Part shown: one piece after another, positions 1 to 64,000 of the stretch
How positions within the stretch are numbered: position 1 is the first letter of the stretch
Layout of the letters: the number at the start of each line of letters is the position of its first letter
Program-made: the position numbers and the translations under genes
Assembly (NCBI RefSeq): GCF_003334765.1
Contig: NZ_QOWT01000009.1
DNA length: 64,000 nt
Origin: Escherichia coli
GTDB lineage: Bacteria; Pseudomonadota; Gammaproteobacteria; Enterobacterales; Enterobacteriaceae
Direction: 5' to 3' (one strand)
Notes under the pieces: generated by a model
What the model saw: the letters and a program-made list of their open reading frames with translations, nothing else
Database searches by the model: none
What the model was told of the DNA's origin: nothing

Positions 1-1405
1 CCAGCTCGATGATGTGTTCCGCAATCAAATGACTGGTTTTGTGGGTGGTCAGCGTTTCAACAAACGATTTGTCGATTTTCAAAATATCGACATTCAATGA
101 TTTAAGGTTATGCAAGTTAGAGTAGCCAATACCAAAATCATCAATTGCCACTTCGTAACCTGCCTGGCGGAAAGCCAGAATAATCGGCGTCATTTTGTCA
201 ACATCAAGAAATGCATGCTCAGTCACTTCAAATTTAATTTGCTGCGGACGCACCGCGTATTGCTCTGTTTTCTGATTGATTCGCGCTATCAACCGTGACG
301 TATGAAAATCGGAGGCCGACAGGTTAATAGAAACATAGCGATCTGCATGTGTTGCCAGGTAATCGCCCAGATCGCGGAAGACATTATCAATAACATAATC
401 AGTTATCTGTTCTATCATCCCCTCCTTTTCTGCCAGCGGAATAAACTCTGCCGGATTCATTATTTGCCCCTGCTCACCAGGCCAACGTAACAACGCTTCA
501 GCGCCGATACATTTTTCTGTTTTGATATCGATTATTGGCTGGTAATAAAGACAAAGTTGATGTTTTTCGAGGGCGCGTTGCAATTTACGTTTGGGAGATA
601 AATAGTTTTGTCGAATACGTAGCCAGAGTAATAGCAGAACAAGACTCCCCAAAATACCGGCGGGCAACGCAAAAATAAGATGATTATAAAAATGGGTTAT
701 AAGACGTTGATATGAAGTCGCAACAATGGCTGCAATTGGGCGTTTTGTCGAATAAACTGTCGCATATAAATAGCCATTTCTTTGTACGGTTAAATCCTTC
801 AAATGAATCAGCGGAGAAAACGTTGCTGCCGAGGCCTCTTTGCTTAACGAGAAAAAGGTTTTCGTCACCGTATCATACACACCCCATTGCAATGTCGGGT
901 CATCAGACATCACTTCACTCCAGAAGAGAGGGTTGATAACCGCCACATAATTTCCCCGCTGCATATAGGTCATTTTATAGCCAGAGAAAAAAGGCGTATC
1001 GCGGTAATAATAGATAGAAACGTTAGGTTCACGCTTATAATCGGCCGGTGCAATCGTATAGCCGTTTACAGGCGCTATCAGCGATGAGCATAAAAAATGG
1101 TTATCACGGGCATAGATCAATTCATTAATATAAAGATAGCCACGAATAATATTCAACATTCGCTTTTGATGGGCTGGAGTGCAAACTTGCCCCTGATAGC
1201 GTTCAGCTGCATCGCTCACTAAATCTGCCTGGCGAATGACCAGCTCGGATTTATCCAGTGCCAGTTGAGCAAAGGTTCGGAGCTGATTATTCACTTCTGA
1301 TTTTGCCCAAAGGAAGGCAATCCATAGCGAAAGAATGATGGGAAAGAGAACTAAAAAGATAATGCCCGGCAACGCCAGTAATTGGTGTCGTGCACGATGA
1401 CTCAT
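1..1405 (-). CDS. pdeC: c-di-GMP phosphodiesterase (CSS-motif sensor + EAL domain); C-terminal end cut by window edge
   Basis: Minus-strand frame open from ATG at 1405-1403 ([17 protein letters not shown]...) to position 1; translation carries EAL signatures ([18 protein letters not shown]). Absent from ORF track because its stop lies outside the window. Confidence 0.85.
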
Positions 1406-1834
1406 TGCTATCAATTTCCTGCCTGTTTATACCCGGCCATTGCAAGGTGAAAACCCTGGGTACCGACGTCTTTAGATAAATCTTACGGTATAAATAGCAC
1501 TTTTGCCTGATTTGAAATTGATACCTTTCTAATCGTCACCTGGATGAAAATAATTCATTGATATTCAAAATTAATTTCCTACAGGAATGCAGAGGCGGCG
1601 GGAAGATATGCCCTTAATGCCACTGAAAAACCACATAATCTGTACAGCAATAAAAGTCACGGCCTAATATGGCTAACAAACAATCAATTGTGATATAGTT
1701 CACAAAATTAATGAAACAAACAGAGTGTTTCATTTTTGTGTTCTGCAAGCCCCGCGATAGCCAGAGTGTACCACGCCTCCCGTGAACAACGCCGCGCTGT
1801 CCAGGGCATCGGCTCTTTTCAGAGGAATTGTTTG

Positions 1835-2116
1835 ATGGCTACCCTCACCACTGGCGTGGTTCTTCTTCGCTGGCAACTTCTTAGTGCCGTAATGATGTTT
1901 CTGGCCAGCACACTCAACATCCGTTTTCGTCGGTCTGATTATGTCGGGCTTGCGGTGATCAGCAGCGGTCTGGGCGTTGTTTCCGCCTGTTGGTTCGCAA
2001 TGGGGTTGCTTGGCATCACAATGGCGGACATCACCGCTATCTGGCACAACATCGAGTCGGTGATGATAGAAGAGATGAATCAGACACCGCCACAATGGCC
2101 AATGATTTTGACCTGA
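1835..2116 (+). CDS. yjcB: small inner-membrane protein, uncharacterised (93 aa)
   Basis: Internal ATG at 1835 of track ORF 1736..2116 gives MATLTTGVVLLRWQLL..., hydrophobic, 93 aa; position between pdeC and ssb. Confidence 0.75.
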   Translation: MATLTTGVVLLRWQLLSAVMMFLASTLNIRFRRSDYVGLAVISSGLGVVSACWFAMGLLGITMADITAIWHNIESVMIEEMNQTPPQWPMILT

Positions 2117-2122
2117 TACGTA

Positions 2123-2151
2123 GAAGCCTCCATAACGGAGGCTTCTTTTTT
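2123..2151 (+). terminator. rho-independent terminator downstream of yjcB (convergent with ssb)
   Basis: Hairpin gaagcctcc-ataa-cggaggcttc followed by TTTTTT. Confidence 0.7.
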
Positions 2152-2214
2152 ATGGCTGGCAGATGCTTTAATCATCCACCTTAAAACAATATAACCTATT
2201 GTTTTAATGACAAA

Positions 2215-2751
2215 TCAGAACGGAATGTCATCATCAAAGTCCATCGGCGGCTCGTTAGACGGCGCTGCCGGAGCGGACTGCTGCGGGCGAGACTGCGCGC
2301 CGCCGCTGAACTGATTGCCACCCTGCGGCTGCTGAGGCTGACCCCAACCGCCCTGCGGCTGACCACCACCGATATTGCCACCTGCCGGAGCGCCACCACC
2401 CTGACGACCACCCAGCATCTGCATGGTGCCGCCAACGTTCACCACGACTTCTGTGGTGTAGCGATCCTGACCGGATTGATCGGTCCATTTACGGGTACGC
2501 AGCTGACCTTCGATATAAACCTGAGAACCTTTACGCAGATATTCGCTCGCCACTTCTGCCAGTTTGCCGAACAGCACAACGCGGTGCCATTCAGTCTGTT
2601 CTTTCATCTCGCCGGTCGCTTTATCACGCCAGGATTCGGAAGTAGCCAGCGTAATGTTGGCAACTGCGCCACCATTTGGCATGTAGCGTACTTCCGGGTC
2701 CTGACCCAGATTACCAACGAGAATAACCTTGTTTACGCCTCTGCTGGCCAT
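2215..2751 (-). CDS. ssb: single-stranded DNA-binding protein (178 aa)
   Basis: Track ORF 2215..2814; true start ATG at 2751 gives [30 protein letters not shown]... and the C-terminal DFDDDIPF tail. Confidence 0.97.
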
Positions 2752-2903
2752 GTTCGTGTCTCCTGAAAAAAATCGTTCTGAATAAGTGTAAACGCGCGAT
2801 TGTACCATTACCAATAGCGCTTTTACTATGTTGTGACCTCGGTTCCGGGAAACAAACCTGGCCAGACATTGTTACACAACACTCCGGGTAATGCATTCCA
2901 ATA

Positions 2904-2919
2904 CTGTATATTCATTCAG
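2904..2919. promoter_or_regulatory. LexA (SOS) box in the divergent ssb-uvrA control region
   Basis: CTGTATATTCATTCAG fits CTG-N10-CAG LexA consensus, about 85 bp upstream of uvrA ATG. Confidence 0.85.
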
Positions 2920-3004
2920 GTCAATTTGTGTCATAATTAACCGTTTGTGATCGCCGGTAGCACCATGCCACCGGGCAAAAAAGCGTTTAATCCGGGAAAG
3001 GTGA

Positions 3005-5827
3005 ATGGATAAGATCGAAGTTCGGGGCGCCCGCACCCATAATCTCAAAAACATCAACCTCGTTATCCCCCGCGACAAGCTCATTGTCGTGACCGGGCTT
3101 TCGGGTTCTGGCAAATCCTCGCTCGCTTTCGACACCTTATATGCCGAAGGGCAGCGCCGTTACGTTGAATCCCTTTCCGCCTACGCGCGGCAGTTTCTGT
3201 CACTGATGGAAAAGCCGGACGTCGATCATATTGAGGGGCTTTCTCCTGCCATCTCAATTGAGCAGAAATCGACGTCTCATAACCCGCGTTCTACGGTGGG
3301 GACAATCACCGAAATCCACGACTATTTGCGTTTGTTATTCGCCCGCGTTGGCGAGCCGCGCTGTCCGGACCACGACGTCCCGCTGGCGGCGCAAACCGTC
3401 AGCCAGATGGTGGATAACGTGCTGTCGCAGCCGGAAGGCAAGCGTCTGATGCTACTCGCGCCAATCATTAAAGAGCGCAAAGGCGAACACACCAAAACGC
3501 TGGAGAACCTGGCAAGCCAGGGCTACATCCGTGCTCGTATTGATGGCGAAGTCTGCGATCTTTCCGATCCGCCAAAACTGGAACTGCAAAAGAAACATAC
3601 CATTGAAGTGGTGGTTGATCGCTTCAAGGTGCGTGACGATCTTACCCAACGTCTTGCCGAGTCATTTGAAACCGCGCTGGAGCTTTCCGGTGGTACCGCG
3701 GTAGTGGCGGATATGGACGACCCGAAAGCGGAAGAGCTGCTGTTCTCCGCCAACTTCGCCTGCCCAATTTGCGGCTACAGTATGCGTGAACTGGAGCCGC
3801 GACTGTTTTCGTTTAACAACCCGGCGGGGGCCTGCCCGACCTGCGACGGCCTTGGCGTACAGCAATATTTCGATCCTGATCGAGTGATCCAGAATCCGGA
3901 ACTGTCGCTGGCTGGTGGTGCGATCCGTGGCTGGGATCGCCGCAACTTCTATTATTTCCAGATGCTGAAATCGCTGGCAGATCACTATAAGTTCGACGTC
4001 GAAGCGCCGTGGGGCAGCCTGAGCGCGAACGTGCATAAAGTGGTGTTGTACGGTTCTGGCAAAGAAAACATTGAATTCAAATACATGAACGATCGTGGCG
4101 ATACCTCCATTCGTCGTCATCCGTTCGAAGGCGTGCTGCATAATATGGAGCGCCGCTATAAAGAGACGGAATCCAGCGCGGTACGCGAAGAATTAGCCAA
4201 GTTTATCAGTAATCGTCCGTGCGCCAGCTGCGAAGGGACGCGTCTGCGTCGGGAAGCGCGCCACGTGTATGTCGAGAATACGCCGCTGCCTGCTATCTCC
4301 GACATGAGCATTGGTCATGCGATGGAATTCTTCAACAATCTCAAACTCGCAGGTCAGCGGGCGAAGATTGCAGAAAAAATCCTTAAAGAGATCGGCGATC
4401 GTCTGAAATTCCTCGTTAACGTCGGCCTGAATTACCTGACGCTTTCCCGCTCGGCAGAAACGCTTTCTGGCGGTGAAGCACAGCGTATCCGTCTGGCGAG
4501 CCAGATTGGTGCGGGCCTGGTTGGCGTTATGTACGTGCTGGACGAGCCGTCTATCGGCCTGCACCAGCGTGATAACGAGCGCCTGTTGGGTACGCTTATC
4601 CATCTGCGCGATCTCGGTAATACCGTGATTGTGGTGGAGCACGACGAAGACGCAATTCGCGCCGCTGACCATGTGATCGACATTGGCCCGGGCGCAGGTG
4701 TTCACGGCGGTGAAGTGGTCGCAGAAGGTCCGCTGGAAGCGATTATGGCGGTGCCGGAGTCGTTGACCGGGCAGTACATGAGCGGCAAACGCAAGATTGA
4801 AGTGCCGAAGAAACGCGTTCCGGCGAATCCGGAAAAAGTGCTGAAGCTGACAGGCGCACGCGGCAACAACCTGAAGGACGTGACGCTGACGCTGCCGGTG
4901 GGTCTGTTTACCTGCATCACCGGGGTTTCAGGTTCCGGTAAATCGACGCTGATTAACGACACACTGTTCCCGATTGCCCAACGCCAGTTGAATGGGGCGA
5001 CCATCGCCGAACCAGCACCGTATCGCGATATTCAGGGGCTGGAGCATTTCGATAAAGTGATCGATATCGACCAAAGCCCAATTGGTCGTACTCCACGTTC
5101 TAACCCGGCGACCTATACCGGCGTGTTTACGCCTGTGCGCGAACTGTTTGCGGGCGTACCGGAATCCCGTGCGCGCGGCTATACGCCGGGACGTTTCAGC
5201 TTTAACGTTCGTGGCGGACGCTGCGAGGCCTGTCAGGGCGATGGCGTGATCAAAGTGGAGATGCACTTCCTGCCGGATATCTACGTGCCGTGCGACCAGT
5301 GCAAAGGTAAACGCTATAACCGTGAAACGCTGGAGATTAAGTACAAAGGCAAAACCATCCACGAAGTGCTGGATATGACCATCGAAGAGGCGCGTGAGTT
5401 CTTTGATGCCGTACCTGCACTGGCGCGTAAGCTGCAAACGTTGATGGACGTTGGCCTGACGTACATTCGACTGGGGCAGTCCGCAACCACCCTTTCAGGC
5501 GGTGAAGCCCAGCGCGTGAAGCTGGCGCGTGAACTGTCAAAACGCGGCACCGGGCAGACGCTGTATATTCTCGACGAGCCGACCACCGGTCTGCACTTCG
5601 CCGATATTCAGCAACTGCTCGACGTACTGCATAAACTGCGCGATCAGGGCAACACCATTGTGGTGATTGAGCACAATCTCGACGTGATCAAAACCGCTGA
5701 CTGGATTGTCGACCTGGGACCAGAAGGCGGCAGTGGTGGCGGCGAGATCCTCGTCTCCGGTACGCCAGAAACCGTCGCGGAGTGCGAAGCATCACACACG
5801 GCACGCTTCCTTAAGCCGATGCTGTAA
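3005..5827 (+). CDS. uvrA: excinuclease ABC subunit A (940 aa)
   Basis: Track ORF 940 aa, [19 protein letters not shown]..., two ABC ATPase modules ([18 protein letters not shown]) and zinc-finger cysteines. Confidence 0.98.
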
Positions 5828-5832
5828 TCGTT

Positions 5833-5863
5833 AAGGCCGCTTTCTGAGCGGCCTTTTCCTTTC
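5833..5863. terminator. bidirectional rho-independent terminator between uvrA and yjbR
   Basis: Hairpin aaggccgc-tttctga-gcggcctt then T-rich run, immediately after uvrA TAA. Confidence 0.7.
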
Positions 5864-6218
5864 AGAGTTGCACCAGCAATTTACGTTTTTCTTCCGGCAG
5901 TAAATTCACCGCCTGCTGATAAGACGCATCCACCAGATAATAGATTTGCGAATCTGGCAGCGAACCGTCGAGATACACGGTGCTCCAGTGCGCTTTATTC
6001 AGATGGCGGCTTGGACGCACATCGCTGTGCTGCTGACGTAGCAGCTCCGCCAGCTCCGGGCTGGTTTTCAGCGAAACAGCTGGGCGATTTTCTACTTCTT
6101 TCACCATCGCAAACAGTACATCTTCCACTTTGATCTGCGTCGCTTTCCAGTCATTATGCACGCTCTGTTCTGCGCCTGGTTTTGCCATGCAATATTGTAG
6201 CAACTCCGAAATGGTCAT
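5862..6218 (-). CDS. yjbR: uncharacterised protein YjbR (118 aa)
   Basis: Track ORF 118 aa MTISELLQYCMAKPGAEQ...; located just after yjbQ stop, likely an operon. Confidence 0.85.
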   Translation of the reverse strand: MTISELLQYCMAKPGAEQSVHNDWKATQIKVEDVLFAMVKEVENRPAVSLKTSPELAELLRQQHSDVRPSRHLNKAHWSTVYLDGSLPDSQIYYLVDASYQQAVNLLPEEKRKLLVQL

Positions 6219-6221
6219 TTT

Positions 6222-6638
6222 TTACTCCCCTTGTAGTGTCGCGATGATGCGACGCGATCCGCCGTGGATGCGATGTTCCCCCAGCCAAATGCCTTGCCAG
6301 GTGCCGGTCTGAATACGCCCTTTATGCACCGGCAATACAAGCGATGTTCCCAGCATTGAGGATTTGATATGAGAAGGCATATCGTCTGCTCCCTCATAGT
6401 CATGCTCATAATTTCCGTTGTCGGGAACGGTGCGGAGGAAAAAACGCTCCATGTCGTGGCGTACGGTGGGATCGCAGTTCTCATTAAGTGTCAGAGAGGC
6501 GGAGGTATGTTGCAGCAACAGATGCAGTAAGCCGATGTTAACGCGCGGCATATCAGCCAGCTGATTCAGAATTTCATCCGTTACCAGATGAAACCCACGA
6601 GATTTGGCGCTAAGCGTGAGCGTCTTTTGATACCACAT
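6222..6638 (-). CDS. yjbQ: UPF0047 family protein YjbQ (138 aa)
   Basis: Track ORF 138 aa [23 protein letters not shown]... Confidence 0.85.
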
Positions 6639-6748
6639 GTGCTGCTCCTTGATAAAACTCTCTTAATCAGTTTGCAGCAAGACAGCGAAAGGATAAAGGT
6701 GTGATTAAAAAAACAGCATTCGGGAGAGCATCACGCTCTCCCGCTCTG

Positions 6749-7741
<993 letters not shown>

Positions 7742-7863
7742 TTAATGAACTTAATGATACAGCATTACAAAAACAATCGAAGTTTATAAAGATGATTTCT
7801 GATTGACCAGCCCCCTACCCTACAATGGTGATTAATTTTATTACTCGCGATGGAGATGATGAT

Positions 7864-8067
7864 ATGAATATATCATATGTGAATAGCAACAAAACGACAT
7901 CTTTACCTGTTGAGCTAGATGCACTAAATAATAAAGATATCTCTTATGCCAAAGATTTCTTTTTATACATAGAAACACAGTTAAAAATTGCAAAAGATTT
8001 TTTAGACCTGGAGAAGAAGTATCAAGTTCTATTGCAAGTAAAGTTTTTCACGCATTTATTGATTTAG
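7864..8067 (+). CDS. yjbS: small hypothetical protein in AT-rich spacer (67 aa); possibly a gene remnant
   Basis: ATG at 7864 inside track ORF 7825..8067 (MNISYVNSNKTTSLP...); low GC; downstream short ORF fragments in shifted frames. Confidence 0.45.
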   Translation: MNISYVNSNKTTSLPVELDALNNKDISYAKDFFLYIETQLKIAKDFLDLEKKYQVLLQVKFFTHLLI

Positions 8068-8568
8068 TTAACAAAATCAGGGGTAAGAAAGACTTTATGT
8101 ATATTTGCACGCTTTGCTGTTTTGCCGAGGAGGTTAAAGGTGATTATTCTCATTACAGGACCTTTTTATTTGATATTGGTAATCAATATAAGGTTAAACT
8201 TACACAAAGCGGAAAAAAGAGTTCTCTTTAACATTAGAATTTAACGATACTATAATTGAATCTCAGAAAGTCACAGGCAATAAGGCAAAGCATATTCTTG
8301 AGGATATAGAAATATTCTATCGTAACAAACCCGATACTTATTATTAAATTTAATAATGGTTAGATGTGCAGAAATTATTACTCCACCCAAAAAAACAGGA
8401 TAAGGAATTCCAGATAATTGGGATAAGCTTAACAATAAAAGAACTAACAACGTTTATTATCTCTCACGTAGAACGATGGCATCAAAAAAATCATCTATAA
8501 AGAAAGAGTGAAAGCGACGACAGTTTAATTTCACTGCAGGCTGGGTAGCTCCAGCCTGCTTTCCTGCA

Positions 8569-9762
8569 TTACATCACCGCAGCAAACGCCTTTGCCACAC
8601 GTTGTACATTTGCCGTATTTAACCCGGCGACACACATGCGACCGCTGGCGATGAGATAGACACCAAATTCTTCACGTAGTCGGTCAACCTGAGCGGCACT
8701 TAAACCGGTATAACTGAACATGCCGCGCTGATTAAGCAGATAATCGAAATTGCGTTCTGGCATCTCTGTGCTTAATACCTTCACCAATTCCTGACGCATT
8801 GCCAGAATGCGAGTACGCATCTCTTCTACTTCCGCCAGCCAGCTGGCTTTCAATGCCTCGTCATTCAGCACTGCAGCCACCACCTGCGCACCAAAATTCG
8901 GCGGGCTGGAGTAGTTGCGGCGAACTGTTGCTTTCAATTGCCCCAGTACGCGGCCAGCGGCTTCGGCATCTTCACACATAACAGAAAGTCCGCCGACGCG
9001 CTCGCCGTAAAGGGAGAAAATTTTCGAGAACGAATTGCTCACCAGAGCGGGTAATCCAGCGCTGGCAATGGCGCGAATAGCGTAGGCATCCTCTTCCATA
9101 CCGGCACCAAATCCTTGATAGGCAATATCGAGGAATGGAATAAGCTCGCGGGCTTTGAGAATTTCAATCACCGCATCCCACTGATCATTAGTGAGATCGG
9201 CACCCGTTGGGTTGTGGCAACATGGATGCAGCAACACAATACTGCGGGCAGGTAATGTTTTCAGCGTCGCCAACAGGTCATTAAAGCGCACGCCGTTAGT
9301 CGCTTCGTCATACCAGGGGTAAGTACTCACTTCGAATCCAGCCCCGGCGAATATTGCTACGTGGTTTTCCCAGGTAGGATCGCTGACCCAGACACCTGAT
9401 TCCGGGAAGTAGCGTTTCAGGAAATCCGCGCCCACTTTCAATGCCCCGGAGCCGCCAAGGGTTTGAATGGTTGCTACGCGCTGTTGTTTCAGTACCGGAT
9501 GGTCCGCACCAAACAGCAGCGGCGCAATGGCATGGCGATAGCAGTTAAGCCCTTCCATCGGTAAATAAAGCGAAGCGCCATGAGGCTGCGCATTCAGGCG
9601 CGCTTCCGCCTCCGCCACGGCTTGCAGTTGTGGAATAATTCCGTCTTCGTTGTAGTACAGACCGATACTTAAATTCACTTTGTCGCTGCGAGGGTCTTCT
9701 TTAAAACGCTCCATAAGCGTAAGAATCGGGTCGCCAGCGTAGGCGTCAACTTTTTGAAACAC
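8569..9762 (-). CDS. tyrB: aromatic-amino-acid aminotransferase (397 aa), GTG start
   Basis: Track ORF 8569..9804; N-terminus (V)[19 protein letters not shown] begins at GTG 9762-9760; PLP-lysine motif [17 protein letters not shown]. Confidence 0.95.
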
Positions 9763-9958
9763 GCGATGGTTCTCCAGGTTTACGGGCAGGTGGTTAAAAC
9801 ACAATAAACCGGAAGAAGGCGAAGATCGAGTGGATGTTCAGGAGCGAACGGCAATTAGCAACAGAGTGAGACTCATGACAAACGTACATCCGCCAGAGGC
9901 ACGACCTTTATAAGAGCATGAAAGAACATCAACTTATTGAATTTTTAGGATTTTATTG

Positions 9959-9989
9959 GCCGGATAAGGCATTCACGCCGCATCCGGCA
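9959..9989. repeat. REP element (single palindromic unit) between tyrB and alr
   Basis: gccggataaggcattcacgccgcatccggca, a REP-type GC-rich dyad. Confidence 0.8.
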
Positions 9990-10014
9990 CAGACAATCAA
10001 ATATTACAGAACGA

Positions 10015-11094
10015 TTAATCCACGTATTTCATCGCGACCCTTGAAGTCAGGCGCGTAATAAGTTCGTAAGCGCTTACTTTCGTCATTTCAGCGATACGTT
10101 CTACGGGCAAACCTTCGCCCCATAAAATGACCGGATCCCCGGCTTTGTCCTGCGCCTGTGGACCTAAGTCTACGCAGATCATATCCATCGCCACGCGCCC
10201 GACAATCGGTACTTCGCGACCGTTCACCAGCACTGGCGTACCGGACGGCGCGGCGCGCGGATAACCATCGCCATAGCCCATCGCGACTACGCCAAGACGG
10301 GTATCACGTTCGCTTACCCAGGTTCCACCATAACCAACAGGCTCTCCGGCTTTATGCTCACGCACGGCAATCAGGCTGGAGGTTAGTGACATCACTGGCT
10401 GACAGCCAAAATCGGCACCGGTGGAGCGATCTTCCAGCGGCGAGACGCCATAAAGAATGATGCCCGGGCGCACCCAGTCAAAATGCGACTGTGGCCACAG
10501 CAGAATGCCACCCGACGCGGCAATGGAACGTTGACCAGGTTTGCCTTCGCAAAAGGTATTAAAGATAGCGAGTTGTTTCTCGGTTGCGCCACATTTTGGT
10601 TCATCCGCGCGCGCAAAATGGCTGACGATATTCACCGGCTGACGAACGTTTTTGCACTGGGTCAGGCGATGATAAAACGCCTCAGCCTGTTCCGGCCTTA
10701 CGCCCAGACGGTGCATACCGGTATCGAGTTTCATCCAGACGGTAACCGGCTCGTCCAGGCTAGCCTCTTCCAGCGCAGCCAGCTGTTCTTCGTTATGCAC
10801 GGCGGTATGAAAATGTTGCGCAGAAATCGTCGGCAGATCTCTGGCATCAAAAAAGCCTTCGAGTAACAGTACAGGTTTGGTGATTCCCCCCGCACGCAGT
10901 CGCAGAGCTTCTTCGAGACGGGCTACGCCAAAGGCGTCAGCATCGGGGAGCGTTCGCGCGGTCTCAAGAAGACCGTGACCATAAGCGTTCGCTTTCACCA
11001 CCGCAACCATTTTACTGGCAGGGGCCAGTTCACGAAGACGTTGCAGGTTGTGTCGCAGAGCGCGGCGGTTAATCACAACAGTTGCCGCTTGCAT
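10015..11094 (-). CDS. alr: alanine racemase, biosynthetic (359 aa)
   Basis: Track ORF 359 aa [20 protein letters not shown]...; PLP site [10 protein letters not shown]. Confidence 0.96.
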
Positions 11095-11146
11095 TTGTGT
11101 TCCTTGATAAGTGTTTGCTTTAATTACCTAATTCATAAAATAATTA

Positions 11147-12562
11147 TTATTCGTCGTCGTACTGCGGCCCCGCATAGTTGTCGAAGCGCGACCATTGACC
11201 GTTAAAGGTCAGGCGTACCGTCCCGATTGGGCCGTTACGTTGTTTACCGATAATAATTTCCGCGATGCCTTTTAAATCACTGTTTTCGTGATACACCTCA
11301 TCACGATAGATAAACATGATCAAGTCCGCATCCTGCTCGATAGAGCCAGATTCACGCAGGTCGGAGTTGACCGGGCGTTTGTCGGCACGTTGTTCCAGAG
11401 AACGGTTCAACTGGGACAGCGCCACCACCGGCACGTTCAGTTCTTTCGCCAGTGCTTTCAGCGAGCGAGAGATTTCTGCAATTTCCAGCGTACGGTTATC
11501 GGAAAGCGCCGGTACGCGCATCAGTTGCAGGTAGTCGATCATGATAAGCCCGATGCCGCCGTGTTCACGGGCAATACGGCGTGCGCGGGAACGCACTTCC
11601 GTTGGCGTCAGGCCGGAGGAGTCATCGATATAGATATTGCGTTTTTCGAGCAAAATACCCATGGTGCCGGAAATGCGCGCCCAGTCTTCGTCATCGAGCT
11701 GCCCGGTACGGATTTTAGTCTGGTCAACGCGCGACAGCGACGCCAGAGAACGCATCATGATCTGTTCTGATGGCATCTCCAGCGAGAAGATAAGTACCGG
11801 TTTATCCTGCAACATCGCCGCGTTTTCGACGAGGTTCATCGCAAATGTTGTTTTACCCATCGACGGACGCGCGGCGACGATGATCAAATCCGACGGCTGC
11901 AAGCCAGCGGTTTTTTTGTTGAGATCGTCATAACCGGTGTTTACCCCGGTAACGCCATCGTGTGGCTGCTGAAACAACTGCTCAATACGCGCCACGGTTG
12001 CGTCGAGCACATCGGCGATGTTCTTCGGCCCTTCGTCTTTGTTCGCACGACTTTCGGCAATTTTAAAGACGCGGGATTCAGCCAGATCCAGCAGATCTTC
12101 GCTGGTACGCCCCTGCGGATCAAAACCAGCTTCGGCAATCTCATTCGCAACCGAGATCATCTCACGGACAACGGCACGTTCACGCACGATGTCCGCATAG
12201 GCACTGATGTTAGCCGCACTTGGCGTATTTTTTGACAGCTCTGCCAGATAAGCAAAACCACCGACGCTATCGAGTTGCCCCTGGCGTTCCAGCGATTCCG
12301 CAAGAGTAATCAGATCGATAGGGCTACCGCTTTCCTGCAAACGCGCCATTTCAGTAAAGATATGACGGTGTGGGCGGGTGTAAAAATCGTCTGCTACCAC
12401 ACGCTCGGCTACATCATCCCAGCGTTCGTTATCTAGCATTAAACCGCCCAACACCGACTGCTCCGCTTCGATCGAGTGCGGAGGCACTTTCAGCCCGGCA
12501 ACTTGTGGATCGCGTTCGCGGGGTTCAGCCTGCTGTTTGTTGAAGGGTTTATTTCCTGCCAT
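11147..12562 (-). CDS. dnaB: replicative DNA helicase (471 aa)
   Basis: Track ORF 471 aa MAGNKPFNKQQAEPRERDPQVAGLKVPPHSIEAEQ...; Walker A ARPSMGKTTFAMN. Confidence 0.98.
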   Translation of the reverse strand: MAGNKPFNKQQAEPRERDPQVAGLKVPPHSIEAEQSVLGGLMLDNERWDDVAERVVADDFYTRPHRHIFTEMARLQESGSPIDLITLAESLERQGQLDSVGGFAYLAELSKNTPSAANISAYADIVRERAVVREMISVANEIAEAGFDPQGRTSEDLLDLAESRVFKIAESRANKDEGPKNIADVLDATVARIEQLFQQPHDGVTGVNTGYDDLNKKTAGLQPSDLIIVAARPSMGKTTFAMNLVENAAMLQDKPVLIFSLEMPSEQIMMRSLASLSRVDQTKIRTGQLDDEDWARISGTMGILLEKRNIYIDDSSGLTPTEVRSRARRIAREHGGIGLIMIDYLQLMRVPALSDNRTLEIAEISRSLKALAKELNVPVVALSQLNRSLEQRADKRPVNSDLRESGSIEQDADLIMFIYRDEVYHENSDLKGIAEIIIGKQRNGPIGTVRLTFNGQWSRFDNYAGPQYDDE

Positions 12563-12644
12563 AGTGAATGGAGTTACCGAGATAAAGAATGGGTCGAAAC
12601 TTTATCATATGAAGCAGACCCTGACGATACGTTCTGGAGGACAC

Positions 12645-37145: not shown

Positions 37146-39242
37146 TTAGCGGAAATTGACGCTACGGTCGCTGGTCATGTCATACAACTGGAACTTACGC
37201 CCAAGTTGCTGACCACCGTCACGCGTCAGCGGCGTCCAGCCAATCGCCGCACGGCTGCGTGTCGGGCCAGACGAGAAGAGATCCAACGGTACCGAGACAT
37301 ACACGCCTTTGGTGAAGTCCCCTTCGCCGTACTCCTCTTTCGAAACATTAGTGATCGTGGCATAGCCACCCACCACCACGCCGCTATCAAAGCGTTTGGC
37401 GATCTCCAGCGTGCCGCCTTTATCCCCTGCCAGATACTGCCCGACGCTGGCTTTAACTAACACATCCTGAGCGAAAGATGGCGTCCAGTAGGCGGTCAGA
37501 TGTCCGGTTTTCACGCTGTAGTCGGTGAATTTCATCATATCTTTTGCACTACGCCAGTCGCGCTGTTTAACGTAGTTGGCATCCAGACCAAACGCCCAGT
37601 TGCTGTCCAGCGGGCGATACAACACTTCTGCCCCCGCACCGCCAAACATGGTTTCGAGATAACCACCGTAGACCTGACCGTAGAAGCCGTTGCCCAGATG
37701 CTGGAAGTAGTTGGCTTGCAGGTTATTCACATAGACATCGTTCTGCACATACTCGCGCACATGGGTACGCACGCGCGGTAAGTGCGAGTCCTGCGGAGGA
37801 TTAGTGTAGTTAAACTTGTCGTAGTTGTTGGCAAGATTTGCAAACAGGCTGCCGGTGGTCAGCAGATGGTCCGTCAGCCACAAATCTGCCGTTCCCATCA
37901 CGCCCAGCTGATACATGTAAAAGTTTTCCGGGCCACCGACCGACTGGTTCAGCACCGGATCGATATGGAAATCAAAGCGTGATTTGTCGATATACCAGCC
38001 CTGCTCGGTGGACTGCGGAACCACTGGCTCGACGCGTTTTTGCGCCAGCGTCGTTTCGTGGCCCAACGGCTCTCCGGCGAGATGATTTTTCAGGCTGGCG
38101 ACATCGGTTTCCGTCGTCACCTGCGGCATGTTAAGGCGATTTTCCGTAATGCGGATCGTTTTGATCCCATCCGGCAGATCGTTCATCACGATCCGATTCG
38201 CACGGATGATCCCTTCGCGCGAATCACGATATTTCACCTGCTCGCCGGTAACATACAGCGTATCGCCTTTCGCCTGGATCTGTGGATCGGCAAGTCCGGC
38301 ATTGTATTTCAACAGCGTTAACTGATTCGCCACCACCGAATGCTGCAAAATGGCATCCTGCGGCTGCGGTTGATATTGCGGGCGGGCGTTATCGTTGTAA
38401 GACGGGCGCAGATCGTTAAAGTTGGTGCGCAACGTAACGCCAAACATAAAGGTGTTGCCACGTTCATAGCTAAGGTTAACGTCGGCCCAATCGGTAACGC
38501 GATAAATCGCACCGACGTTAAACTTACTTTTTTGCTCCAGCTTCCCGGCAAAATCCTGCTGATAATTATTGCCTTCATACTCCAGTTTCAGGCGCAGCGG
38601 TTGCCAGGGCGTCTGGTATTCCACGCCGCCAAACAGTGAGGCAGGACCGTGGAACATCTGGCTACCGTCGATAGATCCCGCCTGTTTGTAGCTGTTATCG
38701 CGATAGCAATATTTATCACTGGCTGAACAGAGCGGATTTTTCACATTACCGCTGGTGCCCAAATATCCCCAGCCCAGGCCGAGCGTAAAATCGAACGGCC
38801 CCCAGGCTTTGCTGGCAACAAGATATTCCGCATCAAACAGCCCCGTACCGCCGATATCCCGCGCACCAACCGCCACTTGCGGCAGCCAGTAACTCTCTTC
38901 CCACAAACGCAGTTTGAGATCGAAGGCTTTATCTTTATACGTTTGATCGCCAGAGAACGCTTCGACGCTGCTGTACTGCCGGGTGCGCACGTCGGTGTAG
39001 CGCAGCGTTGTTTCCAGCCACGGGAAGAGTTGCACTGAAGCTGAGTAATAACGGTACTGATCGTTATCGCGATAGTTCAGACTCAACTCCCCTTCCCGTG
39101 CCATACGCGCGGTGGGCGTTTGTAATAATCCTACGCCACCGAAATCCGACTGCGACGGACCAATGGGCGCAGGATATGTTTCGCCGTAGCAAGCTGTGCT
39201 AATGCCCAGCGCCAGTAAGCTAAGCAGATGTCTTTTTTTCAT
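37146..39242 (-). CDS. yjbH: outer-membrane-associated protein of the yjbEFGH exopolysaccharide locus (698 aa)
   Basis: Track ORF 698 aa [26 protein letters not shown]..., signal peptide; ends in aromatic residue (...SVNFR region). Confidence 0.9.
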
Positions 39243-39979
39243 TATTGAGGTATCCGCTGCGTCAGAGTCTGAAGAATGTCGGCGTTAAGGGCATCAGGCG
39301 TCTCACTCCAGACGGAGTCCGCGAGGCCAACATAAATAATGCTGCCGGGCATCGGCTCTACGTGACGCTTGTTCCAGTAAGCCACCGGCGCTTTTTGCGT
39401 GCGTCCGTCCGGGTAAACCACCCACGCGTAGCTGCGATCCGCACCGCTGAGCAGGCTCTGGTCAGAGAGATAGCTCGCCACGTCGCGACCTGGAGTGAAT
39501 GGCTGCTTGCCAGGACGGCTGATAAGCCCGAACAACGTGACCGTGGACGGCGGTGGTCCGACCCACAGCGTGTAGTTGCCCTGCAACGGCGGGTTACCGC
39601 GTTCGGCAACGCGGACGATATCGGGATCAAGATTGATTTTTTGCCTGCCCGTCACTTTCAACGCCTGAATTTGCTGGCGTAAGGCGTTAATCGCAGCGGC
39701 ATCGTCGGCGCTGGAATCTGCGCCCTGTTCTGCCAGCCGTGTCAGCAACGCCTGCTGCTGACGCAATGCTGCCGCCGTTGCCAGCTCTTCGCTAATCACC
39801 GCACCGGGCCACCAGCTGTTTGCCAGCCGCGGTTGGCCTACCAGATCGATTAAATGCTCTGCGCCCGTTAGCGTTTTGGCCTCACTGCTGCCATTGCTGA
39901 ACACCTTGACGGTTCCTGCCGCGAAGACCGATGACGCTCCCACACTCAAAAGCAACGCGACAATAGTTTGTTTAATCAT
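39242..39979 (-). CDS. yjbG: periplasmic protein of the yjbEFGH locus (245 aa)
   Basis: ATG at 39979 inside track ORF 39242..40075 (which starts at TTG) gives [23 protein letters not shown]...; ATGA start/stop overlap with yjbF. Confidence 0.88.
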
Positions 39980-40614
39980 TGTTTTGCCGCCTTGATGAGA
40001 GTGGTTTTCACCGGAAAATAATCCGCGCCGAGATACTGTTCCGACTGGCGAATTTGCCCTTCGCTGTCGATCCAATAGCGGTTATGCCAGCGCGCCTGGT
40101 CGGTGGAGACTTCTTCGTCCAGCACGCGAACCGGGGTTTCATCGCTGCCGACTTTGACGGTATCGGTGCCATCCCATTTGAAGACTGAGCGTGCGGTGGC
40201 GTAGCGTACCTGCTGGTACTCGGTCCAGCCCATCGTGCGCGTCCAGCTTGCGCCATCAACGATTTGTGCGGGTTTAATCAGCGGGTCGGCAGCAAGGTTA
40301 TTCACTTCAATCAGGTTGTCGCCGCCGAGCAGAGTCTTCACCAGACGGCCATGTTGGGTAACGAGAGTAGCCTGATCCTGAGTGACCCATTTTTGTTGTC
40401 CGTCTTCAGCGAAGGCCAGCACCACAAATAACTGCGGCCCGCCATTAAGCTGCATGTACTGGCTGGCGTAGGGCATATTTTGAATATCATCATCCGTCAG
40501 CTGTACGCCTGGCGTGCCGAACAGACTGTCCCACAGTGAATTGCCCAGCTCTTTAGTCGTGGCTGAACAGGCCTGTAATAACAGGCAGATAAGAATGAGT
40601 GCAGGTCGCTTCAC
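39976..40614 (-). CDS. yjbF: lipoprotein of the yjbEFGH locus (212 aa), GTG start
   Basis: Track ORF 39976..40644; GTG at 40614 with GGAG SD gives (M)KRPALILICLLLQACSATT, lipobox LLQAC. Confidence 0.85.
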   Translation of the reverse strand: MKRPALILICLLLQACSATTKELGNSLWDSLFGTPGVQLTDDDIQNMPYASQYMQLNGGPQLFVVLAFAEDGQQKWVTQDQATLVTQHGRLVKTLLGGDNLIEVNNLAADPLIKPAQIVDGASWTRTMGWTEYQQVRYATARSVFKWDGTDTVKVGSDETPVRVLDEEVSTDQARWHNRYWIDSEGQIRQSEQYLGADYFPVKTTLIKAAKQ

Positions 40615-40727
40615 GACTCTTCTCCAGAGGGGCAGAATAACCACACCGGAGTGTGGTTATGGTTAATCCCTTCATACTTCTAGCCACAGATGCAATGACT
40701 CGAATTATTTTGGGGATACATACTTTA

Positions 40728-40970
40728 TTACTGGGTACTGGTGGTCGTGGTTGTGGTGGTCCCGGTATTAGAACCATCACCGCCACCGGTTGCCGCAAGC
40801 GCGACACCCACCGCCGAGCTTACGGTGCTGACGCTGGTCGCGGAGGAACTCCCCGCCGAAACCGACGTTGCTGCCGACCCTGCCGCTTCGCCCACCTGTA
40901 CAGGTGCAGCCCACGCAGAAGTCGCCGCAAGCGCAGATATGGCAAAAATGCCATACAGAACTTTTTTCAT
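40728..40970 (-). CDS. yjbE: small secreted Ser/Thr/Ala/Gly-rich protein (80 aa)
   Basis: Track ORF 80 aa [21 protein letters not shown]... ending in a poly-Thr tract [11 protein letters not shown]. Confidence 0.85.
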
Positions 40971-41378
40971 AACAATTTCCCTTCATTGAATGAATGGAGA
41001 TTTACCCAAAAACATTTCGGGCGGGATCGAGTATACACAACTAAAGCATGCGAATTACGGCGCGGGGAATTAGCGATGGCGTTTTAGGATAATTGGAATG
41101 AATATCAAATATAAGTTTCAACTTATATTTAAATAACAATAAAAATCATAAACTTAAAATAAAAACAAAAGCAATTAATCTGCGTATTTTCCGAAATAAA
41201 CAACGATTAAAAATCTATTTTAGGATTAACCTCATGGTATGATTTCCGTTAAATCACAGACAAGGGAATTTATCTGATAAAAAAATGCCGACATAACGTC
41301 GGCATTGTTATTAAGGTTATTTAATCAATCGTGCTATGTATTAATTGCCGAATACGATGTACATATCGGCATCGACCT

Positions 41379-41455
41379 GTAGGCCTGATAAGACGCGACC
41401 GCGTCGCATCAGGCATCGGTTGCCGGATGCGGCGTGAACGCCTTATCCGGCCTAC
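41379..41455. repeat. BIME / REP pair between pgi and yjbE
   Basis: gtaggcctgataagacgcgaccgcgtcgcatcaggc ... gccggatgcggcgtgaacgccttatccggcctac. Confidence 0.9.
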
Positions 41456-41468
41456 ATATCGACGATGA

Positions 41469-43118
41469 TTAACCGCGCCACGCTTTATAGCGGTTAATCA
41501 GACCATTGGTCGAGCTATCGTGGCTGCTGATTTCTTTATCATCTTTCAGCTCTGGCAGAATACGGTTCGCCAGCTGTTTACCCAGTTCCACGCCCCACTG
41601 GTCGAAGGTGAAGATGTTCAGGATCACGCCCTGAGTAAAGATTTTGTGCTCATACAGCGCAATCAACGCACCCAGGCTGAACGGAGTGATTTCACGCAGC
41701 AGGATGGAGTTGGTCGGGCGGTTACCTTCGAATACTTTGAACGGCACCACGTAGTCAAGCGTTGCCGGATCTTTACCCTGATCACGATATTCCTGCTCAA
41801 CCACTTCGCGGGATTTACCAAACGCCAGCGCTTCGGTCTGGGCGAAGAAGTTAGACAGCAGTTTCTGGTGATGATCAGAGAGCGGGTTATGGGTGATAGC
41901 CGGAGCGATGAAATCGCACGGTACCATTTTGGTTCCCTGGTGGATCAGCTGGTAGAACGCGTGCTGACCGTTAGTGCCTGGTTCACCCCAGATAATCGGG
42001 CCAGTCTGGTAATCCACAACGTTACCGTTACGGTCAACATACTTACCGTTGGACTCCATATTGCCCTGCTGGAAGTACGCCGCGAAACGGTGCATATACT
42101 GGTCATACGGCAGAATCGCTTCAGTTTCCGCACCAAAGAAATTGTTGTACCAGATGCCAATCAGCGCCAGCAGTACAGGCAGGTTTTTCTCGGCAGGCGT
42201 GGTGGAGAAATGCTTGTCCATCGCGTGTGCGCCGGAAAGCAGTTCAACGAAGTTATCAAAGCCGATGGAGAGAACAATCGACAGGCCAATCGCTGACCAC
42301 AAAGAGTAACGGCCGCCAACCCAGTCCCAGAACTCGAACATGTTGGCAGTATCAATACCAAACTCGCCAACGGCTTTGGCATTGGTGGAAAGCGCCGCAA
42401 AGTGTTTTGCAACGTGTTTTTCATCACCTGCCGCTTTCAGGAACCAGTCACGCGCGCTATGGGCGTTGGTCATAGTTTCCTGAGTGGTGAAGGTTTTAGA
42501 TGCTACCAGGAACAGCGTGGTTTCCGGGTTTACTTTTTTCAGCACTTCCGCGATGTGAGTCCCATCGACGTTAGAAACAAAGTGCATGTTCAGGTGGTTT
42601 TTGTACGGACGCAGAGCTTCGGTCACCATGTATGGGCCGAGGTCAGAACCGCCGATCCCGATGTTCACTACGTCAGTGATTGCTTTGCCGGTATAACCTT
42701 TCCACTCACCGGAAATAATCGCTTCTGAGAAGGTTTTCATCTTCTCCAGCACCGCGTTGACTTCCGGCATTACGTCTTTGCCATCAACCAAAATCGGGGT
42801 ATTGCTACGGTTACGCAGCGCTACGTGCAGCACGGCGCGGTTTTCAGTGCGGTTGATCTTCTCGCCAGAGAACATCGACTTAATCGCGCCCGCCAGATCG
42901 CACTCTTTCGCCAGATCCTGTAATTTCGCCAGCGTCTCTTCAGTGATGCGGTTTTTGGAGTAATCCACCAGCATCTGATCGTCGAAGGTTGCGGAGAACT
43001 TAGAAAAACGATCGCCGTCTTTAGCAAAAAGATCGGCGATCGTAACGTCTTTCATTTCATCGAAGTGTTTCTGTAGTGCCTGCCAGGCAGCGGTCTGCGT
43101 TGGATTGATGTTTTTCAT
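41469..43118 (-). CDS. pgi: glucose-6-phosphate isomerase (549 aa)
   Basis: Track ORF 41469..43124 starts at TTG; ATG at 43118 gives [25 protein letters not shown]... Confidence 0.98.
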
Positions 43119-43301
43119 TAGCAATACTCTTCTGATTTTGAGAATTGTGACTTTGGAAGATTGTAGCGCCAGTCACAGAAAAATGTGATGGTTTTAGTGC
43201 CGTTAGCGTAATGTTGAGTGTAAACCCTTAGCGCAGTGAAGCATTTATTAGCTGAACTACTGACCGCCAGGAGTGGATGAAAAATCCGCATGACCCCATC
43301 G

Positions 43302-43642
43302 TTGACAACCGCCCCGCTCACCCTTTATTTATAAATGTACTACCTGCGCTAGCGCAGGCCAGAAGAGGCGCGTTGCCCAAGTAACGGTGTTGGAGGAGCC
43401 AGTCCTGTGATAACACCTGAGGGGGTGCATCGCCGAGGTGATTGAACGGCTGGCCACGTTCATCATCGGCTACAGGGGCTGAATCCCCTGGGTTGTCACC
43501 AGAAGCGTTCGCAGTCGGGCGTTTCGCAAGTGGTGGAGCACTTCTGGGTGAAAATAGTAGCGAAGTATCGCTCTGCGCCCACCCGTCTTCCGCTCTTCCC
43601 TTGTGCCAAGGCTGAAAATGGATCCCCTGACACGAGGTAGTT
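43302..43642 (+). promoter_or_regulatory. lysC promoter and lysine riboswitch (L-box) leader
   Basis: TTGACA at 43302-43307; long structured 5' leader containing conserved L-box-like segments (GAAGAGGCGCG, GGAGGAGCCAG, GGTGCATCGCCGAGGTG, CTGGGTTGTCACC) ending at the lysC ATG 43643. Confidence 0.85.
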
Positions 43643-44992
43643 ATGTCTGAAATTGTTGTCTCCAAATTTGGCGGTACCAGCGTAGCTGATTTTGACGCCA
43701 TGAACCGCAGCGCTGATATTGTGCTTTCTGATGCCAACGTGCGTTTAGTTGTCCTCTCGGCTTCTGCTGGTATCACTAATCTGCTGGTCGCTTTAGCTGA
43801 AGGACTGGAACCTGGCGAGCGATTCGAAAAACTCGACGCTATCCGCAACATCCAGTTTGCCATTCTGGAACGTCTGCGTTACCCGAACGTTATCCGTGAA
43901 GAGATTGAACGTCTGCTGGAGAACATTACTGTTCTGGCAGAAGCGGCGGCGCTGGCAACGTCTCCGGCGCTGACAGATGAGCTGGTCAGCCACGGCGAGC
44001 TGATGTCGACCCTGCTGTTTGTTGAGATCCTGCGCGAACGCGATGTTCAGGCACAGTGGTTTGATGTACGTAAAGTGATGCGTACCAACGACCGATTTGG
44101 TCGTGCAGAGCCAGATATAGCCGCGCTGGCGGAACTGGCCGCGCTGCAGCTGCTCCCACGTCTCAATGAAGGCTTAGTGATCACCCAGGGATTTATCGGT
44201 AGCGAAAATAAAGGTCGTACAACGACGCTTGGCCGTGGAGGCAGCGATTATACGGCAGCCTTGCTGGCGGAGGCTTTACACGCATCTCGTGTTGATATCT
44301 GGACCGACGTCCCGGGCATCTACACCACCGATCCACGCGTAGTTTCCGCAGCAAAACGCATTGATGAAATCGCGTTTGCCGAAGCGGCAGAGATGGCAAC
44401 TTTTGGTGCAAAAGTACTGCATCCGGCAACGTTGCTACCCGCAGTACGCAGCGATATCCCGGTCTTTGTCGGCTCCAGCAAAGACCCACGCGCAGGTGGT
44501 ACGATGGTGTGCAATAAAACTGAAAATCCGCCGCTGTTCCGCGCTCTGGCGCTTCGTCGCAATCAGACTCTGCTCACTTTGCACAGCCTGAATATGCTGC
44601 ATTCTCGCGGTTTCCTCGCGGAAGTTTTCGGCATCCTCGCGCGGCATAATATTTCGGTAGACTTAATCACCACGTCAGAAGTGAGCGTGGCATTAACCCT
44701 TGATACCACCGGTTCAACCTCCACTGGCGATACGTTGCTGACGCAATCTCTGCTGATGGAGCTTTCCGCACTGTGTCGGGTGGAGGTGGAAGAAGGTCTG
44801 GCGCTGGTCGCGTTGATTGGCAATGACCTGTCAAAAGCCTGCGGCGTTGGCAAAGAGGTATTCGGCGTACTGGAACCGTTCAACATTCGCATGATTTGTT
44901 ATGGCGCATCCAGCCATAACCTGTGCTTCCTGGTGCCCGGCGAAGATGCCGAGCAGGTGGTGCAAAAACTGCATAGTAATTTGTTTGAGTAA
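43643..44992 (+). CDS. lysC: lysine-sensitive aspartokinase III (449 aa)
   Basis: Track ORF 449 aa MSEIVVSKFGGTSVADFDAMNRSADIVLSD... Confidence 0.98.
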   Translation: MSEIVVSKFGGTSVADFDAMNRSADIVLSDANVRLVVLSASAGITNLLVALAEGLEPGERFEKLDAIRNIQFAILERLRYPNVIREEIERLLENITVLAEAAALATSPALTDELVSHGELMSTLLFVEILRERDVQAQWFDVRKVMRTNDRFGRAEPDIAALAELAALQLLPRLNEGLVITQGFIGSENKGRTTTLGRGGSDYTAALLAEALHASRVDIWTDVPGIYTTDPRVVSAAKRIDEIAFAEAAEMATFGAKVLHPATLLPAVRSDIPVFVGSSKDPRAGGTMVCNKTENPPLFRALALRRNQTLLTLHSLNMLHSRGFLAEVFGILARHNISVDLITTSEVSVALTLDTTGSTSTGDTLLTQSLLMELSALCRVEVEEGLALVALIGNDLSKACGVGKEVFGVLEPFNIRMICYGASSHNLCFLVPGEDAEQVVQKLHSNLFE

Positions 44993-45244
44993 ATACTGTA
45001 TGGCCTGGAAGCTATATTTCGGGCCGTATTGATTTTCTTGTCACTATGCTCATCAATAAACGAGCCTGTACTCTGTTAACCAGCGTCTTTATCGGAGAAT
45101 AATTGCCTTTAATTTTTTTATCTGCATCTCTAATTAATTATCGAAAGAGATAAATAGTTAAGAGAAGGCAAAATGAATATTATCAGTTCTGCTCGCAAAC
45201 GAATTCCCGTACACTGAACTCTCTGGCTCACTGAGGGCACCATC

Positions 45245-45517
45245 ATGGCACTCCCCCGTATTACCCAAAAAGAGATGACTGAACGCGAGCAGCGTGAACT
45301 TAAAACACTGCTGGATCGGGCGCGGATTGCGCATGGTCGCGTATTGACCAACTCCGAAACCAACAGCATTAAGAAAGATTACATCGATAAATTAATGGTT
45401 GAGCGTGAGGCTGAAGCGAAAAAAGCCCGCCAGTTGAAGAAAAAGCAGGCTTATAAACCGGATCCTGAAGCGTCATTTAGCTGGTCAGCAAATACGTCGA
45501 CGCGCGGCAGGCGCTAA
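45245..45517 (+). CDS. yjbD: uncharacterised small basic protein (90 aa)
   Basis: Track ORF 90 aa MALPRITQKEMTEREQRELKTLLDRARIAHG... Confidence 0.8.
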   Translation: MALPRITQKEMTEREQRELKTLLDRARIAHGRVLTNSETNSIKKDYIDKLMVEREAEAKKARQLKKKQAYKPDPEASFSWSANTSTRGRR

Positions 45518-45566
45518 TCCACAATCAACGCCTGAGATTTTCACTCGTCAGTGTGAACACAATTTT

Positions 45567-45607
45567 CCCCTCACCCTAACCCTTTTCCCGAAGGGGCGAG
45601 GGGACTG
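45567..45607. repeat. GC-rich imperfect palindrome between convergent yjbD and rluF (possible bidirectional terminator or dispersed-repeat member)
   Basis: cccctcaccctaacccttttcccgaaggggcgaggggactg: CCCCTC(A)CCC ... GGGGCGAGGGG arms. Confidence 0.5.
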
Positions 45608-45649
45608 TCCGGGCACTTTTGGGCCGTTTTCATCAGTCTGAGGCGTTAA

Positions 45650-46522
45650 TCAGCGCCCCTTCTTTTTACGCCCCGGCGAGGTAAAACGCTTACCGTTGGA
45701 CGCCGGGCGACCGCCTTTTTCCGCCGTTTTTTCCATCTTAACGACTGGACGTTTGATGCCCGCTGTTTTCGGTTTGGCCTTCGCTTTAGGTTTTACCTCG
45801 GAAGAGGAATTTTCAATGAGCTTAAAGAGGTCGATTAACTCATCGTCGGTTAAATCGCGCCATTCCCCCAGCGGAATGCCGCTTAAGCTAACGTTCATGA
45901 TGCGCGTGCGTTCCAGCTTTTTCACTTCATAGCCGAAATGCTCGCACATGCGCCGGATCTGACGGTTCAGCCCCTGCACCAGGGTAATGCGGAAGACAAA
46001 CGGCGCTTCTTTTTTAACTTTGCACTTTTTGGTCACTGTCCCGAGGATTGGCACCCCCGCACTCATGCCGCGAATAAACTCCTCGGTAATCGGTTTATCG
46101 ACCGTCACCAGATACTCTTTCTCATGATCATTGCCAGCACGCAGGATCTTATTCACCAGATCGCCGTGATTGGTGAGGAAAATCAGCCCCTGGGAGTCTT
46201 TATCCAGGCGGCCAATCGGGAACACGCGTTTGCTGTGGTTAACGAAATCGACAATGTTATCGCGCTCGCCATCTTCGGTGGTGCTTACAATACCAACGGG
46301 CTTGTTCAGGGCGATAAGTACCAAATCTTCGGCTTCCCGAGGTTCAATCAACTGACCGTTTACTTTCACAACGTCGCCGGGTTTCACCTGATCGCCAATG
46401 GTGGCTCGCTTGCCATTAAGGAACACATTGCCTTGCTCGATATAGCGATCCGCTTCGCGGCGTGAGCAAATTCCGCTTTCGCTGATGTATTTATTTAAAC
46501 GGACTGATGAGTCGGGCAGCAT
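45650..46522 (-). CDS. rluF: 23S rRNA pseudouridine synthase F, RsuA family (290 aa)
   Basis: Track ORF 290 aa [33 protein letters not shown]... (S4 domain), catalytic RLDKDSQGL motif, Lys-rich C-tail. Confidence 0.95.
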
Positions 46523-46733
46523 AAATTCTCCTGTAAAAAACGGAATATACCGTACCTTTGGGTTGATAAAAAATAGTCATGAGCGAACTATTTGTTATTT
46601 CCATTGGCTTGAATTCGTTACCTGCTCAAATCACTTTCCAGAAGCAATGTGCGACATCGTGAGCCATGTCAGTAAGTGGTTAAATTCGCAGTGGTAGCAT
46701 GCCTCCCGTGATTTCTTACTAACCGGAGAAGTA

Positions 46734-47423
46734 ATGGAACTGCTTTTATTGAGTAACTCGACGCTGCCGGGTAAAGCCTGGCTGGAACATGCACTGCCGC
46801 TAATTGCTGAACAGTTGCAGGGTCGCCGCTCAGCGGTGTTTATCCCTTTCGCTGGCGTAACGCAGACCTGGGATGATTACACAGCGAAAACGGCTGCGGT
46901 TCTCGCTCCGCTGGGTGTTTCTGTCACCGGTATTCATAGCGTTGTCGATCCCGTTGCCGCGATTGAAAATACTGAGATCGTGATTGTCGGCGGCGGGAAT
47001 ACTTTCCAGTTGCTGAAACAGTGCCGCGAGCGCGGGCTGCTGGCACCAATTACTGACGTGGTTAAACGTGGCGCTCTGTATATTGGCTGGAGCGCAGGCG
47101 CTAACCTTGCTTGCCCAACTATTCGTACCACCAACGATATGCCGATTGTCGATCCGCAAGGTTTCGATGCGCTAAATCTGTTCCCGCTGCAAATCAACCC
47201 GCACTTCACCAACGCGCTGCCGGAAGGCCATAAAGGTGAAACCCGTGAGCAGCGTATTCGCGAACTGCTGGTCGTCGCGCCAGAACTGACGATTATTGGT
47301 CTACCGGAAGGTAACTGGATCACAGTGAGTAAAGGTCACGCTACGCTGGGTGGCCCGAACACCACTTATGTGTTTAAGGCTGGTGAAGAAGCGGTTCCGC
47401 TGGAAGCTGGTCACCGTTTTTAA
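46734..47423 (+). CDS. pepE: alpha-aspartyl dipeptidase, peptidase E (229 aa)
   Basis: Track ORF 229 aa [30 protein letters not shown]...; S51 peptidase motif GWSAGA. Confidence 0.96.
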
Positions 47424-47428
47424 GTGAA

Positions 47429-47500
47429 TTGCCGGATGCATGATCCGGCATCTTGTTCATAGTGCCTGATGCGACGCTTGACGCGTCTTATCAGGCCTAC
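47429..47500. repeat. REP-type palindromes between pepE and yjbB
   Basis: gccggatgcatgatccggca hairpin followed by gcctgatgcgacgcttgacgcgtcttatcaggcctac. Confidence 0.8.
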
Positions 47501-47513
47501 AGGATTCACAATA

Positions 47514-49145
47514 TTAATACTCGTCCCGTCCTTCATCTTCATCCGGCTGTTCCAGCACACTGTAAGCCACCGAACAAAACAGCGAGTTCAGGCGCTGCAT
47601 ATCTCCCAGTAAGCCTAAATGTAGCGAACTGGTTTCAATGCTCTGCACGTTTTGCTGATGCAGGCGATCGACGTGGGCGTGGGAATAGCGGCGATTAAGA
47701 ATGCGAAAACGATGTTTGCTGCGACGCAAACGACGAGCGCTGGTGACATCGCCAGAGAAGAACACCGACATTGCCAGCTTTAAATTACTGAGCAATTGCT
47801 CATAGAGCGCATCCAGTTCCTTCAACCCATCAAGCGAAAATGCCCGCCGTGCTGCCAGTGATTTGTCAGCAATTTCGCTGCCCATGCGCTCGACGATATC
47901 GGAGGCCTGTTCAAGGTTGAGCGACATTTCGATGATCTCTGCCCAGCGGCGCGACTCTTCCTCCGCCAGCTCTTCTTTTGGCATCCGCGCCAGATACAGC
48001 TTAATGGCGGTGTAGAGAACGTTGATATCATCTGCCAGCTTACGCAGCTCTTTCTCCTGCCGTGGCTCACCGTGCATCACTTTATTCAACCCTTCCATCA
48101 TCTGTTCCATGGCGTCGCCAATGCGCAGGGTTTCGCGCGCGGCGTTCGCCAGAGCAAGCGTGGGCGTATCCAGCGCGCTGACATCCAGATGTTTAGGCCG
48201 TAGCTGGGTATCCAGTTCCGGTTCATCGCGAATAATCGTTTTGCAAAACCGTGCCATCGGGTCAACAAATGGCAGCATGACCAGGCAACGTACAAGGTTG
48301 TAGAAGACGTGGAAATAGATCACCAGTTCCGCTTTTGGCAATGACAACTTCCCCATTGTCTCTGCCAGCAAATGGACAAACGGCAGGATAATCAGGCTAC
48401 CCACCAGCTTAAACAGCAGACTACCCAGCGCGACACGGCGGGCTGCGGCATTGGCGGCACTGTTGTTGAGCATTGCCAGCAGACCGGAACCGAGGTTAGC
48501 ACCAATCACCAGACAGAGCGCCACGGGGAAGGAGATAATGCCTGCGGCGGTCAGAGTCGCGGTCAGCAGTACAGCAGCAAGGCTGGAGTAGCTGATAATG
48601 GCGAACATCGCGCCAATCAGCGCATCCAGCAGAATATCGCCGGTCAGCGAGGCAAAGATCACCTGAACGCCGTTTGCCTGGGTGATCGGCGTTACGGCCT
48701 GCACAATCAACTCCAGCGCTAGCAAAATCAGCCCAAGACCAATACCGACGCGGCCCAGTTGCCCGGCGCGTGACTGTTTGCGTCCGAGGAAAAAAATCAC
48801 GCCGATAAAAATAAGTAACGGTGACAGCCAGGATAAGTCGAAGGTGAGAATACGCGCCATTAGCGCCGTCCCGACATCTGCACCCAGCACAATGACCAGA
48901 GCCGGTGCGAGGGCTACCAGATCCTGAGCGACAAACGAGGTCACCAGCATGGTGGTGGCATTACTGCTCTGTACCAGTGCGGTAACGCCGATCCCCGCGC
49001 AAAAGGCGAGCGGCTTTTTTTCGACGCTCCGGCTAAGGACAGTACGCAAACGCGCGCCGAAGACGCGCATTACGCCGGTTCGAACAATATGAGTCCCCCA
49101 GACCAGCAGGGCGACGGCAGAAAGCAGGTGAAGCAGCGTTAACAC
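47514..49145 (-). CDS. yjbB: Na+/phosphate-cotransporter-family (PNaS) membrane protein with PhoU-like C-terminal region (543 aa)
   Basis: Track ORF 543 aa MLTLLHLLSAVALLVWGTHIVRTGVMRVFGARLR... Confidence 0.93.
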   Translation of the reverse strand: MLTLLHLLSAVALLVWGTHIVRTGVMRVFGARLRTVLSRSVEKKPLAFCAGIGVTALVQSSNATTMLVTSFVAQDLVALAPALVIVLGADVGTALMARILTFDLSWLSPLLIFIGVIFFLGRKQSRAGQLGRVGIGLGLILLALELIVQAVTPITQANGVQVIFASLTGDILLDALIGAMFAIISYSSLAAVLLTATLTAAGIISFPVALCLVIGANLGSGLLAMLNNSAANAAARRVALGSLLFKLVGSLIILPFVHLLAETMGKLSLPKAELVIYFHVFYNLVRCLVMLPFVDPMARFCKTIIRDEPELDTQLRPKHLDVSALDTPTLALANAARETLRIGDAMEQMMEGLNKVMHGEPRQEKELRKLADDINVLYTAIKLYLARMPKEELAEEESRRWAEIIEMSLNLEQASDIVERMGSEIADKSLAARRAFSLDGLKELDALYEQLLSNLKLAMSVFFSGDVTSARRLRRSKHRFRILNRRYSHAHVDRLHQQNVQSIETSSLHLGLLGDMQRLNSLFCSVAYSVLEQPDEDEGRDEY

Positions 49146-49364
49146 GAGTTCAGGTTCTCCTTATCGTTATATGTTCCTGAAGCAATTGAATGACCAAAGG
49201 ACCGGAAACACGCTGACTGGCATCTTTACTGTGCCTTTTGACATTCGTTTTTCCGGCTAAGATTATTCCAGCCTGTTTCCAGTATAAGTGTTTCATATTA
49301 ATAAAGAGACAGGGCACTCATTGAGCGCCCTGTTTGTTGTAAGGAAAAGTGACAGATTTGTGAA

Positions 49365-52300
49365 TCAGTCCGCGTCATACCCCAGATTCGGTGCCAGCCA
49401 GCGCTCAACTTCGGTAACGCTCATACCTTTACGGCGGGCATAATCTTCAACCTGATCGCGCTGAATTTGTGCTACAGCGTAGTACTTGCTGTCCGGGTGG
49501 CTGAAGTACCAACCCGAAACCGATGCACCGGGCCACATGGCGAAAGATTCTGTGAGTTTCATGCCAGTGTGTTTTTCCACTTCCAGCAGCTCCCAGATGG
49601 TGGCTTTTTCCGTATGTTCCGGGCAGGCCGGATAGCCCGGTGCCGGACGGATGCCCTGGTAGTTTTCGCGGATCAGCTCTTCGTTGCTGAGGTTCTCGTT
49701 CGGCGCATAGCCCCAGTAGACTTTACGCACACGCTCATGGAGATACTCCGCAAAGGCTTCGGCTAAACGGTCGGCAAGCGCTTTCACCATGATTTTGTTG
49801 TAATCATCGTGCTGCGCTTCAAAGGCATCAGCCAGTGCGTCCTCTTCCAGCCCGCCAGTCACGGCAAATGCGCCGATGTAATCTGCTTTACCAGAAAGCT
49901 TCGGCGCAACGAAGTCAGCGAGACAGTAGTTAGCGAAGCCTGTTTTTTCGGTCTGTTGACGCAGATGGTGGCTGACGTTGATCACATGGGTACGCGTTTC
50001 GTCACGGTAGATTTCAATGTCATCGCCCACACGGTTTGCCGGGAACAGGCCCACCACGCCACGCGGATTCAGCGTTTTCTCGGCGCTTAATTTATCCAGC
50101 ATGTCGTTGGCGTCTTTAAACAGCCGCTGCGCCTCAACGCCCACCACTTCATCTTCCAGAATGCGCGGATACTTCCCGGCCAGCGACCAGGTCATAAAGA
50201 ACGGTGTCCAGTCGATGTAATTACGCAGCGTTTCGATGCTGGCTTCGACTTCCTGCACGCCGAGACGGTGCGCCACCGGCGGCGTGTAAGCCTGCCAGTC
50301 AAAAGCGAAATCGTTATCGCGCGCCGCTTCCAGCGTGACCGGTGGTGTGCGCGGTTTCTTGCGCCCGTGCTGAATACGTACGGTTTCGTACTCCTTGCGG
50401 GTACGAGCGACAAAATCATCACGCTGGGTATCGGAAAGCAGCGCCGCCACCACACCAACGGTACGCGAGGCATTCTGCACATACACCGTCGGGCCGCTGT
50501 AGTTCTGCTCGATTTTCACCGCCGTGTGCGCTTTTGAGGTCGTCGCGCCGCCAATCAGTAACGGAATAGTGAAGCCCTGACGCTCCATCTCTTTCGCCAC
50601 GTTAACCATCTCGTCCAGCGACGGCGTGATAAGCCCCGAAAGGCCAATCAGATCAGCATTCACTTCTTTAGCGGTACGGAGAATTTTTTCCGCAGGCACC
50701 ATAACGCCGAGATCGACAATTTCGTAGTTGTTACATTGCAGCACCACACCAACGATATTTTTACCGATGTCGTGGACGTCGCCCTTCACGGTGGCGATCA
50801 CCATCTTGCCGTTGGTTTTGCCCTGCTCTTTGCTGGCTTCAATAAACGGTTCGAGGTAGGCCACCGCCTGTTTCATGACGCGCGCCGATTTGACCACCTG
50901 TGGCAGGAACATTTTCCCTTCGCCAAACAGGTCGCCGACCACATTCATGCCGTCCATCAACGGGCCTTCAATCACTTCAATCGGGCGCGTAGCCTGCTGG
51001 CGGGCTTCTTCGGTATCCTGCTCGATAAACTCGGTAATGCCTTTGACCAGCGAGTATTCCAGACGTTTATTCACTTCCCACGAGCGCCACTCCGCCTGCT
51101 GGGCGTTGGCGGTGTCGTCGGTTTTGCTGCCGCGATATTTCTCGGCAAGCTCCAGTAAACGCTCGGTGCCATCGTCGCGACGATTAAGAATCACATCTTC
51201 CACCGCGTCGCACAGTTCAGCGGGTAGGTCGTCGTAAATCGCCAGTTGCCCGGCGTTGACGATCCCCATATCCATGCCATTGCGAATAGCGTAGTAGAGG
51301 AACACTGCGTGAATGGCTTCGCGCACCGGATCGTTGCCACGGAACGAGAAAGAAACGTTAGATACGCCGCCGGAAATCAGCGCGTGCGGCAGTTCGCGTT
51401 TGATGTCTTCACACGCGCCGATAAAGTCCTGCGCGTAGTTGTTGTGCTCTTCAATGCCAGTTGCGACCGCGAAGATGTTTGGGTCGAAGATGATATCTTC
51501 TGGCGGGAAGCCAACCTCTTCGGTGAGGATTTTGTACGCCCGACGGCAAATCTCGATTTTCCGTGCGCGAGTATCGGCCTGTCCCTGTTCGTCAAAGGCC
51601 ATTACCACCACTGCCGCACCGTAGCGACGCAACAATTTCGCGTGATGGATAAAGGCATCGACGCCCTCTTTCATCGAGATAGAGTTAACAATGCCTTTGC
51701 CCTGGATACACTTCAGACCTTTTTCAATGACGTCCCATTTTGAGGAGTCGATCATAATCGGCACGCGAGCGATATCCGGTTCACCGGCAATCAGATTGAG
51801 AAAACGCACCATCGCCGCTTCGGCATCGAGCATCCCTTCATCCATGTTGATATCGATAATCTGCGCGCCGTTTTCCACCTGTTGACGCGCGACATCCAGC
51901 GCCTCGCTGTATTTCTCTTCTTTGATCAGGCGCTTGAACTTAGCGGAACCGGTGACGTTGGTGCGTTCACCCACGTTCACAAACAGGCTATCTTCGCCAA
52001 TGTTCAGCGGCTCCAGGCCGGACAAACGGCAGGCTACGGGAATTTCCGGCAGTTTGCGCGGCGCTAATCCTTCTACTGCACGACTCATCGCTGCAATATG
52101 TTGTGGCGTGGTGCCACAGCAGCCGCCGACGATATTGAGAAAACCCGCTTGCGCCCATTCACGTATCTGTTTTGCCATCGTGTCGGCGTCGAGATCGTAC
52201 TCACCAAAGGCGTTGGGTAGCCCGGCGTTCGGGTGCGCGGTGACGTAGCATTCCGCAATCCGTGACAGCTCCTGCACGTACTGGCGCAGTTCATCGGGCC

Positions 52301-53048
52301 CCAGCGCACAGTTCAGGCCAAAGGTCAGAGCTTCGGCGTGGCGCAATGAGTTGTAAAATGCTTCGGTGGTCTGCCCGGAGAGCGTGCGCCCGGAGGCGTC
52401 GGTGATGGTGCCGGAGATCATAATCGGCAGCTCAACGCCCAGCGCTTCAAACTCCGTTTTCACCGCAAATACCGCCGCTTTGGCGTTAAGGGTGTCGAAA
52501 ACGGTTTCAATCAGGATCAGATCCGCGCCACCTTCCACCAGCGCTTTGGTGGACTCTCGATAAGCCGCCACCAGCCCGTCAAAAGTGATATTACGAAATG
52601 CCGGATCGTTGACGTCCGGAGAAATAGACGCCGTGCGGTTGGTCGGGCCGAGAACACCGGCAACGTAGCGCGGTTTCTCTGGCGTGCGCGCGGTCCACTC
52701 GTCAGCACAAGCTCGCGCCAGTTTCGCCGCCGCAAAGTTGATTTCCGCCGACAGGGATTCCATCTGGTAATCCGCCATCGCAATGGTCGTGGAGTTGAAG
52801 GTGTTGGTTTCGATGATATCCGCGCCCGCTTCAAAGTAGGCGTTGTGGATAGCGGCGATCACTTCCGGTTTACTGAGTACCAGCAGGTCGTTGTTGCCTT
52901 TGAGGTCGCATGGCCAGTCGGCAAAGCGTTCACCACGAAAATCGGCTTCGTTCAGTCGATAACTCTGGATCATGGTGCCCATACCGCCGTCCAGCACCAG
53001 AATACGTTCATTTAACTGCGCACGCAGTTGTTCCACTTTGCTGCTCAC
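49365..53048 (-). CDS. metH: cobalamin-dependent methionine synthase (1227 aa), GTG start
   Basis: Track ORF 49365..53069 starts at TTG; N-terminus (M)[21 protein letters not shown] begins at GTG 53048-53046; cobalamin-binding [14 protein letters not shown] motif. Confidence 0.97.
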
Positions 53049-53209
53049 ACTTGCTCCCGACACGCTCAACCCAGATTTAATAAAAATTCAACAAACCATA
53101 CTGGCATAAACGCATCTGTGGTAAAAGCGACCACCACGCAACATGAGATTTGTTCAACATTAACTCATCGGATCAGTTCAGTAACTATTGCATTAGCTAA
53201 CAATAAAAA

Positions 53210-53224
53210 TGAAAATGATTTCCA
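53210..53224 (+). promoter_or_regulatory. IclR-box-like palindrome in the iclR promoter (autoregulation site candidate)
   Basis: TGAAAATGATTTCCA, near-palindrome of the TGGAAAT-N-ATTTCCA type, 24 bp upstream of iclR ATG. Confidence 0.6.
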
Positions 53225-53247
53225 CGATACAGAAAAAGGAGACTGTC

Positions 53248-54072
53248 ATGGTCGCACCCATTCCCGCGAAACGCGGCAGAAAACCCGCCGTTGCCACCGC
53301 ACCAGCGACTGGACAGGTTCAGTCTTTAACGCGTGGCCTGAAATTACTGGAGTGGATTGCCGAATCCAATGGCAGTGTGGCACTCACGGAACTGGCGCAA
53401 CAAGCCGGGTTACCCAATTCCACGACCCACCGCCTGCTAACCACGATGCAACAGCAGGGTTTCGTGCGTCAGGTTGGCGAACTGGGACATTGGGCAATCG
53501 GCGCACATGCCTTTATGGTCGGCAGCAGCTTTCTCCAGAGCCGTAATTTGTTAGCGATTGTTCACCCTATCCTGCGCAATCTAATGGAAGAGTCTGGCGA
53601 AACGGTCAATATGGCGGTGCTTGATCAAAGCGATCACGAAGCGATTATTATCGACCAGGTACAGTGTACGCATCTGATGCGAATGTCCGCGCCTATCGGC
53701 GGTAAATTGCCGATGCACGCTTCCGGTGCGGGTAAAGCCTTTTTAGCCCAACTGAGCGAAGAACAGGTGACGAAGCTGCTGCACCGCAAAGGGTTACATG
53801 CCTATACCCACGCAACGCTGGTGTCTCCTGTGCATTTAAAAGAAGATCTCGCCCAAACGCGCAAACGGGGTTATTCATTTGACGATGAGGAACATGCACT
53901 GGGGCTACGTTGCCTTGCAGCGTGTATTTTCGATGAGCACCGTGAACCGTTTGCCGCAATTTCTATTTCCGGACCGATTTCACGTATTACCGATGACCGC
54001 GTGACCGAGTTTGGCGCGATGGTGATTAAAGCGGCGAAGGAAGTGACGCTGGCGTACGGTGGAATGCGCTGA
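53248..54072 (+). CDS. iclR: glyoxylate-shunt repressor (274 aa)
   Basis: ATG at 53248 with AAGGAG SD inside track ORF 53209..54072 gives MVAPIPAKRGRKPAVATAPATGQVQSLTRGLKLLEWIAES... Confidence 0.97.
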   Translation: MVAPIPAKRGRKPAVATAPATGQVQSLTRGLKLLEWIAESNGSVALTELAQQAGLPNSTTHRLLTTMQQQGFVRQVGELGHWAIGAHAFMVGSSFLQSRNLLAIVHPILRNLMEESGETVNMAVLDQSDHEAIIIDQVQCTHLMRMSAPIGGKLPMHASGAGKAFLAQLSEEQVTKLLHRKGLHAYTHATLVSPVHLKEDLAQTRKRGYSFDDEEHALGLRCLAACIFDEHREPFAAISISGPISRITDDRVTEFGAMVIKAAKEVTLAYGGMR

Positions 54073-54388
54073 CTTTTTCTGGCGGGCAGAGGCAATATTC
54101 TGCCCATCATACCTGAGTGGCAATAGAATAAGGGTGTCTGTTAATCGCATTGACGCCAAAATAACTTAATGTCATACACTTCACACACTTTTATTAACTC
54201 AGCATTATTTTTAAACATCAAACCACTTAATTATTAACAAAATCGCAAGATCTCATTCCACCGAAACTTTTACGGCTGCATTATGAGATTGAGCGATTTA
54301 TGATATTTATTTAGTTGTAATCATATTAAATTTTTTCACTGTTCTGATAGTTAAAATTCAAGACATCAATAAACAATGAGATATTTAA

Positions 54389-58280
<3,892 letters not shown>

Positions 58281-58298
58281 TTAGCGCCCTCATCAGGA

Positions 58299-58555
58299 GC
58301 AGAGAATTGCCGGATGCGGCGTAAACGCCTTATCCAGCCTACGTTCGGCAACGGTTGTAGGCATGATAAGACGCGCAAGCGTCGCATCAGGCATCGTGCA
58401 CCGATTGCCGGATGCGGCGTAAATGCCTTATCCGGCCTACGTTCGGCAACGGCTGTAGGCATGATAAGACGCGCAAGCGTCGCATCAGGCATCGTGCACC
58501 GATTGCCGGATGCGGCGTGAACGCCTTATCCGGCCTACAGTCAGCAACGGTTGTT
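58299..58555. repeat. tandem BIME array (about 2.5 copies of a 98-bp unit, each with a REP pair) in the aceA-aceK intergenic region
   Basis: Unit ttgccggatgcggcgtaaacgccttatcc(a/g)gcctacgttcggcaacgg(t/c)tgtaggcatgataagacgcgcaagcgtcgcatcaggcatcgtgcaccga starts at 58307, 58405 and 58503 (third truncated); 3 mismatches between copies 1 and 2. Confidence 0.95.
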
Positions 58556-58560
58556 GTTGC

Positions 58561-59865
58561 TTAGAACTGCGATTCTTCAGTGGAGCCGGTCAGCGCGGTG
58601 ACTGAAGACGTGCCGCCCTGAATAATAGTCGTCACTTTATCGAAGTAACCTGTACCCACTTCCTGCTGGTGAGATACGAAGGTATAGCCATCTTTCGCGG
58701 CGGCAAATTCCGGCTGCTGCACTTTCTCAACGTAGTGCTTCATACCCTCGCCCTGGGCATAGGCGTTTGCCAGGTCAAACATGTTGAACCACATGCTGTG
58801 GATACCTGCCAGGGTGATGAACTGGAACTTGTAGCCCATATCCGACAGCTGCTGCTGGAAGCTGGCAATAGTTTTGTCGTCGAGGTTTTTCTGCCAGTTG
58901 AACGACGGCGAGCAGTTATAAGCCAGCAGTTTGCCCGGATATTTCGCGTGGATAGCTTGTGCAAAGCGACGCGCCAGTTCCAGATCCGGCGTGGAGGTTT
59001 CACACCAGACCAGGTCAGCATATGGCGCATACGCCAGGCCACGGCTGATCGCTTGCTCAATGCCCGCATGAGTACGGAAGAAGCCTTCACTGGTACGCTC
59101 GCCGGTAATAAATTCGCTGTCATACGGGTCGCAATCGGAGGTGATCAGATCCGCCGCATCAGCATCGGTACGGGCAACCAGCAGGGTTGGAACGCCCGTC
59201 ACGTCAGCTGCCAGACGCGCCGCGACCAGTTTCTGAATAGCTTCCTGAGTTGGCACTAAAACTTTGCCGCCCATGTGACCGCATTTCTTCACTGACGCCA
59301 GCTGATCTTCGAAGTGAACTGCCGCTGCACCGGCTTCAATCATCGCTTTCATCAGTTCAAAGGCATTCAGGACACCGCCAAAACCGGCTTCCGCATCGGC
59401 AACGATCGGCAGGAAGTAATCGACATAGCGCGGATCGCCCGGCTCAATGCCCGCGGACCATTGGATCTGATCGGCACGACGGAAGGTGTTGTTGATCCGC
59501 TCCACCACAGCTGGCACCGAGTTTGCCGGATAGAGCGACTGATCCGGATACATGCTGGCCGCCAGGTTAGCGTCCGCCGCTACCTGCCATCCCGACAGAT
59601 AGACTGCTTCAATACCCGCTTTCGCCTGTTGCAGCGCCTGACCGCCAGTCAGTGCGCCGAGGCTGTTGATGTAGCCTTTTTTCGACTCACCGTGCAGCAG
59701 ACGCCACATTTTCGCTGCGCCCAGTTGCGCCAGCGTGCATTCAGGATTGACTGAACCGCGTAATTTCACCACATCTTCCGCACTGTATGGGCGAGTAATG
59801 CCTTCCCAACGCGGTTGAGTCCACTCTTTCTGTAATTCTTCAATTTGTTGTGTACGGGTTTTCAT
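58561..59865 (-). CDS. aceA: isocitrate lyase (434 aa)
   Basis: ATG at 59865 inside track ORF 58561..59880 gives [38 protein letters not shown]...; catalytic loop KKCGHMGGK. Confidence 0.98.
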
Positions 59866-59894
59866 GTGCAGATGCTCCATAGTTATGTGGTGGT

Positions 59895-61496
59895 TTACGC
59901 TAACAGGCGGTAGCCTGGCAGGGTCAGGAAATCAATTAACTCATCGGAAGTGGTGATCTGTTCCATCAAGCGTGCGGCATCGTCAAAACGCCCCTGGGAG
60001 AAACGTTCTTCGCCCAGTTCGCTGGCAATGACTTTCATCTCTTCGCCCAGCATCTGGCGGAACAAGGCTTTGGTCACCGGTTTGCCATTGCTCAACGTTT
60101 TTTGATGATGGATCCACTGCCAGATCGAGGTACGGGAAATTTCAGCCGTCGCCGCATCTTCCATCAGGCCATAAATCGGCACACAGCCGTTGCCAGAGAT
60201 CCACGCTTCGATGTACTGCACAGCCACGCGAATGTTGGCGCGCATACCTTCTTCGGTGCGTTCACCATCACAAGGTGCCAGCAGCTGATCGGCAGTAATC
60301 GGCGCGTCTTGTTCGCGCATCACTTCAAGCTGATTTTTACGGGAGCCGAGAATGTCGTTGAATACCGCCATTGCCGTGTCCGCAAGGCCTGGGTGAGCGA
60401 TCCATGTGCCATCGTGACCGTTATTGGCTTCCAGCGATTTATCCGCTTTTACTTTGTTGAGCACCTGGTTATTGTGCTCTTCATCTTTGCTCGGAATAAA
60501 CGCCGCCATGCCGCCCATCGCAAAAGCACCGCGTTTATGGCAGGTTTTAATCAACAGGCGTGAGTAAGCATTCAGGAATGGTTTATCCATCGTCACTGCC
60601 TGTCTGTCTGGCAGGACGCGATCGGGATAGTTTTTCAACGTTTTGATATAGCTGAAGATGTAATCCCAACGACCGCAGTTCAGACCAACAATATGGTCAC
60701 GCAGCGCGTGAAGGATTTCATCCATCTGGAACACGGCGGGCAGCGTTTCAATCAGCAACGTCGCCTTGATGGTGCCGCGCGGCAGATTAAAGCGATCTTC
60801 TGCATAGCTGAAGACTTCGCTCCACCAGGCCGCTTCCTGCCAGGACTGGGTTTTCGGCAGATAGAAATAGGGACCACTGCCCTTTGCCAACAGTGCCTGA
60901 TAGTTGTGGAAGAAATAGAGCGCAAAATCAAACAGGCTGCCGGGGATTGCCTCACCACGCCAGGTGACATGTTTTTCCGGCAAGTGCAGACCGCGTACCC
61001 GACAAATCAAAACCGCTGGATTGGGCTTGAGCTGGTAAATTTTGCCTGCTTCATTGGTGTAACTGATGGTGCCGTTAACCGCATCACGCAGGTTAATTTG
61101 CCCGTCGATCACTTTGTTCCAGTCTGGTGCCAGTGAATCTTCGAAATCGGCCATAAAGACTTTCACATTGGCGTTGAGCGCGTTGATCACCATCTTGCGC
61201 TCTACCGGGCCAGTTATCTCTACGCGGCGGTCTTCTAAGTCCGCAGGAATCCCGCGAATTTTCCAATCAGCATCGCGAATGGAAGCTGTTTCCGAAATAA
61301 AATCAGGCAACGTTCCGTTATCAATATCTTGCTGCTGCTGAATGCGCGCTGCCAGAAGTTTATTGCGTTGTGGCGTAAAATGCGTCACCAGCTCAGTCAG
61401 AAATTCTACCGCTTCGGCAGTAAGAATTTGCTTCTCCTGCTCGCCATACGGCCTTGTGAAAGCCAGTTCATCGGTTGTTGTTGCCTGTTCAGTCAT
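59895..61496 (-). CDS. aceB: malate synthase A (533 aa)
   Basis: ATG at 61496 inside track ORF 59895..61514 gives [33 protein letters not shown]... Confidence 0.98.
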
Positions 61497-61589
61497 CGTG
61501 CAGCTCCTCGTCATGGATCCGAAAACTTCCCCACTGTGAACGAAGGATCGTTGTGCTCTTTTCGTTCAGCACAACTAAGACTACTCATT

Positions 61590-61620
61590 TAAAATGCAAA
61601 ATCAAAAACAATTTCCATTT
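61590..61620 (-). promoter_or_regulatory. aceBAK promoter region with IclR-operator-like half-palindrome
   Basis: Minus strand reads AAAATGGAAATTGTTTTTGATTTTGCATTTT; TGGAAAT matches the IclR box half-site, about 95-125 bp upstream of aceB ATG. Confidence 0.55.
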
Positions 61621-61695
61621 TAATTAAAAATACTTGATAACTTGTTGATAACAATATGAATAAAATTTATTCACCTGCTGAGGTACGTTTCGGAA

Positions 61696-61720
61696 ATAAA
61701 AAAGGCACCCGAAGGTGCCT
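61696..61720 (-). terminator. rho-independent terminator after metA
   Basis: Minus strand: GGCACC-ttcg-GGTGCC hairpin followed by TTTTTTATTT (forward A-run 61698-61703 precedes the hairpin). Confidence 0.8.
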
Positions 61721-61764
61721 GAGGTAAGGTGCTGAATCGCTTAACGATCGACTATCACAGAAGA

Positions 61765-62694
61765 TTAATCCAGCGTTGGATTCATGTGCCGTAGATCGTA
61801 TGGCGTGATCTGGTAGACGTAATAGTTGAGCCAGTTGGTAAACAGTAAATTACCGTGACTACGCCAGCTCGCTCGCGGTGTATTTTGCGGATCATTGTGC
61901 GGGAAATAGTTATACGGTACATCCGGGTCTAGTCCGGCTTCCACATCGCGGAAAAATTCCTGCGCCAGCGTTTGCGCATCATATTCGGGATGGCCCGTCA
62001 CAAAGGCAATGCGCTTATCTTTACTGGCAAACAGATATGCATCCCCTTCTTCCGTCTCTGCCAGAATTTCCAGATCGGTGTAATCACGAATCAACGCTGC
62101 CGGAAAGTCAGCATAGCGCGAATGCGGTGCCAGGAATGAATCATCAAAGCCACGCGTCAGAAGCGCATGAGGATGGAGAATATGATGCTCGTAAACGCCA
62201 GAGAGTTTGTCGGTGCGAGTTTGCTTAGGAATGCCGTAGAGGATATTGAGCGCGGCCTGTACCGCCCAGCAGACAAACAGCGTCGAGGTGACGTGATCTT
62301 TCGACCACTCCAGCACCTGTTTGATCTGCGGCCAGTAAGCGACATCATTAAACTCCACCAGGCCCAGCGGCGCACCAGTTACAATCAAACCGTCAAAGTT
62401 CTGATCCTGAATATCTTCAAAGTTACAGTAGAAGTTGTTCAGATGCTCTGCGGGCGTGTTGCGCGATTCACGGGAATCGATGCGCAACAGCTGAATATCG
62501 ACCTGCAAAGGTGAGTTTGAAAGCAGGCGCAGAAACTGATTTTCAGTTTCAATCTTCTTCGGCATCAGGTTAAGGATCAGAACCTTAAGTGGACGAATTT
62601 CCTGACCAGACGCACGAGAAGTTGTCATCACAAAGACGTTTTCTTCACGCAAGAAATTGACGGCGGGTAGCTCGTCCGGCACACGAATCGGCAT
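61765..62694 (-). CDS. metA: homoserine O-succinyltransferase (309 aa)
   Basis: Track ORF 309 aa [45 protein letters not shown]... Confidence 0.98.
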
Positions 62695-62721
62695 AACCTG
62701 ATTACCTCACTACATACGCTT

Positions 62722-62747
62722 ATACGTTTAGACATCCAGATAGCTGA
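62722..62747 (-). promoter_or_regulatory. candidate MetJ operator (three tandem degenerate met boxes) in metA promoter
   Basis: Minus strand AGCTATCT GGATGTCT AAACGTAT, each 5-6/8 match to AGACGTCT, 30-55 bp upstream of metA ATG. Confidence 0.45.
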
Positions 62748-62850
62748 AGATAACCAGAAAATTTGCCAATGTCGAGCCTGCATGTTGAAGGTGAGAAAGT
62801 TTCAAGGAAAAGACTACGTTAGAATATAAGAATGACTAAAAGGAGAGAAA

Positions 62851-63294
62851 ATGGTTATTAGTATTCGCCGCTCACGGCATGAGGAAGGGGAGGAACTCGT
62901 TGCGATTTGGTGTCGTTCTGTCGATGCCACTCACGATTTTCTATCAGCAGAGTATCGGACCGAGCTGGAGGACCTAGTTCGTTCCTTCCTGCCGGAAGCG
63001 CCGTTGTGGGTCGCGGTTAATGAGCGGGATCAGCCGGTTGGATTTATGTTGCTAAGTGGGCAGCATATGGATGCGCTGTTTATCGATCCTGATGTGCGCG
63101 GCTGCGGCGTAGGTCGGGTGCTGGTGGAGCATGCGCTCTCGATGGCACCGGAACTGACAACCAACGTTAATGAGCAAAATGAGCAGGCGGTTGGGTTCTA
63201 TAAGAAGGTGGGTTTTAAGGTTACGGGACGCTCTGAGGTGGACGATTTGGGGAAACCGTATCCGTTGCTGAATCTGGCGTATGTGGGGGCGTAG
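62851..63294 (+). CDS. yjaB: GNAT-family N-acetyltransferase (147 aa)
   Basis: Track ORF 147 aa MVISIRRSRHEEGEELVAIW...; acetyl-CoA binding motif RGCGVGRVLVEHAL; AGGAG SD. Confidence 0.93.
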   Translation: MVISIRRSRHEEGEELVAIWCRSVDATHDFLSAEYRTELEDLVRSFLPEAPLWVAVNERDQPVGFMLLSGQHMDALFIDPDVRGCGVGRVLVEHALSMAPELTTNVNEQNEQAVGFYKKVGFKVTGRSEVDDLGKPYPLLNLAYVGA

Positions 63295-63356
63295 GCGATT
63301 TTTTCTCATCCCGGTGGGCTGAACTTCAGGTTTAGTACCCACCAATGGTGACACGA

Positions 63357-64000: not shown

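Follow-up and report, generated by a model that had tools for sequence, protein, structure and literature searches.

The window analysed here, 64,000 nucleotides of Escherichia coli DNA, contains the chromosomal yjbEFGH operon, a set of four stress-induced genes of the outer envelope that belong to the core genome. A preliminary description had placed four co-directional genes at 37146-40970, and all four do lie there on the minus strand:

40728-40970, minus strand: yjbE, 80 aa, an open reading frame with RefSeq annotation, matching Pfam YjbE (PF11106, E 5.5e-33)
39976-40614, minus strand: yjbF, 212 aa with a GTG start, matching Pfam YjbF (PF11102, E 8.6e-64)
39242-39979, minus strand: yjbG, 245 aa with a signal peptide, matching Pfam GfcC_N (PF20616) and GfcC_C (PF06251)
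37146-39242, minus strand: yjbH, 698 aa, matching PF06082 (formerly DUF940) over the full model (E 1.3e-270)

As each open reading frame matches a Pfam family of its own, with E values from 1e-33 to 1e-270, these are real genes rather than chance reading frames. NCBIfam has no family for YjbE, YjbF, YjbG, YjbH, YjbT or GfcA. The two overlaps that had been claimed can be read directly in the sequence: the stop codon of yjbF and the start codon of yjbG share four nucleotides, ATGA, within CAATGATT, and yjbG and yjbH share one nucleotide in TAATG. The assignment of the products as a small secreted protein, a lipoprotein, a periplasmic protein and a large outer-membrane-type protein is likewise borne out by the Pfam matches, the lipobox of YjbF, the signal peptides and a structural model of YjbH. 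The junction between yjbE and yjbF, on which the preliminary description was silent, is not tight; the genes are separated by 113 nucleotides that include a strong hairpin.

The sequence is 100% identical at the nucleotide level to annotated yjbEFGH, and in strain H3 the identical sequence carries the RefSeq names yjbE, yjbF, yjbG and yjbH. Among complete E. coli genomes the locus occurs in 5414 of 5426, and this strain carries a common allele, to which 1335 records are identical at 99% or more and 4103 at 95-99%. The order pgi-yjbEFGH-psiE is kept in 80 Enterobacteriaceae species, with a convergent small gene between yjbH and psiE in this strain as in those species. The K-12 operon (b4026-b4029; Ferrieres et al 2007, PMID 17379715, as cited in later papers) has the same genes, order, overlaps and pgi and psiE flanks, without any difference of substance. 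The operon, its paralogy with gfcABCD, its control by Rcs and its link to exopolysaccharide are already known from the literature: publications on the first three began in 2005-2007, and the two-barrel model of YjbH and GfcD followed in 2021. The operon itself therefore adds nothing new, the exception being the hairpin between yjbE and yjbF.

A BLASTP comparison with the K-12 gfc locus shows that three of the proteins are clear homologues of their Gfc counterparts. YjbF is 39% identical to GfcB (E 2e-54), YjbG is 42% identical to GfcC (E 2e-67) and YjbH and GfcD, each 698 residues long, share 65% identity over 696 residues. Among known structures YjbF is matched by YmcC/GfcB (PDB 2IN5, E 3e-43) and YjbG by PDB 3P42 (E 2e-55). 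YjbF is an outer-membrane lipoprotein of the YjbF/GfcB family with a lipobox cysteine (LLQAC), yjbG is a GfcC-family periplasmic gene directly upstream of yjbH and overlapping it, and YjbH belongs by its Pfam match and its identity to GfcD to the YjbH/GfcD family of outer-membrane proteins. In K-12 gfcABCD the genes follow in the same order, are of near-equal length and overlap likewise by 4 nt and 1 nt, and both loci encode in turn a small threonine-rich secreted protein, a lipoprotein, a GfcC-family periplasmic protein and a 698-residue two-barrel outer-membrane protein. The proposed gfcABCD-type arrangement thus stands. The two loci differ in that the gfc operon continues into the wza-, wzb- and wzc-type genes gfcE-etp-etk, while no such genes follow yjbH, and in that yjb is a core-genome, Rcs-regulated locus whereas gfc handles the O-antigen capsule, a role that has been assigned to gfc and not to yjb (PMC8592465). 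yjbEFGH is a paralogue of the group-4 capsule accessory module and not a capsule operon.

The fourth pairing, of YjbE with GfcA, did not come out as clearly as the other three. The signal peptide of YjbE ends at AWA/AP, leaving a mature protein of 59 residues that is 22% threonine, 20% serine, 19% alanine and 15% glycine. By BLASTP there is no detectable homology between YjbE and GfcA (E 65), GfcA does not match Pfam YjbE, and in a profile-profile comparison of the two families (hhalign) the signal peptides alone were aligned, the set of GfcA homologues consisting mostly of Escherichia variants and frameshifted fragments and being too shallow for a good profile. The two proteins do agree in position, size, signal peptide and composition. 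Moreover, their C-terminal 35 residues score 5.5 standard deviations above shuffled sequences, with none of 2000 shuffles reaching as high, and share a tail in which a hydrophobic stretch is followed by GDG and a run of threonines; a tail of this kind, ending in R/Q, is also found in a distant small open reading frame. In 69 distinct orthologues of YjbE the C-terminal half, a 28-letter stretch followed by Q/R, is nearly invariant despite its low complexity. Position, composition and the C-terminal tail weakly suggest that YjbE and GfcA are homologous.

No structure in the PDB has been solved for the YjbH/GfcD family and none matches YjbH as a whole. The AlphaFold2 model of YjbH (pLDDT 88.9, pTM 0.87) confidently predicts two β-barrels in one chain, with an N-terminal 12-strand-type barrel at residues ~52-274, a periplasmic α/β domain at ~301-388 and a C-terminal barrel at ~423-669, in line with the architecture published for YjbH and GfcD (PMC8346858, PMC9603273, PMC11494523). 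The N-terminal barrel matches the sugar porins KdgM and NanC as well as FapF, and the C-terminal barrel is like those of PgaA, PelB and BcsC. The amyloid exporter FapF, the 12-strand sugar porins KdgM and NanC, and the polysaccharide porins PgaA, PelB and BcsC are, however, only 7-13% identical to YjbH, and these single-barrel proteins do not have its chain of two barrels with a periplasmic domain. The family is found very widely (2661 clusters at 50% identity) and is reported to be the largest among multi-barrel outer-membrane proteins. Homologous modules of the F, G and H genes include Vibrio wbfDCB or orf1-wbfDCB, Aeromonas gfcABCD and the OtnG type of Burkholderia, where they are tied to capsule or exopolysaccharide export (PMC8592465). 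The distant loci that we sampled keep the F-G-H order, at ~35-50% identity, with wzb, wzc or OPX genes as frequent neighbours; many of the distant YjbH homologues are longer, with N-terminal extensions, in one locus an OPX protein encoded beside the YjbH homologue carries fused GfcC domains, and some loci do not have the small first gene. Since distant relatives of YjbH adjoin wzb, wzc, OPX and sugar-nucleotide genes, the family is tied to polysaccharide export.

Upstream of yjbE, where a search for an RcsB box had been proposed, the following features were found:

41284-41306, minus strand: intrinsic terminator of pgi, with a 10-bp stem and a T-run, from a terminator scan
41221-41234, minus strand: RcsAB-type box TGAGGTTAATCCTA, from 264 to 251 nt 5' of the yjbE ATG
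41082-41090, minus strand: second occurrence of ATCCTAAAA, which forms the right half of the RcsAB-type box
40971-41040, minus strand: 70 nt directly upstream of yjbE, near-invariant in a footprint of 72 species
41030-41035, minus strand: TATACT, a candidate -10 hexamer, present at -80 to -45 in 70 of the 72 species

The pgi terminator forms the upstream boundary of this region. The box lies upstream of the putative promoter and departs at one position from the RcsB box TN(G/A)GAN4TC(T/C)NA, while its other strand is an exact match to the weaker variant TN(G/A)GAN4(A/C)CTNA; it agrees with TaAGaatatTCctA at 10 of 14 positions, including all six of the core positions written in capitals. At this position 69 of 72 Enterobacteriaceae species have retained the core T.AG.....TC..A, with variation elsewhere in the box that yields 23 distinct 14-mers. 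Matches to the RcsB box in the window number 41, fewer than the 60 expected; as the motif count is not above chance, it is the conservation that gives the box its weight. The strict RcsAB consensus TAAGAATATTCCTA with up to three mismatches has no match in the promoter region and seven in the window, against 3.7 expected. ATCCTAAAA occurs twice in the intergenic region upstream of yjbE and three times in the window, where 0.5 would be expected; the second copy is partly conserved, with the exact 8-mer in 20 of the 72 species, and is a possible RcsB half-site. The conserved 70 nt include the ribosome-binding site AAGGGA, and a simple σ70 scan of the minus strand called no promoter ahead of yjbE. 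A structured leader was considered for these 70 nt and dropped because they fold no better than shuffled sequences (z -0.65). Taken as a motif kept across species, the box is a conserved candidate RcsAB-type operator. Published work is explicit about the paralogy, the Rcs dependence and the link to exopolysaccharide, and reports that yjb is induced by envelope and osmotic stress in dependence on RcsA and RcsB, all four genes being co-induced with log2 changes of 4.3-5.7.

The gap between yjbE and yjbF contains a single strong element:

40637-40660, minus strand: RNA hairpin AUAACCACAC-UCCG-GUGUGGUUAU with a U-rich tail

The 10-bp stem folds at -14.2 kcal/mol. The pattern TAACCACAC-N4-GTGTGGTTA is found in all 77 species compared, with the loop UUCG in 68, UGCG in 6, UCCG in 2 and CUCG in 1, so that 76 of the 77 loops are of the UNCG type. 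In E. coli the tail reads UUAUUCUG; most species have UUAUUUUG. A simple terminator scan made no call on this hairpin, Rfam has no family for it and no description of it was found in the literature searched. A match to Rfam isrH at 40664-40723 was dismissed, as it scores 16 bits where 45 are required, and the hairpin is not a REP-type dispersed repeat, since it occurs once in each E. coli genome and once in the window. Because all four genes are co-induced, termination at the hairpin would be partial at most, and it is a candidate for a partial terminator or a stabiliser of the 3' end. By probably allowing the yjbE message to exceed that of yjbFGH, it may set a high ratio of YjbE to its machinery. 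gfcA is likewise followed by a hairpin, though one of unrelated sequence. Together with the footprinted RcsAB-type box and the near-invariant tail of YjbE, this invariant hairpin is a by-product of the analysis that could be useful for experiments.

None of YjbE, YjbF, YjbG and YjbH matches a glycosyltransferase, polymerase, flippase or sugar-nucleotide enzyme family in Pfam or NCBIfam. From the lack of glycosyltransferase, polymerase and flippase domains it follows that the operon does not make a polymer, and we infer that it is instead a module for export or anchoring at the outer membrane. YjbH would sit in the outer membrane, with its modelled C-terminal barrel probably serving as the channel, or as a lateral gate, through which a glycan synthesised elsewhere passes. 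YjbF, the lipoprotein, and YjbG, which is periplasmic and Wza-like, would dock on the periplasmic domain of YjbH, as GfcB and GfcC are reported to bind GfcD in the paralogous system (PMC8592465), and the gene overlaps would couple translation of yjbF, yjbG and yjbH. YjbE could be a substrate, carrier or surface anchor, and may use the FapF/KdgM-like N-terminal barrel predicted for YjbH; for the Ser/Thr-rich GfcA, modification and export through GfcD have been suggested (PMC8592465). In later papers overexpression of yjbEFGH is cited as giving more extracellular polysaccharide. Against this reading, no dedicated synthesis genes lie beside the operon in K-12-type strains, and the main observable effect of the operon may be an indirect one, through Rcs signalling. 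We are highly confident in this explanation as a whole, namely that the region is yjbEFGH, an Rcs-activated paralogue of gfcABCD acting as an export or anchoring module.

A more specific proposal is that YjbH places a lipid-anchored glycan in the outer leaflet by way of a lateral gate in a 13-strand C-terminal barrel, and so anchors the polymer without releasing it. It derives from a molecular-dynamics model of GfcD (PMC11494523), to which YjbH is homologous over its full length with the same domain layout in its own model, and yjb mutations are reported to alter the retention of colanic acid on cells, seen as resistance to sedimentation. The model is, however, purely computational and would be carried over to YjbH by analogy, and the Yjb product in published reports was an extracellular polysaccharide; we regard anchoring of this kind as possible but doubtful.

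We consider it unlikely that the operon serves primarily for the secretion or display of a protein, with YjbE, Ser/Thr-rich and possibly glycosylated or fibre-forming, exported through the FapF-like barrel of YjbH, YjbF and YjbG acting as periplasmic chaperones or adaptors, and the polysaccharide phenotypes being secondary. The near-invariance of the C-terminal half of YjbE and the tail that recurs in GfcA and in the distant small open reading frame would fit such a role, as would the hairpin directly 3' of yjbE, which resembles the layout of fibre operons with a major subunit followed by its machinery. Insertion of IS1 between yjbE and yjbFGH is reported to activate an Rcs-type response, which would fit jamming of the envelope by unexported YjbE. 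Secretion and surface exposure of YjbE are, however, predictions, the small gene is missing from some of the distant loci, the N-terminal barrel is matched by KdgM and NanC no less than by FapF, and family members elsewhere sit among polysaccharide genes. An extended version, in which YjbE is the dominant exported Ser/Thr-rich surface peptide, possibly a carrier or anchor for a glycan, YjbFGH its dedicated two-barrel exporter, and the hairpin the element that sets the high proportion of YjbE, whether by partial termination or by protection of the 3' end, is more speculative and appears distinctly unlikely; if true, it would explain the Rcs response to lesions that uncouple yjbE from yjbFGH.

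That yjbEFGH is a self-contained operon for exopolysaccharide biosynthesis, as suggested by the names of the families in Pfam and RefSeq (exopolysaccharide biosynthesis/production protein) and by the cited overexpression reports, is contradicted by the domain content set out above and is highly improbable, all four proteins carrying export signals, three resembling periplasmic or outer-membrane proteins of known fold, and the flanking genes being pgi and psiE rather than sugar genes. Mutations in the family have been reported to recur under selection, for example in predation and sedimentation experiments.

The region between 37146 and 40970 is filled by four open reading frames on the minus strand, which are as follows.

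40728-40970, minus strand: yjbE, 80 aa (ORF list)
GTG start at 40614 in RefSeq, minus strand: yjbF, 212 aa, N-terminus MKRPALILICLLLQAC
True ATG at 39979, minus strand: yjbG, 245 aa
37146-39242, minus strand: yjbH, 698 aa (ORF list)

RefSeq annotates the four genes at identical coordinates, the start of yjbF being a GTG at 40644 in the ORF list as against 40614 in RefSeq. The co-directional arrangement with overlapping junctions that had been described beforehand is seen both in the ORF list and on reading the minus strand: the end of yjbF (...AAA CAA TGA) lies over the ATG ATT of yjbG with an ATGA common to both, and that of yjbG (...CAA TAA) overlaps the ATG AAA of yjbH by one base. The yjbE-yjbF spacer is 113 nt in the window. 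In RefSeq pgi lies on one side of the operon, and on the other are a small gene annotated as 'periplasmic protein', psiE and xylE. Among 80 orthologous loci, fetched one per Enterobacteriaceae species, pgi-yjbEFGH is kept in 80/80, with psiE downstream in most. Several complete genomes match the segment 36800-41500 at 100% identity, and of 5426 complete E. coli genomes 5414 contain at least 80% of it; the window is chromosomal E. coli DNA.

The proposed paralogy with gfcABCD was investigated against the K-12 gfc locus. The gene order is identical and the 4-nt and 1-nt overlaps are common to both, with gfcA, gfcB, gfcC and gfcD of 306, 645, 747 and 2097 nt compared to 243, 639, 738 and 2097 nt for yjbE, yjbF, yjbG and yjbH. 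By BLASTP three of the protein pairs are homologous: YjbF and GfcB (39% identity, E 2e-54), YjbG and GfcC (42% identity, E 2e-67) and YjbH and GfcD (65% identity across 696 residues). The interpretation is supported for these pairs, for the order and for the overlaps, with two reservations: support for the YjbE-GfcA pair is weak, and the gfcE-etp-etk half of the group-4 capsule operon, with its wza-wzb-wzc-like genes, is absent. The operon is a paralogue of the capsule accessory module, not a group-4 capsule operon. Everything in this finding has already been published.

For YjbE and GfcA, BLASTP gave nothing (E 65), GfcA did not match the Pfam YjbE model and, when a 16-sequence YjbE alignment was compared with a 4-sequence GfcA-type alignment in hhalign, the signal peptides alone were aligned. 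Against these null searches, both signal peptides end in A-x-A/AP, both mature parts are rich in Thr, Ser, Ala, Gly and Val, and the two proteins have a common C-terminal module, consisting of a hydrophobic A/V/G/L stretch, GDG and a Thr run ending in Q/R (LAVVAANDSGDGGSHNTSTTTSTTR in GfcA). The last 35 residues score at z = 5.5 over composition-preserving shuffles (0/2000). On this balance of evidence we consider a relationship probable. At a distant F-G-H locus (L086), where the YjbH homologue is 50% identical, a small upstream ORF ends in ...GGDGDGTSASATSTATTTATSTTTSTTR.

Each protein falls into a Pfam family: YjbE in PF11106 (E 5.5e-33), YjbF in PF11102 ('group 4 capsule polysaccharide lipoprotein GfcB, YjbF'; E 8.6e-64), YjbG in GfcC_N PF20616 and GfcC_C PF06251, and YjbH in PF06082 (E 1.3e-270). 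NCBIfam holds no model for any of the four. Relatives with solved structures are GfcC for YjbG (PDB 3P42, E 2e-55) and YmcC/GfcB for YjbF (PDB 2IN5, E 3e-43), while YjbH had no PDB match by sequence. A model of YjbH was built with AlphaFold2 on an alignment of 44 full-length members with 34-65% identity (mean pLDDT 88.9, pTM 0.87). It has three parts, with strands at ~52-274, an alpha/beta domain at ~301-388 and a second strand block at ~423-669. In the structure comparison the exopolysaccharide porins were next in order (PelB 10.3, PgaA 9.7, BcsC 9.6), and Foldseek with the whole chain gave generic barrels only. As modelled, YjbH reproduces the published proposals, in which a periplasmic domain joins an N-terminal barrel of FapF type to a C-terminal one like that of PgaA (PMC8346858; PMC9603273); for GfcD, the proposed C-terminal barrel has 13 strands and a lateral gate (PMC11494523).

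A search of 1.84 billion cluster representatives with YjbH (E up to 1e-3) gave 2661 families. Many members have N-terminal extensions of ~250-350 aa and total lengths of 930-1400 aa (P0003, P0005, P0006, P0032, P0055 and others). The link of the family to polysaccharides is supported by the gene context of distant relatives: homologues adjoin wzb-wzc in two loci (L087, L090) and UDP-sugar enzymes in another (L089), and in a fourth (L088, 1647-4928) an OPX (Poly_export-SLBB) protein fused to GfcC domains lies directly upstream. The modules exist both fused and separate.

It has been reported that GfcB-GfcC binds GfcD, an outer-membrane protein. Domain searches of the four Yjb proteins found no glycosyltransferase, polymerase, flippase or sugar-nucleotide enzyme domains and, because the operon has no synthesis enzymes, YjbFGH would serve in the outer membrane to export or anchor a polymer that is synthesised elsewhere, with YjbE as substrate, carrier or anchor. 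In Salmonella, RcsA raises neither uronic acid nor fucose in a double mutant of wza and yjb, which is not mucoid either. Loss-of-function lesions in yjb (yjbE +9 bp, SNPs in yjbG and yjbH, yjbH +8 bp, IS1 in yjbE-yjbF or yjbF) cause mucoidy and colanic-acid overproduction. Since they raise these rather than lowering polysaccharide, a broken Yjb apparatus seems to be sensed as envelope stress. The lesions are compatible with jamming by unexported substrate, though they are not evidence for it. What the YjbH/GfcD family transports, and what the small Thr-rich protein does, is a real question, to which the window contributes the conserved YjbE tail and a conserved hairpin between yjbE and yjbF.

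40637-40660, minus strand: hairpin AUAACCACAC-UCCG-GUGUGGUUAU, perfect 10-bp stem, -14.2 kcal/mol

Within variable flanks, and with spacer lengths of 60-119 nt, TAACCACAC-N4-GTGTGGTTA is invariant in 77/77 Enterobacteriaceae species, these being the species with an extractable yjbE-yjbF spacer. The loop is UUCG in 68, UGCG in 6, UCCG in 2 and CUCG in 1, giving a C(UNCG)G tetraloop in 76/77, and UU(U) follows the stem on its 3' side. The hairpin has no Rfam family and did not turn up in the literature that could be searched; a simple terminator scan did not call it. The gfcA-gfcB spacer has a hairpin at the equivalent place, though of unrelated sequence. It would seem that the yjb hairpin acts as a partial terminator or 3'-end-protecting structure that raises the yjbE message over yjbFGH, which would fit YjbE being needed in excess. 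Alternatively, since no compensatory change is found in the stem across species, the site may be recognised by a sequence-specific protein or act at the DNA level. A dispersed repeat is ruled out, there being one copy per E. coli genome.

Several Citrobacter and Enterobacter species (L006, L012, L015, L020, L024, L031, L005) have ~50 extra nt 3' of the hairpin, with a GC-rich, REP-like palindrome in them (GGCCGGGTAAGCG...CCCGGC); in Escherichia the extra ~50 nt lie upstream of the hairpin. These segments are independent insertions around an untouched hairpin.

Published work has yjb activated in dependence on RcsA-RcsB and induced by osmotic stress as well as in mutants that activate Rcs; colicin M co-induces all four genes (log2 5.7, 5.7, 4.3, 5.2). 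The search for an RcsB box upstream of yjbE that the preliminary description suggested yielded a candidate.

41221-41234, yjbE strand TGAGGTTAATCCTA: RcsAB-type box, one mismatch to TN(G/A)GAN4TC(T/C)NA
~-226 to -220 of yjbE: conserved TTT.GGA motif (72-species alignment)
41030-41035: TATACT, present in 70/72 species

At up to 3 mismatches, the pgi-yjbE spacer contains no match to the strict form of the RcsAB consensus, TaAGaatatTCctA (as given in PMC4325325, PMC12388358). The candidate was found with the RcsB box TN(G/A)GAN4TC(T/C)NA (PMC7913699); it lies at -264 to -251 relative to the yjbE ATG, and its opposite strand fits the lower-affinity variant TN(G/A)GAN4(A/C)CTNA exactly. The motif alone means little, since the window shows no enrichment (41 matches observed, 60 expected). 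When upstream regions from 72 of the 80 species were aligned, the core T.AG.....TC..A was found at -285 to -246 in 69/72, while the positions between its letters vary (23 different 14-mers). Outside -285 to -250 the core occurs 9 times among 21,163 positions, six of these being this site at an offset of a few bases. Such conservation is what a real operator would be expected to show. The last 70 nt before yjbE, which include the TATACT, are nearly invariant.

The 9-mer ATCCTAAAA is present three times in the window (0.5 expected), and two of these copies are in the pgi-yjbE spacer. One forms the right half of the box (41218-41226); the other, a further conserved island ~135 nt downstream (41082-41090), may be an RcsB half-site closer to the promoter. 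Antisense to this upstream region, and enclosing the box, is an Rfam STnc430 match (41167-41316, plus; 72 bits against a gathering score of 47). In STnc430 the unpaired segment with the highest conservation is the box sequence and the terminal 3' hairpin is the pgi terminator on the other strand, so this 'sRNA' family may be no more than a conserved operator and a bidirectional terminator.

In the natural E. coli strains FDAARGOS_1248 and PM7, IS1 immediately follows the pgi terminator and so is upstream of the box (L083 4704-5401 in FDAARGOS_1248, corresponding to ~41283 of the window). In laboratory-evolved strains IS1 lies between yjbE and yjbF or inside yjbF (PMC8117528), and IS1 seems to insert at this locus repeatedly.

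Convergent with yjbH is the gene for the 92-aa 'periplasmic protein' (36821-37099, plus), which we take to be yjbT-like. Among the 80 species it is found at the Escherichia locus only, apart from one 50%-identical Kluyvera match, and it is a lineage-restricted insertion between yjbH and psiE. REP-type palindromic elements lie just 3' of pgi (41382-41452; Rfam naRNA4, 79.5 bits) and downstream of psiE (36686-36778; a weak match, 29 bits). The latter is overlapped by a RefSeq 47-aa 'hypothetical protein' (36677-36820, minus), which looks like a spurious ORF.

Follow-up and report, generated by a model that had tools for sequence, protein, structure and literature searches.

The small protein YjbE of Escherichia coli ends in a run of seven threonines (T7), and the constancy of this run across species points to purifying selection on the length of the protein tail, not on the DNA that encodes it, within a conserved C-terminal module containing T7-ST. 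We consider it probable that this module (GGGDGSNTG, the seven threonines and S-T-Q/R) is under length constraint and is read by a partner, and that alleles arising by misalignment stay rare. The analysis concerns yjbE in a window of 64,000 nucleotides, by which we mean the whole stretch of E. coli DNA considered; the coordinates of its features are collected in Table 1.

The RefSeq name yjbE ('exopolysaccharide production protein YjbE') is carried by 100%-identical genes, including those of E. coli K-12 and many other strains, and the gene was found in 5,421 of 5,426 complete E. coli genomes. Residues 1-79 of the product give a significant full-length HMM match to the Pfam family PF11106 (YjbE; model positions 1-79 of 79, E=5.5e-33), which places the window protein in this family. 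The window gene is the founding member of PF11106, and the family model already spans the threonine tail, to which the family description gives no function. A scan of YjbE, YjbF and YjbG against NCBIfam returned no families. The gene stands first in the yjbEFGH operon, with pgi upstream and with yjbF (PF11102), yjbG (GfcC family) and yjbH (PF06082) following on the same strand, an order seen in the RefSeq annotation of near-identical E. coli loci and also in distant homologs; in the window, two further minus-strand ORFs come after yjbE. In the papers found, yjbE figures as a reporter of Rcs activity or as an induced gene, and none of them addresses the YjbE protein itself.

An antisense ORF of 82 aa, which starts MVVVVVVPV and holds a V7 run, mirrors the low-complexity region of yjbE and was rejected as a gene because the yjbE frame matches Pfam and carries the conserved features of the family. 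In strain EC25 (locus L002, 1-784), IS1A is inserted in the 5' part of yjbE, and the annotated 65-aa remnant retains the T7 tail. A laboratory screen for sedimentation resistance also selected IS1 insertions between or within yjbE and yjbF, in the yjbE-yjbF region (PMC8117528). The exact E. coli YjbE (80 aa, 82 aa) was reported absent from a collection of 15 billion proteins, a word-indexed search giving mainly truncated or frameshifted versions; this absence is probably an effect of low complexity or of indexing and not biology.

Table 1. Features of the yjbE region, in window coordinates.
Feature	Position	Strand	Basis or remark
yjbE, 80 codons and stop (80 aa)	40728-40970	-	ORF list
Signal peptide (predicted Sec), residues 1-21, then AP	40908-40970	-	basic N-terminus, hydrophobic core, A-x-A motif
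Central Ala/Gly/Val-rich segment, residues 44-61, predicted helical	40788-40841	-	AlphaFold2 helix 44-61, low confidence
GGGDGSNTG motif, residues 62-70, before the Thr run	40761-40787	-	in divergent homologs (unbiased phmmer search)
T7 run, residues 71-77, ACC ACC ACA ACC ACG ACC ACC	40740-40760	-	sequence reading and cross-species counts
S78-T79-Q80 and TAA stop	40728-40739	-	ORF list
GACCACCA 8-bp direct repeat, first copy, bounds the 15-bp duplication of T12	40754-40761	-	k-mer analysis and T12 allele structure
GACCACCA 8-bp direct repeat, second copy	40739-40746	-	k-mer analysis and T12 allele structure
Interval encoding N68-T79	40734-40769	-	ORF translation
String ggtactggtggtcgtggttgtggtggt	40734-40760	+	exact correspondence
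Antisense ORF, rejected	40741-40989	+	mirror of the yjbE low-complexity region
ORFs after yjbE	39976-40644 and 39242-40075	-	ORF list
yjbE-yjbF spacer	40645-40727		polymorphic in E. coli
Spacer hairpin, perfect 10 bp, AUAACCACAC UCCG GUGUGGUUAU	40637-40660	-	no U-tract; about 23 nt upstream of the yjbF start
Terminator-like hairpin for pgi	41284-41306	-
Rfam STnc430 and naRNA4 (REP-type), pgi-yjbE intergenic	41167-41316 (+) and 41382-41452 (-)		both above threshold

The original prediction described the end of yjbE as a poly-threonine stretch encoded by an imperfect triplet repeat, and the ORF translation, which gives T7, bears this out. In coding orientation its codons are ACC ACC ACA ACC ACG ACC ACC AGT ACC, the same codon occurring at most twice in succession, and TRF picked the tract up only with the threshold at its permitted minimum (period 3, 7.3 copies, 78% matches, score 30). 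Short direct repeats are nevertheless present, as k-mer analysis located ACCAC 5-mers spaced 3, 6 and 6 bp apart and the 8-bp repeats GACCACCA spaced 15 bp apart. At the residue level, the six frames of the whole window contain 392 stop-to-stop segments of 60 aa or more, and T7, with its own antisense V7, is the longest single-residue run in them. The tract is unusual as a protein feature and poor as a DNA repeat.

For the comparison across species, we searched one genome of each species with a degenerate DNA pattern encoding GG(D/N)G(S/T)NTGTTT, which gave at least 120 loci; the pattern demanded NTG and at least three threonines, which leaves family members with very different tails outside the sample. 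The matches listed come from genera that include Citrobacter, Enterobacter, Salmonella, Erwinia, Pantoea, Cedecea, Kluyvera, Buttiauxella and Kosakonia. Among the 120 species loci listed, the run counts seven threonines in 107, six in 5, five in 7 and four in 1, and more than seven in none. The 107 T7 tracts listed use 68 distinct codon strings, and in 78 of them no more than two identical codons follow one another. Holding one length with so many codon strings argues for purifying selection at the protein level. Moreover, yjbF lies downstream in 111 of the 114 assessable loci among these matches, and T7 was found in 103 of the 111 yjbF-linked copies, as against T6 in all three clearly unlinked copies with enough flank.

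The same trend was observed at the level of single columns. We aligned 115 full-length homologs, drawn from the matches listed, with the E. coli sequence; T74-T77, which the search pattern does not force, were 93-100% conserved among these matches, compared with an average of 77% over the other mature columns. Just after the run, S78 and T79 were conserved at 81% and 96%, respectively, and the final residue is Q or R in most species listed. In this alignment, the last 19 residues are the best-conserved part of YjbE. We also ran an unbiased search with phmmer over 1.84 billion cluster representatives; it returned only 29 relatives, of which 15 were full-length (45-76% identity). Eight of these 15 end in exactly NTG-T7, and the three NTG-T7 homologs read as DNA have unrelated codon strings; tails with T3, T5, T8 or an interrupted run were also present in this set. 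Such strong conservation shows that the tail is functional, without revealing its role.

Stand-alone members of the YjbE family, found without yjbFGH, were also observed (loci L020, 5001-5252; L022, 5001-5240; L025, 1221-1466; L077; L089; L107). The L022 orphan adjoins phage tail-fibre-like genes and the L025 orphan lies near a ParE toxin gene. Several genomes of Erwinia, Pantoea and Winslowiella hold two copies of the family. The orphan copies at L020, L022 and L025 carry T7; the coupling of this tail to the YjbFGH machinery is thus not universal.

Within E. coli, the length of the tract was monitored in the 5,421 genomes with yjbE by allele-specific megablast. Queries were shorter than 100 bases, so the '>=99%' identity band means an exact match, and 14 records covering <80% of the query were left out of the allele assignment. 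T7 was found in about 5,316 genomes (about 98%), T9 in 85, T5 in 18, T12 in one and a 2-bp frameshift in one; in-frame alleles other than T7 thus amount to 104 of 5,421 (about 1.9%). The queries agree with one another. With the T7 query taken from the window, 103 records (= 85 + 18) fell in the 90-95% band expected for a 6-bp indel. The T9 query gave 31 exact and 54 one-mismatch records, i.e., 85, and the synthetic T5 query matched 18 records with the T5 length, besides single records that exceed T7 by 15 bp and fall short of it by 2 bp, with 85 records in its 80-90% band. Identity bands were cross-checked against the listed spans, in place of dedicated queries, and this revealed neither T6 nor T8 among the E. 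coli genomes: all 16 records in the 95-99% band of the T5 query were listed and none has a T6 span, while for T8 the counts of 85 (T9 query), 85 (T5 query) and 103 = 85 + 18 (T7 query) are concordant.

The structures of these alleles indicate how they differ from T7. In T9a, ACCACA is duplicated, and T9b consists of (ACCACA) x3 followed by ACC ACC. T5a, T5b and T5c are three distinct 6-bp deletions, the T5 codon strings being ACC ACC ACG ACC ACC, ACC ACC ACA ACC ACC and ACC ACA ACA ACC ACC. The T12 allele of strain Res13-Lact-ER07-18 duplicates the 15 bp between the GACCACCA repeats. All in-frame changes are thus steps of 6 or 15 bp between short direct repeats (ACCAC, GACCACCA), and single-triplet steps number zero. 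The frameshift allele corresponds to one annotated frameshifted pseudogene, in strain FCI56, and, coming from a single assembly, may be a sequencing error. When 3-kb flanks were compared, T12 differed from T5a by 1 SNP and T5b from T9b by 2 SNPs; identical T5a and T5b structures were also found on flanks 68-88 SNPs apart. At least four independent length changes have taken place in E. coli, some of them on nearly identical flanks. Given that alleles recur on such flanks, the tract is a mild indel hotspot that moves in steps of two or five codons, and is neither a site of triplet slippage nor a contingency locus.

It had been proposed that slippage of the triplet repeat could make tract length vary between strains. 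This is borne out in kind, since T5, T9 and T12 occur and arose more than once, but to a far smaller degree: these variants amount to about 1.9% of 5,421 genomes and differ by 6- or 15-bp steps, with no single triplets. Likewise, the comparison of tract length across E. coli genomes that had been suggested as a check found it not invariant (T5, T9, T12), with about 98% of the 5,421 genomes at T7.

These data also bear on whether the tract could be a contingency repeat of the hypermutable kind, in which changes of length would provide adaptive or antigenic variation between strains. The existence of length alleles that recur on closely related backgrounds is what such a locus would produce, and like the contingency loci of Neisseria and Haemophilus the yjbE tract is a repeat in a coding region whose length changes by strand misalignment. 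Those loci, however, are long perfect tracts with high switching rates that turn genes on and off by frameshift, whereas the yjbE repeat is interrupted, has the same length in 98% of genomes and changes in frame. The long perfect tract and frequent polymorphism that define a contingency locus were not found here: identical codons come at most in pairs, TRF scores the tract at 30, in-frame non-T7 alleles are limited to about 104 of 5,421 genomes, the only frameshift comes from one assembly and may be an error, and the length is fixed across genera among the matches listed. We regard this explanation as highly improbable. Instead of being mildly deleterious, the rare alleles of E. coli could be neutral. 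In strain 'ST361' (locus L013, 2324-3057), which has the T9b allele of yjbE, yjbG is annotated as a frameshifted pseudogene, possibly a sign that constraint is relaxed in one lineage; strain H1827/12, also T9b, has an intact yjbG.

Regarding the protein itself, Thr, Ser, Ala, Gly and Val make up 88% of the residues of mature YjbE. The putative signal peptide has a core with a Kyte-Doolittle value of 1.65, contains an AlphaFold2 helix at residues 3-16 and ends in A-W-A followed by AP, with A21 conserved in 98% of the 115 homologs among the matches listed; from these features we infer that it is cleaved. In the central segment, residues 55-61 are 92% conserved among the matches listed. The AlphaFold2 model of the monomer has a mean pLDDT of 55 and a pTM of 0.23, and predicts coil from residue 62 on, with low confidence; a PDB sequence search with YjbE returned no relatives. 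The orientation of the tail depends on the central segment, whose 19-residue Kyte-Doolittle mean is weak in E. coli YjbE (1.24) and reaches membrane-like values of 1.9-2.1 in most homologs. With such values the tail could face either the periplasm or the cytoplasm. If the segment spans the inner membrane, which is plausible in homologs (hydropathy about 2.0), the tail would be cytoplasmic and therefore out of reach of periplasmic or outer-membrane partners.

The explanation that we consider probable starts from YjbE as a small, low-complexity protein with a signal peptide, encoded at the head of yjbEFGH, an exopolysaccharide operon induced by Rcs. Its tail would be an extended, unstructured and hydroxyl-rich peptide that something else recognises specifically, the candidates being the co-encoded outer-membrane machinery of YjbF, YjbG and YjbH, or a modifying enzyme. 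The exact length would matter for this recognition, and its being held at seven would thereby be explained. Third codon positions are free to vary, so that the DNA repeat stays imperfect. Occasional misalignment during replication, between ACCAC 5-mers 6 bp apart or GACCACCA 8-mers 15 bp apart, generates the in-frame alleles of -6, +6 and +15 bp, which recur in E. coli, remain rare and have not become fixed. The attachment of carbohydrate would be one possible, unproven form of such recognition.

A narrower version holds that the tail is unmodified and serves as a length-calibrated polar strand docking into a partner. It might augment a beta-sheet of YjbF or YjbG, or thread into the GfcD-type barrel of YjbH, and would there be a plug, a stoichiometric subunit or a factor in assembly. 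The exact length and the invariant flanks (GGGDGSNTG ... ST) fit a specific binding interface, as does the difference between operon-linked and unlinked copies among the matches listed. Moreover, yjbE mRNA reportedly exceeds yjbFGH mRNA in abundance (Ferrieres 2007, as cited in PMC8208086), and this would suit a subunit that is stoichiometric or consumed. The T7 tails of the orphans L020, L022 and L025 argue against docking into YjbFGH, and the monomer model is of low confidence; in this specific form we consider the proposal rather unlikely. The invariance of length nevertheless favours a specific interface over a mucin-like acceptor.

The original prediction took the threonine-rich tail for a likely site of O-glycosylation or polysaccharide attachment. 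In the fuller form of this reading, by analogy with the proposal made for GfcA and GfcD, YjbE would be the primer or anchor of the Yjb exopolysaccharide, which would be exported via YjbFGH. The tail is indeed hydroxyl-rich, predicted to be unstructured and strongly conserved, in a protein with a signal peptide that is encoded alongside homologs of polysaccharide-export proteins. Ser/Thr-rich disordered regions of streptococci are O-glycosylated (PMC12041528). The YjbE tail resembles these streptococcal or mucin-type regions in composition, predicted disorder and export signal. Those regions are, however, typically long and variable in length, as mucin-like acceptors usually tolerate length change, and have a known dedicated glycosyltransferase, whereas the YjbE run is short and fixed at seven and no glycosyltransferase gene lies beside the operon in the loci inspected. 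E. coli K-12 is not known to have a general protein O-oligosaccharyltransferase or to make O-antigen, yet retains the tail; we count this against glycosylation. In the membrane-spanning topology the tail would, moreover, be cytoplasmic. None of the papers found reports a modification of YjbE or GfcA. We therefore hold this attachment-site reading to be unlikely.

The GfcA idea behind that analogy is itself no more than a speculation, made in Larson et al. 2021 (PMC8592465), and GfcA was still 'entirely uncharacterized' in 2024 according to Fruet et al. 2024 (PMC11494523). GfcA (YmcD), the 'threonine-rich inner membrane protein', is encoded by the gene that opens gfcABCDE-etp-etk, the group 4 capsule operon of E. 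coli, and like YjbE is encoded ahead of one of the paralogous trios gfcBCD and yjbFGH. Both proteins have a signal peptide (..AFA then AP in GfcA), a low-complexity region of Ser/Thr/Ala/Gly and a hydrophobic Ala/Gly/Val segment, and in both a G-D-G-(G)-S-(H)-N-T motif precedes a threonine-rich end, which in GfcA reads ..SGDGGSHNTSTTTSTTR. Neither has a demonstrated function. GfcA differs in being 101 aa long, with its main threonine-rich block at the N-terminal side and a C-terminal run of T3 only. With a hydropathy of 2.16, versus 1.24 in YjbE, its hydrophobic segment clearly resembles a membrane segment. Furthermore, gfcA was found in 3,608 of 5,426 complete E. coli genomes, compared with 5,421 for yjbE; its length was 306 bp in all 39 evenly spaced full-length matches sampled. 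A BLASTP comparison of YjbE with GfcA was not significant (E=65) and GfcA gave no match to PF11106. Detectable homology was thus not found, and what the two share is architecture, operon position and tail composition only. In K-12, IS1D lies directly upstream of gfcA (locus L019, 5440-5745).

A stronger form of the attachment idea may be put forward: the Yjb exopolysaccharide would be built on, or tethered to, the invariant N-T-G-T7-S-T tail as its dedicated acceptor. YjbE would then be a bacterial 'proteoglycan core' of small size that is passed on to the outer-membrane complex YjbFGH/GfcBCD. GfcA would do likewise, by convergence or remote homology, and length seven would be set by the geometry of the modifying enzyme or the export barrel. 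We find this decidedly doubtful.

Finally, the position of the threonine codons, at the end of a short ORF upstream of yjbFGH, recalls the leader of the thr operon and could be read as a translational sensor for the downstream genes. Nine Thr/Ser codons stand just 5' of the stop, 113 nt upstream of yjbF, and the yjbE-yjbF spacer contains a perfect 10-bp hairpin. This ORF, however, has 80 codons and a signal peptide and is conserved over its full length as a protein family, and orphan copies without downstream genes keep the tail. No terminator-like site was found between yjbE and yjbF and no Rfam element overlaps the yjbE tract region. An attenuator of the thrL type was thus rejected for this 80-aa exported protein family, and the sensor reading appears extremely improbable.

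The non-coding surroundings of yjbE offer some observations of their own. The 176-nt region with the spacer hairpin folds better than its shuffles (z = -2.3), and the hairpin may be related to the higher stability or abundance of yjbE mRNA relative to yjbFGH mRNA, as reported by Ferrieres 2007 (cited in PMC8208086). Comparing loci L005, L006, L012 and L015 with the window showed that spacer length is polymorphic among E. coli strains. Most have about 113-114 nt; GPEC657, 2013C-4974 and 317 have 186 nt, and EC-1639 has 63 nt, having lost the part next to yjbE but not the hairpin. Upstream of yjbE, the Rfam scores were 72 bits for STnc430 (gathering score 47) and 79.5 bits for naRNA4 (gathering score 59.5).

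Taken as an observation, the threonine tail is correct but ordinary: it belongs to a known gene family, PF11106, and reveals no new kind of system. The length data remove the idea of a strain-variable slippery repeat of consequence. The role of the small gene at the head of each operon, yjbEFGH and gfcABCD, is a niche question in the export of enterobacterial capsules and exopolysaccharides, for which the natural T5, T9 and T12 alleles in named strains are direct test material. The seven-threonine tail, lying within the most conserved part of YjbE, would offer a handle on the role of yjbE.

Follow-up and report, generated by a model that had tools for sequence, protein, structure and literature searches.

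The lysC L-box of Bacillus subtilis uses an intrinsic terminator. The lysine riboswitch of Escherichia coli lysC has been characterised by experiment on the same sequence as the one considered here, with direct lysine binding and an accompanying change in expression (PMC10946432 and papers cited there). With lysine bound, translation initiation is repressed, RNase E gains access to its sites, and Rho/NusG-dependent termination is promoted at G309; more Rho termination sites lie early in the lysC open reading frame, and when Rho is absent the product is mostly full-length with or without lysine (PMC10946432). [quoted passage not shown] 2012, cited in PMC10946432. The numbering of the riboswitch counts from the transcription start and puts G309 at the AUG (Ghosh et al. 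2024, PMC10946432).

We describe here the region upstream of lysC in a 64,000-nucleotide stretch of DNA (the window, meaning the whole of the sequence analysed). The window is E. coli chromosome, with pgi (41469-43118, minus strand) and lysC (plus strand) pointing away from each other across a 524-bp intergenic region, and the element in front of lysC is the well-studied lysine riboswitch of E. coli, a textbook cis-regulatory RNA that public genomes already carry as an annotated feature. A megablast search with 43119-43900 finds this segment in all 5426 of 5426 complete E. coli genomes, with an identity of at least 99% in 4971 of the 5426, and the RefSeq features beneath a match read 'lysC: lysine-sensitive aspartokinase 3' and 'riboswitch'. 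In one record that is 100% identical, RefSeq places the riboswitch at window positions 43355-43551 and lysC at 43643-44992, and the only other RefSeq features around the leader are yjbE, pgi, yjbD, and rluF. We also note that, in the E. coli genome collection, one of the 5429 places matching the pgi-lysC intergenic and leader segment is on a plasmid and not a chromosome.

The lysC ATG occupies 43643-43645. Because the published G309 is the G of this AUG (PMC10946432), the transcription start corresponds to G43337, and five published positions fit the bases of the window with this assignment. The leader then extends for 306 nt from G43337 to 43642, in good agreement with the untranslated leader of about 300 nt proposed in the initial annotation, and the interval which that annotation had singled out, 43302-43642, proves to run from the first base of the promoter -35 hexamer to the base preceding the lysC ATG, with the aptamer proper forming its inner 197 nt. 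The promoter, start site, and published positions are as follows.

43302-43307, plus strand: -35 hexamer of the lysC promoter, a perfect TTGACA, read directly and given its role from the distance to the start.
43326-43331, plus strand: probable -10 hexamer TATTTA, assigned from its spacing to TTGACA and to 43337.
43337, plus strand: transcription start, +1, a G, from the numbering of PMC10946432 with G309 as the G of AUG.
43586-89, plus strand: RNase E Site1, published positions 250-253 (PMC10946432), UCUU.
43643-44992, plus strand: lysC, the regulated gene, encoding lysine-sensitive aspartokinase 3; a 449-aa open reading frame, RefSeq WP_001290310.1.
43645, plus strand: published G309 (PMC10946432), G.
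43685, plus strand: published G349 (PMC10946432), G.
43690-93, plus strand: published U354-357 (PMC10946432), TTTT.
43700, plus strand: published A364 (PMC10946432), A.

We infer the lysC promoter from the perfect -35 hexamer together with the literature-derived start site. The TATTTA hexamer is separated from the -35 by an 18-bp spacer, lies 5 nt ahead of the start, and matches TATAAT at three of six bases; this weak -10 is the reason why a simple sigma-70 scan missed the promoter of lysC.

A covariance-model scan of the whole window against Rfam 15 at gathering thresholds identifies the aptamer directly; this is the type of check that the initial annotation had proposed, and the threshold is exceeded by far. 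The lysine riboswitch model RF00168 matches on the plus strand at 99.5 bits, where the gathering score is 30 (E = 3.1e-25), and is covered from position 1 to 182 of 182, untruncated, so that the lysine riboswitch that had been proposed for the lysC leader is recovered at full length, ending 92 nt upstream of the gene and on the same strand. Transfer of the Rfam consensus structure places all five helices, P1 to P5, with 47 canonical pairs, and four consensus pairs are non-canonical in E. coli. Compared with the consensus, the P5 loop has an 18-nt 'insertion', which is accounted for by a 10-bp extension of P5.

43355-43551, plus strand: lysine riboswitch aptamer, RF00168 match with a span identical to that of the RefSeq 'riboswitch'.
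43360-65/43541-46, plus strand: P1, from the Rfam consensus structure.
43370-78/43425-33, plus strand: P2, from the Rfam consensus structure.
43386-92/43411-17, plus strand: P2b, from the Rfam consensus structure.
43398-43402, plus strand: L2 loop bases GCCAG, kissing-loop partner of L3, from complementarity and covariation.
43437-48/43457-67, plus strand: P3, from the Rfam consensus structure.
43450-43454, plus strand: L3 loop bases CUGGC, kissing-loop partner of L2, from complementarity and covariation.
43468-78/43485-94, plus strand: P4, from the Rfam consensus structure.
43496-501/43531-36, plus strand: P5, from the Rfam consensus structure.
43502-11/43516-25, plus strand: 10-bp P5 extension, corresponding to the 'insertion' in the P5 loop.

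The five-way junction is missing from the unconstrained minimum-energy fold of the 333-nt leader, whose energy is unexceptional (z = -1.65); the structure of the aptamer therefore rests on the covariance model and on covariation. Since the unconstrained fold is uninformative alone, the Rfam structure was imposed as a folding constraint.

The same Rfam scan reports several other elements in the window. There are five matches to naRNA4 (RF02564) with 67-86 bits, all on the minus strand (27482-27552, 31711-31781, 41382-41452, 58360-58437, and 58458-58535), which we take to be REP/BIME-type intergenic repeats, one of them just downstream of pgi. The enterobacterial sRNA STnc430 (RF02053) is matched at 41167-41316 (+) in the yjbE-pgi intergenic region, with 72 bits against a gathering score of 47. 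A 5S rRNA gene (RF00001, 90.4 bits) is located at 63817-63932 (-), about 20 kb from lysC, and an rrn operon probably runs off the end of the window there.

Comparative evidence for the aptamer comes from other Enterobacterales. A DNA-pattern scan of species-representative genomes returned at least 120 loci, and among the loci listed 33 Enterobacterales have the element in front of a LysC orthologue with 73-90% identity; the type species of Escherichia, Salmonella, Klebsiella, and Citrobacter are absent among them, and the nearest relatives have LysC proteins that are 88-90% identical. A MAFFT alignment of 34 Enterobacterales lysC leaders has standard pairs in 82.6% of cells, compared with 40-48% when the 3' partners are slid by one to three columns, and both sides have changed in 38 of 78 pairs of the aptamer and its flanking hairpins. 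None of 500 shuffles attains any of the five observed pairing measures. Compensatory changes are found at 6/7 pairs of P2b, at 8/11 of P3, and at 10/10 of the P5 extension (two parts, 5/5 each), and the 34 leaders show no variation in P1, in P4, or in the basal part of P5, which are 100% paired. The five-helix junction, which the initial annotation gave as a structure to look for, can be placed on the sequence from the Rfam helices, and covariation in the orthologues supports it.

The alignment is out of structural register at L3 and at a hairpin near the 5' end of the leader (46% paired), RNAalifold returns only 4 pairs, and these two elements were instead assessed by folding of individual sequences and by motif tests. 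In 22 of the 34 leaders the exact reverse complement of the leader's own L2 4-mer is found at position 10-12 of the P3 region, against a chance expectation of about 0.15 per sequence for a match anywhere in the 40 nt searched. Six L2/L3 combinations are represented (GCCA/TGGC, GCCG/CGGC, ACCA/TGGT, ACCG/CGGT, GCCC/GGGC, and TCCG/CGGA), and the kissing loop between L2 and L3 covaries. The core blocks AGAGGCGC, CGCCGAGG, UGUCAC, and GGUGG are invariant in the 34 leaders. Because AGAGGCGC, CGCCGAGG, and TGTCAC were the literal pattern with which the loci were sought, the invariance of these first three is circular, and the only independent evidence for the core is the GGUGG block and the match of E. 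coli itself to the Rfam consensus. Core-block conservation apart, this locus shows each defining feature of the family that is open to in silico testing, and lysine binding is reported in the literature.

Large insertions are observed in the P5 loop of some relatives. In Cedecea sulfonylureivorans (locus L085) the P5 apical loop contains a 104-nt insertion at about 1480-1590, and over positions 1496-1539 of that locus it agrees at 19/22 and 18/22 adjacent positions with what we take to be the ERIC-PCR primer sequences, and the insertion therefore resembles an ERIC repeat placed within the riboswitch loop. Pantoea sp. IMH (L007) and Budvicia aquatica (L072) have other large insertions, of about 100 nt, in the same place in P5. 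The Rfam model scores aptamers with such P5 insertions at 55-70 bits and misplaces their 3' boundary before the true 3' strands of P5 and P1.

Downstream of the aptamer, the expression platform contains two helices that could not form together. When P1 is forbidden in folding, 43529-43550 pairs with 43580-43601, which covers Site1 and the C-rich stretch, and when the platform from 43547 to 43648 is folded alone, CCUUGUG at 43599-605 pairs with CACGAGG at 43631-37. The bases 43599-43601 are common to the anti-P1 and the sequestering helix, and the two are therefore mutually exclusive.

43529-43550, plus strand: 5' arm of anti-P1 (anti-sequester), comprising the 3' strands of P5 and P1 with GGGUG, from the fold with P1 forbidden.
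43555-43575, plus strand: small hairpin between the aptamer and the C-rich region, present in both ON and OFF folds.
43577-43601, plus strand: C-rich, G-poor stretch GCGCCCACCCGUCUUCCGCUCUUCCC, containing the anti-P1 3' arm, rut, and RNase E sites, from mapped positions of PMC10946432.
43599-43605, plus strand: 5' arm CCUUGUG of the helix sequestering the Shine-Dalgarno, from the minimum-energy fold of the isolated platform.
43631-43637, plus strand: 3' arm CACGAGG of the sequestering helix, from the same fold.
43634-43637, plus strand: Shine-Dalgarno GAGG, inside CACGAGG and 5 nt before the ATG.

In the ON fold the C-rich stretch is base-paired, and enforcing P1 leaves most of it free. Among the 34 leaders about 96% of cells in the anti-P1 sub-helices are paired, with bases that are for the most part invariant or exchanged between G-C and G-U, and the sequestering helix is paired in 97.5% of cells compared with 30-58% when slid, with no compensatory changes. 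The near absence of compensatory changes in both helices arises because their arms are nearly invariant, and what favours these putative helices is conserved pairing potential together with the literature, rather than covariation. Support for the hairpin at 43555-43575 is weak, with about 62-65% pairing in the MAFFT alignment. We also note that when 30 nt of coding sequence is added to the OFF fold, the Shine-Dalgarno is predicted to pair with early codons and not with CCUUGUG.

A leader of this kind could be imagined to work as the B. subtilis lysC L-box does, through a lysine-induced intrinsic terminator, and both the aptamer class and the downstream gene family are shared between the two. 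However, the plus strand from 43337 to 43642 has no G+C-rich hairpin followed by a run of U, and the sole plus-strand terminator-like site of the region scanned is at 43088, upstream of the promoter; moreover, the E. coli platform holds the conserved segment that pairs with the Shine-Dalgarno, and experiments report translational, RNase E, and Rho control (PMC10946432). We rejected a terminator-type L-box for E. coli lysC, as the leader has no terminator-like site on its plus strand, and we consider such a mechanism to be very improbable here. To the account in the initial annotation, whose identification of the riboswitch stands, we would accordingly add that the leader has no intrinsic terminator and that control is exerted on translation and through RNase E and Rho.

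The lysine-dependent switch we favour would proceed as follows; its core, in which closure of P1 on lysine binding hides the Shine-Dalgarno and opens the C-rich stretch to RNase E and Rho, is the published mechanism. Without lysine, the 3' strands of P5 and P1 (43529-43550) would pair with the C-rich 43580-43601 as anti-P1, leaving the Shine-Dalgarno GAGG (43634-43637) free and the RNase E sites and rut buried, so that lysC would be transcribed and translated. Binding of lysine to the five-helix aptamer (43355-43551) would close P1 (43360-65/43541-46), and this in turn would free CCUUGUG (43599-43605) to pair with CACGAGG (43631-43637), hiding the Shine-Dalgarno. With P1 closed the C-rich stretch would also become single-stranded and available to RNase E (Site1, 43586-89) and to Rho, which would terminate transcription at the G of AUG (43645) and at 43685-43700. 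In this scheme the identity of the aptamer, its helices, the kissing loop, the conservation of the competing helices, and the absence of a terminator are observations of the present analysis, and lysine dependence, RNase E cleavage, and Rho termination are taken from the literature on the same sequence (PMC10946432).

The spacing between riboswitch and gene is disrupted in one strain. In E. coli WB61 (L122, NZ_CP020025.1) an ISEcp1-family transposase unit lies between the riboswitch and lysC (3517-5476) and includes a DUF4942 pseudogene fragment. The break falls in the Shine-Dalgarno region, corresponding to about 43635 of the window, and the riboswitch has probably lost control of lysC in WB61.

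The leader has one further predicted structure, which lies between the transcription start and P1.

43343-43358, plus strand: 5' hairpin 'P0', 6 bp with a UAGC loop, present in every leader fold and outside the Rfam model.

The arms of this hairpin (43343-48/43353-58) correspond to +7 to +22 of the lysC mRNA, and it stops one base short of P1; the intervening C43359 could pair with G43547. Folding predicts a hairpin of 5-10 bp in 34/34 Enterobacterales leaders, and in 30 of these it ends no more than 2 nt from P1 (CCAGAAG). The 34 leaders contain 30 distinct hairpin sequences, with a median z of -2.8 relative to shuffles, and the retention of pairing as the sequences differ argues for a constraint acting at the RNA level. 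We found no discussion of the 43343-43358 hairpin. The hairpin may be a functional accessory module of enterobacterial lysC riboswitches, and perhaps an uncharacterised one, a suggestion that we offer tentatively and hold to be on the unlikely side. It could, for instance, stack on P1, shield the folding aptamer from the 5' end, or modulate decay that depends on the 5' end.

The leader is also crossed on the opposite strand by a long open frame, which is present exactly as the initial annotation had described it, lying across the leader and the 5' end of lysC.

43318-43863, minus strand: antisense open reading frame of 181 aa with an ATG start, spurious; from the list of open reading frames, with negative coding tests.

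This frame extends across the leader in its entirety and 221 nt into lysC. One reading of it is a real and perhaps young protein-coding gene, specific to Escherichia/Shigella, that overlaps the riboswitch. It does begin with an ATG and stay open for 181 codons, and its exact 181-aa sequence is represented by GenBank 'hypothetical protein' records in an 18-member cluster. These deposits include GCS80402.1 and GDX02895.1 from E. coli, versions of 224-225 aa from Shigella dysenteriae (AHA68367.1 and EFW51573.1), and SYQ84979.1, labelled Klebsiella pneumoniae, and they are a very small number beside the thousands of genomes with this DNA. Against a gene, neither NCBIfam nor Pfam profiles match the 181-aa product (the best Pfam domain has E = 7.6), and RefSeq has no CDS opposite the lysC leader. 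The composition of the product is rich in Ser, Ala, and Pro, which we take to be typical of translated non-coding G+C-rich sequence.

The behaviour of the frame in relatives also argues against a gene. Its ATG is the reverse complement of C-A-T, whose C occupies the wobble position of an Ala codon in lysC, and it is because of this dependence on a synonymous position that the start codon is lost in the nearest genera, the start triplet being ATC, ATT, or ATA in Pseudocitrobacter, Pseudescherichia, 'Escherichia sp. ESNIH1', and Enterobacter sp. BIGb0383. Counted from the lysC ATG, the antisense open interval of E. coli extends from -322 to +236, and in every related genus among the loci listed the intervals are shorter, lie in other frames, and have other ends, such that the E. 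coli interval is fragmented in the nearest genera; actual open intervals were compared here, as counting stops in the equivalent frame is confounded by leader indels. Leader indels with lengths that are not a multiple of three number 3-15 in each near relative. In E. coli and the eight nearest relatives among the loci listed, variable leader columns are distributed evenly over antisense codon positions one, two, and three (37/89, 41/89, and 42/91; chi-square p = 0.87). Frames this long are also common locally, with 14 shadow open reading frames of 153-258 aa in the 64-kb window, mostly inside a longer open reading frame, and two of the 14 lie within 3 kb of 43318-43863.

We therefore attach next to no credence to a protein-coding gene here, and the advice of the initial annotation that the frame should not be annotated as one is borne out by the lack of a family match, codon periodicity, or RefSeq CDS and by the broken frame in relatives. 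The 181-aa open reading frame is open by chance, over a structured RNA rich in G+C and over lysC codons read in antisense. Taking the locus as a whole, it is almost certain that it comprises the lysC promoter and a 306-nt leader containing a lysine riboswitch that acts by the mechanism outlined above, and that the 181-aa frame arose by chance.

The consequence is one of annotation hygiene, as a gene caller that reports the 181-aa antisense frame yields a false protein, and a long structured G+C-rich leader followed by the antisense of a coding region readily gives a long open frame. The concern over mis-annotation that had been raised is real but minor, with few GenBank E. coli or Shigella records listing the exact product. 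The 14 shadow frames of at least 150 aa in the window are candidates for similar mis-annotation, among them one of 258 aa opposite pgi (41520-42296, +) and one of 175 aa opposite rluF (45938-46465, +). The riboswitch finding advances no open biological question, and nothing in it is new.

Comparison with known systems places the element precisely. It is the same element as the E. coli lysC lysine riboswitch (RF00168; PMC10946432), being 100% identical to many E. coli chromosomes, with the same RefSeq coordinates and with all published positions mapping onto it, and we found no difference between the two. With the lysC L-box of Bacillus subtilis it shares the aptamer family, including the five-helix junction and the L2-L3 kissing loop, and an aspartokinase target, but the E. 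coli platform operates through sequestration of the Shine-Dalgarno and exposure of RNase E and Rho sites, without a terminator hairpin. The thiC and ribB riboswitches of E. coli likewise show ligand-dependent exposure of a C-rich rut and termination at a pause near the start codon (PMC10946432), although their ligands and aptamers differ from those of lysC.

Follow-up and report, generated by a model that had tools for sequence, protein, structure and literature searches.

The DNA analysed here (the window, a single stretch of 64,000 nt) is Escherichia coli K-12-type DNA, and the part of it under study is the junction between two convergent genes, yjbD and rluF, the identities of which were confirmed from the RefSeq annotation of the identical K-12 sequence. 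The spacer between the two convergent stop codons is exactly 45518-45649, a length of 132 nt, and corresponds to 4,231,227-4,231,358 in NC_000913.3. In window coordinates the genes lie as follows.

43643-44992, plus strand, lysC
45245-45517, plus strand, yjbD
45515-45517, plus strand, yjbD stop codon
45518-45649, no strand assigned, strain-variable block that makes up the whole spacer, delimited by filled and empty alleles and by outgroup comparison
45650-45652, minus strand, rluF stop codon
45650-46522, minus strand, rluF
46734-47423, plus strand, pepE

RefSeq NC_000913.3 carries no annotated feature for the repeat copy described below, scanning 45000-46000 against Rfam with a permissive threshold returned only chance-level matches to eukaryotic families, a literature search found no paper naming yjbD together with rluF, and the supplement of Holder et al. 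(PMC4666352) gives no gene names for the locus. An earlier note had described a G/C-rich imperfect palindrome between the two convergent genes that lacks the canonical REP sequence, and both parts of the description stand: the quoted palindrome is present where it had been placed, with 11-nt arms and one mismatch, and the 23 matches in the window to the REP core (GCCGGATGCGGCG or GCCTGATGCGACG) include 0 within 45518-45649. Canonical REP-core clusters of the BIME-array type are found elsewhere in the window at some ten intergenic sites (clusters at 9976, 22846-22875, 27431-27551, 31659-31743, 36707, 41402-41451, 47464 and 58309-58534), with 3.2 matches expected by chance. Within and around the spacer the following features can be recognised.

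45508-45534, plus strand, left-end hairpin CAGGCGCTAAT / ATCAACGCCTG, an inverted-repeat pair read from the sequence
45524-45537 and 45637-45650, outer inverted repeat, 14 nt with 2 mismatches
45561-45617, minus strand, BoxC core of about 56 nt, the published consensus strand being the minus strand of the window, and the sole dispersed part of the block
45566-45576 and 45594-45604, G/C-rich inverted repeat, 11 nt with one mismatch and 17 nt between the arms
45567-45576, plus strand, C-block 1 CCCCTCACCC, predicted 5' arm of the RNA hairpin and complement of the TMECO third-strand G-block
45580-45589, plus strand, C-block 2 CCCTTTTCCC, the decayed block
45593-45603, plus strand, G-block GGGGCGAGGGG, 3' arm of the hairpin
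45607-45624, plus strand, weak terminator-like hairpin GTCCGGGCACTTTTGGGC followed by CGTTTTCATC, within the 3' extension of the BoxC family
45642-45667, plus strand, junction hairpin GGCGTT-AATC-AGCGCC followed by CCTTCTTTTT, with a terminator-like pattern scan site at 45642-45657

What looks like a 17-nt loop in the palindrome is not a loop, and contains a third, C-rich block at 45580-45589, so that the plus strand reads CCCCTCACCC-TAA-CCCTTTTCCC-GAA-GGGGCGAGGGG, a three-block anatomy. Folding of the RNA bears out the long stem that the earlier note had read from the letters: the whole plus-strand spacer folds at −45.6 kcal/mol (z −2.6, 3 of 200 shuffles being equally good) and the hairpin alone (45560-45606) at −19.7 kcal/mol, again at z −2.6 relative to shuffles. 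At the edges of the block, the left-end hairpin includes at 45523-45532 an inverted copy of the junction sequence, and the junction hairpin on the right is the ancestral stop-codon palindrome itself, a palindromic junction that is conserved across genera. This junction hairpin looks like a terminator for yjbD-sense transcription. The T-run that follows it (CCTTCTTTTT, 45658-45667) is the complement of the C-terminal Lys-Lys-Lys-Gly codons of rluF, and so any yjbD terminator of the allele without the block would have to lie within the rluF coding sequence. At the weak terminator-like hairpin of 45607-45624 no 3' end is mapped in published Term-seq.

The palindrome is the core of a slightly decayed copy of the BoxC repeat, also named the PIT element and TMECO. 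The kind of element is thus already known: the family was found in the 1990s (Bergler/Bachellier), re-described in 2000 as PIT (potential intrastrand triplex; Hoyne and Maher) and again in 2015 as TMECO (Holder et al., PMC4666352). Its consensus is CCCTCNCCC-N3-6-GGGNGAGGG-N3-GGGNGAGGG with 23 copies listed for MG1655 (Holder et al. 2015, PMC4666352, Table 1), and an independent survey describes BoxC as a 56-bp E. coli family of 32 known copies (PMC2267715). Read on the minus strand the yjbD-rluF copy is CCCTCGCCCC-TTC-GGGAAAAGGG-TTA-GGGTGAGGGG, and the strict published pattern finds no match anywhere in the window, since the second block carries two G-to-A changes that make it GGGAAAAGGG where the intact form is GGGGAGAGGG. 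Otherwise the copy has the commonest published form, ‘type A mm’, with a TTA loop and the usual single mismatch. The two middle-block changes also account for its absence from the list of 23 MG1655 copies, which has nothing between 4,070,487 and 4,314,285. Alleles of this locus from two other strains (L003, L010) match the strict pattern, and the yjbD-rluF copy is therefore a decayed member of the family and not a non-member. On the plus strand the changed positions are T45584 and T45586; the intact allele of about 190 genomes has C at both, as does every paralog examined, and on this sequence comparison both T's are derived in the K-12 type. A second decayed copy, GTTCCCTCTCACCCTAACCCTCTCCCCGGTGGGGCGAGGGGAC..., lies upstream of ybdD at about 632,050-632,098 of NC_000913.3 and is likewise absent from the published 23. 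Pattern-based censuses undercount decayed copies such as that between yjbD and rluF.

Dispersal of the motif is invisible from the window itself, where the exact 15-mer CCCTCACCCTAACCC has one match for 0.75 expected, and becomes plain when whole genomes are searched. By blastn all 5,426 complete E. coli genomes searched have matches to the 132 nt, the median number of places being 18 and that of MG1655 being 21; the motif is not unique, and the suggestion in the earlier note that the palindrome might belong to another dispersed repeat family is borne out. The 70-nt centre alone gives an equal count, its matches spanning about 45563-45623, and the two ends of the block (45518-45562 and 45605-45649, 45 nt each) are single-copy and occur only in genomes that have this allele, so the repeated part is limited to the core of about 56 nt. 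An alignment with nine paralogs agrees, with near-invariant columns at about 45561-45617 that include GACYGTCCG after the G-block, and with a weaker similarity out to about 95 nt in a subgroup of copies (ppc-argE, ygfF-gcvP and yihS-yihR). Lying between the two stop codons, the copy is intergenic as the BoxC family always is, and it shares with the family the conserved core of about 56 nt, the strictly intergenic position, a count of about 20 copies per genome and a strain-variable locus. Only 53 of the 90,486 places matched by the 132-nt search are on plasmids.

The full spacer is present in 1,773-1,774 of the 5,426 E. coli genomes, and the remaining genomes that were sampled have a locus shorter by about 132 nt. 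Two empty alleles were aligned, and in both the stop codons abut (...GGCAGGCGC TGA|TTA GCG...). The yjbD locus was fetched from 80 further Enterobacteriaceae species, in 78 of which both genes could be placed, and 75 of the 78 (E. albertii, E. whittamii, Salmonella, Citrobacter, Klebsiella, Enterobacter and Kluyvera among them) have either no spacer (0 nt) or a 4-nt overlap of the stops (TTAA; −4), which makes the empty state ancestral. From these sequence comparisons the 132-nt block is a derived insertion that would have been acquired by an ancestor of some of the present E. coli strains. Only two other species have a spacer: Pluralibacter sp. UBA7423 has an independent 125-nt insertion with REP-like palindromes (GCCTGATGGCGCTGCGCTTATCAGGCCTAC...; L103, 1774-1898), and Enterobacter sp. 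BIGb0383 has 12 nt between yjbD and rluF (L102, 1774-1785). The palindrome formed by abutting stops seems to be a recurrent landing site.

The filled site is bounded by an imperfect direct repeat, for which one or no mismatch in 10 has a chance of about 3e-5 by simple arithmetic.

45510-45519, plus strand, left direct repeat GGCGCTAATC, 10 nt, including the yjbD stop TAA
45642-45651, plus strand, right direct repeat GGCGTTAATC, 9 of 10 identical, running into the rluF stop (TCA on the plus strand)

Some Escherichia empty sites (L026, L027 and L029) read GGCGTTAATCARCGCC, presumed from sequence to be the insertion target, and this target is palindromic over a short length since yjbD and rluF each finish with an Arg codon and a stop. 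The junction GGCGCTAATCAGCGCC, as expected from loss mediated by the direct repeat, is found in 5 E. coli genomes. In the one of these that was examined, Z1323PEC0010 (L107 701-740), the flanks are K-12-like, with 1 difference from K-12 in the nearest 347 nt to the left and 5 in 720 nt to the right, the YjbD protein has the same accession as that of K-12, and the genome is nearer to K-12 here than the common empty alleles are. The five are on this sequence evidence read as probable secondary precise deletions, a surviving target allele being the alternative. About 350 nt upstream of the yjbD stop of Z1323PEC0010 the ungapped comparison with K-12 breaks down, which suggests an indel between lysC and yjbD.

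Filled alleles fall into two haplotypes, the K-12 type in about 1,580 genomes and a second type in about 190, with the BoxC motif intact in the two examples of the latter that were examined. Between the haplotypes 10 of the 132 insert positions differ, the figures for yjbD and rluF being 6 of 273 and 10 of 411, a divergence indicating that the insertion is old and evolves roughly neutrally. Filled alleles end yjbD with TAA and rluF with TGA, and the common E. coli empty alleles end yjbD with TGA and rluF with TAA. The 6-nt centre of the common empties, TGATTA, is the reverse complement of TAATCA, both forms occurring among Escherichia species, and the common empties require that two transitions be assumed, or else that the hairpin loop of 4 nt was inverted. 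Strain ET625 (L106 1154-1851) has an IS1A inside the spacer, just left of the BoxC core, adding 777 nt, which is the size of IS1 plus a 9-bp duplication. What is new here, modestly, is a reconstructed insertion between stop codons that abut, together with the rare precise-loss allele, and the locus offers a natural experiment in near-isogenic E. coli lineages with the yjbD and rluF stops adjoining, 132 bp apart, or joined by the precise-loss junction.

A 10-nt direct repeat around the block, a 14-nt inverted repeat near its ends, and a clean polymorphism of filled and empty sites with apparent precise loss could all be taken to mean that the 132 bp are a non-autonomous, MITE-like transposable element that inserted with a target-site duplication. 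This we consider unlikely, given that the 45-nt ends are single-copy and found at this locus only, so that the 132-bp unit is not itself repeated, and given that the outer ‘terminal inverted repeat’ is mostly duplicated junction sequence. Two other BoxC loci, at which a target-site duplication was sought and none was recognisable, behave differently again, with the BoxC block replacing a whole spacer from stop to stop. Between ppc and argE K-12 has a 349-nt REP/BIME array (L011 3345-3695) and STLEFF_29 a 163-nt BoxC block (L009 324-486) with identical boundaries; between tauD and hemB the 106-nt BoxC spacer of K-12 (L021 348-453; about 3,600 genomes), which runs from stop to stop, has as its alternative, in about 1,800 genomes, an unrelated 39 nt (L105 249-287) that include a small GCCGGGTT/AACCCGGC hairpin. 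Nor is any association with transposases, phages or plasmids reported in the literature, and the few plasmid places noted above speak equally against mobility of this kind. The full 132-nt block was rejected as a repeated mobile element because both of its ends are single-copy.

Published RNA 3' end maps were next set against this anatomy. Those of Adams et al. 2021 (PMC7815308, Supplementary file 1) and of TRS (PMC10687069) give the following ends at BoxC copies of K-12.

45606 of the window, plus strand (4,231,270 of NC_000913.3, minus strand), steady-state 3' end of yjbD-sense RNA, Term-seq in LB at OD 0.4, 42,363 mean reads
3,781,065 of NC_000913.3, plus strand, primary end of lldD
164,636 of NC_000913.3, plus strand
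624,567 of NC_000913.3, minus strand
632,098 of NC_000913.3, plus strand, from the LB OD 2.0 Term-seq

The flank printed with the yjbD end is this BoxC copy, and the end is its 51st base, the final T of GGGGACT, 2 nt beyond the last stem pair, which gives yjbD a 3' UTR of 89 nt that includes the hairpin; of the three growth conditions, only LB at OD 0.4 has this end in its curated Term-seq list. TRS places the primary yjbD terminus at 4,231,269, within 1 nt of the Term-seq end, in a re-analysis of previously published libraries that may not be independent of the Term-seq dataset. In the rluF sense no 3' end is listed in the spacer (4,231,2xx-4,231,3xx, plus strand, three Term-seq conditions), which low expression could explain, and rluF is absent from the TRS tables examined (PMC10687069). 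Of the transcript 3' ends that the earlier note proposed to look for, that of yjbD is thus mapped at the palindrome and none is listed for rluF.

The sequence after the stem is ACUGUCC on the plus strand and AAAAUUG on the minus strand, with no U-tract on either. In the bicyclomycin experiment of Adams et al. (PMC7815308), where a reported position is the most significant point in an 800-nt window and is imprecise, Rho-dependent read-through is found beyond the spacer on both strands. In the yjbD sense it lies at 4,231,091 (minus strand of NC_000913.3; score 4.27, p 2.8e-13), about 45785 of the window and antisense inside rluF, some 180 nt downstream of the 3' end; in the rluF sense it lies at 4,231,569 (plus strand; score 3.15, p 1.1e-5), about 45307 of the window and antisense inside yjbD. 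According to Dar and Sorek 2018 (PMC6061677), a sharp end 1-3 nt after a stable stem-loop that has no U-tract marks an RNA that was terminated by Rho and trimmed by exonucleases, and such stem-loops protect against PNPase and RNase II. At yjbD the same set of features is seen, namely a stable stem without a U-tract, a 3' end at +2 and Rho-dependent read-through downstream, and an intrinsic terminator is not, the pattern scan having no site at the G/C stem and the 3' end not being in a U-tract.

Overall the locus is probably best explained as a BoxC copy, carried on a derived insertion, the RNA hairpin of which protects the 3' end of the yjbD mRNA, and which is not a bidirectional intrinsic terminator. 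The 132-bp block would have inserted exactly at the palindromic junction of the abutting yjbD and rluF stops, duplicating about 10 bp of the junction and so making precise loss possible, and in the K-12 lineage two later substitutions in the middle block would have spoiled the published triplex-forming pattern while leaving the outer hairpin intact. Polymerases arriving from yjbD and from rluF both cross the spacer, as the Rho data for the two strands show. Transcripts of yjbD would then be terminated by Rho inside rluF, in the antisense direction, as the Rho-sensitivity data suggest, and 3'-5' exonucleases would shorten them as far as the stable BoxC hairpin, which as a block would leave the observed end 2 nt after the stem. 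Those of rluF would pass the spacer unstopped and end in a Rho-dependent manner antisense to yjbD. From the published data we infer, for this locus, both the causal part of the hairpin in the yjbD 3' end and the trimming by exonucleases. The BoxC copy likely behaves as a neutral or selfish repeat, with no evidence of upkeep by selection and with an incidental role at the 3' end.

The same sharp and abundant 3' end at the base of the stem could be made in another way, by one-way termination that is independent of a U-tract, or by strong pausing, at the BoxC hairpin, so that the yjbD end would come from release of the polymerase and not from trimming. That the five BoxC ends share one polarity could mean an orientation-specific effect on polymerase, as this proposal would have it. 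It is nonetheless improbable, in that bicyclomycin raises read-through 4.3-fold on the yjbD strand, which implies that many polymerases pass the hairpin, and in that ends 1-3 nt past a stem without a U-tract are the published signature of trimming (PMC6061677).

In the four other K-12 copies listed above the Term-seq end follows the same G-block by 2-10 nt. The strand that reads two C-blocks and then the G-block carries all five ends and the opposite strand none, in what is a small sample, only 5 of about 25 K-12 BoxC copies having such ends. This hints at a possible RNA role of the family that depends on orientation. A link of BoxC hairpins with mapped mRNA 3' ends is newly drawn here and absent from the BoxC literature consulted, a modest novelty that could help to explain a family of long-unknown function. 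Taken much further, and only as a speculation to which we give little weight, BoxC elements would be orientation-specific 3'-end modules and not DNA triplex elements, their spread between convergent genes, and into one site of formerly abutting stops, favoured by insulating and stabilising the upstream message; RNA of two C-blocks and then a G-block may in that case give a defined exonuclease-resistant end to Rho-terminated mRNAs. Along with this, insertion of the blocks could follow an uncharacterised mechanism directed at small palindromes, with duplication of about 10 bp.

Less likely again is a significance at the level of DNA rather than RNA, with an intrastrand, H-DNA-like triplex perturbing replication or recombination and so destabilising the locus. 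TMECO oligonucleotides do form triplexes in vitro, and TMECO loci were more variable than controls among 56 strains (PMC4666352); the yjbD-rluF locus is itself polymorphic, with filled and empty alleles, a precise-loss junction and the IS1A of ET625, and other BoxC spacers are swapped wholesale between strains. However, in vivo footprinting gave no support for a stable triplex (PMC4666352), and the variability may reflect an unconstrained insertion, there being 10 differences in 132 nt and about 2.3% in the flanking genes. With two G's of its middle block lost, the K-12 copy moreover places three mismatches at the centre of the Watson-Crick part of the published triplex; the published fold is expected to be weakened, the copy being if anything a plain hairpin, and a triplex role is least likely for this very copy. 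Folds with DNA parameters of the 39-nt core, G-rich strand, give −9.6 kcal/mol for K-12 and −9.7 for the intact form, and energies so similar make ordinary hairpin energetics uninformative about a triplex.

The other possibility raised in the earlier note, a bidirectional intrinsic terminator in which the G/C hairpin stops polymerase from both yjbD and rluF, would fit a stable G/C-rich stem between convergent genes and a 3' end adjoining the stem on one strand, but is very unlikely and goes unsupported, with no U-tract after the stem on either strand, a pattern scan that finds only two weak plus-strand sites, both outside the G/C stem, a mapped end 2 nt past the stem and not 7-9 nt into a U-tract, an end in the yjbD sense only with Rho-sensitive read-through beyond the spacer on both strands, PIT elements for which PMC4666352, on the authority of Maher and co-workers, reports neither promoter nor terminator activity, and the block missing from about two thirds of E. 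coli and from nearly all relatives.

Biology at large is little affected by the yjbD-rluF copy. REP/BIME elements and BoxC are alike as short dispersed extragenic palindromes, frequent between convergent genes and varying in presence from strain to strain, and REPs make RNA hairpins that block 3'-5' decay and sometimes aid termination (bioRxiv 10.64898/2026.03.23.713779). The two can fill the same slot, as between ppc and argE, yet they are different sequence families and the copy number of BoxC is far lower. To our knowledge BoxC has no dedicated transposase of the RAYT/TnpA-REP kind. The protective 3' stem-loops of Dar and Sorek (PMC6061677) resemble the yjbD hairpin in having a stem without a U-tract, an adjoining 3' end and Rho-dependent read-through; they differ in being locus-specific sequence, whereas the yjbD hairpin comes from a repeat on a recently inserted block. 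Like the block, ERIC/IRU, RUP and Correia/NEMIS elements are small non-coding insertions that end in inverted repeats, are flanked by a direct repeat and are polymorphic for presence. Bacterial MITE-like repeats such as these are often transcribed within neighbouring mRNAs. The yjbD-rluF block departs from them in that only its central 56 nt are repeated, and its ends are unique to the locus.

Follow-up and report, generated by a model that had tools for sequence, protein, structure and literature searches.

The closest described system is the iclR–aceBAK circuit of Escherichia coli itself, in which negative autoregulation through an operator in the iclR promoter is said to have been reported by Gui, Sunnarborg and LaPorte in 1996. 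The repressor, IclR, controls the aceBAK operon through two sites, box II (−52 to −19) and box I (−125 to −99), as given in PMC2724298 with reference to Yamamoto and Ishihama 2003. When bound to box II, IclR competes with RNA polymerase, and at higher concentration box I-bound IclR makes contact with alpha-CTD and takes open complexes apart (PMC2724298). Glyoxylate and PEP stabilise an inactive IclR dimer, and pyruvate the active tetramer (PMC9755347; PMC5934670). IclR inhibits its own gene, which FadR activates (PMC9755347), and it is described as an autoregulator whose own-promoter site adjoins a FadR site (PMC3094197, legend of Fig. 8; PMC9755347; PMC7041290). Two papers also refer to binding of the aceBA promoter by IHF (PMC5888115, PMC9755347). 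Table 1 of PMC8222616, which cites Pan 1996 and Yamamoto and Ishihama 2003, lists TGGAAATNATTTCCA as the E. coli IclR consensus. The same table contains the operator of the IclR-family paralogue AllR, KTTGGAAWAWTWTTCCAAC. The AllR operator resembles the IclR sites in its inverted GGAA/TTCC half-sites, its A/T-rich centre and its overlap with a promoter, but it has another regulator, other flanking bases and other targets, and it is not found at iclR or aceB.

The iclR-aceBAK locus

We analysed a contiguous stretch of 64,000 nucleotides, hereafter the window. Its gene order, metH, iclR, arpA, aceK-aceA-aceB and metA, is that of an E. coli chromosome. Many complete E. coli chromosomes contain the segment from 52900 to 54400 with 100% identity, and it was matched in all 5426 complete genomes searched. 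Gene coordinates (Table 1) were carried over from the RefSeq annotation of strain ML35 and K-12 MG1655. Both defining domains of the IclR family are present in the protein encoded by the gene annotated as iclR, namely the N-terminal HTH_IclR (Pfam PF09339, residues 26-76, 9.4e-19) and the C-terminal, effector-binding IclR_C (PF01614, residues 95-266, 2.4e-48). The arpA and aceK genes, on opposite strands, share 32 nt at their 3′ ends (56544-56575), and the K-12 annotation places a small RNA, AceK-int, inside aceK.

Table 1. Coordinates of genes and of predicted regulatory features in the window
Feature	Position	Strand	Description	Basis
metH	ends at GTG start 53048	−		transferred annotation
Putative FadR activator site	53162-53178		AACTCATCGGATCAGTT; centre at about −54 (estimated)	conserved block, 79 sequences
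Putative iclR −35 element	53188-53193	+	TTGCAT; 17-nt spacer to −10	predicted
Putative iclR −10 element	53211-53216	+	GAAAAT	predicted
IclR operator, iclR promoter	53210-53224	+ (reading of the palindrome)	TGAAAATGATTTCCA	consensus match, conservation
iclR	53248-54072	+	274 aa, repressor of glyoxylate bypass operon	RefSeq annotation, Pfam
arpA	54389-56575	+	PGAP name espL4	transferred annotation
aceBAK operon	56544-61496	−		RefSeq annotation
aceK	56544-58280	−		transferred annotation
aceA	58561-59865	−		transferred annotation
aceB	59895-61496	−	ATG at 61496	transferred annotation
Core of IclR box II	61617->61603	−	TGGAAATTGTTTTTG, TGGAAAT-N-GTTTTTG	PWM rank 2, conservation
IclR box II, estimated extent	61590-61623	−		positions in PMC2724298, start at ~61571
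IHF-like site	61650->61638	−	TATCAACAAGTTA, between boxes I and II	ATCAA and TTA conserved
IclR box I, estimated extent	61670-61696	−		positions in PMC2724298; start-dependent, ~±3 nt
metA	61765-62694	−		transferred annotation

The operator in the iclR promoter

The iclR operator ends 24 nt upstream of the first base of the start codon (ATG, A at 53248), with 23 nt in between. It is a 15-bp inverted repeat whose arms are complementary at six of seven positions, and it fits the published SELEX consensus with a single mismatch. It is the sole match with at most one mismatch in the window, and such a match appeared in none of 100 dinucleotide shuffles. The iclR intergenic region of MG1655 differs from that of the window at a single base, located in the Shine-Dalgarno sequence. 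Gene, organism and sequence are those of the known system, from which the window differs only in coming from a non-MG1655 strain. The Shine-Dalgarno sequence at 53236-53241 reads AAGGAG in the window and in seven other Escherichia strains, and AAAGAG in K-12 MG1655. Two differences between the iclR promoters of K-12 and BL21 have been linked to lower iclR expression in BL21, according to PMC3094197.

Conservation was assessed by collecting 80 iclR loci with 10 kb flanks, one genome per Enterobacteriaceae species, in each of which iclR and aceB were located. The pattern [TC]GAAAA[TC]N[AG]TTTCCA is found 20-26 nt before the iclR ATG in 81 of 81 enterobacterial loci. Among 79 distinct sequences, the mean identity of the 15-mer to that of the window is 0.91, compared with 0.66 in the remainder of the metH-iclR intergenic region, and ten of its 15 positions do not vary at all. 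The freest position (G, A, T or C) is number 8, the N of the consensus; positions 1 and 7 alternate between T and C, and position 9 differs in two sequences. Across the Escherichia genomes compared, E. coli included, the palindrome stays the same despite a divergence of up to ~5% in the surrounding intergenic region; the one exception is Escherichia sp. MOD1-EC7003, in which only positions 8-9 differ (GA to AG).

Tables 3 and 4 of PMC7041290 print an iclR promoter that ends in ...AATGATTTCC (also given as ...AAAAATGAAAATGATTTCC) and a leader that begins with ACGATACAG..., and from this division we place the transcription start at the A at 53224. The operator would then span −14 to +1 and cover the −10 element, to within a few nucleotides. 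At such a position in the promoter of its own gene, the bound repressor would be expected to occlude RNA polymerase; for the functional consequence of this autoregulatory operator we rely on PMC7041290 and PMC9755347. The predicted −35 hexamer, TTGCAT, is conserved in the 79-sequence footprint. Since a stringent scan for the sigma-70 consensus found no promoter in the metH-iclR or metA-aceB intergenic region, the start sites and the overlaps with −10 and −35 elements should be read as good to a few nucleotides.

Other conserved elements are present in the same intergenic region. The FadR-like site upstream of the core promoter was delimited with the FadR consensus, and its extent is presumptive. 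Directly downstream of the palindrome, CGATACAGAAA (53225-53235; approximately +2 to +12 of the iclR mRNA) shows hardly any variation among the 79 enterobacterial species, and the footprint comparison revealed nothing resembling it in the corresponding flank at aceB. The element may serve the second dimer of an IclR tetramer, or another factor, as a contact; alternatively, it might be constrained as part of the region transcribed first. [quoted passage not shown]

The operator in the aceB promoter

Upstream of aceB, a TGGAAAT half-site is found on the minus strand at 61611-61617, 106 nt before the ATG. The bare heptamer is uninformative, with 20 occurrences in the window, compared with 11.3 expected. 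The complete aceB site consists of this perfect half-site followed by a degenerate half and is not a sequence palindrome. It has four mismatches to the IclR consensus and was missed with a limit of three. It appears to fit the profile of the natural sites in orthologous iclR promoters, not the idealised palindrome. A full-text literature search for the string of the aceB operator gave no match.

Over 67 distinct upstream sequences, the identity of the aceB site to that of the window is 0.99, versus 0.72 elsewhere; only the central N varies among the 67 species, the other 14 of its 15 positions being fixed. The site belongs to a larger block, AAAATGGAAAT-N-GTTTTTGATTTT (61621 to 61598), that is invariant or nearly so apart from this central N. 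Phylogenetic footprints are thus seen at both sites, in 79 and 67 distinct enterobacterial upstream regions, respectively. A free central base in an otherwise fixed 15-mer points to the site of a dimeric repressor, unlike a bare promoter hexamer.

From a −35 element TTGATT (61605 to 61600) and a conserved TAGTCT as −10, the aceB start was placed at ~61571. The degenerate half of the aceB site would extend into this −35 element. When the published box positions are projected onto the estimated start, box II coincides with the conserved block, and box I includes a conserved TTTCCGAAA (61696 to 61688) with a half-site-like ATTTCCG (61697 to 61691), in agreement with the boxes II and I described by Pan et al. 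1996 and Yamamoto and Ishihama 2003. Within the estimated box I, ATTTCCGAAA (61688-61697) is conserved; it is palindromic over a short stretch (TTTC-N-GAAA) and contains a half-site like that of IclR. The terminator hairpin of metA is located at 61703-61720, and TTTCCGAAA comes just after it. The putative IHF site between the two boxes was recognised by its fit to the IHF consensus, WATCAANNNNTTR.

The two natural operators have a common organisation. A perfect TGGAAAT and a free centre come first; the other half, which is T-rich and degenerate, reads ATTTTCR in the iclR operator and GTTTTTG in the aceB operator and leads into a T tract. At both promoters this degenerate half coincides with a predicted polymerase hexamer, which is the −10 element (GAAAAT) for iclR and the −35 element (TTGATT) for aceB.

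A sequence-only reading of the window had described matching IclR-type palindromes upstream of iclR and aceB, with TGAAAATGATTTCCA 24 bp before the iclR ATG and a TGGAAAT half-site between 61590 and 61620. Both elements are located where it placed them, the former at 53210-53224 on the plus strand and the latter on the minus strand. The word palindrome is appropriate for the near-perfect iclR site and is overstated for the aceB site, of which that reading had seen the TGGAAAT half-site only, without the degenerate half or box I. A weight-matrix scan, which it had proposed as a check, was performed with a matrix (PWM) built from nine distinct iclR-promoter sites of non-Escherichia species and hence independent of the window. 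Among ~128,000 positions on both strands, the iclR site at 53210 ranks first (21.8 bits), and the aceB site, read as CAAAAACAATTTCCA at 61603 on the plus strand, ranks second (19.3 bits).

Other candidates were discarded. Matches to the IclR consensus with three mismatches are at chance level in the window (five observed, 3.65 expected), and those at 19581, 36512, 46994 and 60023 were not retained as IclR sites. The third-best PWM score (17.3 bits) belongs to CGAAAACGGTTTCAA at 52496-52510, within metH. We rejected it as most likely fortuitous, because its conservation is codon-periodic only and a score of 17.3 bits is reached in 11.5% of null windows.

Interpretation of the two sites and of the arpA insertion

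We consider with a probability of about 95% that 53210-53224 and the aceB site correspond to the pair of classical IclR operators in E. coli. The sequence match, its uniqueness, the conservation and the identity of the gene are direct observations; physical binding, box positions and effectors come from the literature, and the exact starts are estimates. The sites precede the iclR and aceB ATG codons by 24 and 106 nt, respectively, and probably overlap polymerase hexamers. This last feature would also be accounted for if the conserved blocks were core promoter elements only, the −10 of iclR and the −35 of aceB, with an incidental likeness to the IclR consensus; the coincidence of the degenerate half with the hexamer at each site goes in the same direction. 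Nevertheless, conservation spans all 15 bp and the flanks, well beyond a hexamer, the perfect TGGAAAT half-site is outside the hexamers and hardly varies among the 79 and 67 species, respectively, and at both sites variation is freest at the central N. The first and second ranks obtained with an independently derived matrix are also difficult to reconcile with promoter elements alone, as is IclR binding at both promoters, reported in the literature cited by PMC2724298, PMC3094197 and PMC9755347. We therefore regard an explanation by promoter elements only as very improbable.

We give an equally low probability to the idea that a paralogue of the IclR family with a GGAA-N5-TTCC-like motif, for example AllR, is the main binder at these sites instead of IclR. 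The AllR motif in PMC8222616 shares this half-site geometry, and by eye roughly 11-12 of its 17 positions match the iclR site. However, the site directly precedes iclR and aceB in every species, the SELEX consensus published for IclR itself fits the iclR site with one mismatch, and it is IclR, not AllR, that is named as the regulator of aceBAK and iclR in the same three sources. As for a chance similarity of A/T-rich intergenic DNA, the abundance of TGGAAAT in the window and the chance-level number of three-mismatch matches would be compatible with it. By contrast, when the metA-aceB intergenic region was shuffled 2000 times, the score of the aceB site was reached once, and under a first-order Markov null 0.065 matches of at least 19 bits are expected per 64 kb, with 6% of null windows carrying one. 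The probability of a chance occurrence amounts to <0.01 in the case of the iclR site and, for the aceB site inside its own intergenic region, to ~5e-4, and near-invariance across species is incompatible with neutral DNA. Of the three alternatives, coincidence is the least probable and is refuted by shuffling and by conservation.

The arpA gene calls for a separate comment, as the sequence-only reading had remarked on its position, with one repressor acting from either side of it. Five genes (iclR, arpA, aceK, aceA and aceB) are found between the iclR and aceB promoters, both of which fire inward. The spacer of 2.47 kb that separates iclR from aceK (54073-56575) is present at full length in 2004 of the 5426 complete E. 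coli genomes and partly present (~75%) in about 2100, and it is absent from 1312. In the sampled relatives other than E. coli, the aceB start mostly follows the iclR start by 5.5-6.7 kb (8.3 kb at most), compared with 8.25 kb in the window. In these relatives arpA appears to be lacking wherever the sampled locus extends to aceB, Escherichia sp. E1V33 and E. whittamii among them, and in most cases there is no room for it. The arpA gene is accessory, inserted where the convergent iclR and aceK genes meet. Since the operators are conserved with or without it, its position carries no regulatory meaning, and we abandoned the idea of a meaningful placement between two IclR-controlled promoters. Some strains carry a variant of arpA annotated as 'ShET2/EspL2 family', and the PGAP name of the gene in the window is type III secretion effector EspL4.

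With the two sites as IclR operators, the regulation at this locus would operate as follows. IclR bound to the near-perfect palindrome would cover the −10 element and the start of iclR and occlude RNA polymerase, resulting in negative autoregulation, and FadR bound upstream would activate the iclR promoter. At aceB, IclR on the core of box II, which probably overlaps the −35 region, would block the polymerase; with more IclR, box I, located ~80 bp upstream, would be occupied too, and open complexes would be dislodged. A single metabolite-sensing repressor may in this manner set both its own level and that of the glyoxylate shunt. The sequence evidence agrees with the mechanism in the literature, i.e. 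repression from boxes II and I, autoregulation, activation by FadR and response to effectors. The domains of the protein, the consensus and PWM matches, the footprints and the published work all support the earlier proposal that IclR controls both its own gene and the glyoxylate shunt. A literature search for IclR ChIP-exo data returned just two items, a study of Cra/CRP and a preprint on Reg-Seq, both devoid of IclR binding data.

The circuit is already known and of textbook status, and our analyses add no new biology to it. Their outcome is that genuine operators can be recognised by a first-stage reader from raw sequence. The additions are modest, namely the near-invariance of the operators over about 70-80 enterobacterial species, the irrelevance of arpA to the architecture, and the asymmetric design common to both sites. 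The latter, i.e. a conserved asymmetry with the weak half placed on an RNA polymerase hexamer, is the one mildly new point. The two operators may represent a single conserved asymmetric design, in which dual coding for repressor and polymerase would force the departure from the ideal palindrome; we put this forward tentatively, at somewhat less than even odds. Should dual coding be the reason, the weak half would also tune the affinity of IclR for its operators.

Follow-up and report, generated by a model that had tools for sequence, protein, structure and literature searches.

The DNA analyzed here, referred to as the window, is a 64,000-nt stretch of Escherichia coli sequence (GCF_003334765.1 NZ_QOWT01000009.1), and all coordinates are counted within it. 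The window contains the aceBAK operon, in which aceB (59895-61514) precedes aceA, and metA (61765-62694) lies farther upstream. Between aceA and aceK, on the transcribed minus strand, is a 280-bp spacer (58281-58560) that carries a tandem array of REP sequences. The array is extragenic, being located wholly between the aceA stop codon and the aceK start codon, and its components are listed in Table 1.

Table 1. Components of the aceA-aceK region of the window, in order of increasing coordinate.
Feature	Coordinates	Strand	Evidence or remark
aceK (isocitrate dehydrogenase kinase/phosphatase), downstream gene	56544-58280	-	NCBIfam PRK02946, 944.2 bits vs cut-off 488
aceK leader	58281-58308	-	Sequence, MFE, pair probabilities
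First full unit	58306-58403	.	Tandem Repeats Finder, repeat search, REP pattern; naRNA4 match 58360-58437
Y REP 1	58309-58342	+	First unit
S linker, first unit	58343-58356	.	
Z2 REP 1	58357-58392	- (inverted vs Y)	First unit
l linker after Z2 REP 1	58393-58406	.	
Second full unit (Y2, S, Z2, l)	58404-58501	.	Tandem Repeats Finder, repeat search
Y REP 2	58407-58440	+	Second unit
S-type short linker GTTCGGCAACGGCT, Y to Z2	58441-58454	.	Sequence
Z2 REP 2	58455-58490	-	REP pattern match, 1 mismatch
l-type linker ATCGTGCACCGATT, Z2 to Y	58491-58504	.	Inside full-length naRNA4 match; resembles REP325 Y-Z2 linker
Y REP 3, nearest aceA, in truncated unit 58502-58554	58505-58538	+	naRNA4 match 58458-58535
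Non-REP mini-hairpin GCAAC-AACAACC-GUUGC	58544-58560	-	Paired in MFE structures
aceA stop codon	58563-58561	-	
aceA (isocitrate lyase), upstream gene	58561-59880	-	NCBIfam PRK15063, 802.7 bits vs cut-off 562; annotated aceA in matching RefSeq genomes

Several other features occur in the window. A 728-aa ORF (54389-56575, +) is convergent with aceK, overlaps its 3′ end by ~30 nt, and has no NCBIfam match; judging by its position, it is presumably arpA (K-12 map; also PMC5435950). A whole-window Rfam scan also identifies a lysine riboswitch (43355-43551, +; 99.5 bits), the STnc430 sRNA (41167-41316, +; 72 bits), and a 5S rRNA gene (63817-63932, -; 90.4 bits).

Tandem Repeats Finder resolves the repeats of the spacer into a single array (58306-58554) with a period of 98, 2.5 copies, 94% matches, no indels, and a score of 449. 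By repeat search, the two full units are 97% identical, with mismatches at 3 of 98 positions, while the incomplete third copy shows 91% identity over 53 nt. A preliminary description of the region, made from its sequence, had proposed a head-to-tail array of a 98-bp unit with two inverted REPs per unit, three mismatches between the first two copies, and a truncated third copy. Each of these points is borne out, and the unit starts it proposed (58307, 58405, and 58503) differ from the computed ones by a single base, purely a matter of register. Each full unit contains one Y REP on the plus strand and one inverted Z2 REP, and the plus-strand order of the whole array is Y-S-Z2-l-Y-S-Z2-l-Y, i.e., five REPs. 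The Y palindrome is 34 nt long (plus strand, GCCGGATGCGGCGTAAACGCCTTATCCrGCCTAC), the Z2 palindrome on the opposite strand is 36 nt long (GCCTGATGCGACGCTTGCGCGTCTTATCATGCCTAC), and 14-nt linkers lie on either side of each Z2 REP. A degenerate REP pattern has five matches in the 64-kb window, as compared to 0.00 expected from 100 shuffles.

Both ends of the array have characteristic borders. On the aceA side, Y REP 3 gives way to a diverged tail and then to a 17-nt mini-hairpin adjoining the stop codon, which is found in every REP-bearing E. coli allele examined. On the aceK side, the leader includes a Shine-Dalgarno sequence, GAGGG (58291-58287), 6 nt ahead of the AUG. Three ORFs that run across the array (58256-58492, -; 58314-58520, +; 58412-58564, +) are treated as by-products of the repeats.

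BIME-2 elements are defined by y and z2 REPs in tandem copies, an S linker, s/l/r flanks, and a copy number that varies among strains (PMC3333891; PMC1187871). In the aceA-aceK spacer, three Y REPs (+) alternate with two Z2 REPs (-) in tandem copies joined by short linkers, of which the S motif is assigned from its length and position rather than from a consensus. The number of tandem units at this locus differs among strains, with at least eight length classes in 118 sampled rows, and the locus is a target of IS1397, as seen from an insertion in strain IAI39. Moreover, Rfam model RF02564 (naRNA4), which represents the 77-nt Y-l-Z2 unit of REP325, has two full-length matches to the minus strand of the array, at 58458-58535 (85.6 bits) and 58360-58437 (81.8 bits), and both exceed the gathering score of 59.5. 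The array is therefore a BIME-2, a textbook kind of element. It is ordinary: the kind of element is catalogued, and published tables for K-12 already include this locus among the BIME-2 elements. The MG1655 RefSeq record, in the copy consulted, has no repeat feature annotated in the aceA-aceK spacer.

Two relatives are useful for comparison. The K-12 aceA-aceK BIME-2 (PMC6379681) shares its locus, REP types, linkers, aceK leader, and post-aceA mini-hairpin with the window allele, and 800 nt of flank are 100% identical. The K-12 spacer is 182 bp long with three REPs, whereas that of the window is 280 bp long with five; that is, adding one 98-bp Y-S-Z2-l unit to the K-12 allele yields that of the window. 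REP325 (the naRNA1-6 locus, yjdM-yjdN) is the reference BIME-2 behind RF02564 and is likewise a tandem Y-linker-Z2-linker array transcribed from its upstream gene. In MG1655 it has a period of 100 and 5.8 copies, compared to the 98 and 2.5 of the aceA-aceK array, with nearly the same Y and Z2 sequences. The sole difference in plan is the second linker, which is AAATTCCCGCACCCTCC in REP325 and AGCCGTTGCCGAAC in the aceA-aceK array. HU binding and nucleoid condensation have been demonstrated experimentally for the products of REP325 only (PMC4550694).

To survey allele lengths, flanks alone, with the array removed, were used as a query against all complete E. coli genomes, and spacer length was taken from the span of the hit. 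The locus was found in 5,426 of 5,426 genomes, with both flanks within joining distance in 5,421. In the five genomes without a joined aceK-aceA match, a few more IS1397-like disruptions may exist. Lengths were read from two samples drawn independently and at even spacing, with 59 genomes apiece; the samples share one record and have near-identical length distributions, and the combined set has 118 rows. The commonest spacer is that of 280 bp (56/118, 47%; Y-Z2-Y-Z2-Y). Spacers of 182 bp (including K-12 and its laboratory derivatives) and of 183 bp (including O157:H7) each account for 12 rows and have the structure Y-Z2-Y. Three rows have spacers of 84 or 85 bp, the 84-bp form retaining one Y REP. 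Representative alleles of 124 bp (12 rows), 215 bp (four), and 313 bp (one) belong to the same REP series but have, beside aceK, an additional Z REP that is partial. Copy number is thus far from invariant, with lengths of 48 to 313 bp, and the suggestion that this is a likely site of variation between strains holds.

The shortest class has a 48-bp spacer (18/118, ~15%), seen in MS20654 and 17 other sampled genomes. It contains no REP; its sequence is unrelated and includes a small hairpin, GCCCCU/AGGGGC. This allele may be the ancestral state, as its length is like that of the spacer in many other genera of Enterobacterales. In the three REP-less records with annotation examined, the annotated aceK is four codons shorter (574 aa).

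The three SNPs that separate units 1 and 2 of the window serve as markers for the history of the units. The lone full unit of K-12 is a chimera, with the unit-1 alleles at SNPs 1 and 2 and the unit-2 allele at SNP 3, as would result from unequal crossing over by 98 bp somewhere between 58336 and 58355. In two unrelated 182-bp strains, OkiPb01714 and SC476, the unit is pure unit 1, while the Y REP of the 84-bp allele is itself chimeric. Since the junctions differ between lineages, units have been lost repeatedly and sequence has been exchanged between them. Full 280-bp spacers were compared from O114:H49 strain 90-9280, 2 HS-C, and BL21; one is identical to that of the window, and two differ from it solely by unit-internal SNPs. 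Two 280-bp haplotypes result, of which BL21 and 2 HS-C share the one not found in the window. Taken together, these alleles show that units are gained and lost recurrently, via unequal recombination or slippage between near-identical repeats.

An insertion sequence has also entered the locus in one strain. In strain IAI39 (NC_011750.1, locus 1382-3000), aceA-aceK is split by IS1397, a member of the IS3 family, and the element interrupts the second Y REP exactly in its loop (...GCGGCGTAAA, then the IS, then AAATGCCTTATCC...). This is in keeping with the known specificity of IS1397 for REP sequences and their loops (PMC1525189).

As RNA, the array is highly structured. The minus-strand transcript of 58270-58570 has a predicted folding energy of -142 kcal/mol, compared to -109.2 +/- 5.3 kcal/mol for dinucleotide shuffles (z = -6.25; 0 of 100 as good), which agrees with the strong stability anticipated in the preliminary description. 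Neighboring Y and Z2 REPs are predicted either to fold separately or to pair together as a hairpin of ~88 nt, and in the same frame the K-12 allele folds at -108 kcal/mol versus -158 kcal/mol for the window allele. The hairpins do begin just past the aceA stop codon, as had been proposed, with 22 nt between the stop codon (which ends at 58561) and the first REP (58538).

Some familiar roles for such hairpins were considered for this locus and rejected. A terminator scan found no intrinsic terminator on either strand of 58281-58560 and no REP with a following U-tract, and GC-rich hairpins that lack a U-tract do not qualify as Rho-independent terminators. REP-induced ribosome stalling is described, in the work of Liang et al. 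2015 as relayed by PMC12306157, as needing a REP no more than 15 nt from the stop codon; the 22-nt distance places the aceA stop codon outside this limit. The RNase III site designated "aceK" (PMC5371410) maps to MG1655 position 4219637, ~1 kb inside aceK and outside the BIME.

The nearest terminator-like site on the minus strand is at 57942-57921, 338 nt into aceK, with a dG of -12.3 kcal/mol. It consists of the hairpin CCGCUCG-CUUACUCC-CGAGCGG followed by the U-run CUUUUUAUCUUU. Among the loci inspected, the stem is conserved with a variable loop in Escherichia, Klebsiella, Citrobacter, Enterobacter, Pluralibacter, and Buttiauxella, and the hairpin is absent from Pectobacterium, Serratia, and Yersinia. 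This intragenic hairpin is a candidate for the site of the published "premature termination in aceK".

Chung et al., in 1993, reportedly ascribed the downshift of aceK to inefficient translation of the gene plus premature termination. The ratio of aceB, aceA, and aceK products is given as about 0.3:1:0.003 in PMC5435950, which cites that work for it. In RNA-seq of BL21(DE3), the aceK signal was far below that of aceA, and the same study refers to "premature transcriptional termination ... in aceK" (PMC5435950). A BL21 chromosome has the 280-bp spacer with five REPs. A literature search directed at the aceA-aceK REPs themselves returned nothing beyond this transcriptome study that addresses the aceK drop.

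Accessibility of the aceK start was modeled as a possible route by which the array could influence expression. In predicted structures (MFE and pair probabilities), the aceK Shine-Dalgarno sequence and start codon are paired with the 5′ half of the Y REP closest to aceK. Opening energies were computed for positions -13 to +3 with 60, 80, or 120 nt of upstream sequence. The aceK start requires 10.2, 10.4, and 8.0 kcal/mol, respectively, in the 280-bp allele of the window, and exactly the same values in the 182-bp allele of K-12 and the 183-bp allele of 20R2R, while the REP-less 48-bp allele requires 7.7-9.1 kcal/mol. By this model, the contribution of the REPs to the opening cost is small, and the number of units has no predicted effect. 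The idea that REPs occlude the ribosome-binding site of aceK is accordingly retained as no more than a weak lead, the opening energy being nearly as high without REPs and identical with three or five. Across 43 species, the predicted paired fraction is 0.50 at the aceK start versus 0.39 at the aceA start, a modest gap.

As a separate observation, the opening energies of the ribosome-binding regions in the operon rise from aceA (3.3-4.2 kcal/mol) to aceB (7.0-7.1 kcal/mol) to aceK, a qualitative parallel to the product ratio of ~1:0.3:0.003.

While the preliminary description was right about the tandem REP array, its stable hairpins, and its variation among strains, a causal role for the array in the large drop in aceK expression is not established. 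About 15% of sampled genomes have no REP at the site, the hairpins have no U-tract, a terminator-like site is present inside aceK, and the BL21(DE3) study places premature termination in that gene. Nor does anything found here support the array, or its unit number, as what sets the aceA:aceK ratio; the predicted opening cost of aceK is identical with three and five REPs. The REP-less alleles, the equal start accessibility, and the intragenic terminator-like site thus argue against a large effect of the array on this ratio.

A hairpin barrier in the operon mRNA can reasonably be proposed. Newbury and Higgins are said to have described intercistronic REPs of the malE-malF type as mRNA stabilizers. 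The aceA-aceK array resembles these in that REPs lie between a strong upstream and a weak downstream cistron of one operon, and it differs in that the work cited on aceK implicates translation together with termination inside the gene. Its hairpins are directly downstream of the higher-expressed cistron (expression ratio from PMC5435950), as is expected of an intercistronic stabilizer. REP hairpins in general act as exonuclease barriers and attenuators, and in other operons they are known to protect the mRNA upstream of them (review PMC12306157). By analogy, the array may protect the upstream aceBA mRNA.

The same spacer was examined in other Enterobacterales using one genome per species, and aceA lies directly upstream of aceK in 80 of 80 loci with aceK. 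With an overlap in Edwardsiella ictaluri set aside, spacers in the remaining 79 species range from 41 to 542 nt (median 78), and in many genera the spacer is ~48 nt, the same length as in REP-less E. coli. Hairpin stability relative to dinucleotide shuffles has a median z of -2.85, with z <= -2 in 57 of the 79 species, and a U-rich tail follows the stem in 19. Other Escherichia have BIMEs of different lengths at the same place: E. albertii has 542 nt, E. whittamii 308 nt, and a further Escherichia sp. 116 nt. Spacers of other genera mostly hold GC-rich stem-loops whose sequence families are mutually unrelated. For instance, CCCTCTCCC...GGGAGAGGG palindromes occur in Klebsiella, Enterobacter, Lelliottia, Raoultella, and others, genus-specific REP pairs in Citrobacter and Kluyvera, GAGCCTGC-TTAT-GCAGGCTC (RNA: GAGCCUGC-UUAU-GCAGGCUC) in Serratia and Yersinia, and CCGGCCAGC...GCTGGCCGG in Pectobacterium, Brenneria, and Dickeya. 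These hairpins occupy the same position as the E. coli array, but most are single hairpins rather than arrays.

Two details from this survey can be added. The CCCTCTCCC/GGGAGAGGG palindromes are sometimes present in two or three copies, and in many cases the Shine-Dalgarno sequence of aceK is overlapped by their 3′ arm. In the contig of Edwardsiella ictaluri ATCC 33202 (2440-2520), the aceA stop is missing and the frame ends in TGATG overlapping the aceK start, with no spacer; at 90%, the identity of its AceK to the E. coli protein is higher than would be expected for Edwardsiella.

The recurrence of unrelated stem-loops suggests that a hairpin at the aceA-aceK position is favored, or at least readily tolerated, among species that are phylogenetically non-independent. 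The hairpins of other genera could equally be explained by a preference of repeats for settling downstream of genes.

The best explanation of these observations, to which a probability of roughly 0.78 is assigned, is that the locus carries a five-REP BIME-2 that acts as a hairpin barrier in RNA, is cleaved by gyrase as DNA, and has a copy number that is probably near neutral. The array would be transcribed inside the aceBAK mRNA, where its GC-rich stem-loops would block 3′-to-5′ exonucleases and perhaps serve as a weak attenuator. RNA containing aceBA would then outlast or outnumber RNA containing aceK, and this effect would add to an aceK ribosome-binding site that appears intrinsically poorly accessible. 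For the RNA role, a single hairpin would probably suffice, and unit number would probably be close to neutral. The REP-less 48-bp allele in ~15% of sampled genomes indicates that the array is dispensable, with a small hairpin retained in its place. As DNA, the array would be subject to gyrase cleavage in vivo, which others have shown for the K-12 allele. It may best be regarded as a selfish or tolerated repeat at a position where a hairpin is useful.

The array could instead be maintained chiefly for its activity as DNA. In this alternative, the array would be a strong gyrase site independent of transcription, or a contact for HU or cruciform structures, that relieves supercoiling and organizes the nucleoid in the vicinity of a strongly induced operon, with RNA effects being incidental. 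In Topo-seq data (supplementary table of PMC6379681), the 131-bp K-12 aceA-aceK BIME-2 has 8/2/0/2 gyrase cleavage sites under four conditions. For comparison, sucB-sucC has 6/4/0/5 and tldD-yhdP has 35/13/3/10, while most BIME-2 in the table rows shown have 0, which places aceA-aceK among the few with several. In the same study, gyrase prefers y REPs, and BIME-2 signals increase under rifampicin. Like aceA-aceK, the sucB-sucC and tldD-yhdP elements are Y/Z2 arrays that lie between genes and are cleaved by gyrase at several sites in vivo; their loci and unit numbers differ, and the aceA-aceK data pertain solely to the three-REP allele of K-12. The Y-l-Z2 units of REP325 additionally participate in HU/naRNA4-mediated condensation (PMC4550694). 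Weighing against a primary DNA-level role, REP-less alleles are common in E. coli, and hairpins other than REPs occupy the same position in other genera, which fits an RNA-level role better. A mainly DNA-level role is rather unlikely; it is compatible with the hairpin-barrier explanation and not exclusive of it.

It is also conceivable, though improbable, that copy number acts as a rheostat, with each 98-bp unit cutting read-through into aceK or survival of its RNA and so tuning AceA:AceK and the set-point of isocitrate dehydrogenase phosphorylation. The range of lengths within E. coli, extended to 542 bp by E. albertii, the recurrence of independent unit losses, and the stronger folding that comes with more units are all in its favor. 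Yet the predicted opening energy of the aceK translation start is the same for three- and five-REP alleles and little different with none, and length classes largely track classes of flank identity, which favors phylogeny over ecology. Length polymorphism is, moreover, general to BIME-2 across loci (PMC1187871; PMC3333891). Comparably doubtful is the further proposal that a structured element decoupling aceA from aceK is selected throughout the Enterobacterales. In E. coli lineages, a BIME-2 would have taken the place of an ancestral ~48-nt hairpin spacer that persists in ~15% of sampled genomes, with the proximal Y REP pairing with the aceK Shine-Dalgarno sequence and AUG and unit number modulating the amounts of aceK RNA and AceK. 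If this were true, strains would differ heritably, and in a rapidly mutable way, in their isocitrate dehydrogenase phosphorylation set-point.

There is little to recommend the view that the array encodes dedicated trans-acting small RNAs of the naRNA4 family. The two RF02564 matches above the gathering score are consistent with it, but the model also exceeds this score at three further BIME units of the window (27482-27552, 31711-31781, and 41382-41452, -). It therefore detects any Y/Z REP pair rather than a specific sRNA gene, and because it matches every BIME unit in the window, an independent sRNA gene in the array is rejected. No promoter-like site that could serve the array was found on the minus strand, and the array is inside the aceBAK transcript. 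Finally, while tandem repeats are generally difficult to assemble, an assembly artefact or chance similarity as the source of the extra unit has a negligible probability given the Tandem Repeats Finder score, the unit-internal SNPs in two of the three 280-bp spacers compared and the identity of the third to the window, and the presence of this length in nearly half of the sampled complete genomes, from many sources.

The annotation of the spacer is thereby settled as a BIME-2, and as neither an sRNA gene nor a set of ORFs, a result with little weight beyond annotation. The locus could be used as a small typing marker. Were unit number to affect the level of AceK, a classic metabolic switch would be touched, although nothing found here points in that direction. 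The K-12 allele emerges as atypical, given that the five-REP, 280-bp spacer is the commonest in the sample. The alleles with zero, one, three, and five REPs, together with their variants, form a natural series that is well suited to testing the long-assumed role of REPs within aceBAK.
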